Virus record (IMG/VR): IMGVR_UViG_2875722834_000003
Location: 1 to 39,463 of that record
DNA from: a virus
Lineage: Duplodnaviria; Heunggongvirae; Uroviricota; Caudoviricetes
DNA: 39,463 nt
Direction: 5' to 3' (one strand)
Both the position numbers and the translations under genes were made by a program. The notes under the pieces were generated by a model, which had not been told where the DNA came from, ran no database searches, and saw only the letters and a program-made list of their open reading frames with translations. Shown here piece after piece: positions 1 through 39,463 of the stretch. Position 1 is the stretch's first letter; every line of letters starts with the position of its first letter.

Positions 1-1284
1 TTACTTCTTCGCCTCTGCAACCACTTTACTACCCACGCCGCGGTTATTGTATTCCCACATGCGGTTGTAGTTAGTGTCATTCAGATTGCGCTGTATTTCG
101 TCGTTATCATCTACGCTGCCGGTATTACCCGCAAACGGACGATTAGAGATCACCGCATCGGCCCACGGTTTAGCCGTGTTAAAACCTTCGTTGATGGCGC
201 TATCACGGATCACCACCTGACCGTTGGTATTGGCATCAACATCCAGCGAGCGGCCCAGTTGCGCCACACCATCACCGAAAGCATTGAAACGGCTGTTTAC
301 GGCGAGGAAACCGTAGTAAATGTTGGACAGCGTAGCCGGTGCAAACACATACGCTTCTTGCTGAGTACGTGAGTTCACCACGCGGAATTCGGTGTTATCG
401 AACACCACTGCGCCGCGACCAGAAACGATATCCACATCCCCTTCAATGTAGCTGTTGGTCACCAGCGTACGCGGCTGACGATTCGTTTCCAGACGGTTCT
501 GCACACCGCTGTTGGTGACAAAGAAGGTGTTCTGACGACCGAGAATGTTAACGTTGTTAATCTGTACCTGGTCACCATCAGTACGCAGTGCCACCGCCGG
601 ATGGTTACCTGCATCTACGCTATCGCCCAGCGTGTTTTCGATGGTCAGATTTTGCAGTTGCAGGCCATTGTTTTGTGACCAGAAGACCGCAGAGCAGAGA
701 ACACCGATACTGTCGCTGCGTTTGCTCTGGCAGCTATCGTACATATACCACGCTGGTTTACCTGGCATATATTTGCCGCGCGGGTTGACGTCGTGACGCC
801 AGTCGGCAGGGCTCATGCCACCATCAAGGGAAAGCCCAATCTTCACATCAATCGGTTTTTCACCTGTACCGTACAGAGTAATTCCACCCGGAGCGGCAGG
901 GACATATACCGTTCCCTGATACTCACCAGGCATCACGGCAATATACTGGCGCTTGTTGGTACGCTTGATAATTGCCGCATCTACCGCCGCCTGAATCGTG
1001 GTATGCGTTACACCTTGAGTGCCCGCCGGGCCGACAACAAAGTCAGGTTGCGCAGGCAGGGTAATCGGGGAAGGATTCCACGCTGCAGCACCTGGTGTCA
1101 GGGATGCAAAATAGTGTTGAGCATCGAAATTCTGCGCTTCTTTTGCCGACAGAATCGGGCGAGAAGAGGTACCAGGCGCGGTTTGATCAGAAGGACGTTG
1201 ATCGGGCGGGGTTGAGCTACAGGCGGTCAGCGTCACGCCAAAAGCCAATGCCAGCGCCAGACGGGAAACTGAAAATGTGTTCAC
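1..1284 (-). CDS. ybhC: Host outer-membrane lipoprotein YbhC (pectinesterase-family putative acyl-CoA thioesterase)
   Basis: ORF-track 427 aa with GTG start at 1282-1284 and stop at 1-3; N-terminal lipoprotein signal ending LTAC; recalled identity to E. coli YbhC, the gene next to attB-lambda. From memory, not searched. Confidence 0.8.
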   Translation of the reverse strand: MNTFSVSRLALALAFGVTLTACSSTPPDQRPSDQTAPGTSSRPILSAKEAQNFDAQHYFASLTPGAAAWNPSPITLPAQPDFVVGPAGTQGVTHTTIQAAVDAAIIKRTNKRQYIAVMPGEYQGTVYVPAAPGGITLYGTGEKPIDVKIGLSLDGGMSPADWRHDVNPRGKYMPGKPAWYMYDSCQSKRSDSIGVLCSAVFWSQNNGLQLQNLTIENTLGDSVDAGNHPAVALRTDGDQVQINNVNILGRQNTFFVTNSGVQNRLETNRQPRTLVTNSYIEGDVDIVSGRGAVVFDNTEFRVVNSRTQQEAYVFAPATLSNIYYGFLAVNSRFNAFGDGVAQLGRSLDVDANTNGQVVIRDSAINEGFNTAKPWADAVISNRPFAGNTGSVDDNDEIQRNLNDTNYNRMWEYNNRGVGSKVVAEAKK

Positions 1285-1320
1285 AGGTTGCTCCGGGCTA
1301 TGAAATAGAAAAATGAATCC

Positions 1321-1440
1321 GTTGAAGCCTGCTTTTTTATACTAAGTTGGCATTATAAAAAAGCATTGCTTATCAATTTGTTGCAACGAACAGGTCACTA
1401 TCAGTCAAAATAAAATCATTATTTGATTTCAATTTTGTCC
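1321..1440. other. attL of lambda type: host B arm, 15-bp core, phage P' arm
   Basis: Core GCTTTTTTATACTAA at 1331-1345 read directly; upstream GTTGAAGCCT matches the bacterial B arm; downstream sequence matches the lambda P' arm (IHF-like TATCAATTTGTTG about 1371-1383; arm-type repeats CAGGTCACTA, TCAGTCAAAA, TAAAATCATT at 1391-1420) and runs into int. Confidence 0.9.
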
Positions 1441-2489
1441 CACTCCCTGCCTCTGTCATCACGATACTGTGATGCCATGGTGTCCGACTTATGCCCGAGA
1501 AGATGTTGAGCAAACTTATCGCTTATCTGCTTCTCATAGAGTCTTGCAGACAAACTGCGCAACTCGTGAAAGGTAGGCGGATCCCCTTCGAAGGAAAGAC
1601 CTGATGCTTTTCGTGCGCGCATAAAATACCTTGATACTGTGCCGGATGAAAGCGGTTCGCGACGAGTAGATGCAATTATGGTTTCTCCGCCAAGAATCTC
1701 TTTGCATTTATCAAGTGTTTCCTTCATTGATATTCCGAGAGCATCAACATGCAATGCTGTTGGGATGGCAATTTTTACGCCTGTTTTGCTTTGCTCGACA
1801 TAAAGATATCCATCTACGATATCAGACCACTTCATTTCGCATAAATCACCAACTCGTTGCCCGGTAACAACAGCCAGTTCCATTGCAAGTCTGAGCCAAC
1901 ATGGTGATGATTCTGCTGCTTGATAAATTTTCAGGTATTCGTCAGCCGTAAGTCTTGATCTCCTTACCTCTGATTTTGCTGCGCGAGTGGCAGCGACAGG
2001 GTTTGTTGTTATATGGCCTTCAGCTATTGCCTCTCGGAATGCATCGCTCAGTGTTGATCTGATTAACTTGGCTGACGCCGCCTTGCCCTCGTCTATGTAT
2101 CCATTGAGCATTGCCGCAATTTCTTTTGTGGTGATGTCTTCAAGTGGAGCATCAGGCAGACCCCTCCTTATTGCTTTAATTTTGCTCATGTAATTTATGA
2201 GTGTCTTCTGCTTGATTCCTCTGCTGGCCAGGATTTTTTCGTAGCGATCAAGCCATGAATGTAACGTAACGGAATTATCACTGTTGATTCTCGCTGTCAG
2301 AGGCTTGTGTTTGTGTCCTGAAAATAACTCAATGTTGGCCTGTATAGCTTCAGTGATTGCGATTCGCCTGTCTCTGCCTAATCCAAACTCTTTACCCGTC
2401 CTTGGGTCCCTGTAGCAGTAATATCCATTGTTTCTTATATAAAGGTTAGGGGGTAAATCCCGGCGCTCATGACTTCGCCTTCTTCCCAT
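1419..2489 (-). CDS. int: Integrase, tyrosine recombinase (lambda Int)
   Basis: 356 aa, MGRRRSHERRDLPPNLYIRNNGYYCYRDPRTGKEF..., recalled as essentially identical to lambda Int; overlaps xis and abuts the P' arm as in lambda. Confidence 0.95.
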   Translation of the reverse strand: MGRRRSHERRDLPPNLYIRNNGYYCYRDPRTGKEFGLGRDRRIAITEAIQANIELFSGHKHKPLTARINSDNSVTLHSWLDRYEKILASRGIKQKTLINYMSKIKAIRRGLPDAPLEDITTKEIAAMLNGYIDEGKAASAKLIRSTLSDAFREAIAEGHITTNPVAATRAAKSEVRRSRLTADEYLKIYQAAESSPCWLRLAMELAVVTGQRVGDLCEMKWSDIVDGYLYVEQSKTGVKIAIPTALHVDALGISMKETLDKCKEILGGETIIASTRREPLSSGTVSRYFMRARKASGLSFEGDPPTFHELRSLSARLYEKQISDKFAQHLLGHKSDTMASQYRDDRGREWDKIEIK

Positions 2490-2685
2490 TTCTGATCCTC
2501 TTCAAAAGGCTACCTGTTACTGGTCGATTTAAGTCAACCTTTACCGCTGATTCGTGGAACAGATACTCTCTTCCATCCTTAACCGGAGGTGGGAATATCC
2601 TGCATTCCCGAACCCATCGACGAACTGTTTCAAGGCTTCTTGGACGTCGCTGGCGTGCGTTCCACTCCTGAAGTGTCAAGTACAT
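2467..2685 (-). CDS. xis: Excisionase (lambda Xis)
   Basis: 72 aa MYLTLQEWNARQRRPRSLETVRRWVRECRIFPPPVKDGREYLFHESAVKVDLNRP..., matches recalled lambda Xis; 23-nt overlap with int start. Confidence 0.9.
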   Translation of the reverse strand: MYLTLQEWNARQRRPRSLETVRRWVRECRIFPPPVKDGREYLFHESAVKVDLNRPVTGSLLKRIRNGKKAKS

Positions 2686-2710
2686 CGCAAAGTCTCCGCA
2701 ATTACACGCA

Positions 2711-2733
2711 AGAAAAAACCGCCATCAGGCGGC
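2711..2733 (-). terminator. Intrinsic terminator (leftward transcription) between orf55 and xis
   Basis: Minus-strand RNA forms CCGCC-UGAU-GGCGG followed by UUUUUUCUU (plus strand AGAAAAAACCGCCATCAGGCGG). Confidence 0.5.
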
Positions 2734-2892
2734 TTGGTGTTCTTTCAGTTCTTCAATTCGAATATTGGTTACGTCTGCATGTGCTATCTGCGCCCACAGC
2801 ATCCAGTGGTCATAGCAGTCGCTGATGTTCTCGGCTTCGATAACTCTGTTGAATGGTTCTCCATTCCATTCACCTGTGACTCGGAAGTGCAT
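2725..2892 (-). CDS. Hypothetical small protein (55 aa) upstream of xis
   Basis: Not in ORF track (under 60 aa). ATG at 2890-2892 preceded by GGAGATGATAA; translation MHFRVTGEWNGEPFNRVIEAENISDCYDHWMLWAQIAHADVTNIRIEELKEHQAA; stop lies inside the terminator loop. Confidence 0.45.
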   Translation of the reverse strand: MHFRVTGEWNGEPFNRVIEAENISDCYDHWMLWAQIAHADVTNIRIEELKEHQAA

Positions 2893-2930
2893 TTATCATC
2901 TCCATAAAACAAAACTCGCCGTAGCGAGTT

Positions 2931-2960
2931 CAGATAAAAGAAATCCCCGCGAGTGCGAGG
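2931..2960 (-). terminator. Intrinsic terminator (leftward) downstream of the 249-aa gene
   Basis: Minus-strand RNA CCUCGC-ACUC-GCGGGG followed by AUUUCUUUUAU; same hairpin motif recurs at 18364-18382. Confidence 0.45.
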
Positions 2961-2992
2961 ACTGTTATTCACCTTTGACGGCAAGTTGCAGG

Positions 2993-3742
2993 TTAGCCAC
3001 GGTTAACCTCCTGCCGCGGCGCTGCTGGCAGCGATTTAATCCAAGCGGCTGCCAGAAGACGACTCCACGCATCCTTAGAATCCTCAGCGCCGTAATCAAT
3101 AATCGAATCGAATTCGTCTAGAATGGCTATCGTAGGCTCAACCGGCACCATCACCCAACCATCTGGAATCACCGGAGAGTTGCCACCCTGAACAGTAGGC
3201 ATATCCGGACCTTTGCGAATCGCCCTGGCAAGATCGATTGGGTCGTCGTACAACCAGTCACCTGTTTGCGGATGATTGGCTTCTGCCAATTGTGCAGCCC
3301 ACTCCAGGCCGTCTTTGTGTCCTTGCAGATAGTCCAGCGGTAACTCATCACTATTACTTACAGGTTCGGCCTGAAGCATGGCGGCGCGATAGGCGTTCCA
3401 GCCGACAGCTTTTCCGTGTTCAAACGCGCTGTCAAAGTCATCATCAATTTCCATCGCAGCGGGCACAGATACCGGCGCTGGCGGGGCGGTGTAAAGCGGC
3501 GTTACTTCTCGCAGCGGGTCGGCATAAGCATTGCCACTATCGAAGCTGACGTTGTTTTTTGCGCCGCCGCCTGACAGCAGCCACGCCACCGGCTCCTGCT
3601 CCATGCCAGCCGTCAGCGCTTCCAGTGCGATTTTGAAGATTTGCGCATCGAGTTGCGCTTCTTCAAAATCAGGGTAATGGGTTGTTACCGCAAGACGGCG
3701 CTCAAGCTTCTCAATCAACTGCTCTTTCGTAAATTCAGCCAT
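2993..3742 (-). CDS. Hypothetical strongly acidic early-left protein (249 aa)
   Basis: ORF track; ATG start at 3740-3742. By my residue count about 42 Asp/Glu against 18 Lys/Arg. No family recognised. Confidence 0.6.
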   Translation of the reverse strand: MAEFTKEQLIEKLERRLAVTTHYPDFEEAQLDAQIFKIALEALTAGMEQEPVAWLLSGGGAKNNVSFDSGNAYADPLREVTPLYTAPPAPVSVPAAMEIDDDFDSAFEHGKAVGWNAYRAAMLQAEPVSNSDELPLDYLQGHKDGLEWAAQLAEANHPQTGDWLYDDPIDLARAIRKGPDMPTVQGGNSPVIPDGWVMVPVEPTIAILDEFDSIIDYGAEDSKDAWSRLLAAAWIKSLPAAPRQEVNRG

Positions 3743-3746
3743 ATCC

Positions 3747-4118
3747 CTACTCCCCCTTGATGCCAGCGGCGCTAAGCTTGGTATTCACATCACCTTCAAA
3801 AATAGGCAGTACACCAATTGCAGCGGCCCAGTTTTTAGCTAACTCAGGGTCAGATGTCTCGTCGGTGTAGTCTGATGCCCGCCACCCAATCAGTCGTTTC
3901 TGACCAGGAATGTCATAGTTTCGCTTCTCCGTTGCTTGCTCTAGAGCATTAAGAAGTGTACGTATTTCATGCTGCTGAGTAGAGATGCTTGAGTCTTTGG
4001 CTTCCAGCTCATCAAGCAGCGCCAGCACATCCCGAGTGGGGACCATAAAGTTCGGCATGAAGTTATCTTTTGCCTTTTCTGCTGTTAGGCGCAGCGCCTG
4101 TTTGTTGAGTGCTGTCAT
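3747..4118 (-). CDS. Hypothetical early-left protein (123 aa)
   Basis: ORF track; start ATG overlaps the stop of the upstream 70-aa ORF (ATGA). Confidence 0.55.
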   Translation of the reverse strand: MTALNKQALRLTAEKAKDNFMPNFMVPTRDVLALLDELEAKDSSISTQQHEIRTLLNALEQATEKRNYDIPGQKRLIGWRASDYTDETSDPELAKNWAAAIGVLPIFEGDVNTKLSAAGIKGE

Positions 4119-4327
4119 TGGGCTGCTCCTTGGCTCTCGACTGCGCCATCCAGCAGAAACACACAGTCATTTTTGTGTTCGGCACATGACCAGAAAACCT
4201 CATCATCGCCACGAAAAATATCTACCTGCACCGTGGTTTTATATTTAGCCACTGCACCGCAACGACATTTCGCGGAAGTGTTTTTCTTTTTAGACAAGAC
4301 ACCTTCAACTCTCGGATATTTTCTCAT
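4115..4327 (-). CDS. Hypothetical small Cys/His-containing protein (70 aa)
   Basis: ORF track; motif CRCG ... WSCAEHKNDC suggests possible metal binding; ATGA coupling with both neighbours. Confidence 0.5.
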   Translation of the reverse strand: MRKYPRVEGVLSKKKNTSAKCRCGAVAKYKTTVQVDIFRGDDEVFWSCAEHKNDCVFLLDGAVESQGAAQ

Positions 4328-4989
4328 AGCGAGGCTCCTTTGCGAAGCTGGGCGGCGATATCTTCGAGAACGCCATCAGAGAATGAGCGGTCAAAATCGC
4401 CTTCCGGCGCATTAGCCATAAACTCAGTAGAGGTAATAATCATCCTGGCAATATCCGCGGCGTTCTTTGCAGTATCATCAATAAAACCAGCTTCCCAGGC
4501 AGCCAGCATTCTGTTCGCCACAAAGTAAGCTCCCTCCTTGCGTGCTTCAGTCTTCACTTCAGCCAGGAAAGCGTCGGTGGCCGGGGTTTTGTTATCTGAC
4601 TCCAGCCACTGGTTGTAGTAATAATCGAACATGCCAGTAGGATAACCACATCCGCTGTGCACGTGGTCTTTCATAGCAGAACCACACATGCAGTAGTCAT
4701 TGTCAGTATTACTAATGATGTCGATAAGTTGCTGTGTCCGTTGCTTCAACATCGCATTCTCCGCCGCCAGCGCAGAAAACTTCTCGTGCGCCAACTTAAC
4801 GGCTGCATCTGCCTGCTTAATTGACTCAATCGCTTTCTGGTGGTCTTCGTACAGAGCCGAAATCTTGGCCTCCGCTTCAGCAAATTTACGCACCAGATAT
4901 TCAGCGTTTGTTTCGTTAACCTTTAAATCACATGGGATGCATTTACCTTTCAGAAAACCATCCATCTCAATTAGTGACATTTGTTTCAT
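4324..4989 (-). CDS. Ead/Ea22-like early protein (coiled-coil N-half, Cys/His-rich C-half)
   Basis: ORF track 4324..5007; I prefer the internal ATG at 4987-4989 (MKQMSLIEM..., 221 aa) because it has a GGAG-rich leader and overlaps the stop of an upstream small ORF. Family assignment is recalled, not searched. Confidence 0.5.
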
Positions 4990-5150
4990 TTCTTCCCACT
5001 CCACCACATAGCATTCAGATATTTGTTGTCATTAACAGAACCGAAACTCTTTCTCTTAAGCAACTCCTCTCTCGATGGCATTTGCTTTACGCGTTGGCGA
5101 ATAATCATTTCTGCCGGAAGAATGCCGGGATTGTATGCAAGTCCTCTCAT
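4986..5150 (-). CDS. Hypothetical small protein (54 aa), translationally coupled
   Basis: Not in ORF track. ATG 5148-5150 overlaps the stop of the upstream gene (ATGA); its own stop overlaps the ATG at 4989; translation [54 protein letters not shown]. Confidence 0.35.
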
Positions 5151-5437
5151 GATTTACTCTCAACGAACTGGTCAACGGCCATGCTAAGTGACACACCTAA
5201 AGTCTCGATATGCTGCTGAATATCCTGTAGCGTCCGCGCTTGAGATAACAGAATTTCACGGTTGCATAACTCTTTAACCAGATGCTCAAACTTGCTGTAA
5301 TAACCTATACGGCTTAGTGTTTCTTTCCCTGCATTCTCACCTTCTTTGATAATTCCTCTTTCGCTAAGAATCAGATCGTGTTTGGTTCCGGTGATAACGT
5401 ATTTGCCGAGGTCGATGTTTAGCTTCATTGTTTTCAT
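5147..5437 (-). CDS. Hypothetical early-left protein (96 aa from [11 protein letters not shown])
   Basis: ORF track 5147..5470; start moved to ATG at 5435-5437, which has GAGGAA 6 nt upstream and avoids the 23-nt overlap with the Abc2-like gene. Confidence 0.5.
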
Positions 5438-5447
5438 TGTTAATTCC

Positions 5448-5744
5448 TCAGTCATTACTGATAGCGCCATAACGTGAGCGGTAATTACGCAGGCGCGGGT
5501 CGATATATTCAGGGAGTTTGTCTATTGTCGCTTTTCGCAACGGTCTCATTGCTGTTTCGTTTGTTCGGTCCTTCTCATCTTTTAACGCGAGTTGTATATC
5601 GCGTCGGTACATCCGTTCTGCTTTTGTTTCTGGTGGCAGATCAATAAACGTGTCGAAAATGTTTTTGATATTTTCCAGCACCTCCGCCTTGGAGCTACCG
5701 GAGCAGTTGCGCGGGTCATCCGCACCATACAGAGGCGCTGGCAT
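5448..5744 (-). CDS. abc2: Abc2-like anti-RecBCD protein (P22 type)
   Basis: 98 aa MPAPLYGADDPRNCSGSSKAEVLENIKNIFDTFIDLPPETKAERMYRRD...; position downstream of erf as in P22; identity recalled, not searched. Confidence 0.45.
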   Translation of the reverse strand: MPAPLYGADDPRNCSGSSKAEVLENIKNIFDTFIDLPPETKAERMYRRDIQLALKDEKDRTNETAMRPLRKATIDKLPEYIDPRLRNYRSRYGAISND

Positions 5745-5767
5745 AATGGGAGCCTTATTTTGCTAAT

Positions 5768-6148
5768 CTAGAAGGGAATTGAATCGTCGTATTCAGGATG
5801 ATTTTGATGATTGCTACTTTGCTGCTGGCCATTTCCTGAAGCTGCAAATCCAATCTTTGCATTCAGTAATTCAAGAGTGATTGATTGACCATTTTGCCCC
5901 TGATAAACATCAACCCTGATGTTTTCTCCGGTAATTTCCACAATGCCTCCTTCAACCAGAACGCTACGGTAGTAATCCGCTTGCGCTCCCGGCTTGGCAA
6001 ATACAACGGCGCTGTAGTTTGTCCATTCTTTCTTTTTTGTCTGGCGATCGTAATACTGAACGCCAGCACGGATGTTGAATCCGATATTTTCCCCGGCCTG
6101 AAACTCTCTTGCGGGCTTGTTTAGTCTTACAGTAATCGAATGTGCCAT
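5768..6148 (-). CDS. Phage single-strand DNA-binding protein-like
   Basis: ORF track 5768..6238; start taken at ATG 6146-6148 (MAHSITVRL..., 126 aa) with AAGGAG upstream; C-terminal tail ...YDDSIPF resembles the SSB DDDIPF tip; overlaps erf stop by 1 nt. Confidence 0.5.
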   Translation of the reverse strand: MAHSITVRLNKPAREFQAGENIGFNIRAGVQYYDRQTKKKEWTNYSAVVFAKPGAQADYYRSVLVEGGIVEITGENIRVDVYQGQNGQSITLELLNAKIGFAASGNGQQQSSNHQNHPEYDDSIPF

Positions 6149-6753
6149 TAAGCAGCAGCTCCTTCTAATTCGTCTCGTCTGATGTTGTAAACGTCCTGCG
6201 CTTTGTGCTGCTCCGGTGTGCCTTCGAGCATCTTCCACGCTTTGGCGAACGCCTGTTTAAGCTCTTCCACGGTGTTTTTCTGCATTGCTGCGTCAGTGAA
6301 TGCTTTTAGAACCTGTTCAGGTGTAGGTGATGGTTTTGATTGCTTTGCTACTGCGTTCTGCTGATGTTTATGCTCGTCTGTATCTGCATCTTTCGCATCA
6401 TCAATGCCGAACAAACCATTGAGGCAATACTTGCGTGCATAAGAGCTTGTAGCTCCCGTAACTTGTGCAGAATCCATCCCTTTCTTGCTTTCTTCCTCTC
6501 GTGCAAGAGCGGTTGCCGTATGGCTGTTTTCGCCATCGGTAATAGTTGCCGTGGCTTTCACGTAATACCGATCACCAATCAGCACAACTTCATCGCTGAT
6601 TGATAAAAACAGGCCATTCAGTAGCGGCTTAACGCCTTCAAGAATGTCTTCGCAGCTTCTGTATTTATATTTACCGAATGAGTTGTACTGATTCTTTGGC
6701 GCGTTCAGATTCTCCTGAATAGCTGCCAGTCTTGCGTAAAATTCTTTGCTCAT
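6148..6753 (-). CDS. erf: Erf, essential recombination function single-strand annealing protein (P22 type)
   Basis: ORF track 6148..6783 begins at TTG; ATG at 6751-6753 gives MSKEFYARLAAIQENLNAPKNQYNSFGKYKYRSCEDILEGVKPLL..., matching recalled P22 Erf. Confidence 0.8.
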   Translation of the reverse strand: MSKEFYARLAAIQENLNAPKNQYNSFGKYKYRSCEDILEGVKPLLNGLFLSISDEVVLIGDRYYVKATATITDGENSHTATALAREEESKKGMDSAQVTGATSSYARKYCLNGLFGIDDAKDADTDEHKHQQNAVAKQSKPSPTPEQVLKAFTDAAMQKNTVEELKQAFAKAWKMLEGTPEQHKAQDVYNIRRDELEGAAA

Positions 6754-6854
6754 ATGTTTGTTCTCAGAATGGACATTCCCCAAGGAAATAACGCTGGTTT
6801 AATACTTCGACTCGGGACAAATTAAGGCATACCCGCATTCCTTCGCGGTCGCCA

Positions 6855-7013
6855 TTATGGCGATACCAGAGAGCTTTCTGCGTGTACATGCGTCTCTGTA
6901 ACTTGCTCTCCTTCACTGTGGTTGCAAGTGACATGAATATCTCCTTCGTTACCGATTAATTCTTTCATATGACGAATGAATTCCTCGTCTGACCAGTTAT
7001 CTGTAAAACTCAT
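6855..7013 (-). CDS. Hypothetical small protein (52 aa) in the kil/arf position
   Basis: ORF track 6855..7043 starts at TTG; ATG at 7011-7013 (MSFTDNWSDEEFIRHMKELIG...) overlaps the cIII-like stop (ATGA). Confidence 0.4.
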   Translation of the reverse strand: MSFTDNWSDEEFIRHMKELIGNEGDIHVTCNHSEGEQVTETHVHAESSLVSP

Positions 7014-7180
7014 GGACGGCCTTGTTGTTTCAAAATATCCCAAAGCTTTTCGAGCAAACTTTTCATTCTTGGTTGTTTAAAGTCTGCTCCGGTTAAAATA
7101 TTTTTTCGTGAATGCTGTACCGATAAAATCGGGTTGAAAGGGCGAACCGATGCCGCCCCTGCAATAGCGAACTGTTGCAT
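7010..7180 (-). CDS. cIII: CIII-like protein (FtsH inhibitor family)
   Basis: ORF track 7010..7285; ATG at 7178-7180 with AAGGAG 7 nt upstream; 56 aa MQQFAIAGAASVRPFNPILSVQHSRKNILTGADFKQPRMKSLLEKLWDILKQQGRP, same pattern as lambda CIII (MQYAIAG...LLERI...ILNQPG). Confidence 0.6.
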   Translation of the reverse strand: MQQFAIAGAASVRPFNPILSVQHSRKNILTGADFKQPRMKSLLEKLWDILKQQGRP

Positions 7181-7374
7181 AGGATGCTCCTTCTTTTTGA
7201 TTGCATAACGAAAACGCCTCGAGTGAAGCGTTATTGGTATGCATATAAAAAGGCCCTCACACTGGAGGGCAAAGAAGATTTCCAATAATCAGAACAAGTC
7301 GGCTCCTGTTTAGTTACGAGCGACATTGCTCCGTGTATTCACTCGTTGGAATGAATACACAGTGCTTATTCATA

Positions 7375-7845
7375 CTAATAAAACACCCAATTTTCTGTTT
7401 CTTGGTTGTGTCCAAAGTTATATTCAATATCTGGTGTTGATGTATCAATATTCTTCATCCCATCAACAAGAGTTGATACAACAGCCAAATCTTGTTTGAT
7501 TCTCATCAAATGGTATTTCTTCCGGCGCAATAAACTTTCAATGGCAAGTTTCTTCGTCGGGAACGCAAAAGATCTTTCTGCATTTTTTGCTACTTTCTTA
7601 ATTGCATATCTATTTCTCCTTTGTTTCCATTCCTGTAACCACTGATTTGGTGCTGGTTTAAAATTAACAATCCAATGCGCAGGAACCAACCATGCATAAT
7701 GCTCTGTCTGATGAAAAGCTATATATTGAAGTGCGAATATTTTGATTCCATCTTCTTCAACTGTCGCTTGGAATCTCCAGAAAACAGGCATTCCATCATG
7801 TTCAGTTTCTGATTCAGGAAAAGGTACGCTCCATGATTTTGTCAT
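7375..7845 (-). CDS. Hypothetical AT-rich accessory protein (156 aa), unknown function
   Basis: ORF track; ATG 7843-7845 with GAGGTGAGAT leader; sampled lines are about 33-37 % GC against about 48 % in N; no motif recognised. Confidence 0.65.
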   Translation of the reverse strand: MTKSWSVPFPESETEHDGMPVFWRFQATVEEDGIKIFALQYIAFHQTEHYAWLVPAHWIVNFKPAPNQWLQEWKQRRNRYAIKKVAKNAERSFAFPTKKLAIESLLRRKKYHLMRIKQDLAVVSTLVDGMKNIDTSTPDIEYNFGHNQETENWVFY

Positions 7846-7925
7846 ATCTCACCTCAAATAATTCAGTGCAGTGTTTATTCTGTTGTTTATGCCAAAAGAA
7901 GGCCGACTATGCGGCATAATTATTT

Positions 7926-8114
7926 TTAACTATCATCAATACATGGCACTTTATTCCAGTCGATATCGTTTTTATTGTCGTCCCACATGTCTTTGTTTTT
8001 GTATTTCTCGCTACATCCTAGGCAAATGTTGTATGGCCTACCGATAAGGTTTAACGAAATACGTTGCATTTCATTTGATTCAAACATGTATCCACAGAAC
8101 TGACATTTATGCAT
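7926..8114 (-). CDS. Hypothetical zinc-ribbon-like small protein (62 aa), immediately downstream of N
   Basis: ORF track; ATG 8112-8114 with GGGGTGAGAT leader, 3 nt after the N stop; CxxC (CQFCG) and CxxC (CLGCS) pairs; AT-rich. Confidence 0.6.
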   Translation of the reverse strand: MHKCQFCGYMFESNEMQRISLNLIGRPYNICLGCSEKYKNKDMWDDNKNDIDWNKVPCIDDS

Positions 8115-8117
8115 ATC

Positions 8118-8450
8118 TCACCCCTCATACAGTAGCTTACTGCCTGATTTCATTTTCTGGCGACCAACACAAGTCACCCCCATTTCACTGCGTGGCTTGC
8201 TGTACCATGTGCGCTGATTCTTGCGCTCAATACGTTGCAGGTTGCTTTCAATCTGTTCGTGGTATTCAGCCAGCACCGTAAGGTCTATCGGATTCAGTGC
8301 GCTTTCTACTCGTGATTTCGGTTTGCGATTCAGCGAGAGAATAGGGCGGTTAACTGGTTTTGCGCTTACCCCAACCAACAGGGGATTTGCTGCTTTCCAT
8401 TGAGCCTGTTTCTCTGCGCGACGTTCGCGGCGGCGTGTTTGTGCATCCAT
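8118..8450 (-). CDS. N: Antitermination protein N (lambda type)
   Basis: ORF track 8118..8540 starts at TTG; ATG at 8448-8450 gives MDAQTRRRERRAEKQAQWKAANPLLVGVSAKPVNRPILSLNRKPKSRVESALNPIDLTVLAEYH..., matching recalled lambda N; AGGAGA leader. Confidence 0.9.
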   Translation of the reverse strand: MDAQTRRRERRAEKQAQWKAANPLLVGVSAKPVNRPILSLNRKPKSRVESALNPIDLTVLAEYHEQIESNLQRIERKNQRTWYSKPRSEMGVTCVGRQKMKSGSKLLYEG

Positions 8451-8560
8451 CTGGATTCTCCTGTCAGTTAGCTTTGAGTAACGCGCCGTGATGCTTATCT
8501 CCACGGTTGCTGTCTTGCAGCTGCATTTCGCGCTACTCAAAGCTTTCTGCTTTGAATGCT

Positions 8561-8591
8561 GCCCTTCTTCAGGGCTTAATTTTTAAGAGCC
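8561..8591 (-). promoter_or_regulatory. nutL (boxA plus boxB) for N antitermination
   Basis: Minus-strand RNA reads GCUCUUAAAAAUUAAGCCCUGAAGAAGGGC; boxB GCCCTGAAGAAGGGC is the reverse complement of 8561-8575. Confidence 0.85.
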
Positions 8592-8630
8592 TCACCTTCA
8601 TGGTGGTCAGTGCGTCCTGCTGATGGCTAG

Positions 8631-8695
8631 ATAATCACAAATTGTGTTCGTGCTGTCAACACGAAATGTGATTGTTTTTATCACAACACGTGTTT
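8631..8695 (-). promoter_or_regulatory. pL promoter with three oL operators (non-lambda specificity)
   Basis: Minus-strand -35 TTGACA (8654-8659) and -10 GATTAT (8631-8636), 17-bp spacer; 17-bp pseudo-palindromes at 8633-8649, 8658-8674 and 8679-8695 with half-site AA(T/A)CACA. Confidence 0.6.
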
Positions 8696-8734
8696 TCATT
8701 GATTTTTAAGGTAATTTAATTTTCTTTGGGCAAC

Positions 8735-8766
8735 AAAAAACCCGCCGAAGCGGGTTTGATGTTTTT
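8735..8766. terminator. Bidirectional intrinsic terminator between cI and pL
   Basis: AAACCCGC-CGAA-GCGGGTTT perfect hairpin flanked by an A-run and a T-run; in the leftward sense it ends the cI transcript. Confidence 0.6.
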
Positions 8767-8780
8767 AAGTGGCGGGTATA

Positions 8781-9422
8781 TCAGGAGAATTTCATCATCA
8801 TCTGCACTGCTACGCCGATTATCTTGCAGTTGCCGTCGATTGGGATCAACGGATAGGCAGGGTTAAGCCCTTTCAGGTATTTGTTACCGCCATCAATGAT
8901 TAGCTTCTTGAACGTGGCTTCATTAGCATCTGTCAGCTTCGCAACTACCAGGCTTCCATTAACGGCTTCCTTTCCAGTGTCGAACAGAACCAGCATACCC
9001 TCAGGAACGCTAAGGCCGGTAGGAGCTGTCATTGAGTCGCCCTGAACCCTGAGCCAGAAGGCGTCACCGACAACGTGACAATCTGATTCATACCACTCAT
9101 CCACTGCCTGAGGGTTGTACGGCTCTACGGCCTCACTCCATGCACCTGCGCTAACCCAGCTAATCAACGGAAACTTTTCCCCTGGCTTGTATTGTCCCTG
9201 ATAGTTGTCGCCAAAAAGCAGTTCTGCCGGAGCGACGCCCAAAGCTTTAGCTATTACCTCTGCGTCATCAACACTAACGCTTCTGGTTCCTGATTCATAG
9301 TTGCCGATCCGAGATTGTGAAGCCCAGCCGCAAAGCTCCGCCAGAGCCTTCTGTGAAAGCCCTTTATCTTCCCGTAATCGCTTGATACGCGCGGCGATAG
9401 TTTCTGTTCTGTTCATGCGCAT
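8781..9422 (-). CDS. cI: CI-type prophage repressor (HTH plus S24 LexA-like autopeptidase)
   Basis: 213 aa; N-terminal HTH (LSQKALAELCGWASQSRIGNYESG); Ala-Gly cleavage site (VSAGAW); Ser in GDSM and Lys in VVAKL; divergent from cro across three operators. Confidence 0.85.
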   Translation of the reverse strand: MRMNRTETIAARIKRLREDKGLSQKALAELCGWASQSRIGNYESGTRSVSVDDAEVIAKALGVAPAELLFGDNYQGQYKPGEKFPLISWVSAGAWSEAVEPYNPQAVDEWYESDCHVVGDAFWLRVQGDSMTAPTGLSVPEGMLVLFDTGKEAVNGSLVVAKLTDANEATFKKLIIDGGNKYLKGLNPAYPLIPIDGNCKIIGVAVQMMMKFS

Positions 9423-9426
9423 TTTA

Positions 9427-9493
9427 TATCACATTCCGTGGTTTAAGGCTTTACACGATTTGTGTTGACTATCAATCACAATATGTGTTTAAT
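9427..9493. promoter_or_regulatory. oR operators (three) with divergent pRM/pR
   Basis: 17-bp sites at 9427-9443, 9451-9467 and 9474-9490, spaced 24 and 23 bp, same half-site family as oL; -35 TTGACT at 9465-9470, candidate -10 TTTAAT at 9488-9493 for pR. Confidence 0.6.
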
Positions 9494-9526
9494 AAAGACT
9501 GAGTGAACTAGCTCTTAAGGAAACCT

Positions 9527-9742
9527 ATGAACAACATTGCCAACGAACGGAAAAAACTTGGCATCACTCAATCTGCGTTAGCAGGCGCGTGTGGCTGGAA
9601 CCAGTCCCGCTTAGCTAACTACGAGTCAGGTATCCGGACTCCAGATTTAGAGTCGTGCCGTCGCCTGGTAAAGGCGCTGAATAAATTGGGGAGCAAGACA
9701 ACGCTAGATGGCTTGTTCCCGCCGGAACACAAAGCCGCTTAA
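9527..9742 (+). CDS. cro: Cro-like HTH repressor
   Basis: 71 aa MNNIANERKKLGITQSALAGACGWNQSRLANYESG...; AAGGAAA Shine-Dalgarno; first gene rightward of oR. Confidence 0.8.
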   Translation: MNNIANERKKLGITQSALAGACGWNQSRLANYESGIRTPDLESCRRLVKALNKLGSKTTLDGLFPPEHKAA

Positions 9743-9750
9743 GACATTCC

Positions 9751-9782
9751 CGCTCTTACACATCCCCGCCCTGAAAAAGGGC
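9751..9782 (+). promoter_or_regulatory. nutR (boxA CGCTCTTA, boxB GCCCTGAAAAAGGGC)
   Basis: boxA at 9751-9758 and boxB at 9768-9782, directly after the cro stop; matches recalled lambda nutR. Confidence 0.85.
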
Positions 9783-9861
9783 ATCAAATTAAACCACACC
9801 TATGGTGTATGCATTTATTTGCATACATTCAATCAATTGTTATCTAAGGAAATACTTACAT

Positions 9862-10140
9862 ATGCAACTTACAAGTACTCGCAAGAAAGCGAATGCAATT
9901 ACAAGCAACATCCTGAATCGAATTGCTGTACGTGGTCAGCGAAAGGTTGCCGACGCGTTAGGGATTAATGAATCGCAAATTTCGCGATGGAAAGACAGCT
10001 TCATCCCCAAAATGGGAATGCTTCTTGCTGTTCTTGAATGGGGTGTTGAAGACGAGGAGTTGGCGGAACTGGCTAAGAAAGTAGCCAGAATGCTGACAAA
10101 AGAAAAAGCCCCGAAGAACGGCGAATTCTTCGAGGCCTGA
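9862..10140 (+). CDS. cII: CII-type transcriptional activator (P22 C1-like)
   Basis: ORF track 9802..10140; ATG at 9862 behind the lambda-like leader TAAGGAAATACTTACAT; MQLTSTRKKANAITSNILNRIAVRGQRKVADALGINESQISRWK... aligns with lambda CII. Confidence 0.8.
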   Translation: MQLTSTRKKANAITSNILNRIAVRGQRKVADALGINESQISRWKDSFIPKMGMLLAVLEWGVEDEELAELAKKVARMLTKEKAPKNGEFFEA

Positions 10141-10174
10141 TGTAGAAAGACTGGATCAATCCACAGGAGTAATT

Positions 10175-10336
10175 ATGACAAAACGTCGTAAGAAATACCA
10201 GGAAAAAGAAGAGATTCGACACCCTGATTCACCTGAGGGATTAGTGGTAGCCGCAGCAAATAACAGGGCGTTCGCAGAGCGCCTTGTTGGTGTTTACAGA
10301 CTAGCCAAAGCAGGAGTGAAGCATGGGCGTCGTTAA
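10175..10336 (+). CDS. Hypothetical small basic protein (53 aa)
   Basis: Not in ORF track; ATG 10175 with AGGAG 5 nt upstream; MTKRRKKYQEKEEIRHPDSPEGLVVAAANNRAFAERLVGVYRLAKAGVKHGRR; overlaps the O-like start by 14 nt. Confidence 0.4.
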   Translation: MTKRRKKYQEKEEIRHPDSPEGLVVAAANNRAFAERLVGVYRLAKAGVKHGRR

Positions 10337-11213
10337 GTTAGCTGATTACAGGCATAACCCTGTACAACATCAGGAGGCATCCAGTATGGGGTATGTCTCT
10401 ATACACCGCCAGTTTATGGACAGCAGGCTCTATAAGGACTCTCAGGCAGTACATCTTTGGCTTCACTTAATCCTCAAGGCTAATCACGAATCTACTGTCG
10501 TCAATACGGATATCGGTCCGATAACTGTTGATCGCGGTCAGATGATAACTGGACGCCCGTCGCTGGTCAGAGAAACATTCATCCCCGACAACAAAGTTCG
10601 GAGCTTATTACGGACTTTTGAGTCGAAAGGGATGCTTAATATTTGCTCGATGGGGAAGAAATTTAGCCTGTTTACAATCGTTAAATATGACGATTTTCAG
10701 GCAAAAAATTGTCCAACGGTTGTCCAACGGTTGTCCAACGCAAACACCAGTAATGGTGCGGCTCTCAGCGGAGATTGTCCAACGGTTGTCCAACGGTTGT
10801 CCATAAACAATAATATAAATAATATCTCTAATACTGACGTATTAGAGAGTGCCACAGCAGACAAAAAGTCTGACAAGAAAAAACCTTCCGTCAGCTGTCA
10901 GGATGTTGTCGATGCTTACCACGAAATCCTTCCTGACGCGCCAAGAATCCGCGCACTGAATGACAAGCGTAAAAACCAGATCCGAACGTTCTGGCGCAAA
11001 GCCGGAGTGATAACCCGCCAGCTTGACGGGCATGGGTTCACGATGCAGGACTGGAGAAATTATTTGAGCTACGTAGGCGAAAATTGCCGATGGATGTTCG
11101 AAGAGCGTCCAAACCATCAACGCGGAACTGTCTGGCACAAAAAGGGATTTGATTTCCTGCTTAACGATAATACCTACCTGAAAGTTCGTGAGGGTGAACA
11201 CGATGACCGATAA
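10323..11213 (+). CDS. Replication initiator (O-like / P22 gene 18 analogue) carrying the origin
   Basis: 296 aa; AGGAG leader; tandem iterons and an AT-rich tract lie inside the coding region as in lambda O; sits directly upstream of the helicase. Confidence 0.65.
   Translation: MGVVKLADYRHNPVQHQEASSMGYVSIHRQFMDSRLYKDSQAVHLWLHLILKANHESTVVNTDIGPITVDRGQMITGRPSLVRETFIPDNKVRSLLRTFESKGMLNICSMGKKFSLFTIVKYDDFQAKNCPTVVQRLSNANTSNGAALSGDCPTVVQRLSINNNINNISNTDVLESATADKKSDKKKPSVSCQDVVDAYHEILPDAPRIRALNDKRKNQIRTFWRKAGVITRQLDGHGFTMQDWRNYLSYVGENCRWMFEERPNHQRGTVWHKKGFDFLLNDNTYLKVREGEHDDR
10709..10807 (+). repeat. Origin iterons: two clusters of three 11-bp TTGTCCAACGG repeats
   Basis: Copies at 10709, 10720, 10731 and at 10775, 10786, 10797 (last copy degenerate), read directly. 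Confidence 0.85.
10709..10848 (+). promoter_or_regulatory. Putative replication origin (iterons, AT-rich tract, 24-bp palindrome)
   Basis: Iterons, then AT-rich 10803-10824, then perfect inverted repeat TCTCTAATAC-tgac-GTATTAGAGA at 10825-10848; same architecture as lambda ori. Confidence 0.65.
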
Positions 11214-12639
11214 TTTTTATGCGCCGCCCCATAGCATCGAGGCAGAGCAGGCGGTGATTGGTGGATTGCTTCTGGATGATGACAGCAGTGAGCGCGTCCA
11301 GAAGGTTCTGGTGATGCTGAAGCCTGATTCATTTTACAGCCGGCCACACAAAATCATTTTCGAAGAAATAACCAGAATGCACCGTGAGCAAAAGCCAGTA
11401 GATGGCCTGACGCTTTTCGATGAACTGGAGCGTAAATCGTTAACGGCGTCTGTTGGCGGTTTTGCTTATATCGCTGAGATCGCAAAGAACACGCCAAGCG
11501 CAGCAAACATCGTTGCTTATGCAATGCAGGTTCGCGAAACCGCAATGGAACGCTACGCCATCAACCGCATGACTGAAGCGACGGAATTGCTCTATTCCCG
11601 CAATGGAATGACTGCAACGCAGAAGTACGAAGCTATTCAGGCGATTTTCACGCAACTGATAGACCATGCAAAAACCGGATCGCGTCGCGGCCTTCGTTCA
11701 TTTGGTGAGGTCATGGAAGACTGGGTTAGCGACCTTGAGAAGCGATTTGACCCGTCAGGCGAACAACGAGGAATGAGCACAGGGATCCCATCGCTGGACA
11801 GGATGCTGTCACCGAAAGGTCTGGTGAAAGGCTCTCTGTTTGTCATTGGCGCTCGCCCTAAGATGGGGAAAACGACGCTATACAGCCAGATGGCAATCAA
11901 CTGCGCAGTGCATGAGAAAAAGCCCGCTCTGATGTTCAGCCTTGAAATGCCAGGTGACCAGATACTGGAAAAACTGGTGGGACAGAAGTCAGGTGTTAAC
12001 CCGAATATTTTTTACCTTCCGGCGACAAATGACGCTGATGACGGCTATCAGGGTGATTACGATGGTGACTTCAATAGGGCGATCGAAACAGCCAATCGCT
12101 TGAGTGAAATCGACCTGCTTTACATCGACGACACGCCGGGGTTATCTCTGGCTCAAATCGTCAGCGAAAGCCGTCGAATCAAGCGAGAAAAAGGATGTGT
12201 TGGCATGATTTTGGTCGATTACCTGACACTAATGACCGCTGAAAAGGCCGATCGCAACGACCTTGCTTACGGCATGATCACCAAAGGACTGAAGAACCTT
12301 GCCAAAGAGCTTGATTGCGTTGTTGTGCTTCTGACACAGCTTAACCGCGCACTGGAAAGCCGAACCAATAAACGCCCATTACCAAGTGACTCACGAGATA
12401 CAGGGCAGATTGAACAGGATTGCGATTATTGGGTTGGGATCCATCGGGAAGGTGCTTTTGATGACAGCGTTCCTCCTGGTGAAACCGAACTAATCCTTCG
12501 TCTCAATCGTCATGGCAATACCGGCACGGTGTATTGCATACAGGCAAATGGCGCTATTTATGACACAGACCAACAGTCTGCTGAAATGCGCCGACGTGAA
12601 CGCGAGGAACCGCAGTCCAAGAAGAAAGGAGGATTCTGA
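11203..12639 (+). CDS. DnaB-family replicative helicase (P22 gene 12 type)
   Basis: ORF track 11188..12639 starts at GTG; ATG 11203 with GAGGGTGA upstream; MTDNFYAPPHSIEAEQAVIGGLLLDD... typical DnaB N-terminus; Walker A-like ARPKMGKT. Confidence 0.85.
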   Translation: MTDNFYAPPHSIEAEQAVIGGLLLDDDSSERVQKVLVMLKPDSFYSRPHKIIFEEITRMHREQKPVDGLTLFDELERKSLTASVGGFAYIAEIAKNTPSAANIVAYAMQVRETAMERYAINRMTEATELLYSRNGMTATQKYEAIQAIFTQLIDHAKTGSRRGLRSFGEVMEDWVSDLEKRFDPSGEQRGMSTGIPSLDRMLSPKGLVKGSLFVIGARPKMGKTTLYSQMAINCAVHEKKPALMFSLEMPGDQILEKLVGQKSGVNPNIFYLPATNDADDGYQGDYDGDFNRAIETANRLSEIDLLYIDDTPGLSLAQIVSESRRIKREKGCVGMILVDYLTLMTAEKADRNDLAYGMITKGLKNLAKELDCVVVLLTQLNRALESRTNKRPLPSDSRDTGQIEQDCDYWVGIHREGAFDDSVPPGETELILRLNRHGNTGTVYCIQANGAIYDTDQQSAEMRRREREEPQSKKKGGF

Positions 12640-12667
12640 TGACCATCTACATCACTGAGCTAATAAC

Positions 12668-12699
12668 AGGCCTGCTGGTAATCGCAGGCCTTTTTATTT
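12668..12699 (+). terminator. Intrinsic terminator (tR2-like) before the nin region
   Basis: AGGCCTGC-tggtaatc-GCAGGCCT followed by TTTTTATTT. Confidence 0.6.
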
Positions 12700-12715
12700 G
12701 GGGGAGAGGGAAGTC

Positions 12716-13156
12716 ATGAAAAAACTAACCTTTGAAATTCGATCTCCAGCACATCAGCAAAACGCTATTCACGCGGTACAGCAAATTCTTCCAGACCCAA
12801 CCAAACCAATCGTAGTAACCATTCAGGAACGCAACCGCAGCTTAGACCAGAATCGAAAGCTTTGGGCTTGCCTTGGTGACGTCTCTCGTCAGGTTGAATG
12901 GCATGGTCGCTGGCTGGATGCAGAAAGTTGGAAGTGTGTGTTTACCGCAGCATTAAAGCAGCAGGACGTTGTTCCTAACCTTGCCGGGAATGGCTTTGTG
13001 GTAATAGGCCAGTCAACCAGCAGGATGCGTGTAAGCGAATTTGCGGAGCTATTAGAGCTTATACAGGCATTCGGTACAGAGCGTGGCGTTAAGTGGTCAG
13101 ACGAAGCGCGACTGGCTCTGGAGTGGAAAGCGAGATGGGGAGACAGGGCTGCATGA
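12716..13156 (+). CDS. ninB: NinB (Orf-family recombination mediator)
   Basis: ORF track 12698..13156; ATG 12716 gives MKKLTFEIRSPAHQQNAIHAVQQILPDPTKPIVVTIQERNRSLDQNRKLWACLGDVSRQVEWHG..., matching recalled lambda NinB. Confidence 0.85.
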   Translation: MKKLTFEIRSPAHQQNAIHAVQQILPDPTKPIVVTIQERNRSLDQNRKLWACLGDVSRQVEWHGRWLDAESWKCVFTAALKQQDVVPNLAGNGFVVIGQSTSRMRVSEFAELLELIQAFGTERGVKWSDEARLALEWKARWGDRAA

Positions 13157-14025
13157 TAAATGTCGTTAGTTTCTCCGGTGGCAGGACGTCAGCATATTTG
13201 CTCTGGCTAATGGAGCAAAAGCGACAGGCAGGTGAAGACGTGCATTACGTTTTCATGGATACAGGTTGTGAACACCCGATGACATATCGGTTTATCCGCG
13301 AAGTTGTGAAGTTCTGGGATATACCGCTCACTGTATTGCAGGTTGATATCAACCCAGAGCTTGGACAGTCAAATGGTTATACGGTATGGGAACCAAAGGA
13401 TATTCAGACGAAAATGCCTGTTCTGAAGCCATTTATCGATATGGTAAAGAAATATGGCACTCCATACGTCGGCGGCGCGTTCTGCACTGACAGATTAAAA
13501 CTCGTTCCCTTCACCAAATACTGTGATGACCATTTCGGGCGAGGGAATTACACCACGTGGATTGGCATCAGAGCTGATGAACCGAAGCGGCTAAAGCCAA
13601 AGCCTGGAATCAGATATCTTGCTGAACTGTCAGACTTTGAGAAGGAAGATATCCTCGCATGGTGGAAGCAACAACCATTCGATTTGCAAATACCGGAACA
13701 TCTCGGTAACTGCATATTCTGCATTAAAAAATCAACGCAAAAAATCGGACTTGCCTGCAAAGATGAGGAGGGATTGCAGCGTGTTTTTAATGAGGTCATC
13801 ACGGGATCGCATGTGCGTGACGGACATCGGGAAACACCAAAGGAGATTATGTACCGAGGAAGAATGTCGCTGGATGGTATCGCGAAAATGTATTCAGAAA
13901 ATGATTATCAAGCCCTGTATCAGGACATGGTACGAGCTAAAAGATTCGATACCGGCTCTTGTTCTGAGTCATGCGAAATATTTGGAGGGCAGCTTTATTT
14001 CGACTTCAGGAGGGAAGCTGCATGA
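13153..14025 (+). CDS. ninC: NinC (PAPS-reductase-like)
   Basis: ORF track 13093..14025; ATG 13153 gives [42 protein letters not shown]..., matching recalled lambda NinC. Confidence 0.85.
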
Positions 14026-14195
14026 TGCGATGTTATCGGTGCGGTGAATGCAAAGAAGATAACCGCTTCCGACCAAATCAACCTTACTGGAATCGATGGT
14101 GTCTCCGGCGTGAAAGAACACCAACAGGGGTGTTACCACTACCGCAGGAAAAGGAGGACGAGTGGCGAGACAGCGACGAAGTATCACCGACATAA
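14022..14195 (+). CDS. ninD: NinD
   Basis: ORF track 13971..14195; ATG 14022 overlaps the ninC stop (ATGA); [57 protein letters not shown]. Confidence 0.75.
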
Positions 14196-14338
14196 TCTGC
14201 GAAAACTGCAAATACCTTCCAACGAAACGCACCAGAAATAAACCCAAGCCAATCCCAAAAGAATCTGACGTAAAAACCTTCAATTACACAGCTCACCTGT
14301 GGGATATCCGGTGGCTAAGAGAACGTGCGAGGAAATGA
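14162..14338 (+). CDS. ninE: NinE
   Basis: Not in ORF track; GTG 14162 with AAGGAGG 5 nt upstream; (M)[57 protein letters not shown] resembles recalled lambda NinE. Confidence 0.6.
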
Positions 14339-14703
14339 CCATGGATTATTCACAGTTAAGTGATTTTGAAATTAACTTAAAAGTCGCGCATATCGTGCTA
14401 GGAAAAAACAATTACGACTGGGATCCAGAAAAGAAAGAAGTTTACTTGGCTGGAATTGATGGTGGTGAGTTTTTGCCTTGCGGATATTTCGACCCATGTA
14501 ATATGGCCGCTGACGCATATCCGATCATCACTGAAAACAAAATTAGCACCATGTGGATGACAGCGGAAAAAGAATGGTGCGCATGGTCAGGAGGTGATTT
14601 AGAGGAAGGTTGTTGGGTTCCTGACTACTGCTTCTGCGGTGAATCGCCTCTCCGCGCAGCCATGATTGTATTTCTCATGATTCAGGACGCCAATAATGCT
14701 TAG
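14335..14703 (+). CDS. Hypothetical nin-region protein (122 aa)
   Basis: ORF track 14299..14703; ATG 14335 overlaps the ninE stop (ATGA); [46 protein letters not shown]... Confidence 0.55.
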
Positions 14704-14872
14704 CCCATCCCAATCCCTTCAATACCAGAAAGAAAGCGTCGAGCGAGCTTTAACGTGCGCTAACTGCGGTCAGAAGCTGCATGTGCTGGAAGTTCACGTG
14801 TGTGAGCACTGCTGCGCAGAACTGATGAGCGATCCGAATAGCTCAATGTACGAGGAAGAAGACGATGAGTGA
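14696..14872 (+). CDS. ninF: NinF
   Basis: Not in ORF track; [58 protein letters not shown] matches recalled lambda NinF. Confidence 0.7.
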   Translation: MLSPSQSLQYQKESVERALTCANCGQKLHVLEVHVCEHCCAELMSDPNSSMYEEEDDE

Positions 14873-15083
14873 TTCGTTTAGTAGCTCTGATTATTTGTAT
14901 TTGGTTTTAGTACCTGTGGCAGAAGTATTCCGCTCTCGATTTCCTGAAGGCTCAGCACCATTTAATGCCATTAGCACTTACTCAAAATGCAGAGTGAAAT
15001 TTACAGGTAAGCGGCTGGAAAGAGAGTGGCAGCAATTCTGCAAAAAACATGACCTAAAAAATGACCCTGAACTGGAGTATTAA
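14865..15083 (+). CDS. Hypothetical nin-region protein (72 aa)
   Basis: ORF track; ATG 14865 overlaps the ninF end; no family recognised. Confidence 0.45.
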   Translation: MSDSFSSSDYLYLVLVPVAEVFRSRFPEGSAPFNAISTYSKCRVKFTGKRLEREWQQFCKKHDLKNDPELEY

Positions 15084-15374
15084 ATGGCTAACCTACGCAA
15101 AGAAGCGCGCAACAGAGAATGCCAGGTACGTATTTACGGCGTATGCAATGGTAATCCTGAAACTACAGTTCTGGCACATTACCGGATGGCTGGAATTTGC
15201 GGAACGGGAATGAAACCTGACGACCTGATCGGAGCATGGGCTTGTAGCGCGTGTCACGATGAAATCGACCGACGCACCCATAATATCGACAACAAAGACG
15301 CCAGACTTTACCACCTCGAAGGCGTGATCAGGACGCAGTCGATACTGCTGAAGGAGGGGAAGATTAAGCCATGA
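15084..15374 (+). CDS. YbcO-like (DUF1364) Cys-rich protein
   Basis: 96 aa with CQVRIYGVC ... CSACH cysteine pattern; same size and position (just upstream of rusA) as DLP12 YbcO; recalled. Confidence 0.5.
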   Translation: MANLRKEARNRECQVRIYGVCNGNPETTVLAHYRMAGICGTGMKPDDLIGAWACSACHDEIDRRTHNIDNKDARLYHLEGVIRTQSILLKEGKIKP

Positions 15375-15733
15375 ACGAATATCAGTTTGTGCTTCCATAC
15401 CCGCCGTCGGTGAATACCTACTGGCGAAGACGGGGAAGCCAATACTACATCAGCGATAAAGGCCAGAAATACCGAAAAGACGTTCAGCAAATCATCCGCC
15501 AACTTAAGTTAGACATTTTCACCAAATCACGACTCCGTATCAAAGTCATCGCAGACGTTCCAGACTCCCGCCGCCGCGACCTTGACAACATCCTGAAAGG
15601 TTTACTCGACTCCCTTATCCACGCCGGATTTGCGGAAGACGACGAGCAATTCGATGACATTCGCGTAATTCGTGGTGTGAAAGTACCAGGCGGACGGCTT
15701 GGAATAAAAATCACCGAACTGGAGAACGCATGA
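15371..15733 (+). CDS. rusA: RusA Holliday-junction resolvase
   Basis: 120 aa; ...PDSRRRDLDNILKGLLDSLIHAGF... matches RusA active-site region (DRRRRDLDN in E. coli RusA). Confidence 0.85.
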   Translation: MNEYQFVLPYPPSVNTYWRRRGSQYYISDKGQKYRKDVQQIIRQLKLDIFTKSRLRIKVIADVPDSRRRDLDNILKGLLDSLIHAGFAEDDEQFDDIRVIRGVKVPGGRLGIKITELENA

Positions 15734-15918
15734 ACGCCACAATTCAAACGATACCAGAGCTTCTTATCCAGACACGAGGCAATCAGACCGAAGTGGCGAG
15801 GATGCTTTCCTGCGCAAGAGGAACAGTGCTCAAGTACAACCGAGACAGCAAAGGTGAGCGTCACGTAATAGTTAACGGCGTCCTGATGGTCACGCCAGGC
15901 AAAAAGGGAAGACGATGA
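15730..15918 (+). CDS. ninH: NinH-like protein
   Basis: 62 aa MNATIQTIPELLIQTRGNQTEVARMLSCARGTVLKYNRDSKGERHVIVNGVLMV, similar to recalled lambda NinH. Confidence 0.7.
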   Translation: MNATIQTIPELLIQTRGNQTEVARMLSCARGTVLKYNRDSKGERHVIVNGVLMVTPGKKGRR

Positions 15919-16538
15919 GACTCGAAAGCGTAGCTAAATTTCATTCGCCAAAAAGCCCGATGATGAGCGACTCACCACGGGCCACGGCTTCTGACTCTCT
16001 TTCCGGTACTGATGTGATGGCTGCTATGGGGATGGCGCAATCACAAGCCGGATTCGGTATGGCTGCATTCTGCGGTAAGCACGAACTCAGCCAGAACGAC
16101 AAACAAAAGGCTATCAACTATCTGATGCAATTTGCACACAAGGTATCGGGGAAATACCGTGGTGTGGCAAAGCTCGAAGGAAATACTAAGGCAAAGGTAC
16201 TGCAAGTGCTCGCAACATTCGCTTATGCGGATTATTGCCGTAGTGCCGCGACGCCGGGGGCAAGATGCAGAGATTGCCACGGTACAGGCCGCGCGGTTGA
16301 TATAGCAAAAACAGAGCAGTGGGGGAGAGTTGTTGAGAAAGAGTGCGGAAGATGCAAAGGTGTCGGCTATTCAAGGATGCCAGCAAGCGCCGCATATCGC
16401 GCTGTAACGATGCTAATTCCAAACCTTACTCAACCCACCTGGTCACGCACTGTTAAGCCGCTGTATGACGCTCTGGTGGTGCAATGCCACAAAGAAGAGT
16501 CAATCGCAGACAACATTTTGAATGCGGTCACACGTTAG
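15915..16538 (+). CDS. Q: Late antiterminator Q (lambda type)
   Basis: 207 aa MRLESVAKFHSPKSPMMSDSPRATASDSLSGTDVMAAMGMAQSQAGFG..., matches recalled lambda Q; followed by a lambda-like pR'. Confidence 0.9.
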   Translation: MRLESVAKFHSPKSPMMSDSPRATASDSLSGTDVMAAMGMAQSQAGFGMAAFCGKHELSQNDKQKAINYLMQFAHKVSGKYRGVAKLEGNTKAKVLQVLATFAYADYCRSAATPGARCRDCHGTGRAVDIAKTEQWGRVVEKECGRCKGVGYSRMPASAAYRAVTMLIPNLTQPTWSRTVKPLYDALVVQCHKEESIADNILNAVTR

Positions 16539-16580
16539 CAGCATGATTTCCACGGATGGCAACATATTAACGGCATGATA

Positions 16581-16609
16581 TTGACTTTTTGAATAAAGTT
16601 GGGTAAATT
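16581..16609 (+). promoter_or_regulatory. Late promoter pR' (-35 TTGACT, 17-bp spacer, -10 TAAATT) with qut region
   Basis: TTGACT at 16581-16586 and TAAATT at 16604-16609, same hexamers and spacing as lambda pR'. Confidence 0.75.
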
Positions 16610-16646
16610 TGACATCAACGATGGATAAATGCACTCGTTAAATAAA

Positions 16647-16675
16647 GCCCTGAGTTAATATCTCGGGGCTTTTTG
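16647..16675 (+). terminator. tR'-like intrinsic terminator
   Basis: GCCCTGAG-ttaatat-CTCGGGGC (8-bp stem with one G-U pair) followed by TTTTT. Confidence 0.6.
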
Positions 16676-16972
16676 CGTTTTAAGCACGGCCTTTCTGAAA
16701 GCACATCAAACCAAATACCAGACAGACAAAAATAATCACCTTATCCGCTGTGGCTACGGTGCGGTGTGCTTTGCATAAAAGAAAACCAGCGCAATGGCTG
16801 GCTTCGTGAAAGCGGGTGGCATGAGGTTGCCCTAACAACCTCCTGCCGTTTTGCCCGTGCATATCGGTCACGAACAAATCTGATTACTAAACACAGTAGC
16901 CTGGATTTGTTCTATCAGTAATCGACCTTATTCCTAATTAAATAGAGCAAATCCCCTTATTGGGGGTAAGAC

Positions 16973-17296
16973 ATGAAGATGACAGAAAAACATGACCTGT
17001 TAGCCGCCATTCTCGCGGCAAAGGAACAAGGCATCGGGGCAATCCTTGCGTTTGCAATGGCGTACCTTCGCGGCAGATATAATGGCGGTGCGTTTACAAA
17101 AACAGTAATCGACGCAACGATGTGCGCCATTATCGCCTGGTTCATTCGTGACCTTCTCGACTTCGCCGGACTAAGTAGCAATCTCGCTTATATAACGAGC
17201 GTGTTTATCGGCTACATCGGTACTGACTCGATTGGTTCGCTTATCAAACGCTTCGCTGCTAAAAAAGCCGGAGTAGAAGATGGTGGAAATCAATAA
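16973..17296 (+). CDS. S: Holin/antiholin S (lambda class I, dual-start Met1-Lys2-Met3)
   Basis: 107 aa [41 protein letters not shown]..., near-identical to recalled lambda S; second ATG at 16979 gives the S105 form. Confidence 0.9.
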
Positions 17297-17756
17297 TCAA
17301 CGTAAGGCGTTCCTCGATATGCTGGCGTGGTCAGAGGGGACAGATAACGGACGTCAGAAAACCAGAAATCATGGTTATGACGTCATTGTAGGCGGAGAGC
17401 TATTTACCGATTACTCCGATCACCCTCGCAAACTTGTCACGCTAAACCCAAAACTCAAATCAACAGCAGCCGGACGTTACCAGCTTCTTTCCCGTTGGTG
17501 GGATGCCTATCGTAAGCAGCTTGGCCTGAAAGACTTCTCTCCGAAAAGCCAGGACGCTGTGGCACTGCAACAGATTAAAGAACGTGGCGCTTTACCGATG
17601 ATTGATCGCGGTGATATTCGTCAGGCTCTCGACCGTTGCAGCAATATCTGGGCTTCACTGCCGGGGGCTGGTTATGGTCAGTTCGAGCATAAGGCTGACA
17701 ACCTGATTGCAAAATTCAAAGAGGCTGGCGGAACGGTCAGAGAGATTGAGGTATGA
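17280..17756 (+). CDS. R: Endolysin R (lytic transglycosylase, lambda type)
   Basis: 158 aa [42 protein letters not shown]... matches recalled lambda R. Confidence 0.9.
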
Positions 17757-18190
17757 GCAGAGTAACCGCGATTATCTCTGCTCTGGTTATCTGCATCATC
17801 GTCTGCCTGTCATGGGCTGTTAATCATTACCGTGATAACGCAATCGCCTACAAAGAGCAGCGCGATAAGGCCACATCCACAATCGCTGACATGCAGAAGC
17901 GTCAACGTGATGTAGCAGAACTCGACGCCAGATACACAAAGGAGCTTGCTGATGCTAACGCGACTATCGAAAGTCTCCGTGCTGATGTTTCTGCTGGTCG
18001 TAAGCGCCTGCAAGTCTCCGCCACCTGTGCAAAGTCAACGACCGGAGCCGGCAGCATGGGCGATGGAGAAAGCCCAAGACTTACAGCAGATGCTGAACTC
18101 AATTATTACCGTCTCCGAAGTGGAATCGACAGGATAACCGCGCAGGTTAACTACCTGCAGGAGTACATCAGGACACAATGCCTTCGATGA
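17753..18190 (+). CDS. Rz: Rz i-spanin
   Basis: 145 aa with N-terminal TM segment; [31 protein letters not shown]... like lambda Rz; ATGA overlap with R. Confidence 0.85.
17952..18137 (+). CDS. Rz1: Rz1 o-spanin lipoprotein, embedded in Rz in the +1 frame
   Basis: ORF track 17946..18137 begins at TTG; ATG 17952 with AAGGAG upstream; lipobox LVVSAC then Pro-rich segment. Confidence 0.7.
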
Positions 18191-18363
18191 TAGCGATAAT
18201 TTTACTCATCATCCTTCACATCTGGCTCTGTAGACAGGGTGGTGATCACTTCTGGAGTGAATCCAGATTAAACATCTCATTGCTGATGCTTGATATTGAG
18301 CATCTGGCGCGCGGTAAGGGGCTGCGTTGAGATAAGAGCCAGTCATTACAAATACCAGGGTTT

Positions 18364-18390
18364 AGCCTCGCATTCGCGGGGCTTTTTTAT
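18364..18390 (+). terminator. Intrinsic terminator downstream of the lysis cassette
   Basis: GCCTCGC-attc-GCGGGGC (7-bp stem with one G-U pair) followed by TTTTTT. Confidence 0.55.
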
Positions 18391-18535
18391 ATCTGCAACA
18401 AACGCGCTTCACACGCGCGACTTCTGAACACAGAACCTTTCAGGATGACCCTTGAGGATGCCGGTTTGGTGATCGGTGCCTTTCTGTGGGCCGGAATCCT
18501 GTGTGACAAGGTTCATCACTAAAAGGTAATCACTG

Positions 18536-19066
18536 ATGAAGTACCCAACAGTTATTGTCAATGGTGTGTCCGTTCGTGTTGATGAGGATGGACGCTACAA
18601 CTTAAACGATCTCCATGCAGCAGCAGTTGCAAATGGAGAGGCTACAGAGCAACAGCGCCCAAGCCAGTTTTTGCGTAGCGCGCAGATAAAACGCTTCATA
18701 AAAGCACTGGAGGCCAAAGTGCAAAAAAGCACTTTGGAACAAATTCAACCACTTAAAATAATCAAAGGTGGTGCAGAACCAGGTGTGTGGGGTGTTGAAC
18801 TTCTGGCAATCAGATATGCAGCATGGATTAAGCCGGAATTTGAAATCGAAGTTTATGAAGTTTTCAAAACGGTTGTCCGTCTCGGCGTTGGCGCAATGTC
18901 CCGTCTGAATAGAATCGATCACATCATCAATACTGAAACCAAAGCGATAAGCCAGTGCGCAAGCCAAATGGCTAAGTGGGGCGTTGGTGGGCGAAAAAGA
19001 TTGCTTCATGTTGCACGCGAGAGAGCGGCAAATGAAGTGCAAATGTATTTGCCCGGGATGGTGTGA
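18536..19066 (+). CDS. KilA-N domain protein (putative)
   Basis: 176 aa; N-terminus ...VRVDEDGRYNLNDLHAAAVANGEATEQQRPSQFLRS... resembles recalled KilA-N consensus; AAAGG leader. Confidence 0.5.
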   Translation: MKYPTVIVNGVSVRVDEDGRYNLNDLHAAAVANGEATEQQRPSQFLRSAQIKRFIKALEAKVQKSTLEQIQPLKIIKGGAEPGVWGVELLAIRYAAWIKPEFEIEVYEVFKTVVRLGVGAMSRLNRIDHIINTETKAISQCASQMAKWGVGGRKRLLHVARERAANEVQMYLPGMV

Positions 19067-19322
19067 TTTCGCAGGTTAATCCAGTTTTTGCATTACGGCA
19101 GCACCGCGAAACAACCCAAGCCAGTAAGTGGGGAAATAACACTGGCAGCCACTGAAAGATGAACCTCCAGCCTTATGGCAAAAAAGATTCTTTGTGGTGG
19201 CGGACTGATGGAAAGACATCGGTTATTGCAGAGACCATTCAATGGGTGGTCTCGACAATGGCTTATACCCTACACGGGATAACTTAACTGATATCCCTTT
19301 TAACGGATAAACGGAGCCAACA

Positions 19323-19565
19323 ATGGCAGAGATTATTCCCATGACTGAAGAACAGAAATTCCAGTTAGAGATTTACAAACTGGTCATGAACCAGAACGCA
19401 GCCGCAGAAGAAGCATTTCAGTTCATTGGCACTGACGAGCTGAAGCTTGAGCTATTCAAAATTCACTTCCAGTCAGGTGGCGCTAATTCAGATATCACGA
19501 CCCGCACAATCGAAGCGGTACGTAAATCGAAGGAAGCGTTAGACCTGTTCACCGCTGGAGTGTGA
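19323..19565 (+). CDS. Hypothetical protein (80 aa)
   Basis: ORF track; ACGGAG leader; no motif recognised. Confidence 0.5.
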   Translation: MAEIIPMTEEQKFQLEIYKLVMNQNAAAEEAFQFIGTDELKLELFKIHFQSGGANSDITTRTIEAVRKSKEALDLFTAGV

Positions 19566-19566
19566 T

Positions 19567-19956
19567 ATGGCTAAGGCCAAATGGCACAAACTCCCGGCGT
19601 TCACCATTCCGCTGTTTCAAAGTGCACACGTCTACCTCGCAACAACCAGAGAACAGTTTCAGCACGCTGATAAATTCCTTGGCGGCAGCGGGGATGAGAA
19701 GCCATTCAATCTTGGGCTTGCAAGCAACTATGAAAACACTGATACGGGTGAGCGATGCTATCTGATTGGAGTATTCGATCAGCAGATCGCTACGCTCGTT
19801 CATGAGTGCGCCCACGTCTGCTTTTACGTTTGCTCTGATGTCGGCGTGACGACAAGGCCTGAAGATGCCAACGAGACGTACTGTTACATGCTGGACAGGA
19901 TGGTTAATCACTTCCTGCCATTCATTCAGGAGAAACAAGATGTATCACTGGAATAA
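19567..19956 (+). CDS. Hypothetical protein with HExxH motif (129 aa), possible zincin-like metallopeptidase
   Basis: ORF track; ATG 1 nt after the previous stop; HECAH motif in ...IATLVHECAHVCFYV... Confidence 0.5.
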   Translation: MAKAKWHKLPAFTIPLFQSAHVYLATTREQFQHADKFLGGSGDEKPFNLGLASNYENTDTGERCYLIGVFDQQIATLVHECAHVCFYVCSDVGVTTRPEDANETYCYMLDRMVNHFLPFIQEKQDVSLE

Positions 19957-20134
19957 TCAATCCCCTTATTGCCAATGCCAACGCTGCCCGTGCTGCGGGA
20001 AGATTGTTAACCAATTTACTGGCAACAATTTCTTCAAGACTGGTTATGGATATGGTGTTGCGGGTAGCGTTAATTGCTCTGGGGCTGCTGCTGAAACGAC
20101 ATCAAACACAGGCAAGCAGGAAGGAGCTAAGTAA
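19940..20134 (+). CDS. Hypothetical Cys-rich small protein (64 aa)
   Basis: ORF track 19865..20134; internal ATG 19940 has AGGAGA 6 nt upstream; MYHWNNQSPYCQCQRCPCCGKIV...; stop overlaps the ATG of a 29-aa ORF (20134..20223) that has AGGAAGGAG upstream. Confidence 0.4.
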   Translation: MYHWNNQSPYCQCQRCPCCGKIVNQFTGNNFFKTGYGYGVAGSVNCSGAAAETTSNTGKQEGAK

Positions 20135-20228
20135 TGGTAATCAAAGTTTGTTCATGCTCTCAGGGCTTCGACAACCCATCCAAATTCCGCGAAGAGTGGG
20201 ATAAGCAAACAGAAGGGAAATAATCAAT

Positions 20229-20654
20229 ATGGCGACTGAGAAAAAGAATGTCGGTCGCCCTTCGGATTACCTGCCGGAGGTGGCTGATGATATCTGTGCG
20301 CTGCTTGCCTCCGGGGAAAGTCTGGTTAAGGTTTGCAAGCGCCCCGGCATGCCAGCAAAGGCTACTGTATTTCGCTGGCTGTCAGAGCATGACGAATTTA
20401 GAGACAAGTACGCGAAGGCAACTGAGGCGCGAGCTGATTCTATTTTCGAAGAGATATTCGAAATTGCTGACACTGCGATTCCAGATGCTGCTGAGGTGGC
20501 AAAGGCAAGACTTCGCGTTGATACCCGCAAATGGGCGCTGGCCCGAATGAATCCCCGTAAGTATGGCGACAAGGTAACTAACGAGCTTGTCGGCAAAGAC
20601 GGCGGCGCAATCCAGATTGAAACATCACCGATGAGCACTCTATTCGGAAAATGA
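20229..20654 (+). CDS. Terminase small subunit (Sf6 gp1 type)
   Basis: 141 aa MATEKKNVGRPSDYLPEVADDICALLASGESLVKVCKRPGMPAKATVFRWL... resembles recalled Sf6 small terminase; directly precedes TerL. Confidence 0.8.
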   Translation: MATEKKNVGRPSDYLPEVADDICALLASGESLVKVCKRPGMPAKATVFRWLSEHDEFRDKYAKATEARADSIFEEIFEIADTAIPDAAEVAKARLRVDTRKWALARMNPRKYGDKVTNELVGKDGGAIQIETSPMSTLFGK

Positions 20655-22066
20655 CTTCGATTAATCCTATCTTTGAACCGTTCATTGAGGCGCATCGCTA
20701 CAAAGTCGCCAAAGGCGGTCGAGGTAGCGGTAAATCATGGGCAATTGCGAGGCTGCTTGTTGAAGCGGCGCGCCGGCAGCCAGTGCGTATTCTCTGCGCT
20801 CGTGAACTGCAAAACAGTATCAGCGATTCGGTAATCCGGTTGCTTGAAGACACCATAGAGCGGGAAGGGTATTCGGCTGAGTTTGAAATTCAGCGTTCAA
20901 TGATTCGTCATCTCGGAACAAATGCTGAATTCATGTTCTACGGCATCAAAAACAATCCGACGAAGATTAAATCTCTCGAAGGCATTGATATCTGCTGGGT
21001 GGAAGAAGCGGAAGCGGTAACGAAGGAATCATGGGATATCCTGATACCAACCATCCGTAAGCCGTTCTCTGAAATATGGGTGAGCTTTAACCCGAAGAAC
21101 ATCCTCGACGATACCTATCAGCGATTCGTCGTAAATCCTCCCGATGATATTTGTTTGCTGACAGTGAACTACACCGACAACCCGCATTTTCCTGAAGTTC
21201 TCCGTCTGGAGATGGAAGAGTGTAAACGCAGAAATCCGACACTGTATCGTCACATCTGGCTTGGTGAGCCGGTAAGCGCAAGTGATATGGCAATCATCAA
21301 ACGTGAATGGCTTGAAGCTGCAACCGATGCGCACAAGAAACTCGGATGGAAAGCGAAAGGCGCTGTTGTTTCTGCACATGACCCATCAGATACAGGGCCG
21401 GATGCCAAAGGTTATGCATCGCGCCACGGTTCGGTAGTTAAGCGCATTGCCGAAGGTCTGCTGATGGACATCAACGAGGGTGCTGACTGGGCTACTTCGC
21501 TGGCGATTGAAGACGGCGCTGACCATTACCTGTGGGATGGTGATGGTGTTGGTGCCGGGCTACGCAGACAGACAACGGAAGCGTTCTCCGGCAAGAAAAT
21601 CACCGCCACGATGTTCAAGGGCAGCGAATCGCCATTCGATGAAGATGGGCCGTATCAGGCCGGAGCATGGGCTGATGAAGTCGTACAGGGTGACAACGTT
21701 CGCACTATTGGTGATGTGTTCCGCAATAAGCGAGCACAATTCTATTACGCGCTGGCTGACAGGCTGTATCTGACATATCGGGCGGTTGTTCACGGTGAGT
21801 ATGCAGACCCAGACGACATGCTGAGTTTCGACAAAGAAGCGATAGGCGAGAAGATGCTGGAGAAGCTGTTTGCAGAACTGACGCAGATTCAGCGCAAATT
21901 CAATAACAACGGGAAGCTGGAGCTTATGACTAAGGTCGAAATGAAGCAGAAGCTCGGTATTCCATCTCCTAACCTGGCTGATGCGCTGATGATGTGTATG
22001 CATTGCCCGGAGTCGGCTGCGCAACCCGACTATTCCAGTTACTCAATTCCTTGTGGTGTAGGTTGA
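20651..22066 (+). CDS. Terminase large subunit (ATPase/nuclease)
   Basis: 471 aa; Walker A KGGRGSGKS near the N-terminus; ATGA overlap with TerS; P22/Sf6 gene order. Confidence 0.9.
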   Translation: MTSINPIFEPFIEAHRYKVAKGGRGSGKSWAIARLLVEAARRQPVRILCARELQNSISDSVIRLLEDTIEREGYSAEFEIQRSMIRHLGTNAEFMFYGIKNNPTKIKSLEGIDICWVEEAEAVTKESWDILIPTIRKPFSEIWVSFNPKNILDDTYQRFVVNPPDDICLLTVNYTDNPHFPEVLRLEMEECKRRNPTLYRHIWLGEPVSASDMAIIKREWLEAATDAHKKLGWKAKGAVVSAHDPSDTGPDAKGYASRHGSVVKRIAEGLLMDINEGADWATSLAIEDGADHYLWDGDGVGAGLRRQTTEAFSGKKITATMFKGSESPFDEDGPYQAGAWADEVVQGDNVRTIGDVFRNKRAQFYYALADRLYLTYRAVVHGEYADPDDMLSFDKEAIGEKMLEKLFAELTQIQRKFNNNGKLELMTKVEMKQKLGIPSPNLADALMMCMHCPESAAQPDYSSYSIPCGVG

Positions 22067-22067
22067 T

Positions 22068-24266
22068 ATGGCAGAAAAAAAGATGACTGACTGGCATCGC
22101 AAGGTGCTGTGCAACTTTGATAATGCCTGGTCAGCAACGCAGGATATGCGTGAGCAGATTATTGAGGCTCAACGTTTCGTACGTGTGTCCGGCGCACAGT
22201 GGGAAGGCAGCACAAACGCTGGTTACTCATTTGATGAAGGCAGGTTTGAGCATTACCCGCGCTTTGAACTGAATAAGATTGCCCGTGAATGTGATCGCAT
22301 CATTGGCGAGTATCGACAGAATCGCATCAGCGTTAAGTTCAGGCCTAAGGATGACAAGGCATCGGAAGCGTTAGCCGAAAAAATGAACGGCAAATTCCGC
22401 GCTGACTATCAGGAAACATCCGGTGGCGAAGCGTGTGATAACGCATTTGATGATGCTGTAACGGGCGGATTCGGTTGTTTCCGCATGTGTGCCGATTACG
22501 AAGATGAAATGGATCCGAGTAACGAGCAACGCCGTATAAGCCTTCTTCCTGTTTACGACCCAGCGACATGCGTCTTCTTTGATCAGGACAGCAAGCAATA
22601 TGACCGCTCTGATGCTATGTGGGCTATGGAAATGTTCTCCATGACGCCTAAAGCGTTCGAGACTGAATACCCTGATTCCATCGCGGCAAGCCTTTCTCGT
22701 GATGACACTGGCACTCAATATGACTGGTCAACGCCAGATGCCATCTATGTTGGTCGCTACTACGAAGTTCGCATAGAGAAGGTGAAGCTCACGGCATGGC
22801 GCAACCCTGTTAGCGGAGAAACGGCAATCTATGATGAAGAGCAAATCAAAGATATTGTCGACGAGCTGACCGATGGCGCATTCGAACTGATTGGTGAGCG
22901 GACAGTGAAGAAACGCAGAGTTTATTGCGGTCTTCTGTCTGGCGCTGAATGGCTGGAAGAACCGAAGCGTATTCCGGGCGAACATATTCCTCTCATCCCG
23001 GTATATGGGCGTCGCTCATTTGTTGATAATCAGGAGCGAATCGAAGGCCACGCAGCAAAAGCGATGGATGCACAGCGTCTTGAGAACCTGATGGTTTCCA
23101 TGATTGCAGATAACGCTACTCAGGCTGGCGGTGATGGCATTCCTATCGTGGATGTTGATTTCATTCCCGGTCCATTAATGAATCACTGGGCAGAGAGAAA
23201 TAAGAAAAGGCCTGCAGTTCTTCCCATGACCAGCAAGAAGGACAAAAACGGAACGGTCATTTCAGAGGCTCAGGTTGCTGGCTGGACACCTCCGACACAA
23301 ATGCCTCCTGCTCTTGCCGGGCTATTGCAGTACACCGGAACGGCTATTCAGCAAATTACAGGTGCGTCGCAGCTTGAGAACATGCCGAGCAACGTCGCTA
23401 CCGATACCGTTGATAGCATCTTTAACCGGATGGACACGCAGTCCTATATCTACATGGACAACATGGCTAAATCCATGCGCCGTGCTGGCGTCGTGTGGCT
23501 TTCTATGGCTCGTGAAGTCTATGGCAGCGATACGCCAATGCGCATCGTTAATGAGGATGGCAGCGATGACGTGGCGCTGATGACTGGTGAAGTGGTTGAC
23601 CGTCAGACAGGGCAGGTTATCGCGCTTAACGACCTTTCGCAGGGTAACTATGAAGTGACTGTCGATGTCGGTCAGTCGTTCGCTACTCGCCGTGATGCAA
23701 CGGTTAAGTCGTTACTTTCCATGCTGGCACTTATCCCGCCAGGAACGCCGAAGCATGACCTTGTATCGTCGATGATTCTCGACAATATGGACGGCGAAGG
23801 GATGGACGACCTGAAAGAATACAACCGCAATCAGTTGCTTCTGTCTGGCGTTATCAAGCCGAGAACGCCTGAAGAACAGCAAATGGTTGAGCAGGCGAAA
23901 CAACAACAGGCCAGTCAGCCAGATCCGGCTATGGTTGCTGCGCAAGGTCAGCTTCTTGCTGGTCAGGCTGAATTGCAGAAAGCGCAGAACGAACAAGCAG
24001 CCATTCAGGTTAAAGCATTCCAGGCACAGACGGATGCTCAGGTTGCTGCGGCAAATGTTGTGAAAATCCTCGCATCTGCCGATAGCCAGCAAAAATCTGA
24101 TATCCGTGAGGCGCTGAAACTGCTCGGACAGTTCCAGCAACAGCAAGGAGATAATGCCCGTGCTGATGCAGAGCTTGTCCTGAAAAGTCAGGCACAGGGC
24201 CATGCGCTGCGCATGGACATCAGCAGCATCCTGCAAAAATCAACTCAGCAACAACCACAGCAGTAA
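22068..24266 (+). CDS. Portal protein (P22 gp1 type)
   Basis: 732 aa, size and position as P22 portal; Gln-rich C-terminal tail. Confidence 0.85.
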   Translation: MAEKKMTDWHRKVLCNFDNAWSATQDMREQIIEAQRFVRVSGAQWEGSTNAGYSFDEGRFEHYPRFELNKIARECDRIIGEYRQNRISVKFRPKDDKASEALAEKMNGKFRADYQETSGGEACDNAFDDAVTGGFGCFRMCADYEDEMDPSNEQRRISLLPVYDPATCVFFDQDSKQYDRSDAMWAMEMFSMTPKAFETEYPDSIAASLSRDDTGTQYDWSTPDAIYVGRYYEVRIEKVKLTAWRNPVSGETAIYDEEQIKDIVDELTDGAFELIGERTVKKRRVYCGLLSGAEWLEEPKRIPGEHIPLIPVYGRRSFVDNQERIEGHAAKAMDAQRLENLMVSMIADNATQAGGDGIPIVDVDFIPGPLMNHWAERNKKRPAVLPMTSKKDKNGTVISEAQVAGWTPPTQMPPALAGLLQYTGTAIQQITGASQLENMPSNVATDTVDSIFNRMDTQSYIYMDNMAKSMRRAGVVWLSMAREVYGSDTPMRIVNEDGSDDVALMTGEVVDRQTGQVIALNDLSQGNYEVTVDVGQSFATRRDATVKSLLSMLALIPPGTPKHDLVSSMILDNMDGEGMDDLKEYNRNQLLLSGVIKPRTPEEQQMVEQAKQQQASQPDPAMVAAQGQLLAGQAELQKAQNEQAAIQVKAFQAQTDAQVAAANVVKILASADSQQKSDIREALKLLGQFQQQQGDNARADAELVLKSQAQGHALRMDISSILQKSTQQQPQQ

Positions 24267-24356
24267 TTAACCCATAACGTGCAATGGCTGTCTTTATGAG
24301 GCCTGGCACCCTATTGCCTTCCGATGGGCTGAACATCGAGTAAACAGGGGTAACAA

Positions 24357-25250
24357 ATGGACCAGATGGCAGAAAACACACCAGAAGTTGAAATCGAAAC
24401 CGACGCGTCAGAGCAGATTCCTGATGATGTCGAACTGGCTGAAGAAGTCGAAACAGAAGATGGCAGTGAGTCCTCCGGCAATGCTGCAGAGGAAGCTACT
24501 GAAACTGATGACGACGAATCAGAACAGGAATTCTACTTTGGTGACGAAAAGCTGGATTCGCCAACCAGCGAAGATGGCGCAGAGCATGGACTGGTAAAAC
24601 ACCTGCGCAAGACGATTAAAGAGAAAGACCGCGAGCTGAAAGAGCTGATGCGTCAGTCTCAGAAACCCGTCGAGCAGCAGCCGGTAATTACTCAACCACC
24701 GCGAATGCCAAAACTGGACGATGAGGACATCGGTTTCGATGAAGAAATTTACCAGCAACGCATGGCTAAGTGGGCAGAGGATAACGGCAAGTACCAGCAA
24801 CAGGAGATGGCTCGCAAGCAGAAGGAGCAGGAGATTCAGGCTGCCTATCAAGAGCGATTATCCAAATATCAGCAACGTGTTAAGGCTCTCAAAGTTCCTG
24901 GCTATCAGGAAGCTGAGCAGGCCGTACTCGAGGAAATTCCCATCGAGACACAAAACGCGATCCTGTTTGAGTCAGAGAAGCCGGAAATCGTTGTTCTGGC
25001 GCTCGGTCGCAACGCTGAACTGCGCAAGCAACTGGCAGAAGCTACCAACCCCGTAGCAATTGGTCGTCTGCTGGAACGTATCGAATCGAAGGCCAGAATC
25101 ATGCCAAAAGCAAAAACCACGGCAGCCACAACCCCGACAGTTAAGGGGAGCAACGGCGCAGTAATCAACAACCTCGACAAACTGAAAGCCAAGGCGCTGG
25201 AAACTGGTGACTGGACGCCGTATTTCGCCGCTAAAAAGGCAAAAAAATAA
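24357..25250 (+). CDS. Scaffolding protein (P22 gp8 type)
   Basis: 297 aa, acidic N-terminus, predicted helical/coiled-coil, basic C-terminal coat-binding tail; between portal and coat. Confidence 0.8.
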   Translation: MDQMAENTPEVEIETDASEQIPDDVELAEEVETEDGSESSGNAAEEATETDDDESEQEFYFGDEKLDSPTSEDGAEHGLVKHLRKTIKEKDRELKELMRQSQKPVEQQPVITQPPRMPKLDDEDIGFDEEIYQQRMAKWAEDNGKYQQQEMARKQKEQEIQAAYQERLSKYQQRVKALKVPGYQEAEQAVLEEIPIETQNAILFESEKPEIVVLALGRNAELRKQLAEATNPVAIGRLLERIESKARIMPKAKTTAATTPTVKGSNGAVINNLDKLKAKALETGDWTPYFAAKKAKK

Positions 25251-25268
25251 CCTATCGGAGCATTAAGC

Positions 25269-26522
25269 ATGGCTAACCAATTAGCAAAAGACCTTGAAAT
25301 CATGTTCGAAAACTACGTTGAAGGCTTTGAGGCCGCCTGCGTAGTTTCCCGTAACGCTAAAAAATTCCGTCCCGGTGATACAGCAATGCAGCGAGCAGGT
25401 GATGTTCTGTATCGTCCGCAGCATTACCACATGAACATTGAGGAAGGCCTAGACCTCAGCGGCAAAACGCCAACAGCACTGGTTCAGCGCCTTGTTCCTT
25501 CTGTGTTCAAGGAGCCGAAAAACATTCTGTACACTCTGGATGCGCGTGAAATGCGTGACCCGGAACATAAAACTGAAGCTGGTCGCGCCGCAGGTATGCG
25601 CCTTGCTGCACAGATTGACTCTGACCTGATTTCCATGGTTACGCAGCGTGCTACTAACGTGATCACGATGGCTGACTCAACCACAGGTTCACAGGGCCGT
25701 GATTTGTGGAACTGTGCGGCAGGTATTGATGCCACCATGACGGCGATTGGTGTACCTCAGGGTATCAACCGTCGCTCTTTCTGGAACCCCTTCAACTACA
25801 AAGACCTTGCTGGCGAGCTTGGTCACCGTGCCTATGCTCAGGGCGCAACCCTGACAGCATACGAAAAAGCGCAAATCCCTCCGGTTGCGTCCTTCGATAG
25901 CTACAAGACCGATATTTCTGGTCGTGTTCCGAAGGGTACAGCAACTTCCATTACGCTGGCAGCAGCACCTGCGCACAAGGTTGAAGCGAAAGATGCTAAC
26001 GATATGCCAGTGGATAACCGGCAGGGGACCATTACGGTATCTGCTGAAGGTTTGCAGGTTGGCGATGCGTTTACCATCGCAGGGGTGAATTCTGTACACC
26101 AGATCACCAAAGATACCACCGGGCAGCCGCAGGTATTCCGCGTTCTGGCAGTAAGCGGAACGACAGTAACTATCTCCCCGAAAATTCTGCCGCCTGACAA
26201 CGCGGATGTCGCCAGCCGACCATATGCAAACGTTGATGCTAATGCGGCAAGTAGCGCAGCAATCACCATTCTCAACAAAAATGCCGCACCGGCTAACCTG
26301 TTCTGGGCTGATGGTTCTGTTGAACTGATGTACGGCAAGCTGGCGTTCCCAACTGGTCAGGGTCCACAGGTAATGACAGCAACCACCGAGCAGGGCGCTA
26401 CGCTGATCATGTCTTACGCCTTCGACCACATCAAAGGTGTAACCACTGCGCGTTTCACCACCCTGTACGGTTGCTCTGTACTTGTTCCTGAATATACGGG
26501 CATCGTTATTGCCGGGCAGTAA
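25269..26522 (+). CDS. Major coat protein (P22 gp5 type)
   Basis: 417 aa; position after scaffold; recalled resemblance to P22/Sf6 coat; followed by a strong terminator hairpin. Confidence 0.85.
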   Translation: MANQLAKDLEIMFENYVEGFEAACVVSRNAKKFRPGDTAMQRAGDVLYRPQHYHMNIEEGLDLSGKTPTALVQRLVPSVFKEPKNILYTLDAREMRDPEHKTEAGRAAGMRLAAQIDSDLISMVTQRATNVITMADSTTGSQGRDLWNCAAGIDATMTAIGVPQGINRRSFWNPFNYKDLAGELGHRAYAQGATLTAYEKAQIPPVASFDSYKTDISGRVPKGTATSITLAAAPAHKVEAKDANDMPVDNRQGTITVSAEGLQVGDAFTIAGVNSVHQITKDTTGQPQVFRVLAVSGTTVTISPKILPPDNADVASRPYANVDANAASSAAITILNKNAAPANLFWADGSVELMYGKLAFPTGQGPQVMTATTEQGATLIMSYAFDHIKGVTTARFTTLYGCSVLVPEYTGIVIAGQ

Positions 26523-26527
26523 TTTTG

Positions 26528-26550
26528 GTGGGGCTTCGGCCCCATTTTTA
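26528..26550 (+). terminator. Intrinsic terminator after the coat gene
   Basis: GTGGGGC-TTCG-GCCCCAT stem-loop (UUCG tetraloop) followed by TTTTTA. Confidence 0.6.
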
Positions 26551-26563
26551 TTGGGAGAAGACA

Positions 26564-26752
26564 ATGGCACGAACAATGCTCTATAAGCCTGGCAACATGA
26601 TCACCTGTGGTCAGTTTGCTGTCGATTACATCATTGTTGATGACGAAGAAGTTAAATCTCACCTGAAAAAAGGCTGGGTAAAAACTCCTGAAGAAACCGC
26701 AACGAAGCATAAAGTGGCTAAGGCGGAAGAAGATGGCGAAAACGAAGGGTGA
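26564..26752 (+). CDS. Hypothetical small protein (62 aa)
   Basis: ORF track 26525..26752; ATG 26564 with GGGAGAAG upstream; MARTMLYKPGNMITCGQFAVDYIIVDDEEV... Confidence 0.5.
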   Translation: MARTMLYKPGNMITCGQFAVDYIIVDDEEVKSHLKKGWVKTPEETATKHKVAKAEEDGENEG

Positions 26753-27194
26753 TCTCGTTCTTAAGGCTTTACGAAAAGCCGGGCTGTATTCCAATGCCAC
26801 GTTGACAGATGCTGACCCTCAGGCAATTGAAGATGCCATTAATGACCTCGAAGACATGATGGCAGCATGGCAGGCTAAAGGTATCGAGCTTGGATATCAG
26901 TTTGCTGATACAGAAAACGGCATCATGCCGTTACCTGACGATGATTCAGGTATCCCTGCATGGGCAAATGATGGCGTCGCTTTGAAACTCGCTGTGCAAG
27001 TGTGCATGGATAACGTCATTCAGCCGTCAGACGCTCTCCTTACCGCTGCTGACAGTGCATATCAGACAATCTGTATCGCTTTAACCAAAATACCACCACT
27101 TGAGCGGCGAAATGACATGCCTCGCGGTAGTGGTAACAAAAGCGCGTTTACGTGGAATCGGTTTTACATCGAGAAAGATGATCCGAGTACGTGA
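26733..27194 (+). CDS. Head completion / tail adaptor protein (P22 gp4 type)
   Basis: 153 aa MAKTKGDLVLKALRKAGLYSNATLTDADPQAIEDAINDLEDMMAAW... resembles recalled P22 gp4. Confidence 0.75.
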   Translation: MAKTKGDLVLKALRKAGLYSNATLTDADPQAIEDAINDLEDMMAAWQAKGIELGYQFADTENGIMPLPDDDSGIPAWANDGVALKLAVQVCMDNVIQPSDALLTAADSAYQTICIALTKIPPLERRNDMPRGSGNKSAFTWNRFYIEKDDPST

Positions 27195-27203
27195 GGTGAA
27201 TAA

Positions 27204-28622
27204 ATGCCGATTCAGCAACTTCCGCTTATGAAAGGTGTCGGCAAAGACTTTCGAAACGCCGACTATATCGACTATCTGCCAGTGAATATGCTGGCTACAC
27301 CAAAAGAAATCCTTAACAGCAGCGGATATCTTCGCTCATTCCCGGGCATTGCCAAACGTTCTGATGTGAACGGTATATCGCGCGGCGTCGAGTACAACAT
27401 GGCGCAGAGTGCTGTATATCGCGTGTGTGGGGGCAAGCTGTACAAAGGAGAAAGTGAAGTCGGTGATGTTGCCGGAAGTGGTCGTGTATCAATGGCGCAT
27501 GGTCGGACATCTCAGGCTGTAGGCGTTAATGGCCAACTGGTCGAGTATCGTTATGATGGCACGGTTAAAACAGTCTCAAACTGGCCTACAGACAGCGGAT
27601 TCACGCAGTATGAGTTAGGTTCTGTTCGTGACATTACGCGCTTACGCGGGCGTTATGCGTGGTCAAAAGACGGCACTGATTCATGGTTTATCACTGACCT
27701 TGAAGACGAATCGCATCCTGACCGCTACAGCGCACAATATCGCGCAGAATCGCAGCCGGACGGTATCCTCGGCATCGGCACATGGCGAGACTTCATCGTC
27801 TGCTTTGGTTCATCGACGATTGAATATTTCTCCCTGACTGGTGCAACCACCGTTGGTGCAGCTTTGTATGTCGCACAGCCATCACTGATGGTGCAAAAAG
27901 GCATCGCCGGGACTTACTGCAAAACGCCATTCGCTGATTCCTATGCGTTTATCAGCAATCCGGCAACAGGTGCGCCGTCTGTGTATATCATCGGCTCCGG
28001 TCAGGTATCACCAATCGCCAGCGCGAGCATTGAGAAAATACTACGCTCCTACACTGCTGATGAACTGGCTGATGGCGTGATGGAATCGTTGCGCTTTGAT
28101 GCTCATGAGTTGCTGATTATCCACCTGCCTCGCCACGTCCTAGTGTATGACGCATCTTCAAGCGCTAATGGTCCGCAATGGTGTGTGCTGAAAACAGGCC
28201 TGTATGACGATGTGTACCGCGCTATCGACTTCATTTACGAAGGCAATCAGATAACGTGCGGCGATAAGCTGGAATCTGTTACCGGGAAACTGCAATTCGA
28301 CATCAGCAGCCAGTACGACAAGCAACAAGAACACCTGCTGTTTACTCCGTTGTTCAAAGCAGATAACGCCAGAGTTTTCGACCTTGAAGTTGAGTCGTCA
28401 ACTGGCGTTGCGCAGTATGCTGACCGCCTGTTCCTCTCTGCAACCACTGACGGCATCAATTACGGACGTGAGCAGATGATTGAGCAGAATGAACCGTTCG
28501 TTTACGACAAACGCGTTTTGTGGAAGCGAGTCGGGCGCATCAGGAAAAATGTCGGCTTCAAATTGCGCGTTATCACGAAGTCACCTGTCACTCTGTCTGG
28601 TTGCCAGATAAGGATTGAGTAA
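27204..28622 (+). CDS. Packaged-DNA stabilisation / tail hub protein (P22 gp10 type)
   Basis: 472 aa, same length and position as P22 gp10. Confidence 0.75.
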
Positions 28623-29323
28623 TGGCGGATTCGAATCTCAATGTGCCGGTAATCATCCAAGCTACGCGGCTCGATACATCAATCCTTCCACGCAATATAT
28701 TCAGCCAGTCTTACCTGCTGTATGTCATAAATCAGGGTGCTGATGTTGGCGCAATTGCCGGGAAGGCAAATCAGGCTGGTCAGGGCGCTTACGATGCTCA
28801 GGTGAAAAACGATGAACAGGATGTCGAACTGGCTGACCACGATGCAAGAATCTCCGCAAACACAAAAGCGATAAATCTCCTTGAGGTCAGGTTAACAACT
28901 GCCGAAGGGAAGATAGTCGTACTGCGTAGCGATGTTGATTACTTGCTGGATGAGGTTATCGATATTCAGGCGCATCTGGTCACTGTTGACCAAAGACTGG
29001 ATGGCGTAGAAAGCGATGTATCTGACATTAAGAGTGATTACGTATCGAAAACTGTAACCGAATCGCAGTCTCTTGCGTCACCGCTGGATGTAAAAACATC
29101 ATATTCAGTTGATGGAATTCAGGTTGTTGGAGCAAGAAATACCGGATGGACTGCAGCCACAGGTACGCCACTTCTTGGCTCATTCAACGCTAACCAGTCA
29201 TACACTGTCGGCACTACGTACACACAATCCGAAGTCGCAGCTCTCGCTACAGGTTTGCAGCAGGCGCGGCAGCGTATTCTGGCGCTTGAAACGGCACTTA
29301 GATTACATGGGCTGATTGACTGA
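28622..29323 (+). CDS. Tail needle protein (P22 gp26 type)
   Basis: 233 aa [73 protein letters not shown]... matches recalled P22 gp26, including C-terminal ...LRLHGLID. Confidence 0.85.
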
Positions 29324-29778
29324 TGATTACATTCAAACCAACGCGAAACATCGACCTGATCGAAGCAGTCGGAAATCACCCTGACATTATTGCCGGAAGC
29401 AACAACGGTGATGGATACGACTACAAGCCTGAATGCCGTTACTTCGAGGTGAACGTGCACGGGCAGTTCGGCGGCATTGTTTACTATCAGGAGATTCAGC
29501 CGCTGACCTTTGATTGCCACGCCATGTACCTGCCAGAGATTCGCGGATTCAGCAAGGAAATCGGGCTGGCTTTCTGGCGATACATTCTGACTAACACCAC
29601 CGTTCAGTGCGTCACATCGTTCGCTGCACGCAAATTCCGCCACGGGCAGATGTACTGCGCAATGATTGGCCTTAAGCGTGTAGGAACCATCAAGAAATAC
29701 TTCAAAGGCGTGGATGACGTGACGTTTTACAGCGCCACACGCGAAGAACTAATCGACTTCCTGAATCACGGGAGATAG
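29323..29778 (+). CDS. gp14-position protein (P22-like head assembly/ejection accessory)
   Basis: 151 aa, between the needle and ejection-protein genes as in P22. Confidence 0.6.
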   Translation: MITFKPTRNIDLIEAVGNHPDIIAGSNNGDGYDYKPECRYFEVNVHGQFGGIVYYQEIQPLTFDCHAMYLPEIRGFSKEIGLAFWRYILTNTTVQCVTSFAARKFRHGQMYCAMIGLKRVGTIKKYFKGVDDVTFYSATREELIDFLNHGR

Positions 29779-29780
29779 CC

Positions 29781-30473
29781 ATGTTATATGCATTTAAGCT
29801 GGGCAGAAAACTGCGCGGCGAGGAACCTTATTGCCCTGAAAAAGGCGGGAAAGGTGGCAGCTCTGATAAAAGCGCAAAGTATGCAGCAGAAGCTCAGAAG
29901 TATGCCGCAGACCTGCAAAATCAGCAGTGGCAGACGATCATGAAAAACCTTGCTCCGTTCACGCCGCTTGCGGAGCAGTATGTTAACCAGCTTCAGAACC
30001 TTTCCAGTTTAGAAGGTCAGGGGCAGGCACTTAATCAGTATTACAACTCTCAGCAGTATAAAGACCTTGCAGGTCAGGCTCGTTACCAGAGTCTTGCTGC
30101 TGCGGAGGCGACGGGTGGACTTGGTTCGACAGCCACAAGCAATCAACTGGCTACGATCGCGCCGACACTCGGTCAGTCTTGGTTATCAAATCAGATGAGC
30201 AATTACAACAATCTGGCAAACGTTGGGCTTGGTGCGCTGCAAGGTCAGGCAAACGCTGGGCAGACATACGCCAACAACATGAGCAGCATTGCACAGCAAA
30301 GCGCAGCACTTGCCGCTGCTAATGCCAATAAACCATCAAGTCTTCAGACTGCAATTAGCGGTGGCACGTCTGGTGCGATTGCCGGTGCAGGTCTTGCCAG
30401 CCTTTTGGGAACATCAACGCCTTGGGGCGCTGGCATTGGTGCTGGTATCGGATTGCTTGGCTCGTTGTTTTAA
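29781..30473 (+). CDS. Ejection protein (P22 gp7 type)
   Basis: 230 aa, Gln/Ala/Gly-rich low-complexity protein at the gp7 position. Confidence 0.7.
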   Translation: MLYAFKLGRKLRGEEPYCPEKGGKGGSSDKSAKYAAEAQKYAADLQNQQWQTIMKNLAPFTPLAEQYVNQLQNLSSLEGQGQALNQYYNSQQYKDLAGQARYQSLAAAEATGGLGSTATSNQLATIAPTLGQSWLSNQMSNYNNLANVGLGALQGQANAGQTYANNMSSIAQQSAALAAANANKPSSLQTAISGGTSGAIAGAGLASLLGTSTPWGAGIGAGIGLLGSLF

Positions 30474-30482
30474 GGGGTAATC

Positions 30483-31871
30483 ATGGCTACTTGGCAAGGA
30501 ACAAACGGCGGATTGTTGGCTGGTATCGGCGGCGTCAACTCAAACGCTCCGAGCGTAAATGACATCGGCAATACGCTTCAGCTTATCAGGCAGAACAATG
30601 ATATTGAGCGTTCAGGCGCTAACAATGTTGGGCTGACTGCTTTGCAAGGCCTTTCAGGTATTGCGGGGGTGTTTCAGCAGGAAAAGCAGGCTCAGCGGCA
30701 GAAAGAATTTCAGCAGGCGTACGCTAATGCTTATGCGTCTGGTGATCGCAGTGCTTTGCGTCAGTTGGCTACTCAATATCCAGAACAGATTGAATCCGTT
30801 CGTAAAGGCATGGGATTCATTGATGAAGATCAGCGTAATTCTATCGGCACCTTAGCGGCTGGCGCACGCCTTGCGTCATCGTCTCCAGAAGCAATGCAAT
30901 CATGGCTGCAAAACAACGCCAAGGAACTGACTCGCGTCGGTGTTGACCCTAACAGCGTTGCTCAGATGTATCAGCAGAATCCTTCAGGATTTGGTGAGTT
31001 TGTTGATCACCTTGGGATGGCTGCTCTCGGTCCGATTGACTACTTCAATGTTCAGGACAAGATGGCTGGTCGTGAGATTGATCGCGGAAAACTTGCAGAG
31101 ACAATCCGCAGCAATCAGGCTGGCGAGGCGCTAACAGCACGAGGCCAGAACATCACGATGCGCGGTCAGGACTTATCTGCTTCTACTGCGCGACGCGGGC
31201 AGGATTTGGCAATGCAGCGAGCGTCAACAAGAGGAACCGCTGGGAATGATGAGCGTACAGTTCAGTTATCAGATGGCAGAACTGTAACGGTAGGCGGGAA
31301 ACTTCACGGCGCTGGGGCTAATGCGTTCTACGAAGGCATTGACAACGAGGGGAATATGGTTCGCGTTCCTGCCAGTTCAATCGCAGCGCCTGCAACATCG
31401 TCTGCATCAGCACAAAACTATGCCATGAAGAAGGATATCGACGCGATCGCAAATGCAGACGCTTCTGCTCTCGATTTCATGACAGGAATGACAGGCGGTG
31501 CAGGTAATCCAGCAATTGGTGCTGATGTTCGCAGCCGATTAACAGGAAAAGAGCAGCGCCAGTTATATAACTCAGCACAACGTATTCAGGGAAGAATGCA
31601 GAATCAGGGCGTGGCGGCAGCAAGGGACATGGGTGCCAGTGGTATTAACACCGTTGCAGAAGCGAAGATGTATTTTCAGGGGATGCCGCAGGTTGACTAT
31701 TCAAGCCCGGAGGCTATGCAGCAGTCGATTCGTGAGATTCAGGAATACACCAACAATTACAACCAACAATATAACGTTAATGTTGGTAAATCTCAGCGGC
31801 AGCAATCTCAACCTGCACAGGTATCACAGCCAGCAGCCAGCAGTAACTTTTCTTCACTATGGGGTGATTAA
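30483..31871 (+). CDS. Ejection protein (P22 gp20 type)
   Basis: 462 aa, at the gp20 position and of similar size (recalled 471 aa in P22). Confidence 0.7.
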
Positions 31872-33868
31872 TGGCTAAAGCATGGAAAGATGTTATCGCC
31901 TCTCCACAGTATCAGGCGTTAGCACCAGAACAAAAAGCGCAGGCTCAGGAGCAATACTTCAATGAAGTCGTGGCCCCGCAAGCCGGAGAAAATGCAGAGC
32001 AGGCCAAACAAGCTTTCTATGCTGCCTATCCATTGCCATCTGTGCAGCCAGTGGAGACACAGCAACCAGTATCACAGCAACAACCACAGCAAAGTGGATT
32101 TATGTCTGATCTTGGTGAAGCCGTGAAAGAAACTGGTCGCGGACTGGTGCAGGCTGGCGTGAACGTGGCAAACATACCTGCATCAGTTGCCGATGCTGTA
32201 ACAAGCGCGGCGGCTTGGGCCGGAGGTAAACTCGGTATTGGCGATGGAACATATCAACCAGCGCCACGAGTAACAACGCAGGGATTAGAGCATGACTTTG
32301 GCCTTCAGCAAGGCGCGCTGACTCCACAAACTACAGAGGGCAGGGTATTTGCTGAGGCATTGCCTTACCTCACTCCTGCTGGCATTGAGAGAGCGGCAAC
32401 ACAGGCACCAACACTTGCTGGTCGAATTGCTCAGGGGGCAACTCGACTTCTCTCAGAAAACGCAGTTGGATCACTTGCTGCAAACAGTATGAAAGATGAT
32501 GCGGAAGCACTCGCTACCGATTTAGGTGTTGGCGTTCTGGCAGGCGGCGCTATTAACGCTGCTGGACGTGGTTTAGGTGCTGCTTATCGTGGCGTTCGCG
32601 GTGCTATTGCGCCAGAAGCGCAGCAAGCTATCAGATTTGCAGAGCGTGAAGGAGTTCCTCTGCACACCACAGACCTGTTACAACCCACTTCCCGCGTCGG
32701 AAAAATGGCGCAGACTACAGCAGAAAATATCCCTCTGGCTGGCACAAGCGGAATGAGAGCAACGCAACAGGAAGCGAGAAGCCAGTTGGTGCAGAGATTT
32801 GCCGATAAATTCGGTGAGTATGATCCAGCGGTTGTTATTGACAGCCTTAAAGCGAAAACATCAGGAATTCGTCGTGCCGCCGGTAATCGACTGGAGCAGG
32901 TTCAGAATGCTATGGCTGGAGTAAACATTCAGCCTGCGCGAGCAATTCAGCAGATTGATACAGAAATATCTAACCTGCAGAAGCTTGGTAAGGTCGCCGA
33001 TAACGAGACTATTTCAAAACTTCAGTCCTATCGTGATGAGCTTGTTCGCAATGCTGGTCCTGATGGTCCGGTAAATCTGGATTTGAAGCAATTAAGCGAT
33101 CTGCGCAGCCAGTTCAGAATGGACGTGAAGGGTGAACGACCAGTGTTACCAAACCGTTCCGATGCTGCCATTCAGCGCGTTTACAAGGCGATGACAGACG
33201 ATATCAATGGTGCCATTGGTCAGAATCTTGGCAACGATACTCTCCGTAAATATCAGCAGGCCAATGCCGTATACGCTGACGAAGCGGCGAAACTAAAGAA
33301 TACCAGGCTGAAGAATGTTCTCATGAAAGGCGACCTGACGCCGGAAGTTGTCAACAACATGCTATTCAGCAAGAACAAATCGGAAATTAAGACGCTGTAT
33401 AACTCAGTTGGTCGTGTTGGCAGGGCGCAAATGCGCAATGGCATCATTGGAAAGGCGATGGAGAAATCTGGCGGATCCCCTGACCAGTTCCTTCGGCAGC
33501 TTAACATCCTGCAAAACCAGACTGGCATCACATTTAAAGGTCAGGAAGCCGCTTATCTGAAAGGATTGAAAAACTACCTGCAATCCACGCAGCAGGCTGC
33601 AAAAGCGGCAGTAACAACACCAACAGGGCAGCAAACCATCCCGTTCATTATCGGGTATGGGACGGCAATGAACCCGGCGACAACTGGCGCAGCGGTAAGC
33701 TACGGACTTCTTACTCGCGCCTATGAGAGCGAGCCATTCAGAAATGCAATGCTCCGAATGGCAAACACACCACGCGGATCAACAGCGTTTGAGAAAGCCA
33801 TGCAGCAGGCGCAAAAGGCCATTAACGCCCTGACTCAGGGTGCCAAGTCTGATGCGTTGTCAGAATAG
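31871..33868 (+). CDS. Ejection protein (P22 gp16 type)
   Basis: 665 aa, at the gp16 position; last gene of the rightward morphogenesis operon. Confidence 0.7.
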   Translation: MAKAWKDVIASPQYQALAPEQKAQAQEQYFNEVVAPQAGENAEQAKQAFYAAYPLPSVQPVETQQPVSQQQPQQSGFMSDLGEAVKETGRGLVQAGVNVANIPASVADAVTSAAAWAGGKLGIGDGTYQPAPRVTTQGLEHDFGLQQGALTPQTTEGRVFAEALPYLTPAGIERAATQAPTLAGRIAQGATRLLSENAVGSLAANSMKDDAEALATDLGVGVLAGGAINAAGRGLGAAYRGVRGAIAPEAQQAIRFAEREGVPLHTTDLLQPTSRVGKMAQTTAENIPLAGTSGMRATQQEARSQLVQRFADKFGEYDPAVVIDSLKAKTSGIRRAAGNRLEQVQNAMAGVNIQPARAIQQIDTEISNLQKLGKVADNETISKLQSYRDELVRNAGPDGPVNLDLKQLSDLRSQFRMDVKGERPVLPNRSDAAIQRVYKAMTDDINGAIGQNLGNDTLRKYQQANAVYADEAAKLKNTRLKNVLMKGDLTPEVVNNMLFSKNKSEIKTLYNSVGRVGRAQMRNGIIGKAMEKSGGSPDQFLRQLNILQNQTGITFKGQEAAYLKGLKNYLQSTQQAAKAAVTTPTGQQTIPFIIGYGTAMNPATTGAAVSYGLLTRAYESEPFRNAMLRMANTPRGSTAFEKAMQQAQKAINALTQGAKSDALSE

Positions 33869-33957
33869 CTTCGCAAACACCAGGAACGTGCAAAAACCAA
33901 ATATGTAGAACGCAATATTCATCATATCTCTTTGCATAAATCCTCCGTAATGGATGG

Positions 33958-34218
33958 TTAGTTGCTGTCTTTTTTATATAGCTCCTTTAGCGTGTCAAAG
34001 ACAATTTTCTTAACCATATCAGATTGTTGTTCTGCCATACGCTCTGCATCGTCAATGTAAACTGGTGCAGAGCTTTGTTTAGCCAATGATTCTTCAATCG
34101 CTGCAATTATCTCTGAGTTCAGCGACCTGTTATTCATCTTCGCGCGCTGTTTAATTTTCGCGTGGAGTTCATGCGGAAGTCTCAAGTGAAACTGCGCCTC
34201 GTCGTATTTGCTGTACAT
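33958..34218 (-). CDS. mnt: Mnt-like ribbon-helix-helix repressor
   Basis: ORF track 33958..34251; ATG 34216-34218 gives 86 aa MYSKYDEAQFHLRLPHELHAKIKQRAKMNNRSLNSEI...DDAERMAEQQSDMVKKIVFDTLKELYKK, aligning with recalled P22 Mnt (HFNFRMPMEV...NDAERLADEQSELVKKMVFDTLKDLYKK). Confidence 0.8.
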   Translation of the reverse strand: MYSKYDEAQFHLRLPHELHAKIKQRAKMNNRSLNSEIIAAIEESLAKQSSAPVYIDDAERMAEQQSDMVKKIVFDTLKELYKKDSN

Positions 34219-34291
34219 CCTTGATGCCTCACCAGTTGGGTGGAATGGCATCGTAACCTACTGGATAAATACTCAATAGTACCATTTCGGT

Positions 34292-34314
34292 ATGCAATCA
34301 CATCATGATTGCAT
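34292..34314. promoter_or_regulatory. Perfect 9-bp inverted repeat (ATGCAATCA-catca-TGATTGCAT), candidate RHH operator
   Basis: Read directly; lies in the 131-bp gap between mnt and the HNH gene. Confidence 0.5.
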
Positions 34315-34349
34315 CATATCATTCGTCTGGAGCAATGAAATGTCAGATA

Positions 34350-34850
34350 TCACCTACTCAACAGATGGTCAGCAACCATGTTTGCTGCCTTATAAGCTAT
34401 AGCAGCTTCATCAATGGTGTTGAATCTCCCAAGGGTTATGTTTTTACCTGAGACATTTATCTGAGCTTGCCATTGATTTCTGGCTTGACAGAAAGTTACC
34501 CCCTTGATTCCAGCATTGCTATTTCGAGGTCCGACATTTAATGCATTTACGACTCTGCTGACATCCCTAAGGTTTGAGATTGCGTTATTTCTTCTGTTTC
34601 TATCAATGTGGTCAATCTCTTGTTTTGGCCATTCGCCATATACATACAGCCAGGCAAGTCTATGTGCAAAATATCTTACGCCATCAATATTAATTGCGTT
34701 ATATCCATAAGAAATTGTGCCAGCAACTTTCCCAACAGCACCTCTGGCGCTTAATTTCTTTTTCCAAGTGAAAATTCCTGTTTCTTTATTGTAATCGAGA
34801 ACCTCCATAAGGCGCTCCCGAGTTACTACCTCGTGACGTCTCTTACTCAT
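34350..34850 (-). CDS. HNH endonuclease with AP2-type DNA-binding domain (homing-endonuclease-like)
   Basis: ORF track 34350..34892 begins at TTG; ATG 34848-34850 with GGAG 7 nt upstream gives 166 aa; motifs [13 protein letters not shown]...[18 protein letters not shown] (HNH) and C-terminal [15 protein letters not shown]...[17 protein letters not shown] (AP2-like); about 37 % GC. Confidence 0.75.
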
Positions 34851-34872
34851 TATTTTCTCCGGAATGTTTATT

Positions 34873-37020
34873 ATGCCAGAACAATTATACAACGTTGTTG
34901 TTTCACAACCAAGTCAGTTATTTACTTTAGCTCGCTCGTTTAAAGCAAATGCCAATGGCAAAATTTATATCGGTAAAATTGACACTGACCCTGTAAATCC
35001 TGAAAACCAGATTCAGGTTTATGTGGAGAACGAAGACGGCTCTCACGTTCCTGTATCCCAGCCAATCATCATTAACGCCGCTGGTTATCCGGTATATAAC
35101 GGACAGATTGCCAAATTCGTTACCGTGCAAGGCCATTCTATGGCTGTTTATGATGCATATGGTGCTCAACAGTTCTATTTTCCTAATGTGCTTAAGTATG
35201 ACCCTGACCAGTTCAGGGCAATTATAGAGTCACCAGAAGGTGCTGGACACGTAGGATATCAGTATCGCAGGAATACAGGTGCGACCATGAGAATGGTAAG
35301 CGATGTGCTGGATGAGCGTGTCAGCCTTTGGGATTTTCACTGCGATTCATCAGGTAACGTAATTCAGCCCGGGCCAACTGTGGATAGTCGGCAGTACATT
35401 CAAAAGGCTATTGACGCGATATACGAAGCTGGCGGTGGAACACTAATTATCCCAACGGGAACATGGTATCTAAACTCGTATGGTGTTCCAGATAAAATTT
35501 CTAACTATGGTGGAGTAATCCACTGGCGCTCTCGTGTCAATATTCACTTTGAAGCCGGTTCTACGCTAAAGCTGACAAACTACTTCAATGAACGCGGCTA
35601 TTGCGTTATCTGTGGTTTTGACGGTAATGACCCCGCAACGTCTGGCGATTTGCGCGATGCAATGATTACGGGTAATGGAACCATTCACTGCGGGGACAAT
35701 ATACAGGCGGTGGGAGGCTCGCTAGCATATGCGATAGGCACTGGGAGATCATACAACGTAAGCGTAAGGGATATACACATTACTGGTGGGGACCTGACTT
35801 GGGCCGTGACACTTGGATGGAATGGTTATGGCAATAATACTGTTGTAGATGGGGTCACTGTTACTGAGGTTAAGAAGACTGAGGTTGCCCGTAACGTTGA
35901 CCAGTCCCTCTTCTATGTGGGGTGTCAGTTCTCTGGTATACAGAACTGCTATATGAAACCTTCTGAATCAGGGTTGGCCGCAAAAATATCAGCAGCAGTG
36001 GAACTTCACCAGTCTGGCACTTTTTGCCTGAACAACCAGATGTATGGATTCATGCGTGGTGTTTATGTTGTTTTGCACGGACGTGAAACGGCAGGCAGCG
36101 GTCTATTCATGAACAATATTCGTGTATCTGGTAACACTGCGTACATTAATGGTCAGTTTGTGACTGTAGGTGCGGATAGTATAGATTTTGATACTCATGT
36201 TTCTGATGTAATTATATCCGATAACATTTGTACCATTATGAACCCTGTAGACTCTGCTCCATTGGTTAGATGCTTTATATCATCTGACTTGTTTGTAGAG
36301 GCCCCGCCGGATAATGAAACTGCGCGCGTACTGGTTGATGGGAATATCTTCTTAGCGCCAACAACTACCCCAGACAGTTTATTTTTCTTTTACAGAGTAA
36401 GCAGCCGTGGGTTTTACTTTAGCAACAACATGTGTGATTGCCGTCGTATAATTTCTGGGGATGGGGCCGGCACTGGTATTGTAGAACTACGCGATATAAT
36501 CTGGGACGCATCCAATAAGATTGGGCCTACTTGGATAGGTCAACGTGGCGGTAATGCGAACATGTTTGAGTTTTACGTCGCCAATATTTTACGCTGTAAA
36601 TTTGAAATATCTATGCCATATGTGGACACTAGCATGGCTAGTATTTTCTACGCGCCAGATACGGCCAATATAACGTTTACAGTAGTCAAAGTTGATCCAG
36701 AAAATATACCATCTTCTGTAACTGCAGTTAGCATCTCAGAGGCTAACAAAAACCGGGGAACAAATTACTTTGAGTTCCCGGAAACTATATCCTTCTCATC
36801 TTTCAACACCGCGGGAGCAGTATTTTGCTACAGCACATCAACTAACTATGCCTGGTGTGGAAGTGCAACGGCATTGTCAAAGTCAGGAGTTTCTGGGCTG
36901 GTAACTCCTGGTGAATATGGTGTCAAAGATAACGGTCAGCTTGGTGGGGTAGGATATAATGATACAGGCGCAGCCAGGAACTGGAGCCAGCGTGTTTTAT
37001 TAAAAAGCGCAATAGAATAA
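34873..37020 (+). CDS. Tailspike protein (P22-type head-binding domain plus beta-helix receptor-binding/depolymerase domain)
   Basis: ORF track 34864..37020; ATG 34873 chosen by alignment to the P22 tailspike N-terminus (NVVVS..., [33 protein letters not shown]); the remaining about 600 aa differ from P22. Confidence 0.85.
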
Positions 37021-37027
37021 ATGAAAT

Positions 37028-37046
37028 AGCCCGCTTACTGCGGGCT
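37028..37046. terminator. Bidirectional terminator between convergent tailspike and gtrC
   Basis: AGCCCGC-ttact-GCGGGCT perfect 7-bp stem with U-rich flanks on both strands. Confidence 0.6.
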
Positions 37047-37055
37047 ACTTTACCA

Positions 37056-38543
37056 TTATTTTTTGTATACCAGTATTGTCATATCTCCCTTATTTAAAAC
37101 TTTTTCAGGCTTCCCATTTTTAGATGAAATGGCGTTGATACACGACTGTATGTCTCCGCACTTTTCATGCCCATCAATAGCGATAAAGTATTTTCCATTT
37201 GATGGCATTGCTTCTTTACTGTACCAACTTCTCATGGTTTGATATCGAGGTGAGTTAAAATCAATAGACCCATTTTCAGAAATATCTACAGGTGCGATAA
37301 CTACCTCCCCATTGGAAGCCCAGAATGTAGTTAGGCTTTTATTCCAGTAGTCACCATAACCATAACTCAAATTATTATCTAGTAAAAACGCAGAATAATC
37401 CTTTATCTCCCGTTCAGAATCTTCGTAAGTTTTATTTCCAAAGTTAAAGGTTATAGCGCTCGACAGTACAAATAAAATGCAAATGGCATATGCTAGCCAT
37501 TTTGTCATTCTGCTATGAGCAACTGAATATACTATGAACACAAAAGGTGCAATATTCACAAAAAAGCGAGGTATAGGCTGGCTTGGGTCTGGATTGCTTA
37601 CTGTATAAGCTGAGATAATTCCAGCGGCGGAAAGTAGGGATAGCATAAAAAAATAACTAGAACTATCTTTCCTCAGAATCCCTGTTATGCATACATAACA
37701 AAATAACCCCCCCACAAGAATAAATGAGGCTATATATAGGGAGTGCTGCCTGAGGAAGAAAATGTTAAACATTTCACCAACCGTGAGAATCAGTTGATGT
37801 GCGTTCCCCTGCATTGTAACAAAATCAACAATATTAAAAGGTTGAGAGTCGATTCCCATTAATTTTGGTATTGTATGATTCAGAGCAATACCATAAAAAA
37901 TAGCAAGGAGAATGAAATTTACTAATTTTGTTTCTTTTCTGATGACAAAAATGAGTTCAGTAATCAGAATTGGAAGGAGATAAGTAGGCGCAGCCCACAT
38001 ATCTGAGGAACAAACTAATAACCCAAAAATGCCAACTATGGCATATGATAAAAGCCCTTGATCTCTATGTGCTTTCATTGCCATAAGGCATGTTAGCATT
38101 CCAAAAGCAACAGTAGAGTAGTGAGCAAATGGATGCTGAACAAATCCATCTGTCCAATATATGTGCGGCAAAGCAGCAAGAGGCACTGCGCAAACTAGTA
38201 ATGAACTTCGCTTGTTTAATTTCTTTGATATTGTAGATGCGATAATTATGACGCTGAATGCAAAAAAAGCAGATCCAAATATCAGCATTGGAGCGCCATA
38301 ACTTCCTAATATCAAATAAAACAGAAAGTATACAGGGTACAATGTAAAGTACCAGTTATCCGGTGTCGGGTTCCAATCAGTAAGAGACTTGAAACCGTGT
38401 TCCTTAAACTCAAGCCATACAACAGGACCATTTACTCCATCAGCATCTATTCTGAAGTATATATAAGAAAGATAAGAGATAGATATTGCGCATAAGAGCA
38501 ATATTACAATCTCTATTGATTTTTTATTTATTAGGTGTTTCAT
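37056..38543 (-). CDS. gtrC: GtrC-like serotype-specific O-antigen glucosyltransferase (polytopic membrane protein)
   Basis: 495 aa, multiple hydrophobic segments plus a C-terminal soluble domain; directly downstream of gtrB with ATGA overlap; about 27-33 % GC in sampled lines. Confidence 0.6.
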
Positions 38544-39463
38544 TTTTTATCCTTGTTACTTAAAATATATCTAGGCCTGTTCTTGGATTCGGTGTAAATC
38601 CTCCCGATGTACTCACCAAGCACCCCAATGCCAATAAGTTGTACGCCACCAAGAAACAGAATAGAAACCAGCAATGAGGGGTAGCCTCGCACCGGATTGC
38701 CAAAGGCGATAGTGTCTATAATCATCCATGCACCATAAATGAACGACAGGCCTGCTACCAACAATCCAATATAAGTCCACATGCGCAGAGGGAAGGTAGA
38801 GAAACTGGTTATCCCCTCAAGGGCAAGGTTCCATAACTTCCAGCCATTGAATTTTGAATCACCGGCAATCCTTTCAGCCCTGGTGTATTCAACGATATCA
38901 GTGTTCCCGCCAACCCAGCTAAGAATGCCTTTCATAAAGAGGTTGCGCTCAGGAAGAAGCTTGATGTTTTCCACCACCGCTCGGGACATCAGGCGGAAAT
39001 CACCTACATTCTCCTCAATTTTAGGGTTGCTGATTTTGTTGTGCAGCTTGTAGAACCACTCAGCGGTCTTCCGCTTAAGTCTTCCATCAGTTGATCTGTC
39101 TGTTCGTTTCGCCAGTACCATTTCAGCGCCAGCCTGCCACTTATCGATCAGATGAGGAATGACGTTAATAGGATCCTGCAGGTCTACATCGATAGGGATT
39201 ACGGCTTCGCCTGTCGCATGGTCTAGCCCTGCAAATAAAGCAGGCTCCTTGCCGAAGTTGCGGGTGAATGACAACGCAACAACTAGAGGGTCTGCAATTG
39301 CCAGAGATCTGATTATTGACTCTGTAGCATCCTTGCTGCCGTCGTTGATGAAGACTATTTCAACCTCATATTGCTGAAGATCTTCAAACTCGCGCACTGT
39401 TTTATAGAAAATTGGAATCGCGTCTTCTTCATTGAAGACAGGAACGACCAGAGATATCTTCAT
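38540..39463 (-). CDS. gtrB: GtrB bactoprenol glucosyltransferase (GT2 family)
   Basis: 307 aa [26 protein letters not shown]...; GT2 motifs (INDGSKD, DVDLQDP) and two C-terminal TM helices; start codon is the last three bases of the window. Confidence 0.85.

What the first reader, a model, noticed from the sequence alone, without database searches (positions are those of the whole stretch)
37056..39463. gtrB-gtrC seroconversion operon at the right prophage end, convergent with the tailspike
A GT2 bactoprenol glucosyltransferase (GtrB) and a polytopic GtrC-like protein run on the minus strand with an ATGA overlap; gtrA and attR should lie just beyond the window. GtrC is very AT-rich in the lines I sampled, which is typical of a horizontally swapped serotype-specific module. 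Together with an O-antigen-directed tailspike this gives lysogenic conversion that modifies the phage's own receptor. The exact sugar and linkage specificity of this GtrC cannot be read from sequence.
Basis: partly seen in the sequence, partly recalled or inferred. Interest (0 to 1): 0.4.

Follow-up and report, generated by a model that had tools for sequence, protein, structure and literature searches.

The report
Prophage gtrABC O-antigen glucosylation operon
The right end of this E. coli prophage carries an ordinary three-gene operon that adds glucose to the cell's surface O-antigen; its specificity gene is an unannotated distant relative of Shigella GtrI and travels with the phage's O-antigen-cutting tailspike.

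Summary
Window 38540-39463(-) encodes GtrB, which is 85-89% identical to characterised GtrB of SfI/II/IV/V and P22. Window 37056-38543(-) encodes a 495-aa polytopic protein. The two genes overlap by ATGA and converge on the tailspike across a 35-bp hairpin.

The window is identical to CP025739.1. In that record gtrA (120 aa) starts directly upstream of gtrB, and a lambda-type attR core lies about 710 bp past the window end, next to ybhB.

The 495-aa protein has no Pfam or NCBIfam hit and is annotated 'hypothetical' everywhere. It is nevertheless a full-length homologue of SfI GtrI (34% identity, E 5e-90, all 44 family-invariant residues shared). It is unrelated to GtrII, GtrIV, GtrV and P22 GtrC. 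Its AlphaFold model (pLDDT 89.6) has the GT-C fold (ArnT, PglB/STT3). Its GC content is 36.4%, against 46.2% for gtrB.

An extra finding: the 3' third of gtrB, all of gtrC and the tailspike receptor-binding domain form a nearly invariant core of about 3.5 kb in prophages at four or more attachment sites. The flanks of that core are mosaic.

The acceptor sugar and linkage remain unknown. This is a new member of a known kind and of modest interest.

The parts
38540..39463 (-). gtrB: GT2 undecaprenyl-phosphate glucosyltransferase (307 aa; D92-x-D94 motif; two C-terminal TM helices)
   Evidence: ORF. Pfam PF00535 E 1.2e-29. PHROG GtrB E 3e-179. PDB 5EKP GtrB E 5e-89. 85-89% aa identity to GtrB of SfIV/SfV/SfI/SfII/P22.
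37056..38543 (-). gtrC-position gene: GtrI-family GT-C-fold serotype-specific glucosyltransferase (495 aa; about 11-13 TM helices plus a C-terminal soluble domain of about 120 aa; [D/E/N]-x-D35 in the first loop; PTPDNWYF motif)
   Evidence: ORF. 34% identity over 502 columns to SfI GtrI, E 5e-90. Family profile hits GtrI at E 1e-177 and no other typed Gtr. All 44 invariant residues are shared with GtrI. AF2 pLDDT 89.6. Foldseek hits to STT3/PglB/ArnT/AftB/ALG/Emb. No Pfam or NCBIfam hit.
38540..38543 (-). ATGA overlap of the gtrB stop and the gtrC start (translational coupling)
   Evidence: Read directly from the sequence.
37024..37050 (.). GC-rich hairpin between the convergent tailspike and gtrC stops; likely a bidirectional terminator
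   Evidence: Terminator-like hit on L008 11494-11520, equal to window 37024-37050. P22 has an annotated terminator in the same position.
34864..37020 (+). P22-type tailspike with an HK620-like endoglycosidase receptor-binding domain. The real start is probably the ATG at 34873, giving 715 aa.
   Evidence: Pfam Head_binding E 1e-64 and HK620_9_C E 6.5e-18. HK620 TSP structure 2VJI E 1.6e-146, with the residues aligned to chain D230 and E263 conserved. 52% identity overall and 32-45% beyond aa 180. Sister loci-716 aa.
35456..38956 (.). Nearly invariant core cassette (3' third of gtrB + gtrC + terminator + tailspike receptor-binding domain) shared by most sister prophages at different att sites
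   Evidence: 0-2 mismatches per locus across this span in 5 of the 6 loci binned, against 35-50 mismatches per 250 nt in the flanks; L014 also diverges inside the receptor-binding domain. gtrC differs at 0/1488 nt in 14 loci.
1331..1345 (+). attL core (lambda core GCTTTTTTATACTAA), the left prophage boundary next to ybhC
   Evidence: Exact match to the annotated lambda core. ybhC NCBIfam E 3e-220.
1419..2489 (-). Lambda integrase (356 aa, 99.4% identical to lambda Int)

Best explanation
This is the lysogenic-conversion (O-antigen glucosylation) operon gtrA-gtrB-gtrC of an apparently complete prophage of about 38.9 kb. The prophage has P22-like virion and injection genes and uses lambda Int/att to sit between ybhC and ybhB.

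Mechanism, taken from the established Gtr pathway:
- GtrB, a GT2 enzyme on the cytoplasmic face, makes undecaprenyl-phosphate-glucose from UDP-glucose.
- GtrA, a 4-TM protein encoded just beyond the window, flips it to the periplasmic face.
- The 495-aa GtrI-family GT-C enzyme transfers the glucose onto one defined sugar of the growing O-antigen repeat. It probably uses the acidic [D/E/N]-x-D35 motif in its first loop, which I infer to be periplasmic.

The three genes are tightly packed: TAATG overlap for gtrA/gtrB and ATGA for gtrB/gtrC. They end at a hairpin shared with the convergent tailspike gene. The promoter aligns with the mapped P22 gtr promoter but keeps only one of the four GATC sites needed for Dam/OxyR phase variation. 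Expression is therefore predicted to be constitutive, as in the Shigella Sf phages.

gtrC and the tailspike receptor-binding domain travel as one invariant block. The glucosylated O-antigen is therefore most likely the one this tailspike recognises, so that conversion alters the phage's own receptor (superinfection exclusion and an antigenic change).

Shown here: gene identities, family membership, predicted fold, operon structure, linkage, and the presence of gtrA and attR. Inferred: the donor is glucose, the acceptor is O-antigen, the effect on adsorption, and constitutive expression.
For: GtrB identity rests. GtrA is present and 91% identical to the Sf-phage GtrA.

The third protein is a GtrI homologue at 34% identity over its full length, E 5e-90. 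The family profile finds GtrI at E 1e-177 and none of GtrII, GtrIV, GtrV, P22 GtrC, a DUF6056 protein or the HK620 Wzy-like protein. All 44 invariant residues are conserved in GtrI.

The AF2 model has pLDDT 89.6 and pTM 0.88. Its best PDB matches are all GT-C enzymes that use polyprenyl-phosphate sugars: STT3, PglB, AglB, ArnT (TM 0.61), AftB, ALG3/9/12 and EmbA/B.

Homologues in Citrobacter/Enterobacter, another E. coli lineage and Pantoea also sit directly after gtrA-gtrB.

All three ORFs are intact in 15 loci. gtrABC is retained in degraded prophage remnants L001, L006 and L016.

The invariant gtrC + tailspike-RBD block is documented. The promoter alignment and GATC counts come, read against PMC2909390. 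The pathway model is taken from PMC7685785, and GtrI function from PMC3636060.
Against: No biochemical or serological data exist for this protein, and 34% identity to GtrI does not fix the acceptor or the linkage.

The host O-serogroup could not be determined with the tools. It is therefore not shown that the strain's O-antigen carries a Glc side branch, nor that glucosylation blocks this tailspike.

The periplasmic location of the D35 loop and of the C-terminal domain is inferred from the GT-C fold match and was not tested. Constitutive expression is inferred only from the missing GATC/OxyR sites.

The zero-difference result for gtrC is partly due to ascertainment. Loci L001-L008 were retrieved by exact GtrC protein identity. 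Loci L009-L016 were retrieved through GtrB, so they are not subject to that bias.
Confidence: 0.85

Rival explanations
1. The cassette glucosylates a periplasmic acceptor other than the O-antigen, such as enterobacterial common antigen, LPS core, a capsule or a protein. The tailspike linkage would then be coincidental.
For: GT-C enzymes act on very diverse acceptors, including lipid A (ArnT), proteins (PglB/STT3) and arabinan (Emb/AftB). The acceptor cannot be read from sequence.
Against: The only typed relative, GtrI, acts on O-antigen. The gene occupies the gtrC slot of an otherwise canonical gtrAB operon. It is inherited as one invariant block with an O-antigen endoglycosidase-type tailspike domain.
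Confidence: 0.06
2. The operon is a silent or decaying cargo remnant with no current function.
For: No expression data are available. The gene is AT-rich and foreign in composition and could be H-NS silenced. It is annotated only as 'hypothetical protein'.
Against: All three ORFs are intact in 15 independent loci. The coupled overlaps and the promoter elements homologous to the mapped P22 promoter are preserved. The cassette is kept even where the rest of the prophage is degraded (L001, L006, L016). In gtrB, synonymous codon differences outnumber non-synonymous ones by about 4 to 1 between alleles (64-66 against 15-17).
Confidence: 0.05
3. The 495-aa protein is not a glycosyltransferase but another polytopic O-antigen enzyme: a Wzy-like polymerase, a WaaL-like ligase, or an acyltransferase like the Salmonella 'family 2' GtrC.
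For: There is no Pfam or NCBIfam hit. HK620 carries a Wzy-like O-antigen modification gene at the same position.
Against: The family profile gives no similarity to the HK620 protein. All confident structural matches are GT-C transferases, and the remaining hits have TM scores of 0.2 or less. Homology to GtrI covers the full length.
Confidence: 0.02

Closest known systems
gtrA-gtrB-gtrI cassette of Shigella flexneri phage SfI (type I antigen: Glc alpha-1,4 on GlcNAc)
   Same: The three-gene order is the same. GtrA is 91% and GtrB 87% identical. The third protein is a full-length homologue with all 44 family-invariant residues. The upstream region is homologous and has a single GATC. The cassette lies next to attP.
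   Different: The third protein is only 34% identical, so acceptor and linkage are likely different. SfI is a myovirus integrated at thrW with a different integrase and carries tail fibres, not a tailspike. Here the virion and injection genes are P22-like and the int/att module is lambda's.
gtrABC of Salmonella phage P22 (O:1 factor), convergent with tailspike gene 9
   Same: The architecture is identical: tailspike -> terminator <- gtrC-gtrB-gtrA-attP. GtrB is 85% and GtrA 79% identical. The promoter core is homologous.
   Different: P22 GtrC belongs to an unrelated sequence family. P22 has four GATC sites with OxyR half-sites that give phase variation, whereas this element has only the GATC4 equivalent.
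Phage HK620 tailspike and O-antigen modification locus
   Same: The virion and injection genes are P22-like. The tailspike has the same fold family, with the aligned catalytic Asp and Glu retained. An O-antigen modification gene sits convergent with the tailspike next to att.
   Different: The receptor-binding domain is only 32-45% identical, so the O-antigen is probably a different one. HK620 carries a single Wzy-like gene rather than gtrABC.
GT-C superfamily enzymes ArnT and PglB/STT3
   Same: The predicted fold is shared, as are a polyprenyl-phosphate sugar donor, an acidic motif in the first loop and a C-terminal soluble domain.
   Different: Sequence identity is about 10%. The acceptors differ (lipid A, proteins). 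The protein is not detectable by Pfam PMT_2 or related models.

Membership tests
GtrB (GT2 polyprenyl-phosphate glucosyltransferase) | GT-A/GT2 catalytic domain with a DxD motif plus two C-terminal TM helices, and close homology to characterised GtrB | tested here: met
   PF00535 E 1.2e-29. 5EKP GtrB E 5e-89 over residues 2-303. 85-89% identity to Sf/P22 GtrB. D92-V-D94 and two hydrophobic C-terminal segments are read from the translation.
GtrA (Und-P-Glc flippase) | A GtrA_DPMS_TM protein of about 120 aa encoded immediately upstream of gtrB | tested here: met
   It lies outside the window but is present in the identical record CP025739.1 (L008 8719-9081): PF04138, PHROG GtrA E 2.5e-70, 91% identity to Sf GtrA.
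GtrI family of serotype-specific glucosyltransferases | Full-length sequence homology to typed GtrI | tested here: met
   34% identity over 502 columns, E 5e-90. Profile E 1e-177. 44 of 44 invariant residues shared.
GtrI family of serotype-specific glucosyltransferases | Third gene of a gtrA-gtrB-gtr(type) operon | tested here: met
   The same holds for homologues P0002, P0005 and P0009. One orphan exception was found in Sodalis.
GtrI family of serotype-specific glucosyltransferases | Transfers Glc from Und-P-Glc to a defined O-antigen sugar and converts the serotype | not testable with these tools
   This needs LPS chemistry or serology. The host O-serogroup could not be obtained.
GT-C fold glycosyltransferases | Polytopic N-terminal module with the GT-C fold and an acidic motif in the first extracytoplasmic loop | tested here: met
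   The AF2 model is confident. Foldseek gives probability 1.00 to STT3/PglB/AglB/ArnT/AftB/ALG/Emb, with TM up to 0.61. D35 is invariant with D/E/N at position 33. This rests on prediction, not on an experimental structure.
GtrII-type (Pfam PF14264), GtrIV, GtrV and P22 GtrC families | Sequence homology to those typed proteins | tested here: not met
   No significant BLASTP or profile similarity. No Pfam hit.
Phase-variable (Dam/OxyR) gtr operons of the P22 type | Two GATC pairs overlapping OxyR half-sites upstream of the promoter | tested here: not met
   There is one GATC (-58 from the gtrA ATG), against four in P22 (-135, -122, -71, -58). The definition is from PMC2909390.
Lambda-type site-specific integration module | Lambda Int, the 15-bp core at both prophage ends, and insertion between ybhC and ybhB | tested here: met
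   Int is 99.4% identical to lambda Int. The reconstructed attP is 93.6% identical to lambda over 468 bp. The core lies at window 1331-1345 and at L008 8359-8373. ybhC and ybhB flank the prophage.

The most novel reading that the evidence does not exclude
The invariant block of about 3.5 kb (3' end of gtrB + gtrC + tailspike receptor-binding domain) is a self-contained 'recognise-and-then-mask' cassette. It moves between P22-like prophages by recombination in the conserved gtrAB genes and in the tailspike head-binding sequence. Its GtrI-family enzyme creates a so far unassigned glucosylated E. coli O-antigen variant that specifically blocks its partner tailspike. The sister pair in L025 (GtrC 53% identical, tailspike 51% identical to this one and 76% identical to HK620's) would then be a co-diverged second cassette for a related O-antigen.
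Probability: 0.4. Interest if true: 0.45.

Novelty: new member of a known kind. Interest (0 to 1): 0.3.

Why it matters
Prophage gtr operons are a main source of O-antigen sub-serotype variation, phage resistance and vaccine or serotyping mismatches. Several E. coli O-antigens carry Glc side branches whose genes are not in the O-antigen cluster (PMC7685785).

This GtrI-family lineage is annotated 'hypothetical protein' in E. coli, Enterobacter and Pseudescherichia, and Pfam and NCBIfam miss it. Genome-based O-typing therefore overlooks it.

The family comprises about 350 clusters at 50% identity with E <= 1e-10 and deserves a profile model.

The tight linkage with a tailspike receptor-binding domain offers a practical way to pair uncharacterised Gtr enzymes with their O-antigen substrates.

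Tried and rejected
- Pfam, NCBIfam and PDB sequence searches with the 495-aa protein gave nothing. Scanning all 19 family members against Pfam gave only one marginal PMT_2 hit at E 0.003. PHROGs gave only weak hits to unknown-function families over the C-terminal part.
- Megablast against 5,426 complete E. coli genomes found no gtrC, only about 78% matches to gtrB. NZ_CP025739.1 is not in that collection, so the flank was recovered by exact-protein look-up instead.
- Identifying the host serogroup failed. Papers citing CP025739 use it only as the tLST1 reference or as a 16S match and give no serotype.
- A literature search linking HK620, O18A1 and gtr found no paper characterising this cassette.
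- Rfam found no RNA family anywhere in the window.
- The repeat search in 36800-39463 found only short chance matches.
- P22-type Dam/OxyR phase variation was considered and rejected because three of the four GATC sites are absent.

Full report
**1. What is in the sequence**

Bases 38540-38543 read tcat on the + strand. On the coding strand the upstream gene's TGA therefore overlaps the downstream ATG as ATGA.

The tailspike ORF 34864..37020(+) converges on them. The 35-bp spacer contains a GC-rich hairpin at 37024-37050. P22 carries an annotated terminator in the same position.

The 495-aa gene is 36.4% GC (GC3 31.5%). gtrB is 46.2% GC (GC3 51%), and the prophage as a whole is 47.7% (profile).

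**2. Genomic setting and what lies beyond the window**

- The window begins at the stop codon of host gene ybhC (NCBIfam E 3e-220) and ends at the gtrB start codon.
- The 15-bp lambda core GCTTTTTTATACTAA occurs at 1331-1345 and marks attL.
- The adjacent integrase is 99.4% identical to lambda Int.
- Exact-protein look-ups found both proteins in many E. coli assemblies.
- One of these, CP025739.1 (L008/L013), is identical to the last 6463 nt of the window.
- In that record a 120-aa GtrA (PF04138; PHROG E 2.5e-70; 91% identical to Sf-phage GtrA) ends in a TAATG overlap with gtrB.
- The reverse complement of the lambda core (attR) lies 694-708 nt beyond the window end and is followed by ybhB, bioA and bioB.
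- The reconstructed attP is 93.6% identical to lambda attP over 468 bp.

The prophage measures about 38.9 kb from core to core. It combines P22-like virion and injection genes (gp7, gp20, gp16, tailspike; Pfam calls) with lambda's integration module.

**3. GtrB**

- Pfam GT2, E 1.2e-29.
- PHROG 'GtrB', E 3e-179.
- Full-length match to the solved Synechocystis GtrB 5EKP, E 5e-89, and to ArnC structures.
- 85-89% amino-acid identity to GtrB of SfIV, SfV, SfI, SfII and P22.

This is an orthologue of the characterised bactoprenol glucosyltransferase, so the donor made is very probably Und-P-glucose.

**4. The 495-aa protein**

Curated libraries do not recognise it:
- Pfam and NCBIfam give nothing.
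- PDB sequence search gives nothing.
- PHROGs give only weak hits to unknown-function families.
- Every public copy is named 'hypothetical protein'.

Even so, tblastn against phages finds SfI gtrI at 33.7% identity over 96% of the query, E 9e-70. I extracted the typed proteins from annotated phage records and compared them:
- BLASTP gives E 5e-90 to GtrI and nothing significant to GtrII, GtrIV, GtrV or P22 GtrC.
- A profile of 19 family members finds GtrI at E 1e-177. It finds none of the others. It also misses a DUF6056 third gene and a GtrII-like third gene from other E. coli prophages, and the HK620 Wzy-like protein.
- All 44 residues invariant in the family alignment are also present in GtrI. 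These include D35 (with D/E/N at position 33) just after TM1, and the PTPDNWYF motif.

The AlphaFold model is confident (pLDDT 89.6, pTM 0.88). Its significant PDB matches are exclusively GT-C glycosyltransferases that use polyprenyl-phosphate-linked donors. These are STT3, PglB, AglB, ArnT (TM 0.61/0.57), AftB, ALG3/9/12 and EmbA/B. All other hits have TM scores of 0.2 or less.

Hydropathy and the model indicate about 11-13 membrane helices followed by a soluble alpha/beta domain of about 120 residues.

Homologues in Citrobacter/Enterobacter (82%), a second E. coli lineage (53%) and Pantoea (33%) also sit directly after gtrA-gtrB. One in Sodalis is an orphan beside an integrase.

An exhaustive profile search finds 351 clusters at 50% identity with E <= 1e-10. 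The family is moderately large and currently has no model in the libraries searched.

**5. Mechanism**

The pathway is taken from established work (reviewed in PMC7685785; GtrI function in PMC3636060). GtrB charges undecaprenyl phosphate with glucose. GtrA flips it to the periplasmic face. The GT-C enzyme then transfers glucose to a specific O-unit sugar there.

- Shown here: the identities, predicted fold, operon structure and context.
- Inferred: glucose as donor, O-antigen as acceptor, and the catalytic role of D35.
- Unknown: acceptor sugar and linkage. GtrI adds Glc alpha-1,4 to GlcNAc, but 34% identity does not carry that specificity over.

**6. Regulation**

The region upstream of gtrA aligns with those of SfI/SfII and P22. 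By alignment with the mapped P22 promoter it contains TCGATC, a 17-nt spacer and TAGACT, at window-equivalent 39857-39885. The generic promoter scan did not report this site.

P22 has four GATCs, at -135, -122, -71 and -58 from the ATG. These match the two GATC pairs within OxyR half-sites that drive phase variation (PMC2909390). This element, like SfI and SfII, has only the -58 GATC. I therefore predict non-phase-variable expression. This is an inference.

**7. Linkage with the tailspike**

The tailspike has the P22 head-binding domain and an HK620-type body. Its match to the HK620 structure 2VJI has E 1.6e-146, and the residues aligned with chain D230 and E263 are conserved. From my own knowledge I take these to be the catalytic Asp339 and Glu372 of HK620. 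Identity is 80-100% up to residue ~180 and only 32-45% beyond it. This suggests a related enzyme chemistry acting on a different O-antigen.

I compared 14 other loci carrying the cassette. They lie at four or more chromosomal sites: the lambda att site, dacD-sbcB, pao/thrW-proA and one further site. Some are degraded remnants.
- gtrC differs at 0 of 1488 nt in every one of them.
- In L001-L007 the 5' two-thirds of gtrB differs at 85-91 nt, mostly at synonymous positions.
- gtrA differs at 7-41 nt in 13 of the 14 loci; L012 is identical.
- In 250-nt bins, the invariant stretch runs from about window 38956 (in gtrB) through gtrC and the terminator to about window 35456-35206 (tailspike residue ~115-200). 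Divergence rises sharply on both sides. One of the six loci binned, L014, also diverges inside the receptor-binding domain.

Half of the loci were retrieved through exact GtrC identity and are biased towards this result. The other half were retrieved through GtrB and show the same pattern.

gtrC and the tailspike receptor-binding domain are thus one recently disseminated unit. It is exchanged by recombination in the conserved flanks.

A sister cassette (L025) pairs a 53%-identical GtrC with a tailspike 76% identical to HK620's, again at the lambda att site.

**8. Verdict**

The element is a canonical prophage gtrABC seroconversion operon. Its specificity gene is a new, unannotated and recently spread member of the GtrI family. 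That makes it a new member of a known kind.

What remains unknown is the substrate O-antigen, the linkage, and whether glucosylation blocks the partner tailspike. The host serogroup could not be recovered with the available tools.

Noticed in passing
window ~35206/35456-38956 (L008 9588-13088/13338): gtrC is 0/1488 nt different in 14 sister loci at four or more att sites. Together with the 3' end of gtrB and the tailspike receptor-binding domain it forms a nearly invariant block of about 3.5 kb. The flanking gtrA, 5' gtrB and tailspike head-binding sequences are mosaic (up to ~10% divergent), and one locus (L014) also diverges inside the receptor-binding domain.
   Followed up: yes
beyond the window: L008 8588-8630 (window-equivalent ~39914-39956); lambda ~27473-27510: A conserved hairpin element of about 40 bp (CACAAAGCCTTGCAATCCAGTGCAAAGCTTTGTG) lies 90-130 nt upstream of gtrA. 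It is shared by lambda (next to the tI/sib hairpin), P22, SfI and all gtr loci examined. Homology between prophages at different att sites starts exactly here, so it may act as a recombination joint. The SfII record annotates it as a putative terminator.
   Followed up: partly
window 1-2489 and L008 8359-8560: The prophage combines P22-like virion and injection genes with a nearly pure lambda integration module: Int 99.4% identical, attP 93.6% identical over 468 bp, and a tI/sib-like hairpin. It is inserted at the classical lambda attB between ybhC and ybhB.
   Followed up: yes
window 34350-34892 (-): An HNH-AP2 endonuclease ORF sits between mnt and the tailspike. As the longest ORF it overlaps the tailspike start by 29 nt. 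Some sister prophages lack it (L010, L012), and others carry HNH genes elsewhere (L002, L004). The first ~9 tailspike residues differ from those of sister loci, which is consistent with a homing-endonuclease insertion. The tailspike probably starts at the ATG at 34873 (715 aa).
   Followed up: partly
L001, L006, L016 (loci): gtrABC is retained intact in heavily degraded prophage remnants (truncated tailspike in L001/L006, none called in L016; most virion genes lost). This suggests selection on the host to keep the O-antigen modification.
   Followed up: partly
L025 (GCA_965259615.1): A sister cassette at the same lambda att site pairs a 53%-identical GtrI-family protein with a 710-aa tailspike 76% identical to HK620's. 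This looks like co-divergence of the modification enzyme and the receptor-binding protein.
   Followed up: partly
L030 (HK620 36788-38014): HK620 carries a single Wzy-like 'O-antigen modification protein' convergent with its tailspike, in the slot occupied here by gtrCBA. The position next to att behaves as a general O-antigen-modification cargo slot in P22-like phages.
   Followed up: no
window 33958-34251 (-): An Arc/Mnt-type repressor ORF (97 aa as the longest ORF; 86 aa in sister annotations) is present, but no ant gene was seen between it and the tailspike in this region. This may be an immI remnant as in HK620.
   Followed up: no
E. coli genome collection: None of 5,426 complete RefSeq E. 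coli genomes in the local collection matched gtrC by megablast, and NZ_CP025739.1 is absent from the collection. Yet the exact protein is indexed in 161 blocks of the large assembly collection. The source genome and its close relatives therefore appear to be missing from the local collection.
   Followed up: no
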